This document shows, in pieces, positions 1 through 64,000 of a stretch of DNA of 64,000 nt. Positions within the stretch are counted from its first letter, which is position 1, and each line of letters begins with the position of its first letter. Both the position numbers and the translations under genes were made by a program. The notes beneath the pieces are model-generated. The model was not told the origin of the DNA. It ran no database searches and saw nothing but the letters and a program-made list of their open reading frames with translations. This DNA is from Candidatus Parcubacteria bacterium (lineage in GTDB: Bacteria; Patescibacteriota; Saccharimonadia; UBA4664; JBIOIQ01), in the NCBI GenBank assembly GCA_963718875.1, contig OY970378.1, positions 605,373 through 669,372 on the forward strand, in the 5' to 3' direction.

Positions 1-514
1 GCGTTTTTTTCCGCTAATCGCGACGCTGTTTTTCTTTATTTTGGTTAGCAATTGGATGGGATTATTGCCTGGCTTTGGCTCAATTACTTATAAAACCCAC
101 GAAGGTGTTGTGCCGCTGTTACGTGGTGCCAATGCGGATCTCAACACAACACTGGCATTGGCCTTAATCTCGGTTGTTATGACCCAAGTCTATGCAATGC
201 GTGAACTAGGTGTTGTGAGCCATCTTAAAAAGTATTTTAGCCTCAATCCCATCATGTCATTTGTTGGCATATTAGAGATTATCGGTGAGTTTTCTAAAAT
301 GGTCTCGTTTTCTTTCCGGTTATTTGGTAATATCTTTGCGGGAGAAGTTCTCCTAATTGTTATATCTGGGTTGGTGCCCATAATCGGACCCCTGCCCTTT
401 TTTGGTCTTGAACTGTTTGTGGGTCTTATACAAGCACTTGTGTTTGCCACACTCAGTCTGGTATTTCTCACGATAGCTACTTCGGCTCATGGCCATAACG
501 AGGATGCGAGCTGA
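1..514 (+). CDS. atpB: F0F1 ATP synthase subunit a (5' end outside window)
   Basis: Reading frame is open back to the window edge, with no stop upstream of 41. Conserved subunit-a C-terminal helix (FRLFGNIFAGE). Followed by the c, b, delta, alpha, gamma, beta and epsilon genes. Confidence 0.8.
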   Translation, partial: RFFPLIATLFFFILVSNWMGLLPGFGSITYKTHEGVVPLLRGANADLNTTLALALISVVMTQVYAMRELGVVSHLKKYFSLNPIMSFVGILEIIGEFSKMVSFSFRLFGNIFAGEVLLIVISGLVPIIGPLPFFGLELFVGLIQALVFATLSLVFLTIATSAHGHNEDAS

Positions 515-583
515 ACATCAGCCGGACCGACCTCAAGGCCCTACTGAGGTACTTGCTAAGAATTAATTTAAGAAAGGATTATT

Positions 584-799
584 ATGGACAAAAATGTAAT
601 TGCCGGAGCCACTATCGCCATTGGAGGGATGTTGCCTGCTCTAGCTATCGGCTGGATGGGATCAAAAGCCATGGAGGCCATTGGTCGTAACCCGGAAGCG
701 GCTGATAAATTGCAGACCGTGTTGATTTTGGTAGTAGCTTTTGCAGAAGCTATTGCTATCTATTCGCTGGTTGTCGCCCTCTCCATCAAATTCGTGTAG
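584..799 (+). CDS. atpE: ATP synthase subunit c
   Basis: 71-aa two-helix hairpin proteolipid with a Gly-rich helix 1 and a conserved carboxylate helix. RBS AAAGGA upstream. Confidence 0.9.
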   Translation: MDKNVIAGATIAIGGMLPALAIGWMGSKAMEAIGRNPEAADKLQTVLILVVAFAEAIAIYSLVVALSIKFV

Positions 800-982
800 C
801 GGATTAATCTCTCGGTGCATTTCTTTGTCAGAATCTCCGCTCCGCGCTCGTCGTACCGACTAGTACGCCTTGCGCATAATCCGAGAAAGACGTTTAATCT
901 TTCTCGCCTCGAACTGCATCCGAGATATTAATCCTAAAAGTGTCCAAATGTCCAAATTCACAACCCTTCGCAAGGCTATTCT

Positions 983-1010
983 AAAGGTTAAAGGTTAAAG
1001 GTTAAAGGTT
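983..1010. repeat. Tandem heptamer (AAAGGTT)x4 plus one degenerate copy running into the atpF start codon
   Basis: Read directly: aaaggtt aaaggtt aaaggtt aaaggtt aaATGtt. An SD-like AAAGG is reiterated four times. Confidence 0.9.
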
Positions 1011-1012
1011 AA

Positions 1013-1570
1013 ATGTTATTTGTCGGAACAATATTAGCAGTAGCGGCTGACCATGCAGCTGAAGAAGTTGCTCAGGGTGGGATTGCGGCTATAGGACTTG
1101 ATCCTAAAGCGCTATTATTTCAGTTAGTTAACTTTGCGCTATTGTTTTGGGTTCTTAAGCGAGTTGCCTATAAGCCGATTTTAAAAGTTCTAGAGTCGCG
1201 TCGCCAGCGAATTGAAGAAAGCCTTAAAACTGCTCACGAAATAGAACTACGCGAAAAGCGCTTAGTCGAGAGCCAAGCGAAGCTGCTTCATGAGGCTCGA
1301 GAGGCGGCCGGTGATATTGTGGCCAAGGCGCGGATGCAAACGGCTGAATTGTTGGCAGAGTCGGAAGTTAAGGCTAAAGCTCAAGCCAGCAAAATCATCA
1401 GCGATGCACGCGGTCGCATAGAGCATGAGGTACAGTTAGCCAAAAAGGATTTGAAGCATGAAATGTCTGGGCTAGTGGCAGCTGCTACCGAAGCGGTATT
1501 GGACGAAAAAGTTGATGCTCGGCACGATAAAGCTTTGATCGAGCGAGCATTAGCAAAGGCAGTAAAGTGA
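1013..1570 (+). CDS. atpF: ATP synthase subunit b
   Basis: 185 aa with an N-terminal TM helix and a long charged coiled coil. Position within the atp operon. Confidence 0.8.
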   Translation: MLFVGTILAVAADHAAEEVAQGGIAAIGLDPKALLFQLVNFALLFWVLKRVAYKPILKVLESRRQRIEESLKTAHEIELREKRLVESQAKLLHEAREAAGDIVAKARMQTAELLAESEVKAKAQASKIISDARGRIEHEVQLAKKDLKHEMSGLVAAATEAVLDEKVDARHDKALIERALAKAVK

Positions 1571-1950
1571 AAAAAATATCTCGACTCAAGCTAGCTAAGG
1601 CGTTTGTGGCTCTAGCAAATTCCAAAAATCAAGGAGATTTATTGGTTGGTCTGGCGCAAGAGCTCATTAGCTCGCATCGGGTATCGGAATTGCCTTTAAT
1701 GGTACAAGACATTAATCGTGAGCTGTTGGCTCAAAAAGGCCATTTAGAAGCGACAGTAATTTCAGCTCACACACTTGATCCAGATGTAATGCATGAAGTT
1801 GAGCAGGAGCTTAAAAATCGGACTGGTGCTAAGACGGTCCGCGTAAAGAGCGAGCAAGATGCGTCTTTGGTGGGTGGAATTGTAGCCGAAACTCCCGATG
1901 AGGTTATAGATTTGTCACTGAAATATAAGTTGCAACAGTTGGAAACTTAA
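1567..1950 (+). CDS. atpH: ATP synthase subunit delta (short form, 127 aa)
   Basis: GTG start overlapping the atpF stop. Position between the b and alpha genes. OSCP/delta-like C-terminal region. Confidence 0.65.
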   Translation: MKKISRLKLAKAFVALANSKNQGDLLVGLAQELISSHRVSELPLMVQDINRELLAQKGHLEATVISAHTLDPDVMHEVEQELKNRTGAKTVRVKSEQDASLVGGIVAETPDEVIDLSLKYKLQQLET

Positions 1951-1974
1951 AAAATGTTTAAGGAGCTCTAAATA

Positions 1975-3543
1975 ATGGCAGAAAACATTACAGCACAAGA
2001 TATTTCGGCCGAGCTACGGGCCGCAATCGATGGCATTAAACAGCAATCTGGCGCCCAAAAAGTTGGCGTTGTTACTCGTGTGGGTGATGGCATTGCCTGG
2101 GTTTATGGGCTAAGAGATTGTGGTTCCGGAGAAATGATCGAGATTGAAACCGGCCACTCCAACGAGTACGTTCCGGCGTTTGCACTTAACTTACTGGAAG
2201 ATGAGATTGGGGCGGTGTTGTTAGGTGACGAGCAATTGGTAGCTGCTGGTGCAAAAGTTCGCCTTTCGGGACAGGTTTTAGATGTGCCTGTAGGGCCAGA
2301 GTTACTGGGTCGTGTTTTAAATCCACTAGGCGAGCCAATTGACGGAAAAGGCCCTATTAAGGCTAAAGCGCGTGGTGCGGTCGAAAAGGTTGCTCCGGGT
2401 GTGATTGACCGTAAATCGGTAGACACGCCACTCGCTACCGGAATTCTGGCCATTGATGCTATGATCCCAATTGGCCGTGGGCAGCGCGAGCTTATTATTG
2501 GTGATCGTCAAACAGGCAAAACTGCTATTGCTCTAGACGCTATTATTAACCAAACAAAAACTGCCAGTGGCGTCGTGTCGATTTATGTGGCAATTGGCCA
2601 AAAAATGAGTAAAGTGGCGCGTCTCGTGGATCGCTTAGATCAAGAGGGCGCGTTGGAAAATTCTATAATTGTGGCTACTTCGGCCGCCGATCCGGCATCT
2701 TTGCAATATCTAGCTCCTTATGCCGGCGCGGCTATGGGAGAGTATTTTCGGGATAACGGTAAAGACGCTTTAATCATATATGATGACCTGTCAAAACACG
2801 CCTGGGCTTATCGCCAAGTGTCACTTCTATTACGTCGGCCACCAGGGCGTGAGGCTTATCCAGGAGATGTGTTTTACCTTCATTCGCGTTTGCTCGAACG
2901 CTCTGCTAAGCTGAGCGACGATCTTGGCGGTGGGTCGCTGACAGCACTTCCAATTATTGAGACCCAGGGGAATGACGTATCGGCCTACATTCCAACTAAT
3001 GTTATTTCGATCACCGATGGTCAGATTTACCTTGAGACGGATTTGTTTTACCAAGGTATTCGACCGGCCGTAAATGTGGGATTATCGGTTTCTCGTGTTG
3101 GTGGTGCAGCTCAAACTAAGGCAGTTAAAACTGTGGCGGGTCCATTGAGGATTGATTTGGCCCAATTTAGAGAGCTAGCAGCGTTTTCGCAGTTTTCAAC
3201 CGATCTGGATACGGAAACCAAAGCTCGCATTGATCGTGGTCAACGCTTGACCGAGGTTTTAAAACAAGGCCAGTATGCACCTTATTCCGTGGCTGAGCAA
3301 GTGGTGCTGTTGCTTGCGGCAACCGAAGGTGTGTTTGATGCCGTGCCAGTTGAACAAATGGAAACAGTTAAATCTGACTTGGTTGATCAGGCGGGCTTGG
3401 AGCTAAAAGCGGAGTTGGTCGAGATTAATAAGAGCGGTAAGCTTGATGAAGATTCGAAGAAGGCTATTCTGGCTCTGGCTAATCGCGTGGCAAAAGAAGT
3501 TACTTCTAAAAAGGATGCACATGGCTCAGACCCAAGCAATTAA
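1975..3543 (+). CDS. atpA: ATP synthase subunit alpha
   Basis: Walker A GDRQTGKT and Walker [10 protein letters not shown]. 522 aa. Confidence 0.95.
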
Positions 3544-4387
3544 ACATCGTATTCGTTCAATCGGTAATACGAGACAAATTACCAAAGCCATGGAGCTAGT
3601 GTCTGCCAGTAAACTGAGACGGGCGCAAGAAGCCAGTATACAATCACGGGCTTATACGTCGAGTACGAAGGATATTTTGCAGCGACTAAGCCAGTTAACT
3701 GATGCGGCGACAGATCCCTTATTTCAGGTTCGTTCTGGCGATCGCAAGTTAATTATTCTGTTCTCCAGCGACCAGACTTTGGCGGGTGCCTACAATAGTA
3801 ATATCGCGCGCAAATTGATCGAGACGCTATCGAGTGCGGCTGATAAGACGCCAATAATTGCGGTTGGAAATCAAGGAGCTAAGTTTGCGGCTCGCTTGGA
3901 TAACGTAGAATTGCTAGAAGCTTTTTCCGGTTGGCCAGTAAGGCCAACTTCAACTGAAGTTCGGCCGATAGCTACTGAGGCGATGACCATGTTTCGAGAT
4001 AATTTAATAGATAGCGTAGAAATTATTTATACCCACTTTGTATCGAGCATTACTCAGCAAGTTGTAAGTGAAAGGTTGCTCCCGGCAACGTTGGAGTCAA
4101 CTCAAACACAAGAAAAAAGTCTTGAGGCGGCCGATGCGATTTTTGAACCATCACCAAAGGCAGTACTTGAGGCAATGATGCCAAGGTTGATTGAAGCACA
4201 GCTTTTAGGCGCTGCATTGAGTGCGGCGGCTTCAGAGCATGCTATGAGGATGCTTGCCATGAAGAACGCTAGTGATAACGCAGCGGACATTATTGATGAT
4301 TTGACGCTTGAATACAACAGTGCCCGTCAAGCTGGTATTACTCAAGAGCTAGCTGAGATTACTGGTGGAGCTGAGGCAATAGCATGA
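3521..4387 (+). CDS. atpG: ATP synthase subunit gamma
   Basis: Typical gamma N-terminus [44 protein letters not shown] 6 nt upstream. The longer ORF-track start at 3443 is rejected. Confidence 0.9.
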
Positions 4388-4477
4388 TAGCAGGAAGCAA
4401 GATACAAGGAACAAATCACAGACAATTATCGAATACTCGGTATCAAATGCAAAACCAATTGGATCTTGACCACTTGA

Positions 4478-5923
<1,446 letters not shown>

Positions 5924-5928
5924 ATGGC

Positions 5929-6384
5929 ATGGCAGAACTAACATTTGAGCTAGTTACTCCCGAGGGAATCAAATTTACTGAAGAGGCATATGAAATTTTA
6001 CTGCCTACTCCCGATGGACAAATTGGTATACTTCCCCACCACCTAGCGTTGGTTTCATTGGCTACTGCGGGTGTAGTTAGCGTTCGTCGGCGCGCTACCG
6101 ATACGGATAGCCAAATGGAGCACTTTTCGACCACAGGAGGTCTTATTGAAATTGACGGAAAGCGGGTGCGGTTGCTTGCCGATTCGGCTGAACATGCAGA
6201 CGACATAGAACCTCTCAAGGTCCAGGAGGCGCTTAAGCATGCGCAAGACTTGGCAAAAACTGCTGGTAGCCATGTGGCGTTGGCGGATGCTACGGCTTTG
6301 ATTGAGCGCTATAGTTCACAACTTAAAGTGGCGGATATAAAAGGACGTCATCATAAACGTACTGAGAACCAATCGCCTAAATAA
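5929..6384 (+). CDS. atpC: ATP synthase subunit epsilon
   Basis: Beta-sandwich N-terminus (FELVTPEG...). Last gene of the operon. Confidence 0.85.
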   Translation: MAELTFELVTPEGIKFTEEAYEILLPTPDGQIGILPHHLALVSLATAGVVSVRRRATDTDSQMEHFSTTGGLIEIDGKRVRLLADSAEHADDIEPLKVQEALKHAQDLAKTAGSHVALADATALIERYSSQLKVADIKGRHHKRTENQSPK

Positions 6385-6640
6385 CGCTGAATCAAAAACC
6401 TCTAGATCTGTAAAGCCTCTTTTGCCACCCATCTCGGTGAGTGGATCCTCTTCCCTGAATTTATTTTCTTTCATTAACCGCGAGTTTTTTGTCAGGGAGG
6501 ACTTATATCTTTTTGCTCTGTTTATAGAGTTATATAATTTTCAAATTTGCTTGTTTCATATTACATCTGGCCGAACCAAATATGTTGGTATTTTTGGCAA
6601 ACAGCTGTATCCAGCCATTGCATTTTTTAATAAAGCCAAT

Positions 6641-6664
6641 AGTTATATAACTAGTTATATAACT
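6641..6664. promoter_or_regulatory. Tandem pair of the self-complementary 12-mer AGTTATATAACT, giving a 24-bp dyad
   Basis: Read directly. Lies in the 433-nt AT-rich spacer between the convergent atpC and rlpA-like genes. Confidence 0.4.
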
Positions 6665-6817
6665 CCTAGTAATCTCACAAAAAAACAAGAGCGCGCTCGT
6701 AGTAGATACCAAGAACTGTGTTTTTAACTACTTAAATCTTCAACACCCCATATGTCATTTTGAACGGCTGATTCAGCCTTTGTAGCACTATGGTTGCTTT
6801 TCAGCGTTCAAAAGGTG

Positions 6818-7453
6818 TTAGTCTGCAACTTTCAATAATATTGGCGATTGGCGGTTGTTGTTGCAGAAACGGCTACTAAAGCGGCTTTTGCACAGGTCAT
6901 AGCCACTGATACGTCCAAACCCAGTTGCGTTAACTATATTGAGCGCGGCTGGTGGTGGTGGAACGGAATGGATTTTAACGGGAATCGTGCCACGGCCTAG
7001 ATTGTCGAGCTCACGAAAACTACCGCGTGATAAGTCGATAACTCGTCCGGTCCAGGCTTCTGGGCCATAGTCGTTAACCAAGCAAACCACGGTTCGGCCA
7101 TTGTCAGTATTGGTGACATGAAGATATGTTCCGCGTGGGAATGTGCGCGAAGCGCAACTGAGGGCATCTGGGGCTGGTAGGCCTAGGGCGTACCAAGAGC
7201 CTCGACCTTCTTGCTCAGAGACTGGTTTATTAATAACGGGTTCAAATGTAATACTTTTAGTCTTTAAAGTGGTTAATATCTCGGTATTAACAGTTGGCTG
7301 AGTTACTGCAACAGCAAATACCAGCGAGCTGGTACATGCTGTCATGATAAGCACAAAAAAAGCTCGAAAAACTTGACGAGAAGTTTTTCGTTTTACCAAC
7401 TTCTTTTTGGTTAGAACATGATGTATCTTGCGTTTGGTCTTGGCTTTCATCAA
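6818..7453 (-). CDS. RlpA-like double-psi beta-barrel (DPBB) lipoprotein
   Basis: N-terminal signal/TM region. DPBB-like core SWYALG...GTYLHVTNTDNGRTVVCLVNDYGPE...RVIDLSRGSFREL, typical of the RlpA family. Confidence 0.6.
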   Translation of the reverse strand: MMKAKTKRKIHHVLTKKKLVKRKTSRQVFRAFFVLIMTACTSSLVFAVAVTQPTVNTEILTTLKTKSITFEPVINKPVSEQEGRGSWYALGLPAPDALSCASRTFPRGTYLHVTNTDNGRTVVCLVNDYGPEAWTGRVIDLSRGSFRELDNLGRGTIPVKIHSVPPPPAALNIVNATGFGRISGYDLCKSRFSSRFCNNNRQSPILLKVAD

Positions 7454-8541
7454 TATGTAGCTGTTTTATCTGTGGGGACAACAGAGTACCAAGTATTTCC
7501 GGCATTGAGCGGGATTGGCTTTCCGCCAGCGTCTAAGAGCGCTGTACGTGACGTGTGTGAGGCCTTGGACCAAGTTCCCGTTATAGCAGTGCCGTCCCTT
7601 ACAACAACCGCTTGGCCGCTTCCGGGCGTGCCCATGATTACAGTTTGCTCACCAATGCGAGTCGTACCAAAGCTAGTTGGCATGTATTGGATCACAATGT
7701 TTTTAACATGAATCTGGGTGCCGGTGTTGCGGTCGATATGTGGTGCTCCGGCCATAAAGCGAGCATAGTCGTTGGTGGCTGGGTCGTATTGGTATGTGAC
7801 CTGGAACCCAGAGTAGGAGTAATTAATATTGATGGTGGGGTGTGGAACAGGAGCGCCGGCGGGAGGCGGTGAGTCGGCTTTACGCGGGGACGGGGTAAAG
7901 CTAGCGGGTTGGTTGTAGTTGTATCTTGCTTCTTGGGTATCGAGCAAATCACTATTGGTATAAAGGTTATGCGGCGCGTAGCGGTCATTAACGCGATAGA
8001 AAGTCGGGGCTCCAATAGTAAGTCCATCAATATCTTTTAGCTTAAGCGGCCTGATAAGGTCAAGTGCATCGGCGTTGCCGCCTGCGTGAGCAACAGGTGA
8101 ATTAAACTCTAGTCCCCAGTCCACAAAATACGTTCGCAAGCTTCTGACTGGGCCTATTGTAGCGGGCCGGTTTTCAAGGAAAAAGGCTAAAAAGCGAGTA
8201 ATTCCTCCTTCGGCCAGAGCCTCATAAACCACGCCTGCTTGACTTAGTCCAGATTGAGGTCGGGAATTTGGGTGATTTTCTATTACGACCCCTGTTATTG
8301 GTCGATCGGCCAGTTCTAGCGCCATTACTACGCCCGTTAAGGGCGATGGCTTGGTGGTTGGTTTGGCAGCAACATGGGTTTTAGCGGTTTTTTTGGTAAT
8401 AGCAACAGGCTTAGTCGGTTTTGGTTTATTCAGCAGTTGATAGGCCGTAACACTAACACCGATTAGAAGAGTTGCAACTGCTAAACTTGCCAGTATGGCA
8501 AGTTTTTTGTTTTGCTTGAAATAGTCGACTATTCCGTTCAT
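7450..8541 (-). CDS. DUF3048 (YerB-like) membrane-anchored protein
   Basis: N-terminal TM region. ENHPNSRPQSGLSQAGVVYEALAEGGITRF motif characteristic of DUF3048. 4-nt overlap with the rlpA-like gene. Confidence 0.5.
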   Translation of the reverse strand: MNGIVDYFKQNKKLAILASLAVATLLIGVSVTAYQLLNKPKPTKPVAITKKTAKTHVAAKPTTKPSPLTGVVMALELADRPITGVVIENHPNSRPQSGLSQAGVVYEALAEGGITRFLAFFLENRPATIGPVRSLRTYFVDWGLEFNSPVAHAGGNADALDLIRPLKLKDIDGLTIGAPTFYRVNDRYAPHNLYTNSDLLDTQEARYNYNQPASFTPSPRKADSPPPAGAPVPHPTININYSYSGFQVTYQYDPATNDYARFMAGAPHIDRNTGTQIHVKNIVIQYMPTSFGTTRIGEQTVIMGTPGSGQAVVVRDGTAITGTWSKASHTSRTALLDAGGKPIPLNAGNTWYSVVPTDKTATY

Positions 8542-8592
8542 GAATTAAGTATAGCGCAAAAACGTTTAAGCTTAAAATTAACTTGAAATATT

Positions 8593-8617
8593 AAAAGCCC
8601 TCATAAGAGGGCTTTTA
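8593..8617. terminator. Perfect hairpin aaaagccctc-ataa-gagggctttt (bidirectional A/T-flanked)
   Basis: 10-bp stem read directly, ~17 nt after the stop of the 67-aa minus-strand gene. Confidence 0.6.
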
Positions 8618-8633
8618 ATATTGGGAATAGTTA

Positions 8634-8837
8634 TTAAACTACTGGGGCGTCTAGGCTGTCCCAGTCTGCCTGACCAACGAATTTGGTAAGGTTGCGGCCT
8701 TCGTATGAACCACGAAGGGCGTAGCGAACTTGGACTGAGCCTGATTTGGTGGTGCGCTCATACTTAGTTTTTTTGACATCGCTCTCAGGAACTTCGACAG
8801 AACTGCGGGTCTTTACGTCGTAAAATTTGACGCTCAT
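8634..8837 (-). CDS. Hypothetical small protein (67 aa)
   Basis: ORF with a downstream terminator hairpin. No recognisable family. Confidence 0.3.
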   Translation of the reverse strand: MSVKFYDVKTRSSVEVPESDVKKTKYERTTKSGSVQVRYALRGSYEGRNLTKFVGQADWDSLDAPVV

Positions 8838-8878
8838 ACTTGTACTCCTTTACGTACCTAGCACTATATATTTATGGC

Positions 8879-10333
8879 TTAGGCTTTGTCAACCTGTAAC
8901 ACGCTCAAAGTTTGTTGAATTCGGTTCAAAACTGTTTTTTGACCGAGAACAAGCATGGTTTCGAATAATCCAGGAGCAGCGGTTTTACCAGTAATTGCAA
9001 TTCGTAAAACGCTAAACAAGTTACCGGGTTTAGCGCTAAGTCTATCGGCCAGTCCACGTAAAGCCGATTCTAGGCTGTCGTGATCAAAGTTAGTAGTGTT
9101 TAATAATTTTTGGCTTTCCTCTAAATACAGCTGGATGTCATTCGATTCAACCTTTTTATGCTCTTTGATAGCTAATGGATCCGGATCGGTAAAGAAAAAA
9201 TCGGTTAGCTCGGGTATTTCTCCTAAAAATTTCAATCGTTCTTGGATTAATCCCAGTACTTGTCGGCGATACTGTGGGTCAAATTTCGCTGCCTCTGGAT
9301 GCCAAAAACTTTTAGCTCTTTCCCCTAGTTCTTCTAGGCTGAGTGATCTAATATAGTGGCCGTTCATCCAGGTGAGGCGCTCTGGGTCGAACGTAGCCGG
9401 ACTTTTTTGAATGCGTTCGGCTGTGAATGCTTTGACTAGCTCCTCGTGCGAATAAAGCTCCTTGGTGGTTCCAGAGCCTTCGTTCCATCCTAAGAGTGCC
9501 ATGAAATTAACTATGGCGTCACGTAAATATCCTTCGCGTCCATAATCGAGAATATCTTTGGCCCCGTCGCGCTTACTTAACTTTCGTTTGCCATCTGCGC
9601 CAAGGATTTGGGGTAAGTGGATAAACTTGGGCGGATCCCAATTAAATGACCGATAAAGCAGCAAATGTTTGGGAGTGCTTGGGATCCATTCTGCGGCTCT
9701 CATGACATGGCTTATTTCCATAAGGTGGTCGTCGACAACATTGGCAAAATGATAGGTCGGAAAACCGTCCGACTTGATACAGACAAAGTCATCGAGATCG
9801 GCAACGTTAAACTGGACTTCTCCGAGTACTATATCATCCCATTTAATAGGCTCGCTCGTTTCGGGGAGTTTGTAGCGCAATACATGGGGCTTTGATGGGT
9901 CGCCTTGATGTTCAAGACAGAATCGGTCATATTTGAAGGCGCGTTTGTCTTTCTGGGCCTGCTCGCGCAAGCTGGTAAGTCGATCGGGCGTACACCAACA
10001 GCGGTAAAGAGCTCCTTTTTTAATTAATTCGTCAGAGTATTTGTTGTAAATAGTCAGTCGTTCGGATTGCACGTAAGGTCCATATTTTCCGCCTGTCTGG
10101 CTGCTTTCATCTGGAAGTATTCCAAGCCACTCTAAGCTATCAAAAAGGTGTTTCTCCGCCTCAGGTACAAAACGCTCTCTATCGGTATCTTCGAGACGGA
10201 TAATAAAGACGCCCTTATGATGGCGAGCAAAAAGGTAGTTGAAAAGGGCTGAATGAAGATTGCCAATATGCTGGAATCCTGTCGGGCTGGGTGCAAAGCG
10301 AACACGGACGGGTTTAGAGGTGTTGGTTGTCAT
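8879..10333 (-). CDS. gltX: Glutamyl-tRNA synthetase
   Basis: PSPTGFQHIGNLHSALFNY (HIGH-class motif) and KLSKR (KMSKS). 484 aa. Confidence 0.9.
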   Translation of the reverse strand: MTTNTSKPVRVRFAPSPTGFQHIGNLHSALFNYLFARHHKGVFIIRLEDTDRERFVPEAEKHLFDSLEWLGILPDESSQTGGKYGPYVQSERLTIYNKYSDELIKKGALYRCWCTPDRLTSLREQAQKDKRAFKYDRFCLEHQGDPSKPHVLRYKLPETSEPIKWDDIVLGEVQFNVADLDDFVCIKSDGFPTYHFANVVDDHLMEISHVMRAAEWIPSTPKHLLLYRSFNWDPPKFIHLPQILGADGKRKLSKRDGAKDILDYGREGYLRDAIVNFMALLGWNEGSGTTKELYSHEELVKAFTAERIQKSPATFDPERLTWMNGHYIRSLSLEELGERAKSFWHPEAAKFDPQYRRQVLGLIQERLKFLGEIPELTDFFFTDPDPLAIKEHKKVESNDIQLYLEESQKLLNTTNFDHDSLESALRGLADRLSAKPGNLFSVLRIAITGKTAAPGLFETMLVLGQKTVLNRIQQTLSVLQVDKA

Positions 10334-10446
10334 TGAACTATTATAGTCTAAAACCTAGTATATTGCCTGAGCTTGTCGAAGGCCCAGGTTTTCGCGTGAC
10401 CCCTTCGACTCGGCTCAGGGAGTAAATGGGGTTACATTGACGAGAG

Positions 10447-10782
10447 TTAAAGGGCTAGTTCTGACGGGTCGATTGGCTCCCAAGAGTCGCCGTCTTTGCG
10501 GTACATTTTGGTTTGATGGGCTGTTTGAGCAGGGTCATAAACGTTTTGATAGCGTATTCCCCCACTAGCGGCCTTATGGTAGTGGCTTTTTTTATCAATA
10601 ATGGCTGGTCGGCTGACGCGTTCAAGGCGGTAATCTTGGCCACTGCGCGTAAACTCGATAAATGAAATGTGCTGAGTCAGGTCTTCCCTATCTTCCAGCG
10701 GTTCTTGGGTTTTGCCGTGACGGTTTAAGCCAAACTTTTCATCAATGGCGTCAACTATTTTGTCCCACGATACGTCTTCCAT
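10447..10782 (-). CDS. Hypothetical protein (111 aa)
   Basis: ORF only. Its start abuts a perfect palindrome. Confidence 0.35.
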   Translation of the reverse strand: MEDVSWDKIVDAIDEKFGLNRHGKTQEPLEDREDLTQHISFIEFTRSGQDYRLERVSRPAIIDKKSHYHKAASGGIRYQNVYDPAQTAHQTKMYRKDGDSWEPIDPSELAL

Positions 10783-10783
10783 G

Positions 10784-10813
10784 AATTTATCATAACAGGG
10801 TTATGATAAATTC
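10784..10813. promoter_or_regulatory. Perfect 14-bp-arm inverted repeat gaatttatcataac-agg-gttatgataaattc (putative operator)
   Basis: Read directly. Lies in the divergent region between the 111-aa gene (-) and the PTPS-like gene (+), abutting the minus-gene start codon. Confidence 0.5.
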
Positions 10814-10910
10814 TAAAATTCTAAGTGCCAAACCGATCCAAGTTCAAAATTTTAATTCTCCAACTAGAGTTGCTTGAGTTGGTGTACTAGTATTGTGCTA
10901 GTATAGCTAG

Positions 10911-11285
10911 ATGAATTATTTAGTTGAAATATGTAGATCGTTTAAGGCTGTGCAGGGACTAGAATCCCCGGTTAGATCGAGTAAGGGCTTATCGCGGGTA
11001 GCTCATTTTGATGTGGCGTTAAGGGTTGGCATTGAGTTTAGCGAAAAGCAACTTGATGATAAAGGGAGATTTGTTGATACAGATGCAGTCGAAAGTTATG
11101 TTGAAAAAATATGTGTAAAGCTTGCCAACGACAGATGGACAAATTTGTTTTCATTTAGACCAACTTTTGAGCTGGTTGCTGAGTGGGCTTACGAAGAACT
11201 TAAAAATGATGTAGCCCAGATAAGCTATGTTGAGCTAGAAAATGAGACGCTGAAGGTCAAGACAAAGTATTTTTATAGCGATTAG
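10911..11285 (+). CDS. 6-pyruvoyl-tetrahydropterin-synthase/QueD-fold-like protein (catalytic residues not evident)
   Basis: 124 aa. Segments GRFVDTDAVESYVEKICVKLANDRWTNL and PTFELVAEWAYEEL follow the PTPS/QueD pattern. No clear CxxxHGH motif. Confidence 0.35.
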   Translation: MNYLVEICRSFKAVQGLESPVRSSKGLSRVAHFDVALRVGIEFSEKQLDDKGRFVDTDAVESYVEKICVKLANDRWTNLFSFRPTFELVAEWAYEELKNDVAQISYVELENETLKVKTKYFYSD

Positions 11286-11327
11286 ACTCCCCTTGCGTAT
11301 AAAATTATAAAATCTAGACTTAGGTTT

Positions 11328-11750
11328 ATGCGTCAAAGCGTTACCCAAGAATTTGAATTTGGTTGTGGAATAGCCTGTTTTGCCTTTGCTGCCGGACTTA
11401 CCTACAAAGAAGCAGCGTATTATTTAGGTCCAAAACAGGCAGCTAGTAATCGTTTTTGGTGTAAAGACTTAGCAGTGGCTCTTACTTTATTTGGCGTCAC
11501 GTATCATCATAAGCATTTGAACTCGTTGTTGGTCTCAAAAATTAATACAGAAGGCACTATAGTACTCATAGCAAGATCGAAAAATTATCCTGCGGGTCAC
11601 TATCTCATTAATCATGAAGGATTTTGGATGGATCCTTGGATAAATCTACCGTTTAATCGGAATATAAATGATGCCCAGTCGGGGTTTAGAAATGCTTTGC
11701 CTGGTAGGCCAATTTACGGACTGTTTTATGACAGTGCTGCCGGTTTTTGA
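11328..11750 (+). CDS. Stand-alone peptidase C39-like domain protein
   Basis: QEFEFGCGIACFAFAAGLTYKEAAYYLG matches the C39 Gln/Cys block. GHYLI is a candidate catalytic His. Confidence 0.5.
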   Translation: MRQSVTQEFEFGCGIACFAFAAGLTYKEAAYYLGPKQAASNRFWCKDLAVALTLFGVTYHHKHLNSLLVSKINTEGTIVLIARSKNYPAGHYLINHEGFWMDPWINLPFNRNINDAQSGFRNALPGRPIYGLFYDSAAGF

Positions 11751-11834
11751 TTTTCTTCTTGTATATAAAATTATAAATTCTATAGTACTGATACGGCAAA
11801 ATTTACCGCTCAAAACTCAAAAACTGAAGGAGTT

Positions 11835-12305
11835 ATGGTGTTTGAAGCCTTTGTCTTTAAAGGACTTACAATGGAGCCCGGTGACTTACTTAAGCTTGAG
11901 CTTGTTTGGCCTGTTAGAATGGATATCTATGCTACGGTTATAGATCTCCAAGATGACGGCGCTCTGATAGTGATAAGTCCTCAGTTCATCCCCTATATGG
12001 ACGAAAGGTGCATCACTGAGGACGAGGTTATAAGTCTAAGGCTTGAGGAAAAAGCAATTGATGCCGTTCCGCATTTGGCCCGCTGTGACATTCGTCGGGG
12101 GCAGATAGCCAGGGTGGAAACCAATGGACTAAAGATTTATCGAGGGCAGGAGCTTAGGGTAGAAGCCGATAAATCGAGTCCATTAGCGATAGTTCGAGCA
12201 GCCAGCAACGGCTTGGTGATAGGCGACGTGATAGAAAGTGTAGCTTCAGGTTTTCGGGTAATCGCTAGAGCTAGCTATTGGAGGGTATTAGGCGATTTGA
12301 TGTAG
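11835..12305 (+). CDS. Hypothetical protein (156 aa)
   Basis: ORF only. Weak PilZ-like RRxxxxR...DxxxSxxSG pattern, not convincing. Confidence 0.35.
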   Translation: MVFEAFVFKGLTMEPGDLLKLELVWPVRMDIYATVIDLQDDGALIVISPQFIPYMDERCITEDEVISLRLEEKAIDAVPHLARCDIRRGQIARVETNGLKIYRGQELRVEADKSSPLAIVRAASNGLVIGDVIESVASGFRVIARASYWRVLGDLM

Positions 12306-12320
12306 GCTTCGTCGGGTCCC

Positions 12321-12350
12321 GTAATAGAGGCCTGGCGGAGCCTCTATTAC
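12321..12350. terminator. 11-bp perfect hairpin gtaatagaggc-ctggcgga-gcctctattac between convergent genes (no clear U-tract)
   Basis: Read directly. The 3' arm overlaps the stop of the minus gene. Confidence 0.4.
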
Positions 12351-13696
12351 ATGCTAGTGGCGATTTTGAGGACTTGGTCGCGGCTGAGGCGGGTATCGCC
12401 GCTAATTACGTATTGAAGACCTTTGTTAACCCAGGTGGCTTGGTTGTTATTGTAGAGATATATGGTAAGCCCTTGGTTGGCTACGCTGACATATGATTTG
12501 GCTTTAGTATTGACAAACATTTGTAGTAAAGCTGCACTATCCCAAGTGGTTTTTTGTTGAGTAATAGTTAAGGGGGAGGCGGAGTTAGGTGACTTAAATC
12601 CAAGAGTCACAAATCCGGGGCCGTACGATACGGGGCCGTTAAGGCTAAAGCTGTTAGGAACGTACCCAGGAAAACTAGCTTCGATCCCGGCTTTCTTGGA
12701 AGCTGATTTTACGCTCAAGTTATTAAAGTTGTTGAGCCAAATATACCCTCCCATAAGTACTATTGCTACCGTGGCGGCCATGATGCTTTGGGCGCGTGGC
12801 GGTGAAGCTAGAGATTGTTTAAAGTCGGTTGGGACTGGAGTTTGAGTTGCTTGGCTTGGAATCAGTTTTTTAAGTGACTCTATTTGAGTTACCACATGAT
12901 TCGGTAATTCGCCAGCAGGTTGACTGGCGTCAACGACTGACGTTACAACGACTGCGGGAGCTATAGTGTCGGGGCGGACAAATTTTTGGATATTTGAGGA
13001 CGGAGTGCTGGGTGGGGTGGTTGGAACGTTTACTAAATCAACCATTTTGGGTGTTTGGTTTATAGCAGGAGCAGTAATAGTTGAAGCTTCTTTAGTTATC
13101 GATTGAGGTGAAGGTGGAGTAACTACTGAAGGTGTTTGAATTGATGAAGTAGTTGTAACGGGAGGCGTTGAAGGTGTCGGGAGGGGTTGAGTTGTTGGGG
13201 TAGAATTTGAAAGGCTTTCATCTGGTACAATTGGCAAAGCAGAGGTTGGTGAAGGTGTTGTTAGGGGTGCAGCGGTGGCTGGAGCAGGCTCCGGCGCTGT
13301 CGGTGGGGGCGTAATCTTAGCTTCGCGTAAATCCAGTACGCCTCCAGTGCTAGTGGGAGGTGCGTTATGAAAAGATACGGCTGGTTTAACATCGCGAGTT
13401 AATATAGGCACTGGGGTTGTTGTTGGGGCAGGTTTTACATCATTCATTGATGGCGTTGAGTCGCTGGTTTGGGCAGTGGTTGCAGGTGCGGAGATGGTTG
13501 ATGGTGTTAGCGCAGGTAATGGATTAGAAACCTCTGTGACAACTGGTTTGGGTGTTACTACCGGTATAGGTGGAGTTGGTTGGATGGTGTTTGTTGATGG
13601 GCTGGCTTCGGGGGTTGAAGACTCGCCACAATTGGCACAGTACTTTTGATTCCCTATTGTAACCCAATCGCTTTTACCGCAATGCTGACACTGCAC
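12347..13696 (-). CDS. Membrane protein: N-terminal C4 zinc ribbon, Pro/Thr/Ser-rich linker, one TM, C-terminal extracytoplasmic domain
   Basis: MQCQHCGKSDWVTIGNQKYCANCGE. About 270 aa of low-complexity P/T/S-rich sequence. One TM (VAIVLMGGYIWL). Paralogous N-terminus to the protein at 55414-56901. Confidence 0.55.
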   Translation of the reverse strand: MQCQHCGKSDWVTIGNQKYCANCGESSTPEASPSTNTIQPTPPIPVVTPKPVVTEVSNPLPALTPSTISAPATTAQTSDSTPSMNDVKPAPTTTPVPILTRDVKPAVSFHNAPPTSTGGVLDLREAKITPPPTAPEPAPATAAPLTTPSPTSALPIVPDESLSNSTPTTQPLPTPSTPPVTTTSSIQTPSVVTPPSPQSITKEASTITAPAINQTPKMVDLVNVPTTPPSTPSSNIQKFVRPDTIAPAVVVTSVVDASQPAGELPNHVVTQIESLKKLIPSQATQTPVPTDFKQSLASPPRAQSIMAATVAIVLMGGYIWLNNFNNLSVKSASKKAGIEASFPGYVPNSFSLNGPVSYGPGFVTLGFKSPNSASPLTITQQKTTWDSAALLQMFVNTKAKSYVSVANQGLTIYLYNNNQATWVNKGLQYVISGDTRLSRDQVLKIATSM

Positions 13697-13920
13697 GCTA
13701 TGTTTCTCCTTTACGCTTATGGTACTACATAAGCGTAAGCTTAATCAAGTGATTGTTAGGCTCAACTAATTCGAATTCTTTTAATACTTCCATAACTGAG
13801 CTTTAATTTTGGGCTTCTAGTAATGTGGTATTCTTAGCTACTAACCTTACTCAACCTGCTTGTTGTGGACCGATCCGGCAGCCCCTTTGGCCTTATGTCC
13901 TTTTTGTGTTTGTGAATTTG

Positions 13921-13947
13921 TACTACGGAGTAGTACGGTGTACTACA
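13921..13947. promoter_or_regulatory. Palindrome GTACTAC-GGA-GTAGTAC plus a third GTACTAC half-site
   Basis: Read directly. About 225 nt upstream of the start of the zinc-ribbon gene. Preceded by TTTGTG x2. Confidence 0.4.
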
Positions 13948-14067
13948 AACAGAGCTATGCAAAAAAAAATATAAGAACCCGTTGAGTCCAAAAGACTAGT
14001 TTATCTTAATCGGGCAAGATACAGATCTTTAAACAGAGGTGTTAATTCGAGTAAAGTGAGCTATCCA

Positions 14068-14910
14068 TTAAGGTTTTTGTGGGTTGAGAAAGACAACTTT
14101 TACTATTAAGCCTGCTACGGATTTCCAAACGCGAGTAAAACGATTGGGCTGGGTGGCTAGGCGCCAAAAAGACTCAACCCCTAGTTTATGAACCCAACTA
14201 GGTGGTCTTATTTGTCGGAAAGCGGAGCCGATTGGCTTGGCTCCAACATAGGCATCAAACGTGCCACCAACGCCAATTGTAAGATTTGCTTGCAAGTGAT
14301 CCTTGTGTGCGTGGATAAATAATTCTTGTTTTGGTGATCCATAGGCAACAAATAAAAAATTGGTAGCTACGACGTTTTTTAAAATGGTCTTGGGTTCCTC
14401 TGGATTGCCCTCAAATGTTCCGGCTACGCGTAGGCTTGGGTATTGTGCTTTGGCTTTTTGGGAAGCTTTTTGGGCTACGCCGGGCCCTCCACCAAGAAAG
14501 AATACTTTATAGCCATTGGATTGGGCATGTTTGAGTAGGTCTTCAAATAACAATCGGCCGGTCGTACGATGTTTAACGGCTTTTGCAGCTGACGACGGAA
14601 CAAATAATAGTCCTAGTAAGCTGGGAAGAGCTCGAAAGATGTTTATTAACAATGGGTAGTGCTTGCGCCTAAACGCAGCCGCCCATTGCACACCAATACC
14701 GTCGCATAGGCGTAAAGACGCTTCGTCTAGGGCTTGCTTAAAAGATAATGATGAAACACTTAATTGTAACAATTCCGAGTTCACAGTGGCTAGGTATTCG
14801 TGTTGCCCAGCTTTTATGACTGCATCACAATAGTCCAAAATCTCATGTAATGAAGGGTCATCGATGGTTAAATCAAAAACTTTAGTTTTAGCCACTTTTT
14901 TTAACCTCAT
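14068..14910 (-). CDS. WecB/TagA/CpsF-family glycosyltransferase
   Basis: 280 aa. DGIGV...GGGPG...GVGGTFD pattern typical of N-acetylmannosaminyltransferase-type GT26. Confidence 0.7.
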   Translation of the reverse strand: MRLKKVAKTKVFDLTIDDPSLHEILDYCDAVIKAGQHEYLATVNSELLQLSVSSLSFKQALDEASLRLCDGIGVQWAAAFRRKHYPLLINIFRALPSLLGLLFVPSSAAKAVKHRTTGRLLFEDLLKHAQSNGYKVFFLGGGPGVAQKASQKAKAQYPSLRVAGTFEGNPEEPKTILKNVVATNFLFVAYGSPKQELFIHAHKDHLQANLTIGVGGTFDAYVGAKPIGSAFRQIRPPSWVHKLGVESFWRLATQPNRFTRVWKSVAGLIVKVVFLNPQKP

Positions 14911-16195
14911 GAGATAGGTCTGTGATAGCCACCCCCGCTACCCCCCAAAATATTAATGCAGTCGAGCTGTCGCTCCAGGTGTGAAGGAACAGGTTACTGG
15001 CGCCCAAGCCGACAAGTGCAGCTAAGCACGGAATAGCTATGAGGCTTGTTTTGCGCAAAGAAAATAATTTTATGGCCAGAAGCCAGTTTATGACTACGAA
15101 TAAGATTAACCCCGCAATGCCGACCTCAACAGCAACCTGTAGGTAGTAGTTCTCGGTTATTAAACTATCTTTTGTTTGATTAGATGCTGGACCAGCTGTC
15201 CCTAGCCCTCTCCCCCACGGTTGCTGCATGATGCTTGAAATACCGCGTTCGAGCCCGGTAATGTGCCCTTGGTTGGAGGTCTGGAATGGGCTACCGGTGC
15301 TTTGGCTGTGCAGTAAATAATATTCTAGTTTGGGAAATTTGGCCTGCAGCGAATTAAACTGGCTTAAAGCGACTAAAGCACAAGTGATTGCGACGGCTCC
15401 TATTATTGCCGTGATCTTAGCTTTTAGACTTAGAATTGCAGTAATTGCCATTGCTATGACTGCCCCTATCCATGCGCTGCGCGAGTAAGTATGGAAAAGC
15501 ACAAATAAAACCGCTGCCATAGGGATGGTTAGGATGTACTGGCGTCGCTTTATGATTAAAAAAAGCAACAGACATAGGGGTAAAATTAAAAAACTACCAA
15601 GCTGGTTGGGCCCAGCTAAGGTTGAAAGAATGCGAACGCTACCTGGAACTGCAGGGTCCACTAGGTGGTATGGTAAAAGTGTTCCGGCTCCGTATCCAAA
15701 ATTGGTCAAAAAAGCCTTATCCAAGACTACTACCTGTAGGACTCCAAAAGCCGCTACTACCGCAGTTGTAACAACAAGTAGTTTTATTAACCGGTCTTTA
15801 ACGTTTTTGCGGCTAACTACTTGTGCAATCAATAAAAGAGCTAGAAACTCTAGATTGATTTTGGCTCCATACCAAAAATGGCGGCTACCGAAGCCATGGT
15901 TTACTAAACTAACTACCAGACTAAGGACTGCAAAGCCGATAATAACTAGGTTTATTGGCTGCCCTAAGATTTTACGATTGCTGGGATATGCTACGAATAG
16001 CCAGGCTGTAGCTAAGCCCAGGGTCACTATTAGTATATCTTTCCAGGCTTGGATCAAAGATTGGTGGCCAACTAAACTACCAAAACAAACACTTAAAAAG
16101 GCGTGAAATGGCATAAGAGCTATAAGTATCAATATGCCCCATTGAACAAAATTCTGAATTTTTGGGCTGAATGAGCTAGCCTTGTCGCGGCTCAC
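14888..16195 (-). CDS. O-antigen ligase/polymerase-like (Wzy_C) polytopic membrane protein
   Basis: About 10-12 TM helices. YSRSAWIG and ENYYLQVAVEVGIAGL resemble the O-antigen ligase signature. Overlaps the TagA-like gene. Confidence 0.55.
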   Translation of the reverse strand: MSRDKASSFSPKIQNFVQWGILILIALMPFHAFLSVCFGSLVGHQSLIQAWKDILIVTLGLATAWLFVAYPSNRKILGQPINLVIIGFAVLSLVVSLVNHGFGSRHFWYGAKINLEFLALLLIAQVVSRKNVKDRLIKLLVVTTAVVAAFGVLQVVVLDKAFLTNFGYGAGTLLPYHLVDPAVPGSVRILSTLAGPNQLGSFLILPLCLLLFLIIKRRQYILTIPMAAVLFVLFHTYSRSAWIGAVIAMAITAILSLKAKITAIIGAVAITCALVALSQFNSLQAKFPKLEYYLLHSQSTGSPFQTSNQGHITGLERGISSIMQQPWGRGLGTAGPASNQTKDSLITENYYLQVAVEVGIAGLILFVVINWLLAIKLFSLRKTSLIAIPCLAALVGLGASNLFLHTWSDSSTALIFWGVAGVAITDLSHEVKKSG

Positions 16196-16196
16196 G

Positions 16197-17204
16197 TTAT
16201 TTTATCCCGGCCAAACTGCGTTTATACTCGTCAAGATTATCTAAAGCTATTCCTGTTCCGCGGGCTACGCAGAGCATTGCATCTTCAGCTACTACGCATG
16301 GTACGCCCGTAATGTTGGTGAGCATTTTGTCGATGTTCTTTAAAAGCGCTCCTCCTCCGCTTAAAATCATGCCTCTGTCGATAATATCGCTGGAAAGCTC
16401 GGGCGGAGTTTGTTCAAGGACGGCTCGAATAGCTAAAACAATTTTTTCTAGTTCATCGGCCATGGCTTCGGTTAGTTCGTTGGAGTGGATGGTAATGGTC
16501 TTGGGTAACCCTGCAATAACATCTCGTCCTCGAACTTCAAGCGAGCGGTCTTTGGTAAGAATAAGGGCACTACCAAGTTTGTGTTTGATCTCTTCAGATG
16601 TGCGGTCACCAATAGCTAAGCTATATTTCCGCCGGACATAATCAGCGATGGCGTTGTCGATTCTATTTCCTCCGACCCTAATACTATTTTGAGCAACAAC
16701 CCCACCTAGGGATAATATGGCTATTTCGGTACTACCCCCACCAATATCAACCACCATATTGCCAGCAGCTGAGGCGATTGGGATTCCGGCGCCAATTGCA
16801 GCAGCAACCGGCTCTTTAATAATGTAAGCAGCGCGTGCGCCGGCTGCTAATGTAGCATCAACTACTGCCCGCCGTTCAGTAGAGGTGGCTCCGGCGGGAA
16901 CACTCACCATCACGTCCGGTCGGCTTAAGCGAAACCCTCCTGAGACCTTGGTAATGTAGTGGTGAATCATGGCTTGAGTAGTGCGGTAGTCGGCTATTAC
17001 TCCATCGCGCAAAGGCCTTGAGGCTACGATGGTGTCTGGCGTTCTACCGAGCATCTCGCGGGCTTCTTGCCCGATGGCAACAATACGGTTGTCTGCGACA
17101 TTAATGGCCACTACGCTGGGTTCATTAAAAACAATCCCCCGCTTAGGAACGTATACGAGGACATTGGCTGTGCCCAAATCTATGGCTATGCGTTTACCGA
17201 ACAT
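16197..17204 (-). CDS. mreB: Rod-shape-determining actin homolog MreB
   Basis: IAIDLGTANVLVYV...DIGGGSTEIA actin-fold motifs. Confidence 0.9.
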   Translation of the reverse strand: MFGKRIAIDLGTANVLVYVPKRGIVFNEPSVVAINVADNRIVAIGQEAREMLGRTPDTIVASRPLRDGVIADYRTTQAMIHHYITKVSGGFRLSRPDVMVSVPAGATSTERRAVVDATLAAGARAAYIIKEPVAAAIGAGIPIASAAGNMVVDIGGGSTEIAILSLGGVVAQNSIRVGGNRIDNAIADYVRRKYSLAIGDRTSEEIKHKLGSALILTKDRSLEVRGRDVIAGLPKTITIHSNELTEAMADELEKIVLAIRAVLEQTPPELSSDIIDRGMILSGGGALLKNIDKMLTNITGVPCVVAEDAMLCVARGTGIALDNLDEYKRSLAGIK

Positions 17205-17327
17205 ATTCCCATAGTATAACGCAGAGCGTTAAAATGTGTAATTCGAATGAAGTGTGGTTCTATACATTTCTAGTCAAGCAGCTTCACGTTGGACGTTCGA
17301 CGTTGTAAGCGGTATAGTGGGTCTGCA

Positions 17328-18710
17328 ATGATAAGAAGAGCTTTTATACTCATATCTTATGCGGTTACGACCGTGGCCGTACTGACGGCTACTATAATAT
17401 TGGTCGAATTGGGCCAAGGTTATAGCTATGACTTCAAGACCGGAAACTTTGGTATAAATGGTTTGCTGTCGATTAACTCTACTCCTCCTGCTGCCAACCT
17501 CATCATAAACGGTAAAGCAATTCATCGTGATACTCCATACCGGAGCACACTGAAAACCGGTAGTTATGCCCTTGAGCTACGCAAAAACGGTTTTCGTACT
17601 TGGCAAAAACAGGTTGATATCTTGCCATTTCAGGTCCTAAATCTTGAATCGATTTTTTTAATTCCCAATATCATTCCAGACAAGGAGTTAACGAGCAGCC
17701 ACATTATTACTGATTTTGTTAGCAGCCGAGGGAAAAAGCACTTTGCCTTTGTTACTGGTGACCCGGCTCCGGCTGTTTGGGTGTTAGATGTTAATAACGG
17801 TCCTGGAACCAAGGTATACTCTGCAGCAATTGCTACGCCGGAGAGTCCAGCCGAAGTGATCTCTAGTGCAAGTTGGTCAAATGACGGTAGTCATCTTTTG
17901 GTGGTAAGTAAGATTGGTGAAACGCCGCTTTATAATATTGTAAATGCCAATGGGGGTGCGCCCATTAACTTGACAGATCTTTTTAGACTCGACTTAACAG
18001 GGTTAAGGTTTAGCTCTTATGATTGGCAAGAACTGTATTGGAATAGTCCCGAGGGGTTGCGCCGCTTAAATGTTGGCAACAAGACAACTTCGGCGGTGCT
18101 GGCTGATAAGGTTAGCAGCTTCACGTTTGCAGGCGAGAGAATTATATATGTTCAAACAACTGCACTTGGTCAGTCAGTATGGTCTATGGATCGCTCAGGT
18201 GGTAATCAAAAGCAGCTGATCGAGTCCTTAGCTAATAGCGGCTCGTATCAAATGGCCTATGCTAGTTATCGCGGACGGGATGCTTTAGCTACCTTGCCCC
18301 AAGGTTCTTCGACGGCTACGATCTATCTGGATATTTTTTCTTCCAATCCGGTATCTAAAGTAGTGTCAAAAAGCGCTGCGCATATTAGCTTTAGTGATAA
18401 TGGCCGCCATTTAGCGTTTTATGGTGGCGGTAGCTATGGTGTGTACGACCTGGAAAAAAATTCTTTAATTCTGTCTAAGTCACTTTCAAGTGTAATAACC
18501 TGTCTTAATTGGTTTGATCTGGCGCATGTGGTTATTTGTAGGGCTGGTGAAGTTGCCGTGGCTGAGCTAGATGGGGCAAACTTGGTTAAGATAAGTGCGA
18601 TCGCTGAAGGTATACCAGCTTTTGGCGGTTCCGATTTACGTCACATCTATGTTGTTGTGCCGACTGGTGCTGGCAAGATGTCGGTACATAGGTTTCGAGT
18701 TAAACAGTGA
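17328..18710 (+). CDS. PEGA-domain protein with N-terminal TM region and beta-rich C-terminal region
   Basis: PPAANLIINGKAIHRDTPYRSTLKTGSYALELRKNGFRTWQ is a PEGA domain. Start taken at MIRRAF, because the longer ORF start lies in the promoter region. Confidence 0.55.
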   Translation: MIRRAFILISYAVTTVAVLTATIILVELGQGYSYDFKTGNFGINGLLSINSTPPAANLIINGKAIHRDTPYRSTLKTGSYALELRKNGFRTWQKQVDILPFQVLNLESIFLIPNIIPDKELTSSHIITDFVSSRGKKHFAFVTGDPAPAVWVLDVNNGPGTKVYSAAIATPESPAEVISSASWSNDGSHLLVVSKIGETPLYNIVNANGGAPINLTDLFRLDLTGLRFSSYDWQELYWNSPEGLRRLNVGNKTTSAVLADKVSSFTFAGERIIYVQTTALGQSVWSMDRSGGNQKQLIESLANSGSYQMAYASYRGRDALATLPQGSSTATIYLDIFSSNPVSKVVSKSAAHISFSDNGRHLAFYGGGSYGVYDLEKNSLILSKSLSSVITCLNWFDLAHVVICRAGEVAVAELDGANLVKISAIAEGIPAFGGSDLRHIYVVVPTGAGKMSVHRFRVKQ

Positions 18711-18746
18711 GATCAAATCCTCATAGTTTAATTGGGTTGTAGCGTT

Positions 18747-19793
18747 TCATTCGATAGGTGATGTTACTTGGATCGGTTTATTGGAAATTCCGTTCCCTAC
18801 TCCTTGCCAGAACTGACCAATTTGCTGCCACAGCGTTGGAGAGCTCCCTGGTAGGATAGGCGCAGTTGAACTGGTTGAAGTGGTCGGTGCCGGTGCGCTG
18901 TTGCCTACAGACGGGCTAATTTGTTTGGCGGTAACAATAAGGCGTTTTAAGCTTGTACCGGTTGGCCAGCAGGTTATAAGCGTGACTATAGGCTCTGAGC
19001 TTGGCGTCAGCACACTTAGGTCGGTTGCCTCAACTACCTTGGAGTTCATTACTTGGTAGATGTAGCGCTTGGAGTTATAGTTCATACTAAAGGTATCTCC
19101 AGCCACAAGTTTATCTAATAATACAAACACAAACTTGTAGTTACCTGGTTGCCACCAATCGTTTGAGGAGTGTCCAAAAAGCACAATGTTCCCGATCTGA
19201 CCTGGCACGGCGGTGTTTGGATAGTGCACTATCCCATTTTCTAGTTCGGGGTCGTAGTTAGGGCTGTTAGCGGTTGACGTTGGGTAGACTACCGGTGCGC
19301 TGACATTAATTTTAGGGATGGTCATAAGAGGTTCGGGAGAAACGGTTTCGGCAATGGCGTTGTTTGTAGGTGGAGTAATTTGAGTCTCGGCAGTGCGGTC
19401 TGACAGTAAGAAGTTGATTTGGTTGTACAAAACAGGAGCTTTAAAAAGCATTAAAATGAACAAGAATGTGGCTAGGGCACTAAGAATAGGCTTAAGCTTT
19501 CCGGTTCGAGCCTTGGAGACTTTTTTAACCTTTTGAGGAAGATGGCGCATGTTTTCTTCGGCAGGCGAAACGGGGTTGGGGTATGGCAAAGCAGTTGAGT
19601 TTTTAGAGTGGCTAAGAGTGGTTGGGGTGGAGCCTTGATAGGCGGGACGATTTAGTTGGCTAATTTTTTGGCGCGCTGCAGCTACCGCAGTTGCTTGGCT
19701 TACTGTAGGCGTAGTGGTGCCATTTGGAGCCGGCTCAGTGCCGGGAACGAAAGGGCGGATTGATAATGTGTTGTCGTTTGTTGCACTATCCAT
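18747..19793 (-). CDS. Sortase (transpeptidase)
   Basis: N-terminal TM region. Catalytic-His motif IVLFGHS. TLITCWPTG matches the sortase TLxTC active-site Cys motif. Confidence 0.7.
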   Translation of the reverse strand: MDSATNDNTLSIRPFVPGTEPAPNGTTTPTVSQATAVAAARQKISQLNRPAYQGSTPTTLSHSKNSTALPYPNPVSPAEENMRHLPQKVKKVSKARTGKLKPILSALATFLFILMLFKAPVLYNQINFLLSDRTAETQITPPTNNAIAETVSPEPLMTIPKINVSAPVVYPTSTANSPNYDPELENGIVHYPNTAVPGQIGNIVLFGHSSNDWWQPGNYKFVFVLLDKLVAGDTFSMNYNSKRYIYQVMNSKVVEATDLSVLTPSSEPIVTLITCWPTGTSLKRLIVTAKQISPSVGNSAPAPTTSTSSTAPILPGSSPTLWQQIGQFWQGVGNGISNKPIQVTSPIE

Positions 19794-19865
19794 GCTTTGC
19801 TTTTTGCTTCTTTCTCGCCTATTATAGTACAGATCAGGTTAGATTTGTATGATTTACGTTTACGT

Positions 19866-19952
19866 GCCGCTGTGGTGGAATTGGTAGACACGCGGGACTC
19901 AAAATCCCGTGCTAGCAATAGCGTGTCGGTTCGAGCCCGACCAGCGGTACCA
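19866..19952 (+). tRNA. tRNA-Leu (anticodon CAA), class II long variable arm, CCA encoded
   Basis: Acceptor GCCGCTG/CAGCGGT. D-arm GGAATTGGTAGA. Anticodon loop CTCAAAA. T-loop GGTTCGAGCCC. Confidence 0.85.
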
Positions 19953-20101
19953 GGATGAGCGCCGGAGTCATCGGACGCTCATCCTGGTGCGTTTGGCGAG
20001 GGCGAGAAGTTTACCCCGGACTACGATCCGGGGAGCCCGACCAGCGGCATCAGTCTGAATTCTTGACGTCAGAACGCCGTCTTTTTTGTTATGATTGTAA
20101 T

Positions 20102-20551
20102 ATGTATAAGCCGAGCTCATTGTTTGAACGCACAGAGGATGAGCGTCAAGATCCTTTTTTATCTTGGCAACGTGATGACCAAGCATTTTTTGCTTCCGGG
20201 GCCTGTCATATTCTTGCGGAAGTGTTTCGTCAGCTGCACTATGGTGAAAACTACGAAATAGTCTTTATTAAACCTTTTGAGGGACTTCCAGGAACGCACA
20301 TATATGCAAGTAATGGCAAGTGGGCTTTTGACCATAATGGCTGGACACTCGAAGCAGAGCTAGCGAAAACCACTAAAGACGTATACCGAAAAAGTTACGC
20401 TAAATGGAGTTTTGAAAGAATCATAGTAAAAGACGACCTAGAGACTTTTTGCCGAAAGAATAATCACCGTCAGCCATGGCAGTTTGCATATTTGCCGTGG
20501 GAGCGAGCATACAACTACATTAAGCTTTTCCCGGGTTCGCCTCCATCATAA
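20102..20551 (+). CDS. Hypothetical protein (~150 aa from MYKPSS)
   Basis: ORF only. The upstream part of the 198-aa ORF-track model overlaps the tRNA-downstream hairpins and is rejected. Confidence 0.35.
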   Translation: MYKPSSLFERTEDERQDPFLSWQRDDQAFFASGACHILAEVFRQLHYGENYEIVFIKPFEGLPGTHIYASNGKWAFDHNGWTLEAELAKTTKDVYRKSYAKWSFERIIVKDDLETFCRKNNHRQPWQFAYLPWERAYNYIKLFPGSPPS

Positions 20552-20708
20552 TTTGGTTCTAGTAAACTAAAGACTACTAGTTTTTCTGGATAGTTGCTTG
20601 AGCCCAACCTACGAGCGACACCAAAACTCGTTTTACGAGTGCATCTTTTCAGCTATTCGACTAGATGTAATGGAAATTTAGAATTTAGACGAGAAGCAGA
20701 AGTTTATA

Positions 20709-21563
20709 CTAAATTGCGCTTATCGCTTGGCTTATAGCCTTAGACACGCTGGCGGTACTTGCTGATTTATCGCTTGATAGCCTTTTTGATATATCTTGAA
20801 TTACGTAGGCGGCAGTTGTTAACTGTTCAAAAGTTTGTTTGTGAGTCCAAAAAACGCTCATCATAGCGTAGTTCGCTAGTATAAGCTTGGGGTTTATACT
20901 TGGAGTAACGGATGTTTTGCCTTGACTAACAACAATTATCTCCTGTTCGCAACAAACAAGGCTTGCTTGCAACTCTTGGGCAACAGTTTGAACAATCTCG
21001 ACCCGGCCTAATAATCCTTGTTCTGGGCGCACGTTTAGAGCTATCGTAAGCTTACCAGCCAGCTTGAATAGTTCTGCCATCGACACGACCAAGCAGATAT
21101 CGGATTTTTCGGTAATGATTTTAAGGTCTAAAGTTACAATATCAATAGCGTCTAGGTAAAGACAAGATGGGCGCTTAGATTCGTTTAAGCACCTTTCTAC
21201 GACTACAGTGGTTTCGCTGTTATTACTTAGGTTGGCTCCAGTAGAAATAGCATCGTGCTCAAGCGCAATATTGGTTAGTTCGCCTAAAGCTCCTTTGCCA
21301 ATTGAGCCTGACGGACTGGACGGAATAAAATATGTATCGTCAATATTTTGCAGAAATGGTCTCAAGCTATCAGGTAGGGCTATCGTGCAATGACCGATCC
21401 CGCTTGCTAAAGCGTATTGGTAAACTGCCTGAATGGTGGCAAACTCGTCGCGGTGGCCACCGATCAACAGCAAGCGACCTGAAGAGTTCTTAGTGAGGGG
21501 GCGGTTCCATAGCACTTTTGGATAGAGTGGGGCATTTGACTGGATAAGGTACGGCTGGTCCAT
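20709..21563 (-). CDS. Degenerate YjeF-C/carbohydrate-kinase-like protein
   Basis: GRLLLIGGHRDEFATIQAVYQYALASGIGHCTIALP resembles the NAD(P)HX-dehydratase N-terminal block. No GxGDxLxG motif found. Confidence 0.3.
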   Translation of the reverse strand: MDQPYLIQSNAPLYPKVLWNRPLTKNSSGRLLLIGGHRDEFATIQAVYQYALASGIGHCTIALPDSLRPFLQNIDDTYFIPSSPSGSIGKGALGELTNIALEHDAISTGANLSNNSETTVVVERCLNESKRPSCLYLDAIDIVTLDLKIITEKSDICLVVSMAELFKLAGKLTIALNVRPEQGLLGRVEIVQTVAQELQASLVCCEQEIIVVSQGKTSVTPSINPKLILANYAMMSVFWTHKQTFEQLTTAAYVIQDISKRLSSDKSASTASVSKAISQAISAI

Positions 21564-21644
21564 TAGCCTATTGTACTGCTAGGGTAGCAATAAACAACAC
21601 AGTCTGTTAAGTAGAGATAGAAACCCTAGATGTCTTTATATATT

Positions 21645-21854
21645 CTAATACAAGTGTTCGTCTAGCTGTTCGTAGTAAATTGGCATGGCGTGACCGCTTT
21701 GGTGATGCTCTACTAGTGATTCTGCTGTTTCTTCTTCGATTCCCAAGTGCATGATGCGTTGGACTTTGCCCATTGCCGTGTCTTCCGAAAACAGAATGTC
21801 TTCGATCGCAGGCGCGTAGTCGAACGGCTTAGGAAACTGGTTCATTCCGTCCAT
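21645..21854 (-). CDS. Hypothetical small protein
   Basis: ORF. Start probably at MDGMNQF. Confidence 0.3.
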   Translation of the reverse strand: MDGMNQFPKPFDYAPAIEDILFSEDTAMGKVQRIMHLGIEEETAESLVEHHQSGHAMPIYYEQLDEHLY

Positions 21855-21983
21855 GATAATCCCTCCTCTAATTGGATTTAAGCATAGGCTTATCGCCGGC
21901 CAATTTGATACGGCGTAACGCCAATTTTTGGTCAATTTTAGATATTTATATTAAGCAGTTTGGCTGATATTTGGTATTAAAGC

Positions 21984-22616
21984 CTAGGATTCAAACTTGC
22001 GGTATCTTTGCTTAAAGTCATCACTTAACATATTCATTAGTTTGCGCATAGCCGGATCAAAGTCAAAGTACTCATCTCTATATTTGAGTGTAAAATCTAG
22101 ATGTTTCGACATCATATTCCCTTCCGTATATTGAAGAACCTGCAACTTCGCTTCCCATTTGTCCAGTGCTCTTACAAGTTGGGCCTCAGTTGTTTTTCCT
22201 TCCTCGAATTCTACCCATAATGCAAGCAATTCTTGACCTAGGCCAGAGGGTAGTGTTGAAAACAATTTTTTTGCCGCGAGATATTCTTGATCGTATTTCT
22301 GTTTGATGCGAGTTGCGCTGTAGGCGTGAGAGTCTTTTCCTGTACCGTCTTCCCCCAGGGGGCTCGGGTCGCCTGATATTATCTCGGGTAAATCATGGAT
22401 TAATGTCATTTTTAGAGCCCATTCTGTATCTACGGGTTTCTCTAGTTGGTCAACTAATAGAATTAGAACAATGGCCATGCGCCACGTGTGGTCGGCTGTT
22501 GATTCATACCTATCTTTTTGTGGGTAATCTTTCCAGAAAAATTGTCCGCGGAACCGTTCTATCATTTTAAATTTTTCTACCTGTTTAGCAAATTGATAGA
22601 TTTGATTTAGCTCCAT
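21984..22616 (-). CDS. HD-domain phosphohydrolase (YfbR-like 5'-deoxynucleotidase family)
   Basis: H...HD motif set: STADHTWRMAIV, IHDLPEIISGD. Start taken at MELNQIY. Confidence 0.7.
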   Translation of the reverse strand: MELNQIYQFAKQVEKFKMIERFRGQFFWKDYPQKDRYESTADHTWRMAIVLILLVDQLEKPVDTEWALKMTLIHDLPEIISGDPSPLGEDGTGKDSHAYSATRIKQKYDQEYLAAKKLFSTLPSGLGQELLALWVEFEEGKTTEAQLVRALDKWEAKLQVLQYTEGNMMSKHLDFTLKYRDEYFDFDPAMRKLMNMLSDDFKQRYRKFES

Positions 22617-22675
22617 GGGGTTAGTATAACAGGTGGGAGAAGTGTCGCCTTTGTAAGGCAGACTAAGGTACACTG

Positions 22676-23860
22676 GTGTTTATGACTTACACCCTCTCGA
22701 GCGATCAAGCCGATGCGTTAAAAAGTATTGGTACCTGGTATAAATCAAAAAGTGACCCATTCTTGACCCTGGGAGGTTATGCGGGGACTGGAAAAACTAC
22801 CTTGATAGCTTATTTGCGCCAAGCGTTACGCCAATTTGACGAGCATAGCAAAGTGGCGTTTTGCGCCTTTACCGGAAAAGCTACTCGAGTTTTGGATCAG
22901 CGATTACGCGATCAAAAAGTGCCACGTAAGGGTGATAGTGTGTCTACGATTCATTCATTGATTTATAATGCTGAGGTTGATAAAAGTGGTACTGTAACCG
23001 GTTGGCGAAAGCGTCATGAGTTGGAATTTGATCTTATTATCGTGGATGAAGCCAGTATGGTTGACGAAGGCATTTGGAACGATCTGCTTAGTTTTGAAAT
23101 TCCAATTTTGGCGGTCGGTGATCACGGACAGTTGCCGCCGATTAACTCTAGCTTTAATTTGATGGCAAATCCTCAATTGAGGCTAGAGAGGATTTTCCGT
23201 CAAGCCGAAACTAGTCCGATTATTGAAGTAGCTACACTGGCTCGGACAGCCGGCATTATTCCGGTTAAGAACTATGGGAATGGCGTGGTTAAACTGGCCA
23301 AGTCAGATGCGGATAGCGGTCAGATGGTGCAGGAATTGCTGGAAAACTACTCATCGGATTTGCTGATTTTGTGCGGATATAATAAAACCAGAGTTAGGCT
23401 TAACCAGACGGTGCGAGAATATCGGGATAGCTATTCTTTGGAGCCGGTAAGTGGTGATTATGTGGTGTGTTTGCGAAACGATCGCAAAAATAAGTTATAT
23501 AACGGTATGACGGGAACAATTTCTCATATTGGTTCGGCAGATAATGATCGAGAAAAACAGTGGTACGAGATGGCCATAGAATTTGAAAACGAGTTTGGTG
23601 GCTTTATGGGGAACGTTTGGCGGGCACAGTTTGGAGCAACTGAACCGGCTGGCCAGATTCCACTAGGGCCGGATCGAAAGCCAGGGAGTTTGTTTGATTT
23701 TGGTTATGCTCTAACAGTTCATAAGGCGCAAGGCTCGCAAGCTCAAAAAGTGCTTCTATTTGAAGAGCGCTTTGGCAAGATGAGCGAGGATGATTGGCGC
23801 AGGTGGCTTTATACGGCCGTGACGAGGGCGACGGATGAGCTAGTGATTGTCGGTAATTAA
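22676..23860 (+). CDS. RecD-like/PIF1-type ATP-dependent DNA helicase (AAA_30 + UvrD_C_2)
   Basis: Walker A GYAGTGKTT, Walker B IVDEASMV, LAVGDHGQLPPI, YALTVHKAQGSQ. Confidence 0.8.
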   Translation: MFMTYTLSSDQADALKSIGTWYKSKSDPFLTLGGYAGTGKTTLIAYLRQALRQFDEHSKVAFCAFTGKATRVLDQRLRDQKVPRKGDSVSTIHSLIYNAEVDKSGTVTGWRKRHELEFDLIIVDEASMVDEGIWNDLLSFEIPILAVGDHGQLPPINSSFNLMANPQLRLERIFRQAETSPIIEVATLARTAGIIPVKNYGNGVVKLAKSDADSGQMVQELLENYSSDLLILCGYNKTRVRLNQTVREYRDSYSLEPVSGDYVVCLRNDRKNKLYNGMTGTISHIGSADNDREKQWYEMAIEFENEFGGFMGNVWRAQFGATEPAGQIPLGPDRKPGSLFDFGYALTVHKAQGSQAQKVLLFEERFGKMSEDDWRRWLYTAVTRATDELVIVGN

Positions 23861-23913
23861 AAACCTTGAGACCAGGAGACTTGCGTCCCCTGGCCCCCCA
23901 TTCTTTCACGAAG

Positions 23914-24348
23914 CTAGATCCAGTGTCCGGGTGGTGTTGTTTGAATTTCGTCTGGAAAGAAGACGAAACTTGTCCCGTGAGGAAGGACAACATGAGTTCT
24001 TCCACCTGGCTGAGTAACTACCAAGCCTGGGGTAACTGTGACCGCGTCTGGTACGGTGTGGCGTCCGCGGATAGCATAGACGACTTCCTGCTGGATAGTG
24101 GTGTCCGGAGCTGGCGGAGTTGTGGTTATCTGAAGGTCTAGTTGAGCGGCTCGATGAATGATACAGCCAGACCAGTGTCGTTGATCCCCGGGATGACTCT
24201 GGTTGCGGCCACAACGATCGCAGAATGGCTTGCGCTCGTCATCGGCGGTGATGATCTTGGCAGAGCTGACTACATCTTTCAACAATGACTGGACTTGCTC
24301 AAGCCAAGCCGTGTCAACAAGTTGGGTAGTTCTGGTTTGCGTGGACAT
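23914..24348 (-). CDS. Hypothetical protein on a high-GC island (144 aa)
   Basis: GGAAG-type RBS 6 nt before the ATG. GC visibly higher than the flanks. CDRCGRNQSHPGDQRHWSGCIIH is a Cys/His cluster. Coding strand is uncertain, because a 91-aa plus-strand ORF overlaps. Confidence 0.35.
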   Translation of the reverse strand: MSTQTRTTQLVDTAWLEQVQSLLKDVVSSAKIITADDERKPFCDRCGRNQSHPGDQRHWSGCIIHRAAQLDLQITTTPPAPDTTIQQEVVYAIRGRHTVPDAVTVTPGLVVTQPGGRTHVVLPHGTSFVFFPDEIQTTPPGHWI

Positions 24349-24488
24349 AGCGACTTCCTCTCTAGGATCGTAGGAGTATCGAAGCTGGCCATATTTTACC
24401 CCAACTAAACTTTAGAATAAACCATTACCCTATTGGCTCATAGGCAGTTTACTTATATACTCGCATACAGATACAAGAAGGGAAAAAC

Positions 24489-24869
24489 GTGGACGAAAAA
24501 ACAATTGATGCAATATACCGGCTGATGGGTGAGGTTAGCGAAGCCAAGGAACAGGTAAAGACAACCAAGGACATGCTTAATGATGTGTTGGAGCAAAATG
24601 AAGAATACAAACAATTGCAGGAGGAGCTAAAAGAGCTAACTACCAAGCGGGGCGAGGCCAAAAAGCTGTTGCAAGCTGATAAAGATTATCAAAAAGTTAA
24701 TAGCGAGCTTGATGAGCTTAAATTTAAGTTAAAAGATTTGTATGAGATTCTTAGCCATCACCTAGTTACTTATTACAACGAAACACAGGCAACCGAAATA
24801 ACTGCTCCAAACGGCGAAGTCCATCAACTGGTTTTGAGCGCTAAAATAGGTCGGGCTGGCGACGCTTAA
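24489..24869 (+). CDS. Hypothetical coiled-coil protein (126 aa)
   Basis: K/E-rich heptad-like sequence. Confidence 0.4.
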   Translation: MDEKTIDAIYRLMGEVSEAKEQVKTTKDMLNDVLEQNEEYKQLQEELKELTTKRGEAKKLLQADKDYQKVNSELDELKFKLKDLYEILSHHLVTYYNETQATEITAPNGEVHQLVLSAKIGRAGDA

Positions 24870-25455
24870 GGCTGAGGTTGAGTTTGCTTAATCTGGCTGG
24901 ATTCATCGATGCTGCATCCACCCCAAAGCCCAAGATTTTTCTCGCGAGCTTGCCTCTCGTACTGGCGAAACTCGTCAAGTTTGGCGTAAGGAAATACTGT
25001 ATAAGCAAATCCATAACCGTCCTGGATAAGCTTGGCATTGAGAAGCGTGCCATCTGGCAAATAAACATAACGTAATAAACGCCTATATTTGTCGCGGTTG
25101 GCGTCTTCGGGGTCTGCCAATAAGCGAACTTGTTTTGATTCGGCTAAACTTTTAGTGTATTGGGCGCGACTTTCCCAAAACATTGTACCTCTTTGCGCGG
25201 ATCATGGGTCTCGGGCGTGTCCACGCCTATTAGACGAATGGTTTCGACTTTGCCGTCTATTCGAACGCTCAGCGTATCGCCATCTACTGCTCGGATGACT
25301 GTAGTAGTGCCAGGCATCGAAATGGTTTGTAGTTGGTCCAGAGCGTCCGGGTTTAAAACTAGGTATACCAGAGCTGCTAAAATGCTCAGGGCGGTGCTAA
25401 TTAATGCTCGGCGCTTTCGAGGACGTAGGCGCAAAGGTTTGTTTACTTCATCCAT
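24866..25455 (-). pseudogene. Thermonuclease (SNase-like), split by a -1 frameshift
   Basis: N-terminal part carries a TM region, VDGDTLSV and RLIGVDTPE. C-terminal part carries RLLRYVYLPDGTLLNAKLIQDGYGFAY...GLW. Frames join if one C is added to the CCC run (plus-strand GGG at 25162-25164): ...GKVAPQYTKSLAESKQV... Confidence 0.6.
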
Positions 25456-25535
25456 TTAATATTTATTATAACGGTTTTTGTTCGGTTTTGATACATAAAG
25501 GCTAATTGGTCCAGTTTGCTACACACGTGAGCAGC

Positions 25536-26354
25536 CTAGCTAAGGCTTTTTACTAAGGCCAGTGCTCCCAATAAACCGCTTTTGTTGCCGAGCTCGGCTG
25601 ACCGAAATTCAGGTGGTTCTGGGAAGGGTTTCAAGAGTTGGCCTACTCGATTACGAAGGTCACTGAGGGGTATGTCGCGCATCATACTTCCACCAAAAAC
25701 AATCACCTCTGGGGACCAGAATAGGATGGCATTATGGACCCCGATTGCTACTGATTGGATAACTTGGGGCCACAGATCATCGTCCTTGGCGATCTCGACC
25801 GGCTGTTTACCGTAACGCTTTTGTAGTGAATTGCCGCCGGCTGCGTCTTCAAAACTGAGTGGGTTGCCTGTTGGATCGGTGCCGATTATGTGATAACCAA
25901 TTTCAAACCCCAACGCATTTCGGTCGATAGCCTGATCTACGATTCGAATACCATTAACCCCTGTGCTTATGGTGATGTACCCAACGATGCTTTTTTGCCT
26001 TCCTCCGCCAAATAGAGCCTCCCCCATTCCTATTGCTTCCATATCATTAGCTAATATTAGAGGAACTCCAAAGTGGTCGGAAAGTAGTTGCTTGATGGGT
26101 TTGTTTGCCCAATCTGGATGGTTTAAGGATTGGGTGATACTGTCTCGTTCTCGACTAAGAACACCAAAAATGCTTCCTGAAAGTGCTGTTATAGACTGTC
26201 CATTTGCGAGATTCTCGACGGCTTTTATAAATTCGGCAATGCCTTTCTCAAAATCAGGGTCGGTATCGAATATAACAGGTTCGCTGATGGTTTTGCCGTC
26301 TGTAGAGGCGGCGACCCTTGTGTGAGTGGCGCCCATGTCGAAAACAATGATCAT
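25536..26354 (-). CDS. ROK-family sugar kinase-like protein (no Cys zinc motif)
   Basis: IIVFDMGATHTRVA N-terminal ATPase motif. GMGEALFGG. ROK fold pattern. Confidence 0.55.
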   Translation of the reverse strand: MIIVFDMGATHTRVAASTDGKTISEPVIFDTDPDFEKGIAEFIKAVENLANGQSITALSGSIFGVLSRERDSITQSLNHPDWANKPIKQLLSDHFGVPLILANDMEAIGMGEALFGGGRQKSIVGYITISTGVNGIRIVDQAIDRNALGFEIGYHIIGTDPTGNPLSFEDAAGGNSLQKRYGKQPVEIAKDDDLWPQVIQSVAIGVHNAILFWSPEVIVFGGSMMRDIPLSDLRNRVGQLLKPFPEPPEFRSAELGNKSGLLGALALVKSLS

Positions 26355-26439
26355 GGAGCTAGTATAACATTTGACGGAAAAATGTGGCTTTCGGTGCCAA
26401 ACTCTCGGTTAGTTAAGCTCAATGAACCGAGAGTTAAGG

Positions 26440-28209
26440 TCAGCGCTTGGGGCCGGTTCCGTTGTTGCTACAAGTTGGGTTAGTTTTGCCGGTGAGTTGC
26501 TGATCAATGCTCTGATAATAGAGTGGTCTACCTCGTCCGTTAGGGTAGGCATAATAGCATTCGGTTAAGTAGGTCATGTTGGTTGAAAACAGGGTGTTTA
26601 GGACCAACCTAAAAGCGTTTACAGTGGTTCCGCCGGCTACCAGATTGGTCTGGGAGGCTCCCGGTACGTAGTAGGCGGCCAAGTTTCCATACTTAATGGC
26701 TAAATCAGTTTTAGACCACTTAAGCATGTTGCCGCTGGCAAGCTCCCCTTGAATAGCATCGTGGTTAAAATTTTCGTCATTTAGATCAAATGGATATGGT
26801 CCCTCGTCTGACTGCAGAACAATAACGGCTTTTCCTCCCGTCTTTGTCATTATGCTACTGATGATTTGCTGCATTTGGCCATTAATAAACTTTACTTGGT
26901 TCAGGTACTTTTGCTTTATTGGGGCACCGTAATTATCGCTGCTGTTATTGGTATTGAGAGAACCATCGGCATTAAAAAAGTAGGGGTCGTGAGGCACTAA
27001 AAAATGTGCAAAAACAAACTTCTCACCTGCAGGGCCGTTGGCGATAGCCTTTAAGGCCTTTAACTGGCCTAGTGTCATTTGGTCGTCGCCTGCGTTTTGA
27101 TAATCAAGCGCCTTGTACTTTCCAAAGCTTAGTCCTGTTTGCAAGAAACGCCAAAAGGCACTTTCGCGTAATTGATTCTTAGCAAAATTGTCGATTATAT
27201 AGGTTTGGTTCAGTACCGTTAACAGCCCTTCGACTTGATATGTTTCGTCCGCGAGCGGAGAAATATTTGATGTTTCGTACCAGTTTCCAATTAATGAGTA
27301 TTTGTAGCCGATCGACTTTAAATACTGCGCTATGGGGGCATTACGGATGGTTTGGTTGTAAGGGATGGTGGTTTGGACGCTTGAGTTCCCGAATTTTTGA
27401 ATCATATTGTGGTTGTAGTCTGCGTTCATGGTGGAGGCAACAGATTGGGCTGTGTAGGGATAGTTTTGATGTGAATCAGCATTAATGTAAAACTGTTTAT
27501 CTGCTAAAAATTTCATAAAGTCGGCGTTGTCGTAATTGAATTGTTCTTTAAGAATATCTGGGGAAGCGTAGCGGTCCATAACAATGTAATAAATGTCCGG
27601 TTTGGCTGCGGTTTTAGCTGTAGAGCTAGCTGCTTTTAATTTTGGGGGTTGGTAAAAAAACTGTGGCCAAGCGATTGCTAGATTTTTTACAGTCGGAATC
27701 AATTGCAATACAAAAGTTACGCTGATGGCAATCGTAATAGCTTTAATAATTGTTTTTGTATCCCACTTACGTTTTAGTGTGATGTTATTCGTAAGTCGGC
27801 CCAGCCAGTAGGCGGCGTAGCAAATAATGGCTATTAGGATGAGGCTATAGATGGGGCTGGTGGATTTTGGCAAGGGTACAACCGCTTGTAGAATTGGTTC
27901 AATGGCTACGAGTCGGGCATCGTAGTTAATAGTTAGTAGTAAGGTTGCGAAGGTAGCTCCAATGTAAGCTCTCAAACGATTGTGGCGCCAGGTGTGGTAA
28001 AAAATAGTGCTAATTATGGCGGCTAGAACCACATTCAGTACCATTGGGAGCCAGATTTCTTGGATAGAAAGTTGGTATGAGTTCAAAAGATAGGCGGCTA
28101 AAATTGGGATGAGTGCGAGCATTGTCACGGGTCCAAATAGTTTGAGCCAGGTGAATAGGTGTGTAGTTAAGCGACGATTTAAGTTAGTTTTGGGCTCGCG
28201 TGCCTTCAT
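26440..28209 (-). CDS. Membrane-anchored sulfatase/alkaline-phosphatase-superfamily protein (LtaS-like)
   Basis: About 5 N-terminal TM helices, then PDIYYIVMDRYASPD...FVFAHFLVPHDPYFF. Confidence 0.5.
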   Translation of the reverse strand: MKAREPKTNLNRRLTTHLFTWLKLFGPVTMLALIPILAAYLLNSYQLSIQEIWLPMVLNVVLAAIISTIFYHTWRHNRLRAYIGATFATLLLTINYDARLVAIEPILQAVVPLPKSTSPIYSLILIAIICYAAYWLGRLTNNITLKRKWDTKTIIKAITIAISVTFVLQLIPTVKNLAIAWPQFFYQPPKLKAASSTAKTAAKPDIYYIVMDRYASPDILKEQFNYDNADFMKFLADKQFYINADSHQNYPYTAQSVASTMNADYNHNMIQKFGNSSVQTTIPYNQTIRNAPIAQYLKSIGYKYSLIGNWYETSNISPLADETYQVEGLLTVLNQTYIIDNFAKNQLRESAFWRFLQTGLSFGKYKALDYQNAGDDQMTLGQLKALKAIANGPAGEKFVFAHFLVPHDPYFFNADGSLNTNNSSDNYGAPIKQKYLNQVKFINGQMQQIISSIMTKTGGKAVIVLQSDEGPYPFDLNDENFNHDAIQGELASGNMLKWSKTDLAIKYGNLAAYYVPGASQTNLVAGGTTVNAFRLVLNTLFSTNMTYLTECYYAYPNGRGRPLYYQSIDQQLTGKTNPTCSNNGTGPKR

Positions 28210-28234
28210 GATTTAAAAGTATAACACGCCCAAA

Positions 28235-28936
28235 CTAAGCGGCAGCTGAAAATCCATTATTGCGAGCATCAGGGTCCCTATAATGCTCATCAAGTGTTAC
28301 GGGAGTTCTCCTCATTTTCTGCAAAACTTTGCTTTTCATAAAATTATTTATAACTCTAGTGTTTGGGAATGAAGCTAAGTAAGTATCGGCGTCAAATCCT
28401 TTAGGCGAAGTCCGATACGGTTTATATTGGCCATTGACGAGTGCGTGCTCTGAAGCTACATCATCGTGTTTGGCGCCATAAATCAATCCGGAAACCTCAG
28501 TATTTATTATGGCTCCGCTGCACATAATGCAAGGTTCTAGCGTAGTGAGTAAAAAATGATCTTTTAGATGTTTGGTACCGGATATTTTTTGGGCTTCCTT
28601 TAAGGCTTCGATTTCAGCATGTGCAATGGAATCACCCTTCTCGTTTACGCGGTTTGTACTTGTTGACACTAACTCTAGATTACCATTTGAGCCTATCCGA
28701 ACAACTGCAGCCACAACTGGAAACTCGCCTGATGCAACGTAGATACTGTTGGGGTCTGGCAATAGACTAATAAGTCTTTCAAATGCTTGATGGAGACCAG
28801 GAAGTTCAGTTTCTAGCTCTGCACTTGCATGTCTCTCCGCTTCATAATCCATTCCCTCTAGATAGTCTCGTACCCATCCAGGAGCTTCGCTCCGATCAGG
28901 AACATCTGTGTTGCCATGTGTTTCAGCTGAATCCAT
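28235..28936 (-). CDS. CMP/dCMP-type zinc deaminase (TadA/nucleoside deaminase family) with N-terminal extension
   Basis: HAEIEALKEA...PCIMCSGAI zinc-binding HAE/PCxxC motifs. Confidence 0.65.
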   Translation of the reverse strand: MDSAETHGNTDVPDRSEAPGWVRDYLEGMDYEAERHASAELETELPGLHQAFERLISLLPDPNSIYVASGEFPVVAAVVRIGSNGNLELVSTSTNRVNEKGDSIAHAEIEALKEAQKISGTKHLKDHFLLTTLEPCIMCSGAIINTEVSGLIYGAKHDDVASEHALVNGQYKPYRTSPKGFDADTYLASFPNTRVINNFMKSKVLQKMRRTPVTLDEHYRDPDARNNGFSAAA

Positions 28937-28957
28937 AAGCCAATCTTACCATGTAGT

Positions 28958-29521
28958 TTATGCTTGTTCGTCGTAGACAAAATCAGCCACTAGCTCGGGA
29001 TGGTACTTTTCTTGATAGGCTAAGTCGTTTTTTGCCCATAAATCCCAATGTTGTTCGTTTTCGTTCCCAGTATCTCTAAGTTTGCCACGCTGTTTAGCTA
29101 CTTCTATCGGTGCATCAACCCATATTTTAAAGTCGTAGTAGTCCGCAATCCCAGGATGCGATGACGAGATGCCCTCAATAATTAGGTAGCCCACTGCTGG
29201 CACCTGAATTGGCTCAGTCAACTTGTTTTCTACCCATTCTAAGCGTCTATAAGCTACTGGCCGACCGCTCCGAGCGGGTATAAGCACTTCTTGTTCAAGC
29301 CTTACTCGATCAAAGCCTACTGCATCTGGTGATCGTTATAACAGACGTCCTTTAACAATAAAGTCGTCGATACTAATCATGTAGGCGTCTTGAAGAGCTT
29401 CTTTTAGTTTTGAAGCAAAAGTTGTCTTACCCGAGCCACCAAAGCCTTCAATAGCGATAAGTATAGGTTTATTTTCTTTGGGGCTTTGTTTTATTGCTTG
29501 TGCAATTTTTTGTATTGTCAT
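28958..29521 (-). pseudogene. Uridine-kinase/PRK-family P-loop kinase interrupted by an in-frame TAA
   Basis: N-terminal ORF IAIEGFGGSGKTT...ISIDDFIVKGRLL* and C-terminal ORF ...GYLIIEGI are in the SAME frame, separated by a single TAA at 29336-29338 (minus strand). Confidence 0.55.
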
Positions 29522-29751
29522 AACATCAACTCAATAAAATCTGCATTGCTCAAAAATAAATTTAGTCATGGAATAATCATACCAGCACATCTCGCAGAGG
29601 TGCAGATTGAAATAGTAAGCATTTATGCGTAAAATGATCAGGTTACACACAAAAACCTTTAACCATTAACTCTTAACCTTTGACGATCAAGGTCTGAGGC
29701 TTTTCTTAGTAAGTGTTAAATGTTAATTGTAAAACGTAACTTGTTGCACAG

Positions 29752-29825
29752 TCCCGGGTCGTCTAAGGGTAGGACAACGGCTTTTGGCGCCGTCAATCTT
29801 GGTTCGAATCCAAGCCTGGGAGCCA
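29752..29825 (+). tRNA. tRNA-Gln (anticodon TTG), CCA encoded
   Basis: U1-A72 acceptor TCCCGGG/CCTGGGA. Anticodon stem-loop ACGGC-TTTTGGC-GCCGT. T-loop TTCGAAT. Confidence 0.8.
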
Positions 29826-29921
29826 GTTGAAATTTTTGGATTTTAAATTAACTTTTTTGACACTTTTTTCTGAATAGTTCGAAGTGTTCAGATACATCAC
29901 ATGGCAATATTTATAATGCGG

Positions 29922-31076
29922 CTATTTTATTTGTTGTAGATTTGAAAATAGATTCTGCACAAAGTCTTTATAGCTTTGCTTGTCGCTATATTCTGGATTA
30001 TATGTAAATACTATCAAAGTCCCGTCTTTAACTGTAGAAGCACTAATATATCTTGAATTACTAAGATCATTAATTTCGCTATAATAAATATCTGGATTTG
30101 ATGGACTGATGTTTTGGCATGGCACTATGAATTTAGGATTACTGAAATAACTAGTTAGTTTAGCGACGCTAATACCGCAATCTATTTGCTTGCCATTAAT
30201 TGGAGCTTTAACTTCTGTTAGATTAATGGGACGTTTTTTTGTATCTGACTCTAGTGCTTTCATATATGTTAATTCAAGTGCCTGAGAGTTAAGTGAGCCT
30301 AAACTAATTGAATAATCATTGTAGCCCGTAGGGGTCATTTGCGGGGCATAGGCAGTGAAGTCAATTTTATTGATCAATTCAGTTTTGAGCTCAGCTTTCC
30401 TTTGGAGCTGACTTTTAATAATTTCTTTTTTTGCAGATTGGATATAAATAAAGCTTATGCCAATCAATAATGCGTAGATAATGGTCAGAACTAATAAAAG
30501 AAGCACTCTATTTAATGGTCTCCAGTTTACCCAAGTGTAAGTCATACCCATGACAACTAGTGGCATTAACAAACTTACCGGGTCTGGTATATTGGCTTGG
30601 CTAGATAAGCCAATAAGAGGAGCACCTATAAATAGAAGGACTACTACAAGCTTGAATGCATTTTTAACTTTGAGGAGTCGCATAAATAGAAAAAATGCAA
30701 CAAGCGTTATGACCGTCACTACTGCTAGGCTAAGGTAGGTATACAGGATGAAACAATTAAGACTACCCCAAGCTTCAGACTTATTCCGACAACTACCTAC
30801 TGAATTCCTCAGTGCATTAGTCGAAAGTAAGGACATTGAAAGAATTAGACTAACCGCTGAAGCCAAAAATGCTGCTCCAACAAAACGGATGAATCCCGAT
30901 AGTTGTGATGGTGATTTTGGGGTTTGTACCGAACCTAAATTAGGTATAATCGATTGGTCTACTTGAGTAGGATTGTTGAGTACAGGCCTGGTAACTTGTG
31001 CCTGCTGTATTGTACTACTGTGGTCTTGTGGGTTTATTTCTTGAAAAGGGCGATTATCCTGTTTGTCATTTTCCAT
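29922..31076 (-). CDS. Hypothetical polytopic membrane protein (384 aa), low-GC
   Basis: ORF with about 5 TM helices. No family recognised. Confidence 0.4.
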   Translation of the reverse strand: MENDKQDNRPFQEINPQDHSSTIQQAQVTRPVLNNPTQVDQSIIPNLGSVQTPKSPSQLSGFIRFVGAAFLASAVSLILSMSLLSTNALRNSVGSCRNKSEAWGSLNCFILYTYLSLAVVTVITLVAFFLFMRLLKVKNAFKLVVVLLFIGAPLIGLSSQANIPDPVSLLMPLVVMGMTYTWVNWRPLNRVLLLLVLTIIYALLIGISFIYIQSAKKEIIKSQLQRKAELKTELINKIDFTAYAPQMTPTGYNDYSISLGSLNSQALELTYMKALESDTKKRPINLTEVKAPINGKQIDCGISVAKLTSYFSNPKFIVPCQNISPSNPDIYYSEINDLSNSRYISASTVKDGTLIVFTYNPEYSDKQSYKDFVQNLFSNLQQIK

Positions 31077-31572
31077 TAGTTTATTTTAGCCTAAAGAGTT
31101 ATCATTGCATAATTTCCTTAGCTAGTCTTGGTAACCCCAAAATAAGCCAAAAGTCAAGATGAAATGTGCAGTTAGTACAGGCTTTAAAGATAAGATTTGG
31201 ACACAGTCCTCTACCGTAGATAATTTAGCCGAAAAACAGGCGTTGAGAGTAAGTTGAAGGATGCTTATTTATAGCTTTGATAAGCTATTAGCTTGTTTGT
31301 GATACGATGTCTTTATGAAACCCCGAAGACGAACTTAAGTGATATTGTTGTTATTATTACTGATTTTTAGCGATGCTGGTAACAATCTATTTCATAAATA
31401 GAAGCACTTATAAGCCTGACTGCAAGCCAGAACCTAGCCTTAGGTGTATTCCGTTAAGCCATGCAAGTATAAGTAGCTAACCATTAATAAGATCCAGCGA
31501 TGGGGAGTCAAAGGTTTTAAAAAAAACATTCGGACATGCTTTAATAATAATCTTTTCTGTTATGCTTCTGAT

Positions 31573-32325
31573 ATGGACTTAGAAAAAACTAGTCAAAGTT
31601 CCCAGCCGCCTCCTTTTCAAAGCACTGTTGTCTCCCAGGGCCCTAAGCATCGCAAGATACATATCGTGATTTTTTTGGCGGTTGTAGTCGTTGCGGCTGG
31701 CCTTATCTATCACTTTTTCATTGATGATGGTTTACCCTCAAGGGCTAATGCCGAGAAAGAAGTTAGAAAAACACTTGCGTTGCTAGAATCAGAAGATGAG
31801 GTAATTTTTGAAGAAATTAAAGTAGCTTGCGAAAAAGTTCCTGGTAAATCCTTTGATGGGCAGCCAGTTGCGTGTGGATATGAAGGTACAAAGTATTGGA
31901 TAACAAAAGGCAGTGACAAGCAGTTCATTAACCATGTCGTAGATAAATTAGTTAATCAAGAAATGTTGCTTAGCGAGTGCTTGCGAGCAAATGACAAAAG
32001 CATCGAATGTACAAAGAATTGGGTGGATGAGCTTGCTAGAGATAACCGACATATATTGTTTTATAAGAAGGATCCGAGGAGCGACTTTTCCCTATCTTTT
32101 GACATTAGACCTCCGGGTAGGAAAAAAGAAGCCGATCCGTTTGCTAACAGCGGAAGTAAAGACTCTTTGGCTTTGAAAAATCTTTTAAGTGAAGTTTATG
32201 AAAAAAATAACTTGGCTGATAAAGATAGTGGTAGGTATATATATGGGGTCACGTACACTGCGGTCTACTCGGTTAGTAAGCAAAATAGTGTTTCTCCTGA
32301 TAAGATCTATTATGAGCGGCCATAG
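31573..32325 (+). CDS. Hypothetical membrane-anchored protein (250 aa)
   Basis: ORF with one N-terminal TM. Confidence 0.4.
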   Translation: MDLEKTSQSSQPPPFQSTVVSQGPKHRKIHIVIFLAVVVVAAGLIYHFFIDDGLPSRANAEKEVRKTLALLESEDEVIFEEIKVACEKVPGKSFDGQPVACGYEGTKYWITKGSDKQFINHVVDKLVNQEMLLSECLRANDKSIECTKNWVDELARDNRHILFYKKDPRSDFSLSFDIRPPGRKKEADPFANSGSKDSLALKNLLSEVYEKNNLADKDSGRYIYGVTYTAVYSVSKQNSVSPDKIYYERP

Positions 32326-32470
32326 TCGAATCTTTTCGCCGTTACTACTCAGCCTGAATACATAAAGACAAGAAGATTTCTCTCAAGGCAGTCTGTGAAG
32401 ATGTATGGTGGCTAAAGAGAATTTAGGATTAACTCTTTACGTACAGCTTAATTATGGTATTATTATACAA

Positions 32471-33541
32471 ATGAACGATATTAATCAAATTTCCAATCGC
32501 ACAGTCTTTCGTATTTTAGCCTTAGCCACGGGGTTTGTGGCGCTTATATGGATTGTGTTTCATATGCAACACATACTGACGTGGCTTGCAATATCTTTCT
32601 TTTTGGCAGTTGCCATTAATCCGGCAGTTGAGTTTTTTGCAAAATATATGCCACGTAAAAGTCGCGCGTTAGCCGCTGGAGCTGTTTTTGCCCTAGTAAC
32701 AAGCGTATTTGTGTTTTTAATGGTGGCACTTGTACCGCCGTTGATTAGCCAAACGCAAGAACTAATTAAAAAAATTCCTGAGTTTTCTACCACTCTAGAA
32801 AAGTCCGATTTGCCCATTGCTGAACTTGCCCGTAAGTACAACATAGTTAGCCAAATTAAGGCCAATGAGTCGCGCATTGCCTCAGAAATTACTAAGCTGA
32901 GCGGCTCCGCGCTTGATTTAGCTCGGGTGGCTCTTAGCAGCTTTATAGCCACTATAACGGTAATGGTGCTAACATTTTTTATGCTTATAGAGGGACCTAA
33001 ATGGATTGCGACTTTGAGGAGACACCAAGGTCAAACTAATTTAGCTCGTAGCGATGACCTTATGGGTAAAATGTACAAAGCTGTAACTGGTTGGGTAACG
33101 GGAAACCTCTTAACTAGCTTAATAGCTGCCGTTACTACTACTTTAATGTTGTCTGTGCTACGAGTGCCATTCTCTATCCCTCTCGGGTTATTGATTGGTT
33201 TGTTTGACCTTATACCACTGGTGGGTGCAGCACTTGGGGCAGTTGTGGTTGTGGCAGTTTGCTTATTTAGCTCGGCTACAACCGCCCTAATAATGTTGGT
33301 ATATTTTTTGATATACCAACAGGTTGAAAACCATCTATTACAGCCTCTAATATATAGCCGTACTATCCAATTATCGCCGCTATTAGTTATGGTATCGGCC
33401 TTGATGGGGGCTGAACTGAGTGGTTTTGTAGGAGCTTTGGTGGCAATCCCTGTAGCCGCAAGTCTACAAATACTTGCCAAGGATTTGTTAAGTCGAAGAA
33501 AACTACGTGCAGCTAAAGCTAGCTCAGAACCAGCTAGCTAA
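32471..33541 (+). CDS. AI-2E family transporter (UPF0118/PerM-like)
   Basis: 8-TM pattern. NPAVEFFAKYMP...LIPLVGAALGAVVV. Start taken at MNDINQ (an alternative start is at 32405). Confidence 0.65.
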   Translation: MNDINQISNRTVFRILALATGFVALIWIVFHMQHILTWLAISFFLAVAINPAVEFFAKYMPRKSRALAAGAVFALVTSVFVFLMVALVPPLISQTQELIKKIPEFSTTLEKSDLPIAELARKYNIVSQIKANESRIASEITKLSGSALDLARVALSSFIATITVMVLTFFMLIEGPKWIATLRRHQGQTNLARSDDLMGKMYKAVTGWVTGNLLTSLIAAVTTTLMLSVLRVPFSIPLGLLIGLFDLIPLVGAALGAVVVVAVCLFSSATTALIMLVYFLIYQQVENHLLQPLIYSRTIQLSPLLVMVSALMGAELSGFVGALVAIPVAASLQILAKDLLSRRKLRAAKASSEPAS

Positions 33542-33644
33542 GTCGTTTTAGCCTCTCTTTCGTCTCTGACATTGAGAGAATTATTAGCTTCGTCCACAAT
33601 TAGGATGGATGGGTGGTTTTTAAAAAAATTCACCTGCTGTTTTG

Positions 33645-35063
33645 CTAAATTTTTTTGCGTCTCCAGCGCGGGCCATGAGGGGTGTCGTTGACTTCTATGC
33701 CTAGTTTCATCAGCTCTTTACGAAAAACATCGGCTTGTTTAAAGTTCTCTTGTAACCGAACTTCTTCACGAGAGGCAATAATTTGCCTGGTTTCATCGTC
33801 TATATCATTGCGTTTGGTCAGATTTAACCCTAGCATTTGATCAATACTAACGAGGGCGTCTTTAAACTCTTCGAGGTCGCGTTCGGGCAGGGGGGCTTTT
33901 TGCATCCAATCAACCAATTGACTCAAAGCGGCTATAGCGGTAGGACTGCCTAGATCGTCGTCAAGGGCCTCAGTCATGCTTTTGAGCGTTCCTCTGAGTC
34001 GATTAGTGAAGTCGGGGTTAGAGGCGCCGGGAGAGGCCTGAAATTGCAGGTCAGACCAGCTATATAGACGTAAAAGAAAGTTTTGTGCTGCTCGGAGTGA
34101 CGACCAGGTGAAGTTTAATTCTGAGCGATAATGCGCTTGAAGTACTAATAAGCGAAAAGCTAAAGGGCTGTAATCTTTTCTAGTAAGGTCGGCTAAGGTA
34201 AAGAAGTTTTCGAGCGATTTGGCCATTCTTTGGCCGTCAACTAAAATAAATTCTGCGTGAGCCCACACGTTAGACAGAGGTGCGCTATTAGCTGATTCAC
34301 TTTGAGCGATTTCGTTAGTATGATGGGTGCCAATTAAATCCACACCTCCGGTATGTATGTCTATGGTACTCCCCAAGGCGGCTTTTATAATAGCAGAACA
34401 TTCGATGTGCCAGCCAGGAAAGCCTTCTCCCCAAGGGCTAGCCCATCGCATGGAGTGGTCTTTAAAATGTTCCACTGTAAAAAACCACACTGCAAAATCA
34501 TACGGATGGCGTTTGTCACTGTCAGTTTTTACTTCTGGCCTAGCTCCTACCTCTTTTTCAGATAGTTTTTGGCCAGTTAACTTACCATAATCCGGGGTTT
34601 TGGTGACGTCGAAATAAATGGCTTGCTTTGTTTGATAAACAAAATCTTTGTCCATAAGTTCTTTGACCATCTGTATCTGATTTTCAATATAATCAGTAGC
34701 TTTTTCTAACTTTGTAGCGGGAATTATATTAAGCTTAGAGAGATCATTTTTAAATGCCTCAGTATAGTACTCGGCTACCTCCCAAACTGTTTTACCTTCC
34801 CGCGCAGCGCCCTTTTCAAGTTTATCTTCGCCCTCATCCGAGTCGCTTACTAAATGACCTACATCTGTGACATTCATGACATGTTGAACCTGGTAATGCT
34901 GTTCTAGGGTGCGACGCAAGGTGTCGTTAAAGATATTTGTTCGTAAATTGCCTAAGTGAGCATAGTTGTAGACGGTTGGACCGCAGGTATAGAGTTTAAT
35001 CTGTCCTGGCGTGATAGGTTCGAGATCGACTTTGTTTCGCGATAAAGTGTTAAAAAGTTTCAT
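33645..35063 (-). CDS. cysS: Cysteinyl-tRNA synthetase
   Basis: CGPTVYNYAHLGNLRT (HIGH). KMAKSLENF (KMSKS). Cys-ligand WHIECS. Confidence 0.9.
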   Translation of the reverse strand: MKLFNTLSRNKVDLEPITPGQIKLYTCGPTVYNYAHLGNLRTNIFNDTLRRTLEQHYQVQHVMNVTDVGHLVSDSDEGEDKLEKGAAREGKTVWEVAEYYTEAFKNDLSKLNIIPATKLEKATDYIENQIQMVKELMDKDFVYQTKQAIYFDVTKTPDYGKLTGQKLSEKEVGARPEVKTDSDKRHPYDFAVWFFTVEHFKDHSMRWASPWGEGFPGWHIECSAIIKAALGSTIDIHTGGVDLIGTHHTNEIAQSESANSAPLSNVWAHAEFILVDGQRMAKSLENFFTLADLTRKDYSPLAFRLLVLQAHYRSELNFTWSSLRAAQNFLLRLYSWSDLQFQASPGASNPDFTNRLRGTLKSMTEALDDDLGSPTAIAALSQLVDWMQKAPLPERDLEEFKDALVSIDQMLGLNLTKRNDIDDETRQIIASREEVRLQENFKQADVFRKELMKLGIEVNDTPHGPRWRRKKI

Positions 35064-36091
35064 TACTGTAGGAGAGGGGTAATTATTTTTACTAGTTCAG
35101 CTTTGACGTCGTCGGGCTCGCGTCCTTCTACTGTGCACCCGGCTGCTTGATCGTGACCTCCTCCACCGAAGTGTTCGGCAGCTTTGGCGGCAATTGGGGT
35201 GTTGGCACGCATGGAAATCTTGATTTTGCGCCCATATGCTTCGGAATCATAGTTGCGCAAGATTGCAGCTATCTGGACCCCTTTAACAGTACGCATTTCT
35301 TGATTGATCAGGTCGGCTGGGTCATGTCGCTCAGCGTAGGATTTAAGCTCAGTGGGGTTGATAACGGCTATAGCAATTCGACCTTCGGCATAATATTCAA
35401 CGCGTTGTAATAATTCACCCTTGTATTTAAGTAGGTCCGGTTCGAGAGCTCCGGCAATCTCTCGTCTGCGTCTCAGCTCACTTAAATCCACACCTGTGCG
35501 GACCATTTGAGCCACAGCATCGACCGTTTCGGCCGTAGTGGTGGGCGTGGACAAACCCAGGGTATCAGCCATAATGGCCGGAACAATGGCTTTGGCGGCT
35601 TGTTCATTTATGGTCCAGCCAAGTTGATTGCAGATTTTTACTAACAGTTCCCCCGTAGCTGCTGTGCCAGGATCAATAACATCGATACTGGGAAATGCCA
35701 TTGGTTTTCTAGTTTTGTGGTGGTCTAGAATGACAAACGGCTTACTTTGTAGAGCTGTTCCGTGTTTGGCTAGAGTTCGCTCCATTTGCTGAGGGTCACC
35801 AAAGTCGACGGCTACGGTAATATCAAAATCTGCTGGGAACTCGTCGCTGACTCGGTCCCAGCCGTCAAATATGCGCAAATAGGTTGGTACAGGGTCTTTA
35901 CAATACATAACGACCTCTTTACTGAGATCCCCCAATATCTCTTCAAGTGCTAAACTCGCACCAATGCTGTCGGTGTCAGGCTTTTCTGGTTGGAGAACCA
36001 AGATTTTTTGAGACCTGGCCACGAGCTTTTCGAACTGAGCGATGGCTGTTTCAATTTCGGTTATTGCTTGGGTAGGTGTAGGGTTATTCAA
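35063..36091 (-). CDS. DHH/DHHA1 phosphoesterase (NrnA-like)
   Basis: DHH motif ILDHHK. DHHA1 motif GGGGH. Confidence 0.75.
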   Translation of the reverse strand: MNNPTPTQAITEIETAIAQFEKLVARSQKILVLQPEKPDTDSIGASLALEEILGDLSKEVVMYCKDPVPTYLRIFDGWDRVSDEFPADFDITVAVDFGDPQQMERTLAKHGTALQSKPFVILDHHKTRKPMAFPSIDVIDPGTAATGELLVKICNQLGWTINEQAAKAIVPAIMADTLGLSTPTTTAETVDAVAQMVRTGVDLSELRRRREIAGALEPDLLKYKGELLQRVEYYAEGRIAIAVINPTELKSYAERHDPADLINQEMRTVKGVQIAAILRNYDSEAYGRKIKISMRANTPIAAKAAEHFGGGGHDQAAGCTVEGREPDDVKAELVKIITPLLQ

Positions 36092-36686
36092 AGGATTGTC
36101 TTCCTTGTAAGGCGCGGCCTAATGTTATCTGATCAGCATACTCTAAATCGCCGCCTACGGGAAGTCCCCTAGCTAAGCGAGAAACCTTTATAGGCGAGTC
36201 TTCAAGTTGTTTGCGGATATATAGAGCAGTGGCCTCGCCTTCTGTAATGGGGTTGGTGGCTAAAATTAATTCTTCTATACTGCCATTTTCTAACCTTCTA
36301 AGCAGGGCTGAAATTGTTAGTTCATCTGGTCCTATACCATCAAGAGGCGAAATTACTCCACCCAGCACGTGGTACAAGCCGTTGTATTGGCCAGTTTTTT
36401 CAATAGCCACGACGTCTAAAGGTTCTTCTACAACAGCAATGATGGTTTGGTCTCGTTTGGTACTAGCGCAAATTTCACATTGGTGATTTTCTGACAGATT
36501 GTGGCAGGTGTGGCAAAATTTAATAGACCCGTGCAAATTTAGCAAAGCCTGGCCAAGCTGTTCGCTGGCTTGTGGTTGGCTTTTGAGTAGGTAAAACGTT
36601 AAACGCTCAGCACTCCGAGGGCCGATTCCAGGTAGCCGAGCAAACTCTTCAATTACCTGGCGGATTGATTTGGGGATCAGTTGCAT
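36084..36686 (-). CDS. recR: Recombination protein RecR
   Basis: LPGIGPRSAERL HhH motif. C4 zinc finger CHTCHNLSENHQCEIC. Toprim. Confidence 0.9.
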   Translation of the reverse strand: MQLIPKSIRQVIEEFARLPGIGPRSAERLTFYLLKSQPQASEQLGQALLNLHGSIKFCHTCHNLSENHQCEICASTKRDQTIIAVVEEPLDVVAIEKTGQYNGLYHVLGGVISPLDGIGPDELTISALLRRLENGSIEELILATNPITEGEATALYIRKQLEDSPIKVSRLARGLPVGGDLEYADQITLGRALQGRQSFE

Positions 36687-36823
36687 TAGCAATCTCCAAG
36701 AGACAAGATGCAAGATACAAACAAGCCACAAGTTTCAAACCCTAAATTCCAGACATCATTTGGCATTTGGCTATTGGTGCTTGAGTATTGTTTGGTCATT
36801 GTTCTTGTAGCTTGTATTCTTTG

Positions 36824-37105
36824 CTAGAGTCCGGGCAGCCCTAAGCCACCAGCAACAGACTTCATTTTGTCCGCGGCAACTTGTTGGGATCGTGTGATGG
36901 CTTGTGACACGGCGGATTCAATGTTTTTTTCTAGGTGGTCGATGTCGTCCAGATCAATCTTGGAGCGATCAAGCTTTATTTCCTTAATCTTTTGCTCTCC
37001 ATTAATCCTAACTGTAACCGCTCCCGCTTCAATTTCGATCATTTCCTTTGCCAAGGCGGACTGAATTTTTTTTAGTTCAAAAATGGCTTTGGCTTTATCA
37101 AACAT
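36824..37105 (-). CDS. ybaB: Nucleoid-associated protein YbaB/EbfC
   Basis: 93 aa. ...SVAGGLGLPGL C-terminus and family pattern. Confidence 0.85.
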   Translation of the reverse strand: MFDKAKAIFELKKIQSALAKEMIEIEAGAVTVRINGEQKIKEIKLDRSKIDLDDIDHLEKNIESAVSQAITRSQQVAADKMKSVAGGLGLPGL

Positions 37106-37202
37106 CTGGATTCTCCCATTACATTAGACCTATTTTATACGAATTTTGCCTTGAGTGATAGACGTGAGGGGTTATGGCTTTGTTCACTAAAATGAAAACA
37201 GC

Positions 37203-37560
37203 CAGACTTTTAAGTAATGTGAATGGATCTCTAAACAGCTCACGGTGGCCCTTCCTTGATTTGTAACTCTCTAATAATGTCGGAATCATCACAAGTACCA
37301 TCTCTATAAGTATCTAACATATGAGCTCTTAGCTGGACCTCTTGCACCTTCTAAGTATTTTATATCACCAAAAGTAATAATATATTAGTACTTTTGGTGA
37401 TATAAAATGGCTAGAGGATTAAGCCTCCAGGAGGGGTAGGAATACAGTTTTTAAAAAGATGCCACACAGACACTAACTAAAAGAAGCATTTGCGAGTTAG
37501 CTACGAACTAAATCGTAGATTGTTTCGCTTTAATGTAATAAACCAAGCGTTATATTAAAC
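37203..37560 (+). repeat. Copy 1 of a ~300-nt non-coding direct repeat (two conserved modules; carries an extra 52-nt perfect hairpin insert)
   Basis: Aligns with 42296-42597. Shared blocks: acttttaagtaat...tggatct(c/t)taa...aatg(t/c)cgg(-/g)aatcatca...atctcta(t/a)aagtatct(a/t)(a/c)cat and aca(g/a)tttttaaaaagatgccaca...taaaagaagcatttgcgagttagct...(a/g)atcgtag. Confidence 0.6.
37357..37408. repeat. Perfect 20-bp-stem hairpin (attttatatcaccaaaagta / tacttttggtgatataaaat, 12-nt loop) inserted in repeat copy 1 only
   Basis: Read directly. Absent from copy 2. Confidence 0.7.
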
Positions 37561-37595
37561 GAGGCGAGTTGAGATAGAGCGATGAAAAATCGCTT

Positions 37596-39455
37596 ATGCT
37601 ATACTTTAAAAATCTAAATACCCTTTTTTTTATGCCAACTGTTTTTCAAATAATAAAACGCTATCACTATGCCATAGTTGGTGGTTTACTATGTCTAATG
37701 TTTGGTCTTGGCGTAACAAGTATGTCGCATGACTCGGCTATAATTGACGAAATTGCACACATACCCGCAGGGTATATAAACCTTCATTATGGTGATTATC
37801 GTCTTAACCCTGAACACCCTCCGTTAATTAAAGCTTTGTCGGCTGTACCACTGCAGTTTATGAAGCTAGTTTTTCCGCTTAATATTGCTGCCTGGACTAC
37901 GGACGTAAACGGGCAATGGGAAAGTGGTTGGCATTTTTTGTATCACGAAGGCAATAATGCTGATAAGATCTTATTTTTTTCTCGGCTACCAATTTTACTT
38001 TTGTCGGTTGCGTTTGCGGCTTTGTTCTATGAAATAATTCGTCGTAATTTTGGCATGGCGGTTGGGCTTATAGCGGTGTTTTTGTATTCGCTTGAGCCTA
38101 ATATCCTAGCTCATTCACGTCTAGTAACAACTGACATTGGGGTTACAGTGTTTACGTTTTTGGCTGTTTATAGTTTTGTAAAATTTCTACAAAAACCGAC
38201 ATTCAAAGCAGGAGTCGTAGCAGCAATGTTTCTAGCTGTTGCCCAATTATCAAAATTCTCAGCTGTTATTTTAGTGCCGCTATACATTGGGTTGGCCATA
38301 ATTGCAGTTATTTGCTGGGACAAGCCCGATCAATGGCAGAAACGTTTTAAGGTTTTTGGATTGGGGTTTGTCGGTATCGGTCTTGCAGCTTTAGTAATGG
38401 TTTGGTTGGTTTACGTGCCACTAACTATAAATATGCCGGAAGCTGTTCAGCAAAAGCTGGTAGAAGGGTCGCTGACTAAAGGGTGGGCGCGTGATATTGG
38501 TCTGACTATCGTGGGATATAACCATATCCCAGGTGTAAAAGCTATTGTGCAGTATATTCTAGGGGTATTGATGGTGATAGGTCGTGTCGGGGGTGGGAAC
38601 ACGACCTATTTCTTAGGGACTGTAAGTAACCAGAGTTTTGTTTGGTTCTTTCCTCTAACATATCTTATAAAAACTCCTATCCCTCTTTTGATACTTATTA
38701 TTACTGCACTTTACTTGGGGGCAATAAAGTATTTAAAAAATCGGCCGTTTAAGGTTTGGTCACATTTTAGGCAATTTGCACAAAAACATTTTTTGCGTTT
38801 AGCAGCTTTGTTATATGTGATAATTTATGCTTTTACCTCAATTTCGGGTAATCTTAATCTCGGTATACGTCATCTTTTGTCCATGTTTCCTTTTATTTTG
38901 ATGCTGGTAGCTTATTCGAGCGTTACTCTGGTGCGCAAAACGAAGCTTAAACGTGTGTGGGTGGTGAGTATAACTGTGTTTTTGACGGGATATTATGCTT
39001 TAGCAAATCTTTTAACCCACCCTTCTTACATTGCCTACTTTAACGAGTTAATTGGTGGTCCGGGAAATGCTTACAAATACGTGACTGATTCTAGCATAGA
39101 CTGGGGTCAAGATTTGTTAAGGTTGCGAGATTATGTAGATAAAAACAATATAGAGAAAATTGCGGTTGATTATTTTGGTGGGGGTGAACCCAAATATTAC
39201 TTCTGTGAGCGGAAGTATAGTCCTGATCGGAGCTTAATTAAAAATGCTAGTGGTTATGACTGCAGCCACTCGCCGTATGTTGAATGGCATGCCCAAAACG
39301 GTCTGTATAGAGGCTATATGGCTATTTCGGAGACCTTCTTAATGAATGACTTGTATTATGCTCCATTTAGGGGTGATATTGGTTATAGTGCTCTACGCCA
39401 GATGCTCCCAATAGCAAAAATCGGCAACTCAATTTACGTTTATAAGATCCCATGA
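37596..39455 (+). CDS. GT-C fold glycosyltransferase, family-39 (PMT/ArnT-like) protein
   Basis: About 11 TM helices. Loop-1 motif DEIAHIPAGY...NPEHPPLIKAL, typical of polyprenol-phosphate-dependent GT39-like enzymes. Confidence 0.6.
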   Translation: MLYFKNLNTLFFMPTVFQIIKRYHYAIVGGLLCLMFGLGVTSMSHDSAIIDEIAHIPAGYINLHYGDYRLNPEHPPLIKALSAVPLQFMKLVFPLNIAAWTTDVNGQWESGWHFLYHEGNNADKILFFSRLPILLLSVAFAALFYEIIRRNFGMAVGLIAVFLYSLEPNILAHSRLVTTDIGVTVFTFLAVYSFVKFLQKPTFKAGVVAAMFLAVAQLSKFSAVILVPLYIGLAIIAVICWDKPDQWQKRFKVFGLGFVGIGLAALVMVWLVYVPLTINMPEAVQQKLVEGSLTKGWARDIGLTIVGYNHIPGVKAIVQYILGVLMVIGRVGGGNTTYFLGTVSNQSFVWFFPLTYLIKTPIPLLILIITALYLGAIKYLKNRPFKVWSHFRQFAQKHFLRLAALLYVIIYAFTSISGNLNLGIRHLLSMFPFILMLVAYSSVTLVRKTKLKRVWVVSITVFLTGYYALANLLTHPSYIAYFNELIGGPGNAYKYVTDSSIDWGQDLLRLRDYVDKNNIEKIAVDYFGGGEPKYYFCERKYSPDRSLIKNASGYDCSHSPYVEWHAQNGLYRGYMAISETFLMNDLYYAPFRGDIGYSALRQMLPIAKIGNSIYVYKIP

Positions 39456-39467
39456 TTTTTTCGTTTG

Positions 39468-40226
39468 CTACTTTTTGGCTTTGGAAGGTTGATAGATAAA
39501 TGTTTTGTCGCGGTAACGCCCATTAGCTGCATTCCAGCGAATTGTAATCATATCCAGGAACATAGCGACTGAAGTCTTGAGAGCCGATTCCCCTACTAGT
39601 CCATCTTGCTTAAACTCCTGCCAGTCGTCGGCTGGGAAGGTCTCGATTGAATACCCTAGCCGTTTTGCAATAAGAAGAAGTTCCATGTCGAATGCCCAGC
39701 CGACTGTAATTTGGCGTCCAAAAATTTCGGCTGATGCCTGAGCTTCAAAAACCTTGAAGCCGCATTGGGTGTCCTTTATCCCCGGAACAATTAGTGTCTG
39801 CGTTAACAGGTTACCAAACTCAGATAAGTATTTACGCAAGCCTTTGTGGGTAGAGTTGATGTTCCTGACTGCGATTCCCACTTTGGCTCCTTGATCTATA
39901 AGCCTAGCAACGTCATCAAGGTGGTGTAAGGGAGTGGCTAAATCGGCATCCATAAATAGCTTATATCGTCCTTTGGCTTCAAACATGCCAGCACGTACTG
40001 CCCCACCTTTGCCGGCTCGTTTGCCTAGTTCTATCACACGGAAATTCTGAAAATATTGAGCGTCATGTTTGGCGACTGCAGCAGTGTCGTCGTCGCTTTG
40101 GCTTACAACCAGAACTTCCACAGTGCCATAATGGTGGGTTTTTAAATAAGTTGCCAGCTGTCGCAAACTGCTTTCGATTCGCTCAGCCTCATGGTAGACG
40201 GGTATAATGATACTTAGATCAATCAT
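39468..40226 (-). CDS. GT2 polyprenol-phosphate glycosyltransferase (Dpm1/GtrB-like)
   Basis: LSIIIPVYHE...DADL...QCGFK GT-A motifs. Start taken at MIDLS to abut the upstream gene. Confidence 0.8.
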   Translation of the reverse strand: MIDLSIIIPVYHEAERIESSLRQLATYLKTHHYGTVEVLVVSQSDDDTAAVAKHDAQYFQNFRVIELGKRAGKGGAVRAGMFEAKGRYKLFMDADLATPLHHLDDVARLIDQGAKVGIAVRNINSTHKGLRKYLSEFGNLLTQTLIVPGIKDTQCGFKVFEAQASAEIFGRQITVGWAFDMELLLIAKRLGYSIETFPADDWQEFKQDGLVGESALKTSVAMFLDMITIRWNAANGRYRDKTFIYQPSKAKK

Positions 40227-40227
40227 T

Positions 40228-41754
40228 TCAAGGGTTGACTTGGTAAACTGCAAATAGCTGGTTATTGTCGTTGAATTCCGAATAGTGTTGAGATAACTTT
40301 GCTTTGGGATAGCGCTTTTTAAGCTCTGCTATAACGTCGTTTTGCTGAGGGGTAATGAAAATAACTTCAATAGGGGTTGAAGCGTCTGGAAGTGATGCAA
40401 TTTGAGTATCTTTAATTTCAGTATAGTTAGATTTTGACGTAGTAAGGTACTTAATAGTGTAGCTGCTGATATCTTCCGTGATTACGTAACGCGTTTTGTC
40501 TGGCTTAGCTCGGTTCAAATAGTTTGCTACGGCAGTGGAGTTTTCGTTATATGCCGTATAGACTTCTGGTGATTTTGCCCAGGCGACGAAGTATTGCTTG
40601 TGACTCTGGTAAACACTCATTAACAACAGCAGTACAATTGGAACGGTTCCGAGAGTTCTGGCAGCAGAGTTTATAGGAAACGTACTGTACCAAACATCGA
40701 GCATATATATTATCCCCAGTGCGGCGATAGCAAAGATTACCGGAGCTGCTATTAGTGCCAACAAACTATTCGGCGTTCCTGACGATGCCATCATAGCCGG
40801 TATCAGTAGCGAGCCAAATAAGATTAGTAAAACTCGGTAGCGGGCTTGGCTGATCCGCATAATGCACACTAGTAGCCCAACTAAAAACATTAATCCTACA
40901 AACAAGTTTAATTCTGGAGTACCACCGATGTTGTAATGGAAATCGTTGTCGCCGTGAATATTGAACATGCCCAAGGTTTGGGAAACGCGACTTGCCGCTG
41001 AGCTAAAATCCCCAACTGTAACTTGGGTTAGTTGTATGTTATTGCTTGATAATCTAAACCCAATCGTCGGTATTCCTAGTAATAGGGCAGCCCCCAGTAC
41101 TAGCCCCAAGCGCCTTACGAGTTTTTTGTCGAATTTTCGACGCAACAAGAGCAGTGGAACGATTGCTAAAGCCAGTCCAATCAAAAACCATAAACCAGCT
41201 ATACTGGCCGTAGAGATGCCAAGGGCTGCCCCTGCTGCAAGTTGCCATACAAGTCGCTTGCTACGCATTGCCAACGTCAGTAGCCATAGTACGGTTGGAA
41301 CTATTACAATGGTTCCAGCCGTAGAGATGCCGGTACGCGATAACCCTACGCTCCATGGAGTGACTGCCAGCAATAATGCTGCAATCAGAGCTGTTTTGCG
41401 GCCAAACCAGGAGTTAATCCAGCCATAGGTTACTATAACTCCTACTATTCCGAGTAGAGCCATAGGCAGTCGTAACGCAAATGCAGTCGAGCCATTTAAT
41501 TTAGCGCTAACTGCCATAGCTAGAGTTGTTACGGTTTGACCGAGCCCTTGCTGGAGCAAACCGTTAAAAGACTGGGTTTTATTAATAACATTCATCACTG
41601 AGTTTGCATTCATAGCCTCGGCATCGCTTAATCCTGGAGGTAGGGTGCCGAGCTGTGTAAAGCGAAAGTATATGGCTAGCCCTATAACAACAATCAAACC
41701 GGCTAAATACCGATGATCATAAAGTTTGGTGGTAAGAGATGGTTGTTTGTTCAT
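40228..41754 (-). CDS. Polytopic GT-C-like (GT39/ArnT-like) membrane protein
   Basis: About 12 TM helices. Operon with the GT2 and GtrA genes. No clear DE motif seen. Confidence 0.45.
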   Translation of the reverse strand: MNKQPSLTTKLYDHRYLAGLIVVIGLAIYFRFTQLGTLPPGLSDAEAMNANSVMNVINKTQSFNGLLQQGLGQTVTTLAMAVSAKLNGSTAFALRLPMALLGIVGVIVTYGWINSWFGRKTALIAALLLAVTPWSVGLSRTGISTAGTIVIVPTVLWLLTLAMRSKRLVWQLAAGAALGISTASIAGLWFLIGLALAIVPLLLLRRKFDKKLVRRLGLVLGAALLLGIPTIGFRLSSNNIQLTQVTVGDFSSAASRVSQTLGMFNIHGDNDFHYNIGGTPELNLFVGLMFLVGLLVCIMRISQARYRVLLILFGSLLIPAMMASSGTPNSLLALIAAPVIFAIAALGIIYMLDVWYSTFPINSAARTLGTVPIVLLLLMSVYQSHKQYFVAWAKSPEVYTAYNENSTAVANYLNRAKPDKTRYVITEDISSYTIKYLTTSKSNYTEIKDTQIASLPDASTPIEVIFITPQQNDVIAELKKRYPKAKLSQHYSEFNDNNQLFAVYQVNP

Positions 41755-42203
41755 GAGTGAAACACCAAATATTGAAAAAGTATGAAGTTCCAGCTAAGGC
41801 TAACAAATGTGGCTGCTAGTTTGACCGTGTTTTTATGCACAAACTCATCATGAAATAGCTTATTCAGATTCAGACCGTGTACAATCCGTATCGCAAGCTT
41901 TGGGATTGATTGCCATTTATAGGTAAGAAAGTGAATTATTATATTTTGCAAAACATAAAGTCCAAAAGCGGTTACCAAGTAGAAAGAGCCTATCTGAAGG
42001 AACAAGTTGCCGCCTTGAGCTTTAAAAACGAAACGTTGGTTGGCGAAAAAACTAAAAATCATAGCAATTGTAGTACTAATAATATTTGCGTGGATGCGAG
42101 ATAGTTTAAAACGTTTGCTGGTAAGTATATTATAAATTCCAAAGTCAAGAGCAGTGTTAAATATACCGACTAAGCCAAATTTGGCAATTCTTGTTGCTAG
42201 CAC
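41751..42203 (-). CDS. GtrA-family membrane protein
   Basis: 150 aa, 4 TM. FGLVGIFNTALDFGIYNIL N-terminal GtrA signature. Confidence 0.7.
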   Translation of the reverse strand: MLATRIAKFGLVGIFNTALDFGIYNILTSKRFKLSRIHANIISTTIAMIFSFFANQRFVFKAQGGNLFLQIGSFYLVTAFGLYVLQNIIIHFLTYKWQSIPKLAIRIVHGLNLNKLFHDEFVHKNTVKLAATFVSLSWNFILFQYLVFHS

Positions 42204-42295
42204 CGCGCCTCCTAATCCTTATAAGCATAAGCAAGAAAGCTGTACTTGTAAAGCAACGCTGTGGTAGGTTCTGTCCGCTAATCCGGAACGGCTAA

Positions 42296-42597
42296 ACTTT
42301 TAAGTAATCCCACTGGATCTTTAAGGACCTTGCGACGGCTTTTTTTGACACTAAGCTTTATTAACAATGCCGGGAATCATCATGAATATGATCTCTAAAA
42401 GTATCTTCCATACGCTGAATCCAAAAGCGCCTTTCTGTCATCAAGCCCGGACATTCGAGGGAGGGTTGGACTACAATTTTTAAAAAGATGCCACAACAAT
42501 ATTGTAGTTAAAAGAAGCATTTGCGAGTTAGCTCTAACTAGATCGTAGCAGTTCCGTTTTAGAGTAATAAGCCGCCGTGGTATTTAAGGTTTTAAAC
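42296..42597 (+). repeat. Copy 2 of the ~300-nt non-coding direct repeat (abuts the dnaB stop)
   Basis: See copy 1. Lacks the 52-nt hairpin and has a different ~60-nt middle segment. Confidence 0.6.
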
Positions 42598-43953
42598 GTG
42601 GGTAGCGTCGAGGTTGCGAAAGCTAAGAAGCTCGGGGTGGAAGTAAAGCTCCGCACGGCCGGTAGGGCCATTACGATGCTTGCTAATGAGTATGTCGGCA
42701 ATATGCTGTCGATCGGTATCAGGGTTATACATTTCTTCGCGGTAAATAAACATCACTACGTCGGCGTCTTGTTCGATTGAGCCGGATTCACGTAAATCTG
42801 ATAGCATTGGGATTTGGGGGGTCCGACTTTCTACGCTGCGAGATAGTTGGCTCAATGCCAGAACTGGGACGTTTAGTTCGCGGGCTAAGCCTTTTAACCC
42901 TCGAGAGATTTCTGAGACTTCTTGGACCCGGTTGTCGCTTCGGCTATTTCGACCACTCATCAGCTGTAAATAGTCGATAACTATTAGACCTAAGTCGTGT
43001 TCGGCTTGCAGTCGGCGCGCTTTGGTGCGCATTTCCATAACGTTTGTTAAGGCTGAGTCGTCAATAAATATGGGAGCATCGCTTAAAACGGCCATGGCGT
43101 GATTTATTTTTGGAAAATCAGTGTCTTCCAAAGCTCCGTTACGCAATTTCCAGGCATCAACGCCAGATTCCCCTGCCAGCAAACGATCGATCAGTTGTTC
43201 TTTGCTCATCTCGAGTGAAAAGATCCCCACGGGAATGCCCTCTTTAACGGCAACGTGTTGGGCAATATTTAGAGCTAGTGTGGTTTTGCCAATACTTGGT
43301 CTAGCGGCCAAAATGATTAAGTCCGACTTTTGAAGGCCGGCCAAGGTTCTATCAAGCGATTTAAAGCCAGTTGGGACGCCTCGAAGTTTTTTATTGTCTT
43401 TATGTAAATCGTCTAAGCGGTCAAAGCTATCAACTAATATAGAGCTAATTGATATAAAGTTTTGCTTAAGATTTTTTTGGGATACTTCGAATAGAGTTTG
43501 TTCAGCCGTGTCTAAAAGCCCATCCAAAGGGCTATCCTCATCGTGCCCAAGGTTGGTAATTTTTCCGGCGGCACTAATGAGGCGCCTTAGGGTGGCTTTG
43601 TGCGACACAATTTCAGCATAATGGGCAACATGTGCGGCCGTAGGTACTGCGTCAACTAACTCCGTTAAATAGGCAGCGCCACCCATTTTGTCTAATTCCC
43701 CTACCCCATCTAGCTTGTTCGCTAGGGTTAAAAGGTCGATCGGCTGGCGCGCCTCGTACAGATCGATCATTGAGGTAAAAATGAACGCATTGCGACTAAC
43801 ATAGAAGTCCTCAGCCGTTACTTTGTCCGCCACTTTTGTAATAGCTTCATTATCAACTAAGATAGCGCCTAGAAGACTTGCCTCGGCCTCAAGATTTTGA
43901 GGAGGCATTTTTGAAGAAATCTCGCTCTTTAGAGTTTCCCCGGCTTTATCCAC
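42592..43953 (-). CDS. dnaB: Replicative DNA helicase DnaB
   Basis: N-terminal domain LEAEASLLGAIL. Walker A ARPSIGKTT. 453 aa. Confidence 0.9.
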   Translation of the reverse strand: MDKAGETLKSEISSKMPPQNLEAEASLLGAILVDNEAITKVADKVTAEDFYVSRNAFIFTSMIDLYEARQPIDLLTLANKLDGVGELDKMGGAAYLTELVDAVPTAAHVAHYAEIVSHKATLRRLISAAGKITNLGHDEDSPLDGLLDTAEQTLFEVSQKNLKQNFISISSILVDSFDRLDDLHKDNKKLRGVPTGFKSLDRTLAGLQKSDLIILAARPSIGKTTLALNIAQHVAVKEGIPVGIFSLEMSKEQLIDRLLAGESGVDAWKLRNGALEDTDFPKINHAMAVLSDAPIFIDDSALTNVMEMRTKARRLQAEHDLGLIVIDYLQLMSGRNSRSDNRVQEVSEISRGLKGLARELNVPVLALSQLSRSVESRTPQIPMLSDLRESGSIEQDADVVMFIYREEMYNPDTDRQHIADILISKHRNGPTGRAELYFHPELLSFRNLDATHV

Positions 43954-43967
43954 GTTTCAACCTCGAT

Positions 43968-45437
43968 TTAGTCATTTACTACTTCACCTCCTAAAATTTC
44001 AAGAGCAGAGCTTACAAGTTCATTAGTAGGGTCGATTGCTTGTTCTGGCACTCCAAGAGCCTCTAGCTGACTGACAGCTCGTACTGGCTTGTTATAAACC
44101 TTGGCGAGAGCAACTTCTATTATGGCACGGTTCTTGGGTTCTTCAATACGGTCACGGTGAAAGCTAAAACGGCAGTTGATAATGATTTGATCTGTTTCTA
44201 TTGCTATACGACAAGAGCACAACAGGGCATAAAGTGAGTTATTTTCTACTTTTATAAGGACGAGGACTTTAGGCCAAAGTGTTTGCATGGACGCATTATC
44301 TGAAGCTAAAGGCTCTTTTATGGTGGGCAAAGATACCTCTGTGGGGGTGGGTTCAGGGCTATTTTTAGGGGCTGAGGTAGTCTGGGGGACTTTGGCCGGC
44401 GTAGCCGAAGATAATTCTACCAAGGTAGTTTCAAGGGCTATCTCGGGCATCGGAGAGGTTAAAACGTTACTAAGCAGGTTAATAATGTTTGCAATTTGGC
44501 TCTCAGATAGCTCCGCAACGGAGCTCGCTAGGGTTATTTTAGTGGTCGTTAGTTTGGATAGCATAATTTCGCGCCACCGTTTCATTAACTGCATAACCAG
44601 TTCAGATATCTGAGCTCCGGAGTCTACAAGTTCATCAATGGTTCTAATAGCTTCGCCAGGTTGGCGTTGGGCTATAGATAGCACTAGTTTTTCGATGGCA
44701 GCAGAGTCGCTTAAGCCTAATAAAGAGTTAACATTTTGGGCCGTGACAAGATCTTGACCGCTGCCAGAAACCTGATCGAGCATACTTATGGCGTCGCGAA
44801 AACTTCCATGGCTGGCTTCGACAATAAGGTTAATTGCATCGGGCTCAATTGTTATTCCTTCCTTTTTAGCAATTTTCCCAAGGTGTTCGGATAAGTCTTT
44901 TGGAGTGATAGCTTTAAAATTGAAGCGTTGAGTGCGCGAGATGATGGTTTCGGGTAGTTTGTGAGCTTCTGTAGTGGCAAGAATGAAGATAGCGTGAGTA
45001 GGTGGCTCCTCCAAAGTCTTTAAAAGGGCATTAAAAGCCTCGTTAGTTAGCATGTGTACTTCGTCGATAATATAGACCTTGTAGCGGCTCAGGGCAGGGC
45101 TTAGATTGATTTTGTCTCGCAGGTCCCTAACCTCGTCTATGCGACGGTTACTGGCGGCGTCAATCTCAATAATGTCCATATTGCTTGCGAGAGGAACCAA
45201 GCAAATTTGACAGCTATTACAGGGCATATTGGTTTGAGACTCTAGACAGTTAACAGCCCTTGCTAACAACCTTGCTACGGAGGTTTTCCCAACTCCCCTG
45301 GGTCCAGTAAACAAATAGGCATGGCTGATACGCCCATTTGCGAGGGCATTGGTCAGAGTGGTAACGATGTGGGTTTGGCCAAGAATTTCGGCAAAGCTTT
45401 TGCCGCGGTATTTTCTATATAAAGCTAACTCGGCCAT
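43968..45437 (-). CDS. dnaX: DNA polymerase III gamma/tau subunit
   Basis: GPRGVGKTS, DEVHML, zinc module CNSCQIC. Confidence 0.85.
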   Translation of the reverse strand: MAELALYRKYRGKSFAEILGQTHIVTTLTNALANGRISHAYLFTGPRGVGKTSVARLLARAVNCLESQTNMPCNSCQICLVPLASNMDIIEIDAASNRRIDEVRDLRDKINLSPALSRYKVYIIDEVHMLTNEAFNALLKTLEEPPTHAIFILATTEAHKLPETIISRTQRFNFKAITPKDLSEHLGKIAKKEGITIEPDAINLIVEASHGSFRDAISMLDQVSGSGQDLVTAQNVNSLLGLSDSAAIEKLVLSIAQRQPGEAIRTIDELVDSGAQISELVMQLMKRWREIMLSKLTTTKITLASSVAELSESQIANIINLLSNVLTSPMPEIALETTLVELSSATPAKVPQTTSAPKNSPEPTPTEVSLPTIKEPLASDNASMQTLWPKVLVLIKVENNSLYALLCSCRIAIETDQIIINCRFSFHRDRIEEPKNRAIIEVALAKVYNKPVRAVSQLEALGVPEQAIDPTNELVSSALEILGGEVVND

Positions 45438-45540
45438 CTACCCTCACGTAATTACTGTCTTATTATATCTGGTGACGGAGGGTTTTAGTAGGTGGACTTT
45501 TTAAAATATACATGCTGTTGGGGGGAGGATCTTGGCTAAG

Positions 45541-46053
45541 TTAGCCAATGACGGCTTCGACGGCTGCCCACTCAGGCGTCCCTTCTTCGGGAACAACAAT
45601 GGTTATTTGGTCGCCTGGCTGAGCTTTAAAATAAGTAACGCTAGCAAATAAAACCCGGTAATCGACGCCTCCGGCCTCGACGTAGTATTGCCCATCTTTG
45701 AGACTTAGAGTGCCGATCAACTTTCGTCTTTCGGCTGGTCCTATTTGTTTATAGATAAACGAACCGTCGTCGCCGATGGTTAGTTTCAAAATATCTCCTT
45801 CGACTAGCTTGGACTTTGAAGCGTAATTAGCTGGTACGGGGTACATTTTGCCATCTGGCCCAAGCATATTTTGACCATCAAATTCCCCTTCTATAATTTT
45901 GCCGGTCGCTATGTCGCTAGGAGCAATGCTATTAGGCTCGTCAGTATCGCCAATTAGGCTAGCTAGCAGCTCTTTTGCCCCTGCCAAATTTGTCTCAGCA
46001 GTCTCAATAAGCTTTTTTAGGGTCTTTAGTTGTTTGTCGGCTAGTTCTGCCAC
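45541..46053 (-). CDS. Hypothetical protein (170 aa)
   Basis: ORF only. Confidence 0.35.
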   Translation of the reverse strand: MAELADKQLKTLKKLIETAETNLAGAKELLASLIGDTDEPNSIAPSDIATGKIIEGEFDGQNMLGPDGKMYPVPANYASKSKLVEGDILKLTIGDDGSFIYKQIGPAERRKLIGTLSLKDGQYYVEAGGVDYRVLFASVTYFKAQPGDQITIVVPEEGTPEWAAVEAVIG

Positions 46054-46171
46054 CGTAACTCCATTTGTTTTGGTCTTTAAAAACGTTATCTTATATTTAC
46101 CACTATGAAACTAAAAAGTCAAAGCATTCGCTAAAAATGCTGCGTTCGAAATTTCCGATTAACAGCAAAAA

Positions 46172-46197
46172 TCAAAAAGGAGCTTTAGCAAGCTCCT
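46172..46197 (-). terminator. rplL rho-independent terminator (aggagctt-tagc-aagctcct plus T-run on the minus strand)
   Basis: 8-bp perfect stem followed, on the coding strand, by TTTTTGATTTTT. Confidence 0.65.
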
Positions 46198-46214
46198 AAA
46201 TTGACTTAACTATG

Positions 46215-46694
46215 CTACTGAAGTTCTACGGACGCGCCAGCTGCTTCTAAAGCCTTTTTGGCCTCTTCTGCCTCTGCCTTGGGAATATTTTCCTTAACTG
46301 GCTTAGGTGCGCTGTCTACAAGGCCCTTACTCTCGGCAAGGCCGAGTCCGGTAATTTCACGAACAGCCTTAATGACGTTAATTTTTTGATCACCAGCAGC
46401 GTTTAGGATGACGGTGTATGAGCTTTTCTCGGCTTCGGCTGGCTCATCTCCGCCAGCGGCTGGAGCGGCGGCCATAGCCATAGGGGCGGCAGCAGACACT
46501 CCAAAGTGGTTTTCGAGCACTTTGACAAGTTCGCTGAGTTCAAGTACGGATAGGGTTTCAATTGATTTTACTAAGTCTTTAAACTTAGCTGGGACTTCGG
46601 GCTTATCTTCGCTTTTAGCCTCATTTTTAACTTCGGCTTTAGCTTTGGGGGCTTCCTCTTTTACTTCTTCTGTTACGGTTTCTTCTTCGGCCAT
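46215..46694 (-). CDS. rplL: Ribosomal protein L7/L12 with ~35-aa acidic/Lys-rich N-terminal extension
   Basis: Core ...[19 protein letters not shown]...[23 protein letters not shown]... Confidence 0.9.
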
Positions 46695-46794
46695 TTTTTT
46701 AGATCTCCTATTACTTAGTTAAACTTCGCGAATTATGAATAAAGTATGATGAATTATGGGTCGTGTTATCCACGCACCTTATATTCTTGATTCA

Positions 46795-47322
46795 TTATTC
46801 CTCATTCGCAATTGCATTAAGAACGTTTACTATGCTACGGACATTTGCTCCCAATACGCCTACAAAACCTGTCAAAGGAGCTGCAATTGTACCAACAACC
46901 TGGCCAATCAATTGGTCGCGAGTTGGAAGGCTCGCCAACGCCTTTACCTGAGCTGGAGTTAGCAACTCGCCTTCGCTTGTTACTGCACCAACTATTTCAA
47001 GCGCTGCATGAGTTTTGGCGTATTGAAAAATTACCCGGGCAGGGGCTACTTCATCGTCAAATCCCATGGCTAGGGCCATTGGTCCAGTAAATTTGCTGGG
47101 GTCAAGTTCGCTAAAAGTAGGGTTGGATTTTGTGGCGATTCGAAGCAGGGTATTTTTGGTTACCCTATAGGTCATACCTTCTTCGCGTAGTAGTTGGCGC
47201 AACTCTTCAACCTCTGCCACGGTTAATCCGCGGTAATCGGTCATGATGGCAAGCTTAATTCGGCCTAACTCGTCGCCCAGTTTGGCAACTGCTTGTTCTT
47301 TGGCTTCGCGTGTAATTGCCAT
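46795..47322 (-). CDS. rplJ: Ribosomal protein L10
   Basis: MAITREAKEQAV...TDYRGLTVAEVEELR. Confidence 0.9.
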   Translation of the reverse strand: MAITREAKEQAVAKLGDELGRIKLAIMTDYRGLTVAEVEELRQLLREEGMTYRVTKNTLLRIATKSNPTFSELDPSKFTGPMALAMGFDDEVAPARVIFQYAKTHAALEIVGAVTSEGELLTPAQVKALASLPTRDQLIGQVVGTIAAPLTGFVGVLGANVRSIVNVLNAIANEE

Positions 47323-47563
47323 ACGTGGCTCCTTTCTGTTGTCGTCCCGAGGTATTCGAGGGATCTATGGTTTGTGCTTATCATAGATGCTTCGGCAAGC
47401 TCAGCATGACATAAAAAATCTTCGATTGATTACCGAAGACATTCAAAGTTAACAATCAAAATGTTGATGGTTACCTCGGTAGCAGATTAAGTCCTTTGAC
47501 TATCTTAGGACAGCTACTGTCTTGGGTGATCGCTAGTAATATTAGCCGACTGCAAGCCTAAAG

Positions 47564-47989
47564 TCAACCCTCGGATGTAGGCGGATGTTCCCTGTTTCGT
47601 TTTTCCGCTGCAGTTGCATCCATTAGTGCAGTTAAATCTTCTTCAACACCAAAGAATTGGTATGCATAAGCTAAATCCATTGCACTTTCAACAGATTCGA
47701 GGAAGCGTTGGTCGTCAACATCTCTCCATATCCTGGCCATTGAGAGTTCAAGGGCTAACCCAAGCATTTCGTAACGGTCTCGGTTGGCATCCACTATTTC
47801 CATTCCGGCTTCACGGTAACTTGCGCTTAATGATACAACGTCTTCTGTAAGTTCCCTTAACCCAGCTTCTATGATACGAGATCTAATATCTTGCATTCCA
47901 GGAGTTTCGACGAACCCTAGTTGCTCGACGATTTCCTCAAGCGTTCTTGGACGATCTATTTCTGGTTCAGACTCTTCGACGCCACTCAT
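47564..47989 (-). CDS. Hypothetical acidic protein (141 aa)
   Basis: ORF only. Confidence 0.35.
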   Translation of the reverse strand: MSGVEESEPEIDRPRTLEEIVEQLGFVETPGMQDIRSRIIEAGLRELTEDVVSLSASYREAGMEIVDANRDRYEMLGLALELSMARIWRDVDDQRFLESVESAMDLAYAYQFFGVEEDLTALMDATAAEKRNREHPPTSEG

Positions 47990-48064
47990 TTTTAGTCCTC
48001 TTTTAACTTAGTATAGCAATGAATTATGTTACGATATAATCAAGAGCATAACCAAGGTGGTGGA

Positions 48065-48958
48065 ATGTACAAACCTTATGATGAGCGAGTACCAGATACT
48101 CAATATCGTGATTTATTAAAAAACATTTTGGATAATGGTGAATTTGGGGAGACGCGTCAAGGACCACGGGCCAAAACTGTCATAGGGGCCCAAATGCGTT
48201 TTAAATTGGCCAATGGATTTCCGGTAATTACCGATCGCAGCATCAAGTCTTTTTGGCAAAAACCGATTGGCGAGCTGTGCGCATTTATAAATGGCGCTCG
48301 TACGCGTGAGCAGTTAGCGGAGTTTGGCTGTACATGGTGGGATGCTTGGACAAGCGAGGAAAAGACAAAAAAACGTGGACTTGAGCCCGGTGATATTGGC
48401 CCTGGTTCGTATGGTGCGGCTTTTCATGATTTCCCGACGGCTGATGGTGGCAGTTTTGACCAGTTTAAGCATTTGGTAGAGCAAATCAGTGAGTTTCCGG
48501 AAATGCGCACACATTTTGTGACGCCCTGGATTCCTCAATACATTGTGCGAGGTAAAGGCAAACAACAAAAAGTCACCATTGCGCCCTGCCATGGCTGGAT
48601 ACATGTGCGGATATTTAATGAGAAGTTACATTTGCACATGTTCCAACGCTCGGGTGATGTTCCTATTGGCGTTCCGTCAAACATGATCCAATACGCTGCG
48701 CTGGCCTTGATGTTAGAGCATTTAACTGGCTTTGAGGCTGTGGAATATGTTCATACTATTTCGGATGCTCACATATACGAAGATCAGATTGAGTATTTAG
48801 GGGAAATGTTAGAACGAGAGCCTTTAAAATTACCCACTGTAAGCCTGACCGAAGAAGGCAAAAAAGTTACCGACATTCACAACTTTCGCATGGAGCATTT
48901 TGAATTGAGCGATTACGCGCCGCATCCTAGTATTCCTAAAATTCCTGTAGCGACGTGA
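48065..48958 (+). CDS. thyA: Thymidylate synthase
   Basis: Active-site PCHGWIHV. AAGGTGG RBS before MYKPYDE. Confidence 0.9.
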   Translation: MYKPYDERVPDTQYRDLLKNILDNGEFGETRQGPRAKTVIGAQMRFKLANGFPVITDRSIKSFWQKPIGELCAFINGARTREQLAEFGCTWWDAWTSEEKTKKRGLEPGDIGPGSYGAAFHDFPTADGGSFDQFKHLVEQISEFPEMRTHFVTPWIPQYIVRGKGKQQKVTIAPCHGWIHVRIFNEKLHLHMFQRSGDVPIGVPSNMIQYAALALMLEHLTGFEAVEYVHTISDAHIYEDQIEYLGEMLEREPLKLPTVSLTEEGKKVTDIHNFRMEHFELSDYAPHPSIPKIPVAT

Positions 48959-49452
48959 TTTCGATTTTGGTGGCTTATGCTCGCAGTGGTGTTATTGGCA
49001 AAAGCAATGACCTACCTTGGTACTTACCGGCCGATCTAAAGCGTTTTAAGCAACTAACGACTGCACATCCGGTTATAATGGGTCGGAAAACATTTAACTC
49101 AATTATAAAGCGACTTGGCCATCCTCTGCCCGACCGCACGAACGTGGTTTTGACTCGCGATACTAAGTTTCAATATGATGGGGCTATGGTGGTAAACGAC
49201 CTGGATACGGCTATAGCGATGACACAACCAGAGGGCGAGGTTTTTATTATTGGAGGCGCTCAGGTTTTTAACCAATCAATGAATGTGGCTGATAAGATTT
49301 ATGCTACCGAGATCGATGCCGATATTGAAGGCGATGTTTATTTTCCGATAGTCGATCGCAGTGAGTGGCAGGAAACCAGTCGTGAAGAACATGAGTCTGA
49401 CGAAAAGAACCCGTATAACTATGCTTTTGTGATTTATGAGAGGTTAAGATGA
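48955..49452 (+). CDS. folA: Dihydrofolate reductase
   Basis: GVIGKSNDLPWYLPADLKRFKQLT...IMGRKTF. Overlaps the thyA stop. Confidence 0.85.
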   Translation: MISILVAYARSGVIGKSNDLPWYLPADLKRFKQLTTAHPVIMGRKTFNSIIKRLGHPLPDRTNVVLTRDTKFQYDGAMVVNDLDTAIAMTQPEGEVFIIGGAQVFNQSMNVADKIYATEIDADIEGDVYFPIVDRSEWQETSREEHESDEKNPYNYAFVIYERLR

Positions 49453-49904
49453 GCGATATAAGCTATAACTTGCAAGCTGGGCGTACGCCAGAACAGCTTG
49501 AACAAATGAAGCGTCTTCAGGAAAGCGGAATTTGTGCATTTTGTCCTGAATATCTAGCTACTGAACACCGTGAACCAATTGAAATTCGCACCAACTACTG
49601 GGTTGTGACTAAAAACGACTATCCTTATAAACGCACAAAGCTTCACTTGTTGTTGATACCCTTAAAGCATGTTAAGACGTTGTCTGAATTAAACTCAGAA
49701 GCCTTACATGACCTAACTGACACTATTGTGATGATAGAAAAAAAGTGGGGACTTAAGTCTTATGCGGTAATATCGCGCTCTGGGGACATGCGTTATAACG
49801 GCGGCAGCGTAGAACATTTGCATACTCACATTGTTGTTGGTGATGTGGATGATCCTGACCCTGAGCCTGTGCGCTTTAAGGTGAGCTCGCGCCCCAAAAC
49901 TTGA
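49449..49904 (+). CDS. HIT-family (histidine triad) protein with CxxC motif
   Basis: HLHTHIV = HxHxHxx. CAFCPE. Confidence 0.65.
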   Translation: MSDISYNLQAGRTPEQLEQMKRLQESGICAFCPEYLATEHREPIEIRTNYWVVTKNDYPYKRTKLHLLLIPLKHVKTLSELNSEALHDLTDTIVMIEKKWGLKSYAVISRSGDMRYNGGSVEHLHTHIVVGDVDDPDPEPVRFKVSSRPKT

Positions 49905-49988
49905 TCTGACTGTCAGATGTCGGTACCATGGTTTCAGATCAGGCGCCCGCCTGGTCTAAAGTTCTCATGCGTCGGAAAGGACGTTGAT

Positions 49989-50618
49989 ATGGCTGACGAG
50001 CTCGTTGTACGAGAAGAAGCAGTACGGGGAGAGAAGCCTTTGGAGAGTGTGTATCGGCGGGCCAACCAGGAGGGTTTGTGTCCGTTCGATGATCTTGATC
50101 CAGCGGTGAATGTTCCGGTATATCCAGATGAGGTTTTCAATTTCTGGAATGTCTGGTATCGCCCGAAGCCGCGTCGGGGTCTGGCTGTGCATGTCATCCT
50201 GGCCACCAAATCCCATCTCCGTCATTTCGATGATCTCACAGGAGAGGGACAGCTGGAGTACTTCCGCATCCTGGCGATGTTGAGGAGGAACTTTGGAGAG
50301 TCCTACGCCTTGGTATCACGATTGGGTGGGGATGAGAACCGCAATCTCAACGCCGCCTCGGTTTACCACCTCAGCGCTCATTTCACGATCAGCGACGGCT
50401 TGCCCGTGTCTCTGGCTGACATTCCTCAACCCTTCCTCAGCCTCTACCTCGAGCTCAAAGGTCGAGCACCCACAGTTGACGACCAGATGCAACCGCTGGA
50501 TCCTTTGGAGTTCATGGATGCTCTGAGGCTGTGGTTGGACGTGGCACGAGCTGCTGAGAAAGGGCTGGCTTGGCCGGTTCGCGAACTGGTTACCAAGCGA
50601 GTTGCTCCTTCCAGCTGA
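49989..50618 (+). CDS. Diverged HIT-like paralog on a high-GC island (triad degenerated to HLSAH)
   Basis: Aligns to the adjacent HIT gene: NFWNV/NYWVV, HVILATKSHL/HLLLIPLKHV, FGESYALVSRLGGD/WGLKSYAVISRSGD, ASVYHLSAHF/GSVEHLHTHI. GC is mid-to-high 50s by eye versus low 40s in the neighbour. Confidence 0.55.
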   Translation: MADELVVREEAVRGEKPLESVYRRANQEGLCPFDDLDPAVNVPVYPDEVFNFWNVWYRPKPRRGLAVHVILATKSHLRHFDDLTGEGQLEYFRILAMLRRNFGESYALVSRLGGDENRNLNAASVYHLSAHFTISDGLPVSLADIPQPFLSLYLELKGRAPTVDDQMQPLDPLEFMDALRLWLDVARAAEKGLAWPVRELVTKRVAPSS

Positions 50619-50627
50619 GTCTCTCGA

Positions 50628-51515
50628 CTATGTTGCTTTCTCCGGGTAGGGTCGGTATACATCGGCCCTATCCGGGGGGAGCTCTACATTAACTTTTATT
50701 AATTCTACATCGTTGGCTTTTAAAACCCTTTCACCGTCAAGGACGGCGTATCCTTGAGCATAGAAGCAGCGTTTGATACCAGAATTTGCTATCAGCATGG
50801 CGCAAGGTGGGCAAGGGAAGTTTGTCATGTAAATGTCAGCTTCTTCGAGCGACTCCCCTTTTTTGGCCGCATCGGCAATCAAGATGGCTTCGGCGTGCAT
50901 GTCGGTTGACATTTCGATTCCTACCCCACGAAAAAAGTTCATGCGTATGTCGCCATCAATCCAGGCTGTGTGGTCAGTGGGTTGATGTCGGTTTGAGGCC
51001 TGGTTCAATATCTTCCCGTCTTTAAGAATTAATGCTCCTACCTGTCGCCAGATATTTGAACTCTGTTTGCTCTCTTTGTGGGCTAATATCACCATTTGCT
51101 TGTCAAAATCGGACTCTGACATTGCGTGATCAGGGTTGGCCTCATCTTTGGCATTACTGCGGCGACGGTCCCAACGTAGAAAAATTGGGTCAAACACGAC
51201 GTCTTGATCAGAAAAAAACTCATGGGCAAGATCATGCGAAATATCTTCATCTGGCATAATAATTTGATCGCTTTTTCCGACGTTCGAAAGCTGACCCAAG
51301 CTAATTAGACTGGTATCGGGAATTATTTTCCATGAACGTATGGCAGAGACTACCAGTTCTGGATCGAGAGCCCGTAACTCTTTGCGCAGCCAATCAAATT
51401 TTTTTATGAGAGATTTGTCAAAGACGTAGGCAGCTTTAGCATCTTTGTGCTTAGTAAAAAAACTGTAGTAGCCTTCATGAAGTACCGGCACATAGGCAAT
51501 AACGATCTTGCCCAT
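50628..51515 (-). CDS. dCMP-deaminase-domain protein with N-terminal domain of unknown function
   Basis: HAEAILIADAAKKG...PCPPCAML zinc motifs in the C-terminal half. Confidence 0.6.
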   Translation of the reverse strand: MGKIVIAYVPVLHEGYYSFFTKHKDAKAAYVFDKSLIKKFDWLRKELRALDPELVVSAIRSWKIIPDTSLISLGQLSNVGKSDQIIMPDEDISHDLAHEFFSDQDVVFDPIFLRWDRRRSNAKDEANPDHAMSESDFDKQMVILAHKESKQSSNIWRQVGALILKDGKILNQASNRHQPTDHTAWIDGDIRMNFFRGVGIEMSTDMHAEAILIADAAKKGESLEEADIYMTNFPCPPCAMLIANSGIKRCFYAQGYAVLDGERVLKANDVELIKVNVELPPDRADVYRPYPEKAT

Positions 51516-52145
51516 TTAGGCTTCCCGACTCAATTTTTCAAAAGCGTCCTCAATGGCCTCGCCAATAGCAAACTTCATTTTATTGGTTAGACCAATGTTG
51601 AGTCGGCGCATTTTAGCAGTGGTAGAGGTGGTGGCTTGAGGATCCAACACTATTACTTCACCACAGTATTGCTTTAGCTCGTTTACTTGGTCTAGCGTAT
51701 AGGTTTCTTGAGTTGCAACTAGCACATCTGGGCGTACCAGTTTTATAAGATCCCATTTGGCGGCCCCAGCATCTTTGATTGTAACAATATCTACATGTCG
51801 TACGTGCGTTAGCATTTGGATGCGCTCGTCTTCACTGACAATTGGTCGGTCAGGCCCTTTGCGGGATCTAACTTTCTCGTCGCTGTCGACTCCAACCAGA
51901 AGGATATCGCCCAATGAATGAGCCTTTTCAAGGTAAAGGTAGTGGCCAATGTGGATGAAGTCAAATGTGCCTTGGGTCAAAACAATCTTTAGTCCAATAG
52001 TTTTTAAGGCTGTAACAATTTCGGACAAGCGATTATGGTCACGAACAAAACGTTCGCGAGAGTTTGCTCCAGGTCTAAATACGCCTCCGTTTGAGGTGTC
52101 TGACCTGGTGTCAAATATGTTGGGACTTGATAGGGGTGTTTCCAA
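51516..52145 (-). CDS. Cytidylyltransferase-like nucleotidyltransferase (RfaE-II/HldE-like)
   Basis: GTFDFIHIGH (HxGH) ...GVDSDEKVRSRKGPDRPI. Confidence 0.6.
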   Translation of the reverse strand: METPLSSPNIFDTRSDTSNGGVFRPGANSRERFVRDHNRLSEIVTALKTIGLKIVLTQGTFDFIHIGHYLYLEKAHSLGDILLVGVDSDEKVRSRKGPDRPIVSEDERIQMLTHVRHVDIVTIKDAGAAKWDLIKLVRPDVLVATQETYTLDQVNELKQYCGEVIVLDPQATTSTTAKMRRLNIGLTNKMKFAIGEAIEDAFEKLSREA

Positions 52146-52207
52146 CTAATGTCTCTACCGCTTATGCTGACTAATCAAGAATAACAGATACGGGTGGTTT
52201 GTTGAAA

Positions 52208-53227
52208 CTACTTTCTCGGGTTGGACTCGGCGATAGCTTTGGTGACGTTAATTTTAATGCCCGGACCCATAGATGTGGTCATAGATATGGCTTTGATGTA
52301 TGTGCCTTTAACACTGCCAGTTTTGGCCTTAAGGATGGAATCGAGCAGGATTTTGACATTGGTTAATAGCTCGTCAGTGCTAAAACTAGTTTTACCAAAG
52401 ACTTGGTGGACGATGCCCTGCTTGTCATTACGGTATTCTACCTTCCCGGCTTTGGATTGTGATACTGCCTTGGCTACATCAGCTGTAACGGTTCCACTTT
52501 TGGGATTTGGCATCAAGCCTTTGGGCCCTAGTGTTTTTGCAAGTTTCCCCAGCTTGGACATCATTTCTGGTGTGGCGATAAGTACGTCAAAGTTAATCTC
52601 GCCTTTTTCAATACGAGCGATCAGGTCGTCTTCTCCGACGATATCGGCACCAGCTTTCGTGGCTTCTGCGTGCTTGGTTGTTGGAGCAAGAACTGCGATA
52701 CGGACAACCCTGCCTGTTCCGGCCGGTAAAGTTACGCTTGCTCGGACCATTTGATCAGCTTGCCTAGGATCGATTCCAAGGTTAACGTGGAGCTCTAAAG
52801 ATGGAATAAACTTGACGGATACGGTTTGCTTAGCTAGCTCAATAGCTTCATGGAGCTCATATTCCTTGGTGCGGTCAACTAGCTCCGCTACTTTACGATA
52901 ACCCTTGCCGTGTTTTTTGAGTGGGTTACGTTTTTGCTGGAGTCTTGGCTTCGGAGTCTCTAATTTTGCTTGCGCCGCTTTTTCCTTGCGGAGAACTTCA
53001 GCCTCGGCTTCTTCAAGAGCCTTGCGTGACTTAGGTCCTGCCTTAGTAACGTTGCCGCTTGGTTGTGGCTCTAGTTCGCCCTCTTCATCGGCTTCGGTAT
53101 TGCTTGAATTGGTTTTTGACTCTGAAGTTTCATTCATTTCATCAGTTTTGGCTTCCGAGTGAATCAGTTCTTCATTATCGGCTTGAGTTAATTCTTCTAG
53201 ACCTTGATTATTTTTGGCTTTAGCCAT
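52208..53227 (-). CDS. rplA: Ribosomal protein L1 with ~100-aa Glu/Lys-rich N-terminal extension
   Basis: L1 core from KGYRKVAELVD to the C-terminus. AAGGAG RBS 8 nt before MAKAKNN. Confidence 0.85.
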   Translation of the reverse strand: MAKAKNNQGLEELTQADNEELIHSEAKTDEMNETSESKTNSSNTEADEEGELEPQPSGNVTKAGPKSRKALEEAEAEVLRKEKAAQAKLETPKPRLQQKRNPLKKHGKGYRKVAELVDRTKEYELHEAIELAKQTVSVKFIPSLELHVNLGIDPRQADQMVRASVTLPAGTGRVVRIAVLAPTTKHAEATKAGADIVGEDDLIARIEKGEINFDVLIATPEMMSKLGKLAKTLGPKGLMPNPKSGTVTADVAKAVSQSKAGKVEYRNDKQGIVHQVFGKTSFSTDELLTNVKILLDSILKAKTGSVKGTYIKAISMTTSMGPGIKINVTKAIAESNPRK

Positions 53228-53324
53228 GATTTTCTCCTTGTGGTTCAAACCCCTATTGCTGATAGGGTCCCACTTATTAAGTTTCATTTAGTTAATTTTC
53301 AATTTTCATGCAGAGCGGATGAGC

Positions 53325-53756
53325 TTACTTTTCGACTTCTATCCCCATGCTTCGCGCAGTTCCTGCAATGACCTTAAACGCAGCCTCGGGGGTTGTGGCG
53401 TTAGTGTCGCCAAACTTTTGTGTAGCAATTTCCATTACTTGAGCTTTACTAAGCTTAGCTACCTTAGTTTTGTTTGGTGTTCCTGAACCTTTTTCAACGC
53501 CAGCTGCCTTACGAATCAAAGAAACGGTAGTTTCCCCCTTAAAGCTGAATTCAAAAGTACGGTCTTCAAAAATTTTGACTCGTACAGATAGCATAGCGTT
53601 GCCCAGGTCGCGTGTGGCATCGTTGAAGCCGTTTACAAACTCCATCATGTTAACCCCTTGGCTGCCTAGAATTGAGCCTACAGGAGGTGCAGGAGTAGCT
53701 TTGCCTGCTGCAAGTCGAAATTTTACATTTGCCTTTACTGGTTTGTTTGCTGCCAT
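53325..53756 (-). CDS. rplK: Ribosomal protein L11
   Basis: KFRLAAGKATPAPPVGSILGSQGVNMMEF. Confidence 0.9.
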   Translation of the reverse strand: MAANKPVKANVKFRLAAGKATPAPPVGSILGSQGVNMMEFVNGFNDATRDLGNAMLSVRVKIFEDRTFEFSFKGETTVSLIRKAAGVEKGSGTPNKTKVAKLSKAQVMEIATQKFGDTNATTPEAAFKVIAGTARSMGIEVEK

Positions 53757-53765
53757 TTTTGCTCC

Positions 53766-54302
53766 TTATATTTTCTTCACCTGTAAGCTATCGAGCTCTA
53801 CAGGAGTTTCGCGGCCAAACATATTGACTAGGACTTTAATTTTACCCTTGTTCTCATCAATTTCATTCACTAGTCCATCAAAGCCTTTGAATGGACCGTC
53901 CGTGATGTTAACGGATTCGCCTAAGCTGAAGTCAATTTTGTATTTAGGCTCCTCGACGCCCATGCGCTTTTGGATTTGCTTTACTTCTTCATCAGAAATA
54001 GGAATGGGTGTAGTTCCGCTTCCTACGAACCCTGTTACATTGGGGGTGTTACGTACTACATACCACGAATTTTCATCTACATCCATTTGTACCAGTACAT
54101 AACCGGGGAAAATACGACGCTCAACAATGCGCCGTCGACCGTTTTTAATTTCGATTTGGTTTTCTTTGGGGACAATGACGTCAAAAATGCGGTCGGCCAT
54201 ATCCATTGTTTCAATCCGCTGACGTAAGTTTTCGGCTACTCGGTCCTCGTAACCAGAGTATGTATGAATGACGTACCATGCTTTCGGCTGTGTTTTAGTC
54301 AC
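53766..54302 (-). CDS. nusG: Transcription antiterminator NusG
   Basis: WYVIHTYSGYE NGN domain. KOW GPFKGFDGLV. Confidence 0.9.
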   Translation of the reverse strand: MTKTQPKAWYVIHTYSGYEDRVAENLRQRIETMDMADRIFDVIVPKENQIEIKNGRRRIVERRIFPGYVLVQMDVDENSWYVVRNTPNVTGFVGSGTTPIPISDEEVKQIQKRMGVEEPKYKIDFSLGESVNITDGPFKGFDGLVNEIDENKGKIKVLVNMFGRETPVELDSLQVKKI

Positions 54303-54305
54303 GCC

Positions 54306-54524
54306 CTATCCCTTCAAGATTAATTTCTGAATAATTTGCGAAAAAATGTAATCCAGGCCGCCGATTATAAGGGAGAGAACAATTGAAAAAACAATTACAA
54401 TTAAGCTCAATCGGATAGCTTGGCGACGGGTTGGCCAGGTTACTCTTAACAGTTCAGCCCGTGAATCTGTAATGTAGGCGAATAAGCGCTTCATTGTACC
54501 TTCAATTATGCCAAATTTTAGCAA
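54306..54524 (-). CDS. secE: Preprotein translocase SecE
   Basis: ELLRVTWPTRRQ plus a single TM. Immediately upstream of nusG. Confidence 0.8.
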   Translation of the reverse strand: MLKFGIIEGTMKRLFAYITDSRAELLRVTWPTRRQAIRLSLIVIVFSIVLSLIIGGLDYIFSQIIQKLILKG

Positions 54525-54648
54525 TTTTAAAAAGCCCTGGGGCTTCTTTTCTAAGAATAGGTTAAATCGGGCGCAAAGTCAATGCAAATCCTTTTGGGTT
54601 TTAACGACGATCGCCCCCGACAGGAGTCGGGAACTCTCGTCGGGGGCA

Positions 54649-55341
54649 TTACGGTTTCTCTTTGCTCAGGGTGGTGGTCCAGCCTACTTCGTTGATTTCT
54701 AGCGACCCATCAGGCAGGATTCGCCAGGAGACAACCTTGGATAGCCAGACAGTGGCGCTGGCCTGGGTAATTCGACCTTCGAATTCCTCTTCGACCTTCA
54801 TCTCCAGCCGATTGCCCTTGAGTTTGTAGCTGCCACGGGCAATGTGGCCTTCGATCGGGTCGAAGCCTTCATCGGAGTCCAACAGAACTTTCCGGCAGAG
54901 TCGCCAGCGATAACGTCCAAATCGCAGTTGCCGACGAAGTTTCCTGGTTCGAATGCGCACTAGGAGTGGCTTGATGAAGCGGTTTCCTGTTATTCGTGTC
55001 AACAGTGGCAGCTGGAGCTCGAGTATTCCCTGGCGTTTGACAGGGTTGTATTGACCTGCCCAGGTTTCATCTTCGGGGAATGTTACCTTGATCATGAGCC
55101 ACTCGCCAGATTGGTTGGGGATGAGGCGGATTACATGACAGGGGTAGAAAGCTTCAGTTACTTGTAGTCTGCCTCCAAGACGCATGGCGCCGGTTCTGAA
55201 AACAAACAGACTGTCATAAGCGCCTTCATCACCTTCTCCTTTGTTCAGGTTTTCTCGCAGACCTGCCTCGTCTAGCCCGGCAGTAATCCTGAGCCGCTCG
55301 GACTTGAATATCCGGTACATTTCTGACCTGTCCTTGATCAA
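54649..55341 (-). CDS. Hypothetical protein on a high-GC island (230 aa)
   Basis: ORF with GC visibly above its neighbours. Followed on its strand by the GC hairpin gcccccgac-N15-gtcgggggc (54611-54645). Confidence 0.4.
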   Translation of the reverse strand: MIKDRSEMYRIFKSERLRITAGLDEAGLRENLNKGEGDEGAYDSLFVFRTGAMRLGGRLQVTEAFYPCHVIRLIPNQSGEWLMIKVTFPEDETWAGQYNPVKRQGILELQLPLLTRITGNRFIKPLLVRIRTRKLRRQLRFGRYRWRLCRKVLLDSDEGFDPIEGHIARGSYKLKGNRLEMKVEEEFEGRITQASATVWLSKVVSWRILPDGSLEINEVGWTTTLSKEKP

Positions 55342-55413
55342 ACAACGAGTTTGGCTATTATATGACCTTGGTATCTTGGTGGCAACTCAAGACTGGACGC
55401 GCCATCTTGGATG

Positions 55414-56901
55414 TTAGCGTTTCAATACGCTGACTAGCCAGTGTGATAAATCGGTTTGGTAGAGCCATCCACTGAGCCCTAGCCCTGCCGTGGCTATAAC
55501 GGCCGCAACTCCAATGGCTAGTTGGCCGTTTGACATTTTGGGTTGTTTGGGGCCGACAAAAAAGTTGCGCCGGCTGGGTGGGACAAGGCTACAGAGTTCA
55601 TAGTATATGGCGGTCCAAAAACCAACATTGAAAACGAAACTCAGGTAGCTGCTAACGGTGGCAGAAACTATTAAAACACCCAACCATAATGCTGATACAG
55701 AAGCAAAGTTTGTGATAGAGAGCAGCAAGATCAGCGGTGACGTTATTACCAGGGTAATTAAAGCTGATTCTGTGCCCCAGATAACGATGTCACCGCTAAA
55801 GTGCCAATATAGCTTCCAGCACTCGCTAAAAGCCGTACTGGCTCGTCGGCTTGCAAGGGCGCCGGTGCGGCTAGCTAAAGCCCGGGCGGTAATGACGCCT
55901 ATTGCGAGAAACACTAATCCAATGTTGGTGATAGTTAGGGCTAAGGGTTGAACTACGCCTGTGCCGTCTGGCAGTAAGCCAATGAAATGATATGCAATTA
56001 TCTCAATTAGGAGCAATCCAGTAAACATACTGGCCGCAATAATGTCTAGGCTTATTAGCGACCAGAGTGAATTAACTCCCACCTGATTGGCAAAAGCGGT
56101 GGAGCTACTACGCTGGTCAATCTGCTTGACAATGGCGTAAATAAATTTCGCTTTTATAAAAGCCCTGGCTACAGCCAGTAGTATCATTGCGATCAACCCT
56201 ATACTCAGGGCAACAACGAGCGGCTGGACTGCGGCATTAACTAATGTTTTTGCTGTAGGGGGGAATATCAGGTTTCGAAACAAAGTTTGTTGCAAGTAAA
56301 ACCATAACAGACTGGTGCCCAGACTATAAGCTGCTATTTCTAGCCAAAAATGATGCATGGTTACGCGGAGAGCAGACTTAATCGGATGGTCAGCTTCTAA
56401 GCGCATTGATCTAATAGGTTGATTGTGGCTAGGGTGGTGGGATACTGGTTGGGGAGAAGGAGTGGATCTAGGCGGATATGCGAAGGTTTGAGGTGGTATT
56501 GGCTGCTGCTGCGGAAGTGGCGGCTGTGCGTGAGTTGACGGCTTCAGTACTTCGGTTTCACTAGGTTTTTTTACGGGTATGGCGTCGGTGTGTTTAGGTT
56601 TAGTAGATGGGTGTGGAGTTTTGAGATTTAGTGTGCGTGGTCCTGCGCTTTTGACTCGAGCAACTTCTTGCATTGCAGGCTGTTCAGGTTTTGAGGTACT
56701 GAATACGTTTACGGGCACGGGCAATTTTCTGAAATCCTCTTCACTTTTTTGGAGTACAGGAGTTGGTTGCGACGACAAACTTTTTGATTGTATTGTAATA
56801 GGCTCAACTTTGCGTTCGGAAACACGCTGACCGCAGTTTATACAATAATGCTGAGAATCAATTTCGATTATATCGTTGGAGCTACAGTTTGAGCACGTCA
56901 T
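55414..56901 (-). CDS. Membrane protein: N-terminal C4 zinc ribbon, Pro-rich linker, polytopic C-terminal region
   Basis: MTCSNCSSNDIIEIDSQHYCINCGQ, paralogous to the N-terminus at 12347-13696. About 6-7 TM helices. Confidence 0.5.
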   Translation of the reverse strand: MTCSNCSSNDIIEIDSQHYCINCGQRVSERKVEPITIQSKSLSSQPTPVLQKSEEDFRKLPVPVNVFSTSKPEQPAMQEVARVKSAGPRTLNLKTPHPSTKPKHTDAIPVKKPSETEVLKPSTHAQPPLPQQQPIPPQTFAYPPRSTPSPQPVSHHPSHNQPIRSMRLEADHPIKSALRVTMHHFWLEIAAYSLGTSLLWFYLQQTLFRNLIFPPTAKTLVNAAVQPLVVALSIGLIAMILLAVARAFIKAKFIYAIVKQIDQRSSSTAFANQVGVNSLWSLISLDIIAASMFTGLLLIEIIAYHFIGLLPDGTGVVQPLALTITNIGLVFLAIGVITARALASRTGALASRRASTAFSECWKLYWHFSGDIVIWGTESALITLVITSPLILLLSITNFASVSALWLGVLIVSATVSSYLSFVFNVGFWTAIYYELCSLVPPSRRNFFVGPKQPKMSNGQLAIGVAAVIATAGLGLSGWLYQTDLSHWLVSVLKR

Positions 56902-57165
56902 CTCATATTATTTAAGCACATTTTCGCTTTAAGCGTAAGCTTTTTATACCCACTATGTTTTTTTATTTTCTTTTACGCATGAGGTTTTTCCACGTAGCAT
57001 CCACAGAAAATTAGTGCATTTTCACAACAATCAGTGTATTGATGTTGTAGTGTTGTAGCTTTCAAGCCTAAAAAATGTTTATCAATAAAGCTAGTTGTTA
57101 TGTGTAGGCATGCTTTAAGGGGTCAACACATAGGGTCAACTCTTAACAATATCAATTTATTACTT

Positions 57166-57846
57166 TCAGTGTTTTTCACCTCTTGGTTTTTGTTGCGTTG
57201 ATTTTTTAGTTTTTTTATTCTTTTTGGGAGATTTTGCAAGTGTTTGAGGTGGTGCAATTACATCAGTATCTGGTTGGACTTCGGGAGTCGTCGGAATAGC
57301 TTCTTTTTCAGGTAAAGTGTCTTCATCTCGTGGCTCTATATTAGGATTGGTGCTATCCGTAGCTGGCAAAATCTGCTCAGGCTCAGACTCAGGGTGAGGG
57401 TCATGCTCCAGGCCGCTGTCAGGAAAAGTAGATGGATTGTATGAAACGTTTTTGGCCTCTAATAGTTTCGAAATGCGAAATGTGAATACGGCGCAAAGAA
57501 ACATCAAGACGCCAATAAGAGCTAATATTATTTGGTTCGTGTGGTTAGACGAGTTGTCGTCAAGTGTATGCTGAGAACCGTCGCCTGAAGTACTGATATC
57601 AAGGTTAGCCGGGAAGTCATCTCTTGATCCGGCTGGTTGTAGAGAATTCCCTGAAGATGGTTGATTAATGCCACCGCTGCGGGAGTCGGCTGACTGAAGG
57701 TTGCTTGGTGAGGCTGGTTGAAGTTCGTTTAGCGTGTTAGGATCGGAGCCGATAGTGCCGTTGCTGCTTGGCCCTAAAGAAGCTGATAAGACTGAAGCAG
57801 TAATTGTGCTCGTAGCTATGATAGATATAAATAGACGCTTAAGCAT
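57166..57846 (-). CDS. Ser/Pro-rich secreted/membrane-anchored hypothetical protein
   Basis: Signal peptide, low-complexity region, one TM (ILALIGVLMFLCAVFTF), Lys-rich tail. Confidence 0.4.
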   Translation of the reverse strand: MLKRLFISIIATSTITASVLSASLGPSSNGTIGSDPNTLNELQPASPSNLQSADSRSGGINQPSSGNSLQPAGSRDDFPANLDISTSGDGSQHTLDDNSSNHTNQIILALIGVLMFLCAVFTFRISKLLEAKNVSYNPSTFPDSGLEHDPHPESEPEQILPATDSTNPNIEPRDEDTLPEKEAIPTTPEVQPDTDVIAPPQTLAKSPKKNKKTKKSTQQKPRGEKH

Positions 57847-57939
57847 GACGGTATTATCCCATATGCAGGATGCTCATGGCAATCACGGCTTTTTATGTCG
57901 TCTTGTACAAAATGCCCTCTTGGTCGTACAATCGTACGT

Positions 57940-59244
57940 ATGCGAATTATTTCTAATGAATTACAAGATAACGTTGGTGAATCAGTTACACTTAAGGGCT
58001 GGCTTCACAAAAAACGCTCTATGGGAGCGTTGATGTTTATTGTATTGCGTGACCGTGGAGGCCTGGTTCAGATCGTAGTGAACGGCGAAGAAGAACAAGA
58101 AAAGCTTCGTGGTGCCCAGGTAGGTAGTGTTTTATCAGTAGATGGAATGGTTGTAAAAGAAGACCGAGCGCAAGGTGGGGTTGAAATTCACGATCCAAAA
58201 ATTACCGTAGAGGTGTTGGTTGAAGAACCACCATTAATTGAAATTGATAAGCCAATAGACCACACGCCCGAAAATTTGGATACTCTATTTGAGCACCGAG
58301 TTATAAATTTACGCAATGTTAACGAAACAGCAATTTTTAGGCTTCGCAGCGATGTAATTCGTCATATTCGTGAATTTCTTTATAAACAAGATTTTGTTGA
58401 AATTAATACCCCTAAAATTGTGGCGGGGGCGGCGGAAGGTGGTGCTGAGGTATTTAAACTGGATTATTTTGGGAAGAATGCAACATTGGCTCAAAGCCCT
58501 CAACTATACAAACAGATTATGGTAGGCGTGTTTGAGCGGGTTTTTGAAATTGCTCCGGCTTTTCGAGCGGAACTTAGCGCAACAACTCGCCATGTTTCCG
58601 AAGTAACTATGCTGGATATTGAAATGGGATTTATTGATGGTCACGATGATGTTTTGAGCTTGGTCCAGGACTTAACTTTTGCCGTTTTGACGCAGGTTTA
58701 TGAGAAAAGTCAGAAAGTCTTAGATGATCTTTCTGCTCCCCCGCTAATTATAAAGTCCGTTTTTCCTCGTTATACAATGAGCCAAATACACGCAATGTAT
58801 AGCGACGCTACAGGCAAAGATACCACCAAAGAGCTTGATTTGAATCCGGATGAAGAGAAATGGATTTGTCAGTATAGCAAAGAAAATGAAGGTTGCGAGT
58901 TGGTTTTTGCTACTAATTTGCCCAAGGCCAAGATGAAGTTTTACCATATGGCTAATGGTGACTCGACAGCTAGGTCGGCCGATCTGCTTTTTCGAGGGGT
59001 TGAAATCTCAACAGTTCCACAGCGCGAGCATCGTTATGATAAACTTCTCGAGCAGATGAAGACCAGTGGGATAGAGCCTACTGATCCTGGATTTAGTCAC
59101 TACTTATTAGCATTTCAGTACGGCTTGCCAGCTCATGGTGGGTGTGGGTTTGGAATTGACCGGTTTGTAGAAAAAATTATTGGTTTAAACAATATTAAAG
59201 AAGCAATTTTATTTCCAAGAGACCTTAATCGTTTGACACCTTAA
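57940..59244 (+). CDS. aspS: Aspartyl-tRNA synthetase, archaeal/eukaryal type (AsnRS not excluded)
   Basis: Class II motifs: FRAE (motif 2), GGCGFGIDR (motif 3), QSPQLYKQ. About 435 aa. Confidence 0.75.
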   Translation: MRIISNELQDNVGESVTLKGWLHKKRSMGALMFIVLRDRGGLVQIVVNGEEEQEKLRGAQVGSVLSVDGMVVKEDRAQGGVEIHDPKITVEVLVEEPPLIEIDKPIDHTPENLDTLFEHRVINLRNVNETAIFRLRSDVIRHIREFLYKQDFVEINTPKIVAGAAEGGAEVFKLDYFGKNATLAQSPQLYKQIMVGVFERVFEIAPAFRAELSATTRHVSEVTMLDIEMGFIDGHDDVLSLVQDLTFAVLTQVYEKSQKVLDDLSAPPLIIKSVFPRYTMSQIHAMYSDATGKDTTKELDLNPDEEKWICQYSKENEGCELVFATNLPKAKMKFYHMANGDSTARSADLLFRGVEISTVPQREHRYDKLLEQMKTSGIEPTDPGFSHYLLAFQYGLPAHGGCGFGIDRFVEKIIGLNNIKEAILFPRDLNRLTP

Positions 59245-60104
59245 ATTTGGATTCCAAAAATTGTTCGGGCGGCTATTCCTATGATCAGAGCTATACTAGC
59301 GGTGCCTATACTAAAAGCGGACATTTCCAAGAATGCTTTTTTGAATTGGCGGTTGAATACTACTGAGGTGTAGTAGGATGATCCGGCCACAATGAGTAAT
59401 ACTGTAATAAACATGGTTATAAGCCCACCATAAAGTGAAGGTATTAGTAAAAAAGGCGCAACTAGCAGTATTACGACAATAAGGTAGGCTATGCCGGTGT
59501 AAAATGCAGCTGCCTTAGGGTCTTTGCCGCGCTCGTGCCTGGCCTGTAAATAGGCTGATGAGGCCATAGAAAGACTTGCTGCGATGCCCAGGATAAAGCC
59601 AGCCAGGGTAACTGTGCTATTGCTCTGGAAGGCAAATGCAAAGCCTGTTAATGCCCCAGAGAGTTCAATTAAGCCGTCATTAAGACCCAGAACAATACTG
59701 CCGGTAAACTCTACCCTTTCCTCCTTGATCTGCTTAATCAGTTTTAGCTCTTGCTGCTCTTCTATTAGTAAAACTGTTTCAATGTCTTTTTTCTTGGGGT
59801 GGTCGGTTTCAAACAGCCATTCTCGAATGGACTCAGACATGGCATCTTCTTGCATCTCAAGTAGCCTCATAACGAACGTTAAGCCCAATATTCGACGCAA
59901 AACCACGTAAAATTTAATTAGCCATGGGCTTACAAGGTAGTTATTATGCCCGGACAGATCCGTCCAAAACCTAACATGCTCTTCTTCTAGCTTGGTTAGG
60001 TCAAACAATATTTGTCGAAATTGTTCGTTGGTTTCTCGTTCTGCTAAGGCTTGAAACACTAAAAAATTACGATACTCTTTGTAAGCGATTGCATCAAAAT
60101 TCAT
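59241..60104 (-). CDS. VIT1/CCC1-family membrane protein with N-terminal ferritin-like domain
   Basis: N-terminal EExxH-like helix pair. C-terminal 5-TM region with GLNDGLIELSGALTGF. Confidence 0.5.
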   Translation of the reverse strand: MNFDAIAYKEYRNFLVFQALAERETNEQFRQILFDLTKLEEEHVRFWTDLSGHNNYLVSPWLIKFYVVLRRILGLTFVMRLLEMQEDAMSESIREWLFETDHPKKKDIETVLLIEEQQELKLIKQIKEERVEFTGSIVLGLNDGLIELSGALTGFAFAFQSNSTVTLAGFILGIAASLSMASSAYLQARHERGKDPKAAAFYTGIAYLIVVILLVAPFLLIPSLYGGLITMFITVLLIVAGSSYYTSVVFNRQFKKAFLEMSAFSIGTASIALIIGIAARTIFGIQI

Positions 60105-60218
60105 TAATGTACTATTTCATATCTGGGTAATTTGGTCCACCTGTGATCAACCAAAATCCAGTCCCCATTAACTAAAGTTGCGTGATGGATTTGCCTGTAT
60201 AAATTTTTGCATTATTGC

Positions 60219-60986
60219 TTACCTCAGACTAAAGCGCTTAGTGCGCTGCTCCCTAAATTGCTTCCGATAACCAATATCTGCTGCGTGATAGCCATTGCCA
60301 TATATTACAGCCCAGACAGCGTGCTCTTCAAAATAAAACCAAATCTGTTTGTGCTTACTAACTTTTACGTTACCTCGCAGGGCGGCTATGGCCAGCCATT
60401 GTGACTTCTCCTCAAGTAGAAATAATCTAATTGGGTCTTTGCCAGCAATTGGTGAATTTATCTCGATAACGCAAGTGAAGTTATCGTCTTCTTCATCATC
60501 ATCATAGACTTCAAAGCTTTCAGGTGTATCGAGCATGCCAGTTGAGTAGTCGAGCTCTAATTTAACCCCAAGTGCGTTCCTATGTTTGGCAGTTAGTACT
60601 GTTGTGTAATTGGTGTGGGTGGCGATTAGTCTTTTATCTCGTTTTTCATCAGCTGGAGTATGCACTGGCTGGCCTTTATCTTGTTGCTTTTTAGTTTCGA
60701 TTTTTAGGTTCTTGACATGCTTACCGATAAAATCTTGAGCATTTTTAAATGCCGCTTGATAGCTAGATTCAACTTGTTTTTCGTTATCTGTTTTATCGCG
60801 TATATATGCCGCTTTTGCAAACTTGGGCTGTGGGTCACGACGAATCAACCTGAAGACTGCAACTGTAAGACTGTGTAGGATAACGATTGGTAAGACTATG
60901 ATAACGCAGGCCAGCATGATTGGCACAAACAGAATTAGAAATATTCCAGTTCCGATGCCTTCGATAAGTTTCTTAAGTATATTCAT
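60219..60986 (-). CDS. Hypothetical membrane protein (255 aa)
   Basis: ORF with one N-terminal TM. Confidence 0.35.
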   Translation of the reverse strand: MNILKKLIEGIGTGIFLILFVPIMLACVIIVLPIVILHSLTVAVFRLIRRDPQPKFAKAAYIRDKTDNEKQVESSYQAAFKNAQDFIGKHVKNLKIETKKQQDKGQPVHTPADEKRDKRLIATHTNYTTVLTAKHRNALGVKLELDYSTGMLDTPESFEVYDDDEEDDNFTCVIEINSPIAGKDPIRLFLLEEKSQWLAIAALRGNVKVSKHKQIWFYFEEHAVWAVIYGNGYHAADIGYRKQFREQRTKRFSLR

Positions 60987-61121
60987 GATGTTACATCATT
61001 TGCTTTTACAAAAATACTATTGTAATGCTACACTATTTTGTCGGTTATGTCACATTTTATGTGCACAGTATTTTTGAGGTTATGACTATGTATGCTTTGA
61101 TTGGTGTCTGTTTATTCTAAT

Positions 61122-61196
61122 TGGCAGGGGTACGAGGAGTCGAACCTCAATCTACGGTTTTGGAGACCGTCGTAATGGCCGTTATACCATACCCCT
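61122..61196 (-). tRNA. tRNA-Trp (anticodon CCA)
   Basis: Reverse complement reads AGGGGTA...ACGGT-CTCCAAA-ACCGT...GGTTCGACTCC...TACCCCT-G-CCA. Confidence 0.75.
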
Positions 61197-61247
61197 TCGC
61201 AAGTTTCATTTTGACAAGTTACAGTTTTTAAAATTGAAACCGTTCGA

Positions 61248-61313
61248 TGTCATCCTGAACTTGTTTCAGGATCCACGTCGGTTAGTGGATCCCGGATCAA
61301 GCCCGGGATGACA
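61248..61313. other. Perfect four-way-junction (cloverleaf-like) element: closing stem tgtcat/atgaca enclosing three perfect hairpins (6, 6 and 5 bp)
   Basis: Read directly: tgtcat|cctgaa-cttgt-ttcagg|atccac-gtcggtta-gtggat|cccgg-atcaagc-ccggg|atgaca. No unpaired junction nucleotides. Arm and loop sizes are not canonical tRNA. Confidence 0.6.
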
Positions 61314-61417
61314 GAGAGTATTTTGAATACCTCAATATAAGTTACAAGTATCAATTGTACTTATACGCAAGTAATTATCCAATAGCTTCATAGCCTTATT
61401 GAAAATTGAAACTTAAC

Positions 61418-61431
61418 CCGTCAGCTGACGG
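61418..61431 (-). terminator. Palindrome ccgtcag/ctgacgg just downstream of the rpmG stop
   Basis: 7+7 perfect palindrome. Weak U-tract on the coding strand. Confidence 0.35.
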
Positions 61432-61443
61432 AAATAAAATTTG

Positions 61444-61605
61444 TTACTTGCTTTCGCGATGGGCTAGGACTTTGCTCTCGTGTTTGCAAAATTTTTGTAA
61501 CACTAATCGGTCTGTTGTGTTCTTGGGGTTTTTATTGGTTGTGTAGTTGCGTTGATGGCAACTTTCACACTCAAGGGCTATGAATGGACGGTTTCGTTTA
61601 GGCAT
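61444..61605 (-). CDS. rpmG: Ribosomal protein L33 (53 aa, absent from the ORF track because under 60 codons)
   Basis: Manual translation: MPKRNRPFIALECESCHQRNYTTNKNPKNTTDRLVLQKFCKHESKVLAHRESK, the L33 C4 zinc-ribbon pattern. GAAGGAG RBS 7 nt upstream, inside the 3' end of the pspC-like gene. Confidence 0.8.
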   Translation of the reverse strand: MPKRNRPFIALECESCHQRNYTTNKNPKNTTDRLVLQKFCKHESKVLAHRESK

Positions 61606-61816
61606 GTGATGCTCCTTCGGTGGGAGTAATTAATGAAGTAATAAAATATAACGCAGTGCCAGGAAGTATACCAGATAAGATTATTATTCCAAGTACCAGA
61701 ATGCGGACAATAGTGACATCGATATTAAAATACTCGGCGAGTCCTGCGCATAAGCCAGTTAGCTTACGGTCTTTCTCGCTTCGATATAATCTTTTTATAG
61801 TGTTTCCTTGTTTCAC
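61598..61816 (-). CDS. PspC-domain small membrane protein
   Basis: LYRSEKDRKLTGLCAGLAEYFNIDVTIVRILV is the PspC N-terminal domain signature. 8-nt overlap with rpmG. Confidence 0.6.
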   Translation of the reverse strand: MKQGNTIKRLYRSEKDRKLTGLCAGLAEYFNIDVTIVRILVLGIIILSGILPGTALYFITSLITPTEGASHA

Positions 61817-61857
61817 TTTTTCTAATTTCCTTTAATAGTTTGTGTTGATTATTGCTA

Positions 61858-61932
61858 TGGAGCCCAAGGCGAGGATTGAACTCGCGACCCCTTCCTTACC
61901 ATGGAAGTGCTCTGCCACTGAGCTACTTGGGC
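61858..61932 (-). tRNA. tRNA-Thr (anticodon GGT)
   Basis: Reverse complement reads GCCCAAG-TA-GCTC-AGTGGCA-GAGC...CTTCC-ATGGTAA-GGAAG...GCGAG-TTCAATC-CTCGC-CTTGGGC-T-CCA. Confidence 0.8.
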
Positions 61933-62072
61933 GCAAGAGATTTGTCCTTTACGCACCTTGCTGCGTCAGAGCTTGTGCGCCGCATTCGGCGTACGTTGTA
62001 TAGTACGCCTTATTTACGGTGCTCGCTCTTCCTTGCAAATCATCGCAAAGGACAAATCTCTGTTTACAGTAT

Positions 62073-62157
62073 GGTGCCGGGTGAGAGATTCGAACTCCCG
62101 AAGGCGTAAGCCAGCTGATTTACAGTCAGCCCCCGTTGGCCGCTTGGGTAACCCGGC
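62073..62157 (-). tRNA. tRNA-Tyr (anticodon GTA), long variable arm
   Basis: Reverse complement reads GCCGGGT...CTGACTGTAAATCAG...GGTTCGAATC...ACCCGGC-A-CCA. Confidence 0.8.
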
Positions 62158-62242
62158 ATGGTGCAATTTTCATTTTTTAAAATTTACAATTTTCAGTCTG
62201 CAAAAGAAATGATTGAAACTTAAACAAAAATGAAACTTGCTT

Positions 62243-62319
62243 TGGAGCCGATGGAGGGGCTCGAACCCACGACCTGCTGTTTACAAAACAGCTGCTCTAG
62301 CCAACTGAGCTACATCGGC
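62243..62319 (-). tRNA. tRNA-Thr (anticodon TGT)
   Basis: Reverse complement reads GCCGATG-TA-GCTC-AGTTGGCTA-GAGC...GCTGT-TTTGTAA-ACAGC...GGTTCGAGCCC...CATCGGC-T-CCA. Confidence 0.8.
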
Positions 62320-62480
62320 GTACACAACTTGCTTATCTTATAGTGCGACTGTTGTCCGATGCAGTGGAAATTGTAGCGCAACAAGTATTAAGCTTTTATT
62401 AATGAGTTTCTTAGGTGCGAGCTTAAAAGTGTCGCTTCAACTAAGAAATAATACCATTTATTACTTGTGATGACAACAAT

Positions 62481-63113
62481 CTAAAGCGTTTTTTCCGTCG
62501 TTTTCGAAAGCTGAAGTTGCAACGAACGAGCTTTTTCAATATTTTTGGAGCCGTGGTATGCGACAAGAAGAGCTTGTTGATTATGTCGGTTAGGGTCGAT
62601 TTCTACAGCTTTTTCGAAGGCATGGACGGCGTTAGGCCAGTCAATTTTACGTTGATATGCTTTAGCGAGGCCTATGTAGCGGTTAGCGGATGGCTCTATG
62701 GTTATTGACTCATTAAAGGCGTTAATGGCTTTGCTGTAATTTTTGTTCTCATAATAAGCCGATCCTAAATTGAAGTATGTTGATGCGTTTGGGTCTAACT
62801 GTACTGTAATTTGGCAGCATTCTATAGCATCTGGTAGGTTTCTAAGCCACAAATAAATCCTTCCTAGCCGGTTATAGGCAATGACATTCTTGTGATCAAG
62901 TTTAATTACTTCCAAATATGCTTTTTCGGCTGCTAGGTATTTGCGCTCAGCGTATAACCTGGCGGCATAGGAAATAGCTATTTCAAGCTTAGGATTGAGT
63001 TTTTTGGGCTGCTTGGGTGGCTTTGAAGCTGACCTGGCTAGTTTGCGAATACTCTGATAAGTCAATGCTACGCATATAATAAAAAAGGCTGGTATAAGTA
63101 AAATATTTGGCAT
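62481..63113 (-). CDS. TPR-repeat protein with N-terminal TM
   Basis: About 4 TPR units (AYNRLGRIYLW..., YFNLGSAYYENKNYSKAINAFNESI..., YIGLAKAY...AVHAFEKAVEIDP). Confidence 0.6.
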   Translation of the reverse strand: MPNILLIPAFFIICVALTYQSIRKLARSASKPPKQPKKLNPKLEIAISYAARLYAERKYLAAEKAYLEVIKLDHKNVIAYNRLGRIYLWLRNLPDAIECCQITVQLDPNASTYFNLGSAYYENKNYSKAINAFNESITIEPSANRYIGLAKAYQRKIDWPNAVHAFEKAVEIDPNRHNQQALLVAYHGSKNIEKARSLQLQLSKTTEKTL

Positions 63114-63115
63114 TG

Positions 63116-64000
63116 TTAGTTTAACTCCAAAGCAAAAGCGCTCAAGGCGGTTTTGGGAGCTACGTTAGCTTCTAGGTGCTGGCTTAGGCGCATGCTGGCT
63201 CTCATGGCGCGGGTGGTTATTTCTATTTGGTTGGTGTCAGATGTTTTTATATGTACCCTTAGAGCTCGTCTAAGGTTCTGCTGCATCACTTCATTGAGAA
63301 AAACAATTGAGAGGGTTTTAGCCTCAGTAATTTGAGCGGCCAATTTTAGGCGTTCAAATAAAGGCTCGAATAAAAGTTGCTGTGCAAGCAATGAGGTTTC
63401 TTGGTAGTGTCGTATTGTTTCAGGCTCAGCTGTGAGTCGTATTGCCAAGCCGATTTTCCCGGATGCTATTTCTGCAGCTAACTGGACCTGGTCGTGAGAA
63501 ATTTCATTCAGCGAGGACAGGTGGTCCAGTACGGCTTTATTAGCGACCTGGAAGAATCTAATTACTTGGCTACGTGAAAGTAGTGTTGTTAATAACGACT
63601 TGGGGGAAGTTACTAACAAAATAATTATAGTGTCAGGTGGCGGCTCCTCGGCGCACTTTAATAGTGCACTTTGAGCCTCATGAGTAAGAGAATCAGCCAT
63701 ATCTATGACGATTGTGCGTTTCCCTAGGTTATCGTGCCTACTACGATTGAGCCGTTTTTGGAGTGCCTGGATTTGAGCAATGCCAATGGTGTCTTTTTCT
63801 GGCGATATTACTATAAGGTCAGGATAGGTATTTGCGTCGATTTGTATACAACGTGAGCATACGCCAGTGGCATCATAGTGGCCATGCCAGGACTTAGAAA
63901 GCCACTTGGCAGCAGTCATTTTTCCAATACCAGTGGGTCCATCGAATACGTATGTTCCTTTGGGGTTTTTGCTGGCGGACGTTAAAACAACTTCGGTCTG
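63116..64000 (-). CDS. holB: DNA polymerase III delta' subunit (5' end outside window)
   Basis: LLKCAEEPP box. In-frame upstream sequence FDGPTGIGK (Walker A) runs to the window edge. Confidence 0.75.
   Translation of the reverse strand, partial: QTEVVLTSASKNPKGTYVFDGPTGIGKMTAAKWLSKSWHGHYDATGVCSRCIQIDANTYPDLIVISPEKDTIGIAQIQALQKRLNRSRHDNLGKRTIVIDMADSLTHEAQSALLKCAEEPPPDTIIILLVTSPKSLLTTLLSRSQVIRFFQVANKAVLDHLSSLNEISHDQVQLAAEIASGKIGLAIRLTAEPETIRHYQETSLLAQQLLFEPLFERLKLAAQITEAKTLSIVFLNEVMQQNLRRALRVHIKTSDTNQIEITTRAMRASMRLSQHLEANVAPKTALSAFALELN

Follow-up and report, generated by a model that had tools for sequence, protein, structure and literature searches.

A GC-rich second HIT gene without the nucleophile histidine in a Saccharibacteria thymidylate block: probably the local copy of a conserved paralog family

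The window, i.e., the whole stretch of 64,000 nucleotides analysed here, contains two adjacent HIT genes (HIT1 and HIT2) within a block of genes for thymidylate and nucleotide metabolism (Table 1). The thyA gene, which probably starts at the ATG at 48062, is the first of a run on the plus strand and shares 88–95% amino-acid identity with its relatives, and the following folA overlaps both thyA and HIT1 by 4 nt each. HIT2 and the dCMP deaminase-like gene are convergent, with 9 bp between their stop codons. The thyA-folA-HIT-deaminase setting, as proposed in an earlier interpretation made from the letters alone (hereafter the sequence-only reading), is thus confirmed by the ORFs and their Pfam matches. 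HIT1 displays the motifs CAFC, NDYPY and HLHTH as well as the C-terminal PVRFKVSSRPK, and its composition (GC 43.6%, GC3 42.1%) was used for comparison with HIT2. A total of 370 HIT1 homologs were found, chiefly in Saccharibacteria. A match of HIT1 to ThsC was also seen, which represents generic HIT similarity.

Table 1. Coordinates of the genes and sequence elements at the two-HIT locus (positions in the window).
Feature	Position	Strand	Evidence or property
thyA, thymidylate synthase	48026..48958	+	ORF; PF00303 on syntenic-locus orthologs
folA, dihydrofolate reductase	48955..49452	+	ORF; PF00186 on orthologs
HIT1, canonical HIT protein, 151 aa	49449..49904	+	Pfam HIT 35.8 bits, cut-off 21.5
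HIT1-HIT2 intergenic leader, conserved	49905..49988	+	alignment with L001, L082, L083; RNAalifold
HIT2, degenerate long HIT paralog, B-like allele, 209 aa	49989..50618	+	GC 55.7%, GC3 60.5%
C31-P-F-D-D, N-terminal CxxC remnant	50079..50093	+	sequence, alignments
H127-L-S129-A-H131, altered histidine triad	50367..50381	+	sequence, alignments, profile alignment to PDB HIT motifs
HIT2 C-terminal extension, residues 136-209	50394..50618	+	
dCMP deaminase-like gene, 295 aa	50628..51515	-	PF00383 E=4.6e-15; PHROG dCMP deaminase
cytidylyltransferase-like gene, 209 aa	51516..52145	-	PF01467 E=3.2e-19; directly upstream of deaminase gene

The homology of the second ORF to HIT1, already claimed in the sequence-only reading, was supported by BLASTP (E=6e-12), and the two genes are diverged paralogs. 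Translation of HIT2 starts at ATG 49989, which is preceded by the Shine-Dalgarno sequence GGAAAGGA and conserved in relatives; the ATG at 49917 was rejected as the start. Within the intergenic leader, RNAalifold predicts a 9-bp hairpin at 49936–49957, with both-sided changes at one pair plus several G-U changes, and a 4-bp stem at 49970–49983 that shows the Shine-Dalgarno sequence (49974–49981) partly in its loop. A search of Rfam gave no match for this leader. A chimeric assembly junction between HIT1 and HIT2 is unlikely, because many other assemblies show the same arrangement, as does an independently assembled Logan contig of 1300 bp that carries HIT1 and HIT2 with identical protein, its reads possibly being shared with the present assembly.

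Two sequence changes reported for HIT2 were both recovered. In the N-terminal CxxC pair, Asp34 takes the place of the second Cys (CPFD at residues 31–34, nt 50079–50090), and this CPFDD-type remnant is common to the window HIT2, P0122 (from L081) and P0123. In the triad, HLSAH aligns with HLHTH of HIT1, so that Ser replaces the middle (nucleophile) His; the AGC codon of Ser129 is two bases away from a His codon. The C-terminal extension, put at about 80 aa in the sequence-only reading, is real, but it is better described as an insert of about 55 aa with two helices (residues 147–158 and 172–190) that follows the HIT core and stands in front of a C-terminal P-[IV]-R motif, which is also present in HIT1. 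The tail GLAWPVRELVTK is accordingly the counterpart of GKAxPIRxKLSNK in the related proteins described below and of PVRFKVSS in HIT1. Structure prediction yielded the HIT alpha+beta fold with confidence. Unlike Hint/Fhit-type HIT proteins (PF01230), the window HIT2 is devoid of the nucleophile His and of the second Cys, and none of the Pfam and NCBIfam models recognises it: Pfam returned no family even at E≤1, and NCBIfam returned none. PADLOC and PHROG likewise gave no match, and a defence-system or phage origin of HIT2 was rejected on this basis.

HIT2 belongs to a family of long HIT paralogs, defined here, with a length of about 200 aa, an N-terminal GAR...CxFC, the HIT core, VSDGxP, a helical insert and a final GKAxP[IV]RxKLSN. 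The window HIT2 scores 202 bits against the family profile over positions 1–203. It departs from the family consensus at CPFD, HLSAH and GLAWPVRELVTK, and it keeps the family-invariant residues R8, W53, G64, H76, R111, G113, H127, S135 and A194. PF01230 is matched by 13 of 19 family members. Compared with Hint/Fhit-type proteins, the family adds the N-terminal GAR helix region and the two-helix C-terminal insert of about 55 aa, the latter having no solved counterpart.

To collect homologs, 1.84 billion proteins were searched exhaustively and without a profile. Only 44 matches were obtained, with none in high-GC phyla, and every placeable member lies within the thymidylate block. The closest relative is P0123, with 74% identity. 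A word-index protein search found the query alone when HIT2 was used and 10 proteins when the family profile was used, a metagenome scan with the family alignment gave 2 loci, and a literature search on "histidine triad" in Saccharibacteria gave nothing relevant. By means of tblastn and gene tables, a second HIT gene was placed between HIT1 and the convergent deaminase gene, exactly where HIT2 is found in the window, at 17 further Patescibacteria loci with the thyA-folA-HIT1-[HIT2]-deaminase block (L001, L002, L004, L009, L050, L076, L081–L085, L087–L090, L092 and the P0140 contig). L091 has its second HIT gene at another place in the block, and the gene is missing in the relatives L003, L005–L008, L010 and L020. 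P0129 and P0132 carry a full HIT2 and, after it, a partial HIT2-like repeat that has no triad. HIT2, an old paralog of its neighbour HIT1, is restricted to Saccharibacteria/Patescibacteria, and its slot is evolutionarily unstable, being empty in some relatives and holding at least three divergent types among close ones.

The GC jump described in the sequence-only reading was fully reproduced: the GC content of HIT2 is 55.7%, compared with 43.6% for HIT1 and 44.4% for the window overall. No other 630-bp stretch of the window is as rich in GC (z=3.1), and the GC3 of HIT2 ranks highest among the 67 window ORFs. Given its amino-acid sequence and the codon usage of the genome, a GC of 49.3% would be expected, compared with an observed 55.9%; for GC3, genome codon usage predicts 42.6%, compared with 60.6% observed. 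Phe, for example, is encoded by TTC in 8 of 9 cases, compared with 20% genome-wide. The excess is seen at each of the three codon positions and does not extend beyond the ORF: GC3 is 0.45 over the 25 final codons of HIT1, 0.54–0.69 inside HIT2 and 0.43 over the 25 final codons of the deaminase gene. Furthermore, HIT2 exceeded its neighbours at 14 of 14 loci (by a mean of 9.8 points in GC and 18.4 in GC3), and the addition of L089, L090, L091 and L092 brought this to 18 of 18 loci, which are phylogenetically non-independent. Even in L091, where the HIT2-type gene occupies another position, it is still the GC-richest gene.

Among the HIT2 genes of L004, L089, L090 and L009, dN/dS is 0.11–0.23 at a dS of 0.35–1.4, and GC3 is 0.50–0.59, compared with 0.30–0.41 for their neighbours. 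Singleton synonymous changes in HIT2 comprise 15 W->S and 16 S->W, small numbers that were polarised by parsimony. Since the GC excess is found at every locus, is confined to the ORF and persists while purifying selection acts on the gene, it characterises the gene family and is not the scar of a recent transfer. A force specific to this gene most likely keeps its GC high. Candidates are selection on nucleic-acid or codon composition as a throttle on expression, and GC-biased conversion combined with allele swapping; a foreign origin is unlikely as the source. Diffuse conversion tracts are disfavoured because the GC jump ends sharply at the ORF boundaries.

Several other sources of the high GC were considered. 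An embedded structured RNA was rejected, as Rfam gave no match at E≤1; the mRNA of the window HIT2 was no better folded than its dinucleotide shuffles (z=0.12), and the orthologs were inconsistent (z from +0.19 to -3.9). An overlapping antisense gene was rejected too, since the antisense ORFs are long in L050 and L076, whereas the window has only short ones that do not correspond. An effect of the site, through the convergent junction or a local tract of recombination, is disfavoured, because the flanks are without a GC3 gradient and the L091 gene is GC-rich elsewhere. Codon adaptation to high expression is also disfavoured, in view of a GC3 of only 37–45% in the ribosomal protein genes of the window.

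The sequence-only reading had taken the compositional jump as the mark of a recent acquisition, in which a homolog from a high-GC donor (e.g., Actinobacteria) was inserted beside the resident HIT gene and retained the donor GC. HIT2 is indeed the strongest compositional outlier of the window, with atypical codon usage, and its gene tree conflicts with that of the neighbouring genes. In addition, the HIT1 family is found in Solirubrobacterales at 41–48% identity, which indicates that HIT genes have at some time been exchanged between Saccharibacteria and Actinomycetota. However, the Solirubrobacterales loci have a HIT1-like gene only, and all members of the HIT2 family that could be placed map to thymidylate blocks of Patescibacteria. 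The slot is likewise occupied, and the GC jump recurs, at 17 other loci, including those of a vertically co-diverging allele type (type A, see below), and the close relatives L081, L082, L083, L001, L002 and the P0140 contig carry the gene at the syntenic site. At a dS of about 1, and with W->S and S->W changes in balance, no amelioration is seen. Flanking repeats, a nearby tRNA and an integrase were sought at the HIT2 site and none was found; with repeats and tRNA absent, insertion by a mobile element was rejected. The closest relatives of HIT1 and of HIT2 are located on the same Saccharibacteria contigs, an outcome that the sequence-only reading had itself named as a refutation. With the tandem conserved and the GC jump present at 18 of 18 loci, a recent arrival from a high-GC donor finds no support; this explanation is already largely refuted, and we regard it as highly improbable. 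HIT2 resembles the genes of genomic islands in its atypical GC, GC3 and codon usage and its incongruent gene tree, but differs from them in that its composition is conserved across orthologs and at equilibrium, and in that the deviation is limited to a single ORF in a conserved housekeeping block without mobility genes.

A recombination event of another kind may nevertheless have shaped the slot. Type A HIT2 proteins share 62–72% mutual identity (52–79% for HIT1 among the same genomes), and the window HIT2 is only 26–28% identical to them. Its identity to the HIT2 of L081 is 47%, compared with 66–89% for the neighbouring genes of the same two genomes. In the tree of neighbouring genes, the window, L081, L001, L082 and L083 form one clade (100%) with L002 as outgroup (99%). 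In the HIT2 tree, the window and L081 (100%) fall outside type A (100%); the HIT2 trees are neighbour-joining trees of short, divergent proteins in which long-branch effects are possible. Because of this conflict at 100% bootstrap, the window HIT2 is not the ortholog of the HIT2 genes in sister genomes. It carries the derived B-type motifs WNVW and VYHL, and its grouping together with L081 and type B received strong support in the 12-taxon tree only, and not in the 19-taxon tree.

These results point to either a replacement among Saccharibacteria or differential loss of paralogs as the history of the B-like allele of the window and L081. In the former case, the allele would have entered from another Saccharibacterium by homologous replacement between the conserved flanks. 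In the latter, which involves no transfer and concerns the allele history only, an ancestor would have possessed both A and B types, of which each lineage kept one. Both types do share one block, the family tends to duplicate (as in the double-unit proteins P0129 and P0132), L091 has a second HIT gene at another position, and a donor lineage with a close B-like allele is not among the sampled ones. However, A and B occur together in none of the sampled genomes, and several reciprocal losses, each of them independent, would be needed within the tight clade of the window, L081, L001, L082, L083 and the P0140 contig. Differential loss is therefore a possible but rather unlikely history. Of the recombinational insertion put forward in the sequence-only reading, what stands is a replacement or paralog loss in an existing slot, most likely within Saccharibacteria, and what falls is the lone resident gene and the high-GC donor.

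Taken as a whole, we consider it probable (about 0.6) that HIT2 is the local copy of a conserved second HIT family of the thymidylate block, with GC-richness as a family trait, a replaced allele and a non-catalytic partner role for its product. In every HIT branch characterised so far, the nucleophile is the middle His (PMC4176373), in agreement with the PDB titles for Hint1 H112N, Fhit H96N and a covalent Fhit-nucleotide. The window HIT2 would accordingly have lost covalent nucleotidyl transfer and may act as a nucleotide-binding, non-catalytic partner. It may pair with the intact HIT1, like the degenerate and active halves of GalT-type HIT pseudo-dimers. Bearing on such an active/inactive pairing are the adjacency of HIT1 and HIT2, their operon structure and the fusions in P0129 and P0132, and a putative HIT1-HIT2 heterodimer is proposed from this analogy, the gene adjacency and the fusions. 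In GalT/Apa-type pseudo-dimers, two HIT-like halves, one of them catalytic, are joined; HIT1 and HIT2, in contrast, are separate genes, and most HIT2 family members still have the full triad. The suggestion of a pseudo-enzyme or regulatory partner made in the sequence-only reading thus appears reasonable, given that the residue lost here is the catalytic nucleophile and that four other members have lost it independently.

The DHFR and HIT1 coding regions are fused as one gene in L085 and L086, which ties HIT1 to thymidylate/folate metabolism. Together with the HIT1/HIT2 pair, this fusion hints that a step or a control in the thymidylate pathway depends on HIT proteins and has so far gone unrecognised in Saccharibacteria, organisms that rely on salvaged nucleotides.

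The loss of catalytic residues could also mean that the window HIT2 is a dying gene without function, in which constraint is relaxed now that the Zn-site Cys and then the nucleophile His have been lost, and in which the ORF is still open only because too little time has passed. The catalytic His and the Cys are indeed gone, the window copy falls below every Pfam and NCBIfam threshold, and HIT2 is dispensable in many relatives, being absent from L003, L005–L008, L010 and L020. The family dN/dS is 2–5 times that of HIT1, and the identity between the window and L081 copies lags behind that of their neighbours. Moreover, within its own small subclade the window copy is the only one seen without the nucleophile His (P0122 retains HLHAH, and the P0123 fragment stops before the motif). 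On the other hand, the ORF of 209 aa is uninterrupted and has its Shine-Dalgarno sequence and a conserved leader, the family-invariant non-catalytic residues are retained, the fold is predicted with confidence, and GC3 is as high as in functional orthologs, with no drift to the genome value. Full-length genes without the nucleophile are also kept in four other lineages (P0134 with HLSVH, P0168 with HLCFH, P0140 with HLCVQ and P0143 with HPSTQ), and these four losses were independent. A gene in terminal decay is thus an unlikely explanation.

Alternatively, HIT2 might be an enzyme with altered chemistry acting on a nucleotide of the dCMP/dUMP/dTMP pathway, possibly by Ser129 as nucleophile, by direct attack of water or by phosphorolysis without a covalent His intermediate. 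H127, H131 and the nucleotide-binding core are kept, the gene is set among nucleotide-converting enzymes, and the closest structural neighbour is an Ap4A phosphorylase. However, the similarity to this Rv2613c-type Ap4A phosphorylase/ATP adenylyltransferase (PDB 3ano) amounts to 15% identity over about 104 residues, and against the NCBIfam equivalog model for Ap4A phosphorylase (NF052622, cut-off 290) HIT1 reaches only 19.8 bits and HIT2 gives no match. The role of the middle His noted above also speaks against such an enzyme, as do the PDB titles, according to which mutation of this residue gives inactive, substrate-trapping forms. Finally, other family members have Cys, Ser or Thr in place of this residue, and P0140 and P0143 are also without the third His, a pattern that suggests loss rather than a new conserved catalytic residue. 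We therefore hold altered chemistry to be distinctly unlikely.

The persistent composition of HIT2 makes it a counter-example to the use of GC or codon deviation as evidence for recent horizontal transfer: its offset of +10 in GC and +18 in GC3 is present in every sampled lineage, at apparent equilibrium and bounded by the ORF, and the force behind it bears on what sets bacterial GC content. A far-reaching and, in our estimation, very unlikely idea is that the base composition of HIT2 is itself a selected trait, with a GC-rich ORF of atypical codon usage being kept throughout a phylum within an AT-richer operon for the conversion of dCMP to dTMP. The gene would then serve as a gauge for the balance of pyrimidines, which this operon controls. 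If so, expression of HIT2 or of the operon would hinge on the supply of C/G versus T/A nucleotides or of cognate tRNAs, and the often catalytically dead HIT protein would be the nucleotide-binding output of this composition gauge. Returning to the preferred reading of a conserved family with a non-catalytic local copy, the repeated loss of the nucleophile makes HIT2 a candidate natural series of pseudo-enzymes.

The degenerate HIT gene (HIT2) ends a row of four genes, directly 3' of the canonical HIT gene (HIT1), and two genes on the opposite strand converge on this row. HIT1 is matched by Pfam PF01230 (35.8 bits) and carries the motifs CAFC and HLHTH, of which residues C29, C32, H123 and H125 are invariant across 30 homologs. 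No Pfam or NCBIfam model recognises HIT2, but its alignment with HIT1 covers 136 residues at 26% identity (E = 6e-12). Its triad has become H127-L-S129-A-H131 and its CxxC pair C31-P-F-D34; the second cysteine is missing throughout the subclade of the window, the related locus L081 and the protein fragment P0123. The description given by the sequence-only reading (homology to HIT1, jump in GC, HLSAH, reduced CxxC) is therefore fully confirmed. The C-terminal extension which it reported is present, yet is better described as an insert of two helices (residues 147-158 and 172-190, pLDDT >90 in the predicted structure) between the HIT core and the tail GLAWPVRELVTK, which corresponds to PVRFKVSSRPK of HIT1. 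The HIT2 protein is a new, degenerate variant inside the HIT superfamily.

Features of the thymidylate block and its surroundings in the window
Feature	Position	Strand	Remark
ORF between L10 and thyA	47564-47989	-	141 aa
thyA	48026/48062-48958	+	first of four genes in a row
folA	48955-49452	+	second in the row
HIT1	49449-49904	+	151 aa, canonical HIT protein
HIT1-HIT2 spacer	49905-49988		84 nt
Hairpin in spacer	49936-49957		9 bp
Stem around the HIT2 Shine-Dalgarno	49970-49983		4 bp
HIT2	49989-50618	+	209 aa
HIT2 CxxC position	50079-50090	+	C31-P-F-D34
HIT2 triad	50367-50381	+	H127 to H131
Stop codons of HIT2 and deaminase	50616-50630		9 bp apart
dCMP deaminase-like gene	50628-51515	-	convergent on thyA-folA-HIT1-HIT2
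Cytidylyltransferase-like gene	51516-52145	-	convergent on thyA-folA-HIT1-HIT2
ORF just upstream of nusG	54649-55341	-	230 aa

The start of HIT2 is the ATG at 49989, which is preceded by GGAAAGGA, is kept in relatives and is used in the public gene call, and not the ATG at 49917 of the ORF listing. The spacer before it is conserved in L001, L082 and L083 up to the start codon. Its hairpin shows one pair changed on both sides and several G-U changes, and the spacer has no Rfam match; it may serve translational or processing control of HIT2. At the other end, the gap between the convergent stop codons ranges from -4 to 53 bp in relatives, and no intrinsic terminator-like site was found between them. 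Therefore, the transcripts of each convergent operon must end inside, or run into, the opposing gene. Upstream of thyA, the 141-aa ORF lacks a Pfam match and is 45-47% identical in L082 and L083; in L082 a NUDIX-like gene and a further ORF take its place, and in L085 SHMT does so.

The sequence-only reading proposed that HIT2 came from a high-GC donor and was inserted beside the resident gene. A word-index protein search with HIT2 returned only the query itself, while an exhaustive read of 1.84 billion representative proteins gave 44 matches; about 12 proteins with lengths of 198-218 aa head the list, together with two longer ones (341 and 351 aa). When GTDB species genomes were scanned for the HIT1 family, 80 loci emerged in Saccharibacteria, other Patescibacteria and Solirubrobacterales, and HIT2 was surveyed by tblastn and profile scans of these loci together with contig look-ups for HIT2-like proteins. 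The space between HIT1 and the convergent deaminase is filled by a second HIT gene in L001, L002, L004, L009, L050, L076, L081-L085, L087-L090 and L092 and on the contig encoding P0140, with L12-L10-orf-thyA-folA-HIT1-HIT2 / deaminase-cytidylyltransferase-L1-L11-NusG as the order common to the window and relatives. In other Saccharibacteria (L003, L005-L008, L010, L020) HIT1 abuts the deaminase and leaves no room for HIT2. No family member was found outside the thymidylate block among the proteins and loci searched, and the Solirubrobacterales loci (L011-L065) contain a HIT1-like gene only. Every family member with a known location thus belongs to a Patescibacteria block, many relatives have a second HIT gene at this site, and neither a foreign donor nor an insertion beside a native gene is upheld. 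An independently assembled Logan contig (run ERR12037361) contains the same HIT1-HIT2 junction, which together with the recurrent synteny makes a chimeric assembly very unlikely.

A third, shorter kind of second HIT gene, which encodes 160-210 aa with WxVW and a C-terminal AIAVFFKD or RIPVFKD, was found in thymidylate blocks of more distant Patescibacteria (L091 6001-6492, encoding P0136; L050 6485-7063; L076 3333-3959), and there too its GC exceeds that of the neighbours. As a separate observation, the next-closest relatives of Saccharibacteria HIT1 are not from other bacteria but from Solirubrobacterales (Actinomycetota, ~66-74% GC), at 41-48% identity; this similarity hints at an old HIT1 exchange between Saccharibacteria and Actinomycetota.

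HIT2 has 55.7% GC, compared with 43.6% for HIT1 and 44.4% for the window. No other 630-bp stretch of the window is as GC-rich (z = 3.1), and none of the other ORFs, 67 in all, reaches its GC3 (GC1/GC2/GC3 of 66/40.5/60.5 in HIT2, versus 52/37/42 in HIT1). Recoding the protein with the window's codon usage lowers these values to 49.3% GC and 42.6% GC3, which assigns about 4 of the 11 excess GC points to amino-acid usage (R, L, V, P and D are more frequent, K, I, T and S less so) and about 7 to synonymous choice; phenylalanine, for instance, is encoded by TTC in 8 of 9 cases, versus 20% genome-wide. The second-highest GC3 belongs to the ORF upstream of nusG (GC 52.7%, GC3 58%), which has no Pfam, PADLOC or PHROG match and no tblastn match in L082 and L083, both syntenic and reaching past nusG; unlike HIT2, it looks strain-specific.

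The excess recurs in every locus of the family that was measured. HIT2 exceeds the mean GC of its neighbours in all 14 loci with measured neighbours; the difference averages 9.8 GC points, lying between 3.6 and 18.2 in single loci, and 18.4 GC3 points, and L089, L090, L091 and L092 bring this to 18/18 loci. HIT2 GC3 (50-74%) follows host GC3 (30-60%) weakly. Averaged over loci, the final 25 codons of HIT1 have a GC3 of 0.45, HIT2 has 0.54-0.69 along its length, and the final 25 codons of the deaminase have 0.43. In the closely related L004/L089/L090/L009 group, HIT2 is under purifying selection, looser than that on HIT1 (dN/dS 0.11-0.23 versus 0.02-0.05); its dS of 0.35-1.4 is like that of the neighbours or lower, and its GC3 nevertheless is 0.50-0.59, versus 0.30-0.41 in the neighbours. 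Singleton synonymous changes in this group, polarised by parsimony and small in number, comprise 15 W->S versus 16 S->W, where the neighbours' regime predicts about 2.5 S->W per W->S (p ~0.01, normal approximation). Combined, the family-wide excess, purifying selection and balanced changes indicate that the composition is maintained and is not the decaying mark of a recent entry. The GC contrast thus argues neither for a foreign donor nor for an insertion beside a native gene.

Two possible causes of the high GC were rejected: an embedded structured RNA (no Rfam match; fold z-score 0.12 in the window) and an overlapping antisense gene (not conserved). Ribosomal protein genes, with a GC3 of 37-45%, make codon adaptation to high expression an improbable cause. 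A site effect is also unlikely, because the excess is sharp at the ORF ends and persists in L091, where the short second HIT gene precedes thyA within the block and is nevertheless the GC-richest gene; the effect is therefore tied to the gene. The candidate causes are selection on nucleic-acid or codon composition, e.g., keeping the dose of the ORF low, and GC-biased gene conversion linked to allele swapping; a link between elevated GC3 and recombination has been proposed for bacteria (PMC4450053). The ORF-sharp boundaries better fit composition selection, or GC-biased conversion limited to the cassette. The persistently GC-rich paralog family is a well-documented oddity.

Two main HIT2 sequence types occur at this slot. 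Type A (L082, L083, L001, L002, P0150, P0169, P0134) carries CDFC, WVATxNDFPYPGT, LTAQTxPHLHFH and C-terminal GKAxGIYPKLSNK, and type B (L004/L009 group, P0124-P0135) carries CPFC, WNVWxNxSP, SYSxxSRLG with NSATVYHLHxH, and GKAxPIRAKLSNK. Type-A copies share 62-72% identity (52-79% for HIT1 in the same genomes), and their tree agrees with that of the neighbour genes. The window HIT2 shares 26-28% identity with type A, 47% with P0122 of L081 and 74% with P0123, and has the derived B motifs WNVW and VYHL. In a neighbour-joining tree of concatenated thyA, HIT1, deaminase and cytidylyltransferase, the window, L081, L001, L082 and L083 form one clade (100%) with L002 outside (99%), whereas the HIT2 tree puts the window and L081 (100%) outside the type-A clade (100%). 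A 12-taxon analysis groups both with the B clade of L004/L084/L088 (100%), and a 19-taxon tree again leaves them outside type A but singles out no sister group for them. Yet another divergent HIT2 (P0140) sits on a contig whose HIT1 (P0007) is 68% identical to that of the window. Such divergent types among close relatives show that the slot turns over. The tree conflict supports some form of homologous replacement here, so that the sequence-only interpretation holds in part, although its high-GC donor does not. The leader, conserved up to the start codon between the window and the type-A genomes, fits a replacement of cassette type, bounded by conserved flanks. The site carries no repeats, tRNA genes or mobility genes. 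Sorting of ancient paralogs, which would yield the same pattern without transfer, is a less probable alternative, since a profile scan of the loci found no genome with both types.

HIT enzymes use the middle histidine as their catalytic nucleophile (PMC4176373), in agreement with the PDB entries Hint1 H112N, Fhit H96N and covalent Fhit-nucleotide. Its loss suggests that the window HIT2 is incapable of forming the covalent nucleotidyl-His intermediate. The same residue was lost independently in P0134 (HLSVH), P0168 (HLCFH), P0140 (HLCVQ) and P0143 (HPSTQ), each encoded by a full-length gene at this slot, so the suggestion of a pseudo-enzyme was reasonable. By alignment, HIT2 keeps the fold and the family-invariant non-catalytic residues. 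We consider a nucleotide-binding, non-catalytic subunit the main reading, with a probability between one in three and one in two; that the gene is in decay seems unlikely, and that it encodes an enzyme with altered chemistry somewhat more so. In the simplest arrangement, the non-catalytic subunit would pair with HIT1 inside the pathway turning dCMP into dTMP, as the degenerate half of GalT-type enzymes pairs with the active half. HIT1 and folA are fused into one 317-aa DHFR-HIT protein in some Saccharibacteria, L085 (6973-7926) and L086 (1057-2010); this Rosetta-stone case ties HIT1 proteins to the metabolism of folate and thymidylate and supports the proposed link to the pathway. Natural fusions also exist for HIT2: P0129 and P0132, the two proteins of 341 and 351 aa, each join a complete HIT2 to a second, partial HIT2-like repeat without the triad. 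P0129 is encoded at the usual HIT2 slot, with HIT1 on one side and the deaminase on the other (L087 725-1750).

Follow-up and report, generated by a model that had tools for sequence, protein, structure and literature searches.

What kind of element lies in the spacer between rpmG and the tRNA-Trp gene of a Saccharimonadia genome (candidate phyla radiation), where a 66-nt segment can be paired, with no base left over at the junction, as a four-way cloverleaf? The locus belongs to a 64,000-nucleotide (64-kb) stretch of DNA, here called the window, which comes from a source genome of ~1.19 Mb. A first-pass annotation of the spacer had offered several readings of the cloverleaf, among them the footprint of a miniature mobile element, a degenerate tRNA or tmRNA, a processing structure of the rpmG-tRNA-Trp transcript, and a cruciform recombination site. 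The analysis described here indicates that the 66-nt element is very probably a head-head heterodimer of CGTC-tagged REPs of family 2, an element of a kind already described but from a host lineage new for it.

Results

The cloverleaf is composed of two inverted 28-nt units

The spacer occupies 61197-61443 (247 nt), between rpmG (61444-61605, minus strand) and the tRNA-Trp gene (61122-61196, minus strand). Within it, positions 61248-61313 read TGTCAT CCTGAA CTTGT TTCAGG ATCCAC GTCGGTTA GTGGAT CCCGG ATCAAGC CCGGG ATGACA, and can pair as a 6-bp closing stem (TGTCAT/ATGACA) that encloses three perfect hairpins (CCTGAA/TTCAGG, ATCCAC/GTGGAT, and CCCGG/CCGGG, the third with a 7-nt loop), with zero junction bases. 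The coordinates of the element, the stems of the cloverleaf, the two GGATCC sites, and the positions of a flanking 11-mer are all as the first-pass annotation gave them, and the smaller palindromes that it described after the cloverleaf are present. The GGATCC sites begin at 61269 and 61287, and the 10 such sites in the window equal the chance expectation. The 66-mer is the strongest inverted repeat of the window, and on both strands its folding energy has a z-score of about -7 against shuffled sequences, and that of the whole spacer is -7.9. Next in strength among the inverted repeats is an AT-rich palindrome at 37350-37415, with 33-nt arms, 88% complementarity, and zero spacer, whose sequence is unrelated to REPs.

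The cloverleaf is not the minimum-energy fold of this sequence. As RNA, a single long imperfect hairpin is predicted at -37.9/-38.4 kcal/mol versus -28.1/-27.3 for the cloverleaf, an advantage of ~10 kcal/mol, and two separate 8-bp hairpins are predicted at about -21 kcal/mol; with DNA parameters, the long hairpin is at -17 to -18 and the cloverleaf at -14. The architecture that best describes the sequence is instead that of two inverted 28-nt units separated by a 10-nt spacer, each unit consisting of an outward-facing TGTC tag, an 8-bp stem that begins with AT, a 5-nt loop, and a CCA tail. Unit A (61248-61275, plus strand) has the perfectly paired stem ATCCTGAA/TTCAGGAT around the loop CTTGT, and unit B (61286-61313, minus strand) has the stem ATCCCGGG/TCCGGGAT, with seven Watson-Crick pairs and one G.T, around the loop CTTGA; the spacer CGTCGGTTAG (61276-61285) separates the two CCA tails. 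Each arm of the cloverleaf's closing stem is thereby one tag together with the two stem bases next to it, and each arm of its central hairpin ATCCAC/GTGGAT runs from the final two stem bases of a unit through the CCA tail to one base of the spacer. Since these are inverted copies of a sequence that is itself palindromic, three pairings are possible, as two small hairpins, as the cloverleaf, and as one long hairpin, and the junction is perfect because the spacer is merely 10 nt long. The cloverleaf is therefore a geometric consequence of inverted palindromic units and not a designed junction.

The differences between the two halves of the dimer bear on which of these pairings has been kept. The 29-nt arms of the long palindrome differ at 6 positions, 4 of which make up two compensatory pairs, T:A to C:G and A:T to G:C, located in the small side hairpins, while of the remainder one gives a G.U pair and one falls in a loop; the compensatory differences in the side hairpins indicate that it is the small hairpins that have been preserved and not the long one. 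The centre of the dimer has 10-nt inverted arms (9/10 complementary) around an asymmetric 8-nt spacer. At its outer ends the element is joined to its surroundings as ...TTCGA-TGTC at 61248 and GACA-GAGAG at 61313, with no abutting duplication. A small ORF across the element (61250-61354, 34 aa, TTG start) lacks a ribosome-binding site, and was rejected as a typical spurious REP translation.

Units of the same kind occur in other phyla and in viral contigs

In a sensitive blastn search of plasmids, 45 records contained matches to the element's arms. Unit A agrees with copies in seven sphingomonad plasmids (Sphingobium, Novosphingobium, and Sphingomonas) at 27/27 positions (GTCATCCTGAACTTGTTTCAGGATCCA), one Novosphingobium replicon is matched at 13 places, and further plasmid matches belong to Sulfurovum, Treponema saccharophilum, Rhizobium, and Shinella. 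The copies that were inspected share a layout of two side hairpins, of the CCTGAA.. or CCCGG.. type, on either side of a centre that varies in length, with an outward GTCA(Y) tag before the first hairpin and its inverse after the second. Since the flanks are unrelated between copies, the element ends at its tags.

The exact core GTCATSCTGAACTTGWTTCAGSAT is present in 71 IMG/VR contigs (L069-L139) with GC contents from 28% to 71%, in which the paired units are arranged head-head (44 pairs), tail-tail (16), or head-tail (10). Spacer lengths of the head-head pairs form classes at about 4, 34-35, and 47-52 nt, a grouping suggestive of distinct dimer lineages. Loops of CTTGT and CTTGA dominate among 220 units from the viral contigs, and one of these contigs (L071) carries a compact dimer of both window subtypes that is 82% identical to the window dimer over 68 nt. 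A blastn search of a phage collection returned chance matches only. The pattern of the central stem, CAGGATCCAC-N6-10-GTGGATCCCG, had 0 matches in the viral contigs and 12 in a metagenome scan, all of them chance matches in unrelated GC-rich DNA. Other head-head dimers have spacers of anywhere between 0 and at least 52 nt, and for this reason the four-way junction is not a conserved structure in itself but a by-product of the inverted 28-nt units.

Conservation of the unit itself is apparent from covariation. A gap-free alignment of 16 units from four phyla shows two-sided changes at 5/8 stem pairs, with a covariation score of 0.575 as compared with 0.274 in shuffled alignments (0/500 shuffles reach the observed score), and sliding the pairing partners abolishes the signal. 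These units had been pre-selected for pairing, which makes the figure of 97% paired positions circular, and weight is given only to the two-sided changes, which support the 28-nt hairpin unit. The element is a dispersed, multi-copy, cross-phylum repeat, with near-identical units in four phyla and in viral contigs.

The units have the features of family 2 of the CGTC-tagged REPs

In the available text of Di Nocera, De Gregorio & Rocco (BMC Genomics 2013, PMC3733652), REPs are divided into GTAG- and CGTC-tagged superfamilies. The CGTC tag is there often TGTC or CCTC, the stems are 8 bp long in families 1-2 and 9 bp in families 3-4 and start with complementary A-T residues, the loops are 4 nt in family 1 and 5 nt in families 2-4, and the tail is CCA. 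CGTC units are described as forming mostly "HH" dimers with their tags outside, heterodimers predominating in CGTC-2, with spacers whose ends are often complementary (PMC3733652).

By these published descriptions, the tags of the window units, TGTC at 61248-61251 on the plus strand and at 61313-61310 on the minus strand, are an allowed variant of CGTC. Both stems are 8 bp and have A-T and T-A as their first two pairs, in agreement with CGTC-2; both loops, CTTGT and CTTGA, are 5 nt, in agreement with family 2 and not with the 4-nt loops of family 1; and CCA follows both units, as in the consensus. The tags point outward and the stems of the two units differ, which defines a head-head heterodimer. 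A scan with these rules found exactly two CGTC-2-type units in the window, while shuffled windows gave 0-2 weaker matches. An additional point of contact is provided by the supplement of PMC3733652, in the part available, which lists a Sulfurovum CGTC-2 unit in a ferredoxin-like gene, where it encodes RHSELVSGS; translation of the window unit gives CHPELVSGS, so that the two share the peptide motif xHxELVSGS, and the Sulfurovum plasmid match found by blastn sits in the gene of a 4Fe-4S protein. The family-2 assignment is accordingly one made on the rules stated in the text of PMC3733652 and on one supplementary peptide, and not on a nucleotide consensus.

The Saccharimonadia are not named as hosts of CGTC-2 REPs in the available portions of the 2013 paper (PMC3733652) or of the 2025 RepRanger survey. 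A literature search for "Saccharibacteria" together with REP gave no relevant report, and one for the literal sequence of the element gave nothing.

A second, decayed dimer and a monomer indicate movement within the clade

A covariance model, R1, was built from the REP unit and used to scan the window without filters. It recovered the two units at 61248-61313, which are within its seed (unit A, 44.7 bits, E=3e-10; unit B, 42.5 bits, E=1e-9), and in addition two units at 47340-47411, inside the rplJ leader, that make up a decayed head-head dimer of CGTC-2 type. Its units, 47340-47367 on the plus strand (11.7 bits, E=0.7) and 47384-47411 on the minus strand (20.1 bits, E=0.003), have TGTC tags and CTA tails, and are separated by a 16-nt spacer with complementary ends. 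No other copy of the 66-mer was found in the window by sequence at up to 3 mismatches.

The second dimer sits exactly between the T-run of the L10-leader (RF00557) terminator and the rplJ ribosome-binding site, flanked by ...TTTTTTA on one side and by ACAGAAAGG on the other, with no abutting duplication. It thus lies within the autoregulatory leader of an essential operon. In four relatives (L140, L142, L143, and L144), the ribosome-binding site follows the terminator after 3-8 nt, which represents an empty site without duplication, and in L141 the same place holds ~50 nt of filler with a REP-like remnant to which R1 gives no score. An intact REP monomer, TGTC-ATCCCCGA-CTCGA-TCGGGGAT, lies at another point of the L10 leader in L140 (5407-5434, minus strand), where R1, whose seed does not contain it, scores it at 31.9 bits (E=6e-7); this monomer is missing from the window and from L141. 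The R1 scan found no unit in the other ~235 kb of related DNA. The second dimer, the empty sites, and the L140 monomer together establish that REPs have inserted and decayed within this clade. They have done so at low density: 64 kb of the source genome holds two dimers, and the ~263 kb of DNA from related Saccharimonadia a single clear unit, which is much less than is typical of the classic genomes rich in REPs.

Setting of the dimer in the rpmG-tRNA-Trp spacer

The genes of the locus are all on the minus strand, in the order tRNA-Thr(tgt), tRNA-Tyr, tRNA-Thr(ggt), an ORF with a PspC domain, rpmG, the spacer, tRNA-Trp, and a 255-aa ORF that has no Pfam match. A terminator-like hairpin, CCGTCAGCTGACGG (61417-61432, minus strand), directly follows the rpmG stop codon, and the REP dimer has a promoter-like site, TGGATA-16-TACAAT (61354-61381, minus strand), on its upstream side. 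The distal part of the spacer, which includes the promoter-like site, aligns weakly (p ~0.01) with the entire 103-nt spacer of the closest relative (L054), which itself lacks any element resembling the 66-mer. From this alignment and the upstream position of the promoter-like site, the REP dimer may lie in a perhaps lengthened tRNA-Trp leader, if that site is used.

Relatives identified through L33 are all Saccharimonadia (TM7/Patescibacteria) assemblies, the best of them 91% identical in L33, and their rpmG-tRNA-Trp intervals range from 51 to 1831 nt. The element is absent by eye from all 19 short syntenic spacers, several of which, that of L054 included, appear by eye to contain a terminator-like hairpin and a promoter-like -10 site. 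Sequence comparison with 41 related rpmG loci gave no match to the window spacer, and R1, run on 42 such loci, detected no REP. Alignment with L054 and L001 in search of an empty site for the 61248 copy gave weak similarity (p ~0.01 for the distal part and 0.06 for the proximal part) and no boundaries, because the spacers of the closest relatives, at 91% identity in L33, are unalignable.

Several neighbouring features of these loci can be recorded here. In L056 a cellulase/dockerin gene is inside the rpmG-tRNA-Trp interval, and a PspC-like ORF, read by eye, is apparently within it in L015 and L016. In L054 and L055 a large serine recombinase directly follows tRNA-Trp, which suggests an integrated element. 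A common ~170-nt, strongly folding spacer sequence without Rfam match is found in L005 (2195-2371) and L007 (2660-2824), and may be an undescribed small RNA or leader. In the window, tRNA-Trp and secE/nusG, which are usually adjacent, are ~6.5 kb apart, and the intervening DNA (54649-60986) contains ORFs of 255, 226, 495, and 230 aa, all without Pfam match, as well as a VIT-family protein and, on the opposite strand, a class II aminoacyl-tRNA synthetase. Elsewhere in the window, at 24866-25455 on the minus strand, two overlapping ORFs (25144-25455 and 24866-25183) together make up a homologue of staphylococcal nuclease, and the split could reflect a frameshift, a sequencing error, or a pseudogene.

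The 11-mer AAAATTGAAAC occurs exactly twice in the window, at 61230-61240 and at 61402-61412, on the plus strand and in both cases outside the REP dimer. An exact direct repeat of at least 11 nt arises in ~1% of dinucleotide shuffles of the spacer and is found in 8 of 511 real 247-nt windows, which makes the repeat unusual and not compelling. The two copies are placed asymmetrically, 7 and 88 nt from the ends of the palindrome. A third, inverted near-copy of the motif, AAGTTTCATTTT (61201-61212), is located just upstream of tRNA-Trp, and in the predicted fold it can pair with either direct 11-mer so as to enclose the whole spacer. The 11-mers do not adjoin the element, and insertion of REP-type elements produces no target-site duplication. 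In our view the 11-mers represent an AT-rich motif of this locus, or a small duplication without connection to the REP dimer, and not a target-site duplication.

Discussion

Alternative explanations of the element

In the reading closest to that of the first-pass annotation, the inserted unit would be a larger miniature transposon of ~172 bp (61241-61412), of which the REP dimer is one part and AAAATTGAAAC the target-site duplication. That the 11-mer is found at two places only in 64 kb, and a repeat of its length in ~1% of shuffles, speaks for this, as does the fact that removal of the segment leaves a 75-nt spacer like those of relatives (51-105 nt), and small palindromes abound in the remainder of the segment. 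Such an insertion nevertheless appears improbable, given that its ends (CGTTCGATG versus CAATAAGGC) are not terminal inverted repeats, that the palindrome is at one end of it, and that matches elsewhere involve the 66-mer only; furthermore, the weak alignment of the distal 130 nt with the ancestral spacer of L054 makes this part look native, and the inverted near-copy at 61201-61212 suggests an AT-rich local motif instead of a duplication scar. The idea of a mobile-element footprint is hence upheld in that the 66-mer belongs to a dispersed CGTC-2 REP family, while the proposed ~160-nt limits and 11-bp duplication give way to limits at the TGTC...GACA tags (61248/61313), which are those seen in dozens of copies. 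A locus-specific structured RNA, in which the four-way junction would be a processing or recognition signal of the rpmG-tRNA-Trp transcript, for example by serving as a decoy or entry site for RNase P or RNase E, is quite improbable. The fold of the sense (minus) strand is indeed very stable, the non-Watson-Crick pair of unit B is G.U on the minus strand and A.C on the plus strand, the upstream promoter-like site may put the element inside the tRNA-Trp leader, and the three REP insertions seen in the clade are all in leaders of translation-apparatus genes. Against this, the element is absent from 19/19 short syntenic spacers, those of the closest relatives among them, and R1 finds a REP in 0/42 rpmG loci, while viral contigs and members of four phyla carry the same sequence at loci unrelated to this one; conservation does not extend to the geometry of the junction, with spacers of 0 to >50 nt, the cloverleaf is ~10 kcal/mol less stable in prediction than the long hairpin, and an Rfam search at E up to 10 places no known RNA family on the element. 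At the gathering score, Rfam searches of the window and 18 related loci returned only tRNAs, the L10 leader, and a cobalamin riboswitch in one relative.

Inverted REP pairs might also serve as recombination or integration targets, whether by forming cruciforms or by offering phages or elements of the IS110/IS1111 type a place to land. Neisseria dRS3, a CGTC-1 REP, serves filamentous prophages as an integration target, the centre of the window dimer resembles a recombinase core in its 10-nt arms and asymmetric 8-nt spacer, and the rpmG-tRNA-Trp-secE region is a hotspot of inserted genes in relatives, with a serine recombinase after tRNA-Trp. Yet nothing is integrated at or beside the element in the window, there is no recombinase or transposase among the 40 window ORFs scanned, and such a function, which we hold to be highly improbable here, would be compatible with the REP identification and not an alternative to it. 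As for a degenerate tRNA or tmRNA relic, the 66-nt size, the four arms, and the position among four tRNA genes would agree with one, but the probability is close to nil: ARAGORN makes no tRNA or tmRNA call at 61248-61313, and the Rfam tRNA model (E up to 10) is equally silent there, the sequence lacks the motifs of a T-loop or D-loop as well as a connector and a variable region, and the two REP units account fully for it. Other structural candidates were tried and rejected. There are no R'/R'' core sites and no intI for an integron attC site, the centre is asymmetric and the size wrong for a protelomerase or dif site, the unpaired conserved junction and loop nucleotides of hammerhead, twister-sister, and hairpin ribozymes are lacking along with any Rfam match, and no reverse transcriptase is nearby to suggest a retron.

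Origin and possible role of the dimer

As a CGTC-2 REP dimer, the element would have arrived by insertion of a non-autonomous palindromic element, perhaps, if GTAG REPs and the IS200/IS605 family are a guide, via a single-stranded hairpin intermediate that leaves the target unduplicated. Lying between two genes of the same direction, it is probably transcribed on the minus strand, in which case its RNA would fold into stable hairpins, within either a long leader of tRNA-Trp or a read-through tail of rpmG. REPs in general have been proposed to act as hairpin barriers to exonucleases or to read-through, and by that analogy the role of this dimer is likely to be at most such a passive one. The available literature names no transposase or RAYT for CGTC REPs, and a Pfam scan of 40 window ORFs found no transposase, recombinase, or Y1 transposase (RAYT).

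The three REP insertions seen in the clade are all in leaders of translation-apparatus genes, namely the putative leader of tRNA-Trp, that of rplJ (between attenuator and ribosome-binding site), and the L10 leader of L140. A bolder proposal is that CGTC-2 REPs are active residents of the Saccharimonadia with a preference for the 5' leaders of highly expressed translation genes; we consider this unlikely. The near-identity of units across the candidate phyla radiation, Alphaproteobacteria, Campylobacterota, Spirochaetota, and viral contigs would in that case point to a possible mobilizing or binding factor that is widely shared, and minimal REP-carrying genomes of ~1 Mb could, if the proposal is true, reveal this factor by gene co-occurrence.

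The identification extends CGTC-type REPs to a candidate-phyla-radiation lineage with ~1-Mb genomes, and the presence/absence differences among relatives show that REPs have moved in the Saccharimonadia. A tiny genome with few candidate genes, together with the presence of the units on viral contigs, could narrow the search for the mobilizer of CGTC REPs. The identification also removes a false lead, as the "perfect cloverleaf" is a catalogued type of repeat dimer and not a new RNA or a tRNA relic, and for annotation it implies that such dimers should be masked, as otherwise they could be miscalled as small ORFs (CHPELVSGS..., ...PGMT) or as novel structured RNAs. What is of residual interest is the constancy of CGTC-2 sequences across phyla and the means by which the units are mobilized.

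Comparison with known repeat systems

Classical MITEs such as Correia, ERIC, and RUP resemble the window dimer in being small, palindromic, dispersed, non-coding, and intergenic, but have IS-derived terminal inverted repeats and target-site duplications, whereas neither window copy has an abutting duplication. REPINs and BIMEs are doublets of GTAG REPs mobilized by RAYT/TnpA-REP. They too are inverted hairpins that can also fold as one long hairpin, and are non-autonomous and intergenic, with no target duplication and with proposed roles in transcript stabilization or termination; they differ in having GT[AG]G at the foot of the hairpin, where the window units have the TGTC tag, and in having a RAYT, none of which was found among the 40 window ORFs scanned against Pfam.

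Within the CGTC superfamily, the available text of PMC3733652 assigns Neisseria dRS3/NIME to CGTC-1 and Rickettsia RPE-4/RPE-6 to CGTC-4. Like the window units, these are short tagged hairpins, sometimes within genes, but they have other stems and loops (a 4-nt loop or a 9-bp stem), and the clustered mosaics of Neisseria and the in-frame gene insertions of Rickettsia are both unlike the window dimer. The correspondence is closest with the CGTC-2 REPs. The window dimer differs from them in its Saccharimonadia host, in its very low density of two dimers in 64 kb, and in a 10-nt spacer compared with the 20-100 nt of most dimers described in the available text of PMC3733652. It shares with them the TGTC tag, the stem, the loop, the CCA tail, the tags-outward pairing of two subtypes, and an intergenic position between genes of the same direction, and its units are up to 27/27 identical to sphingomonad copies.
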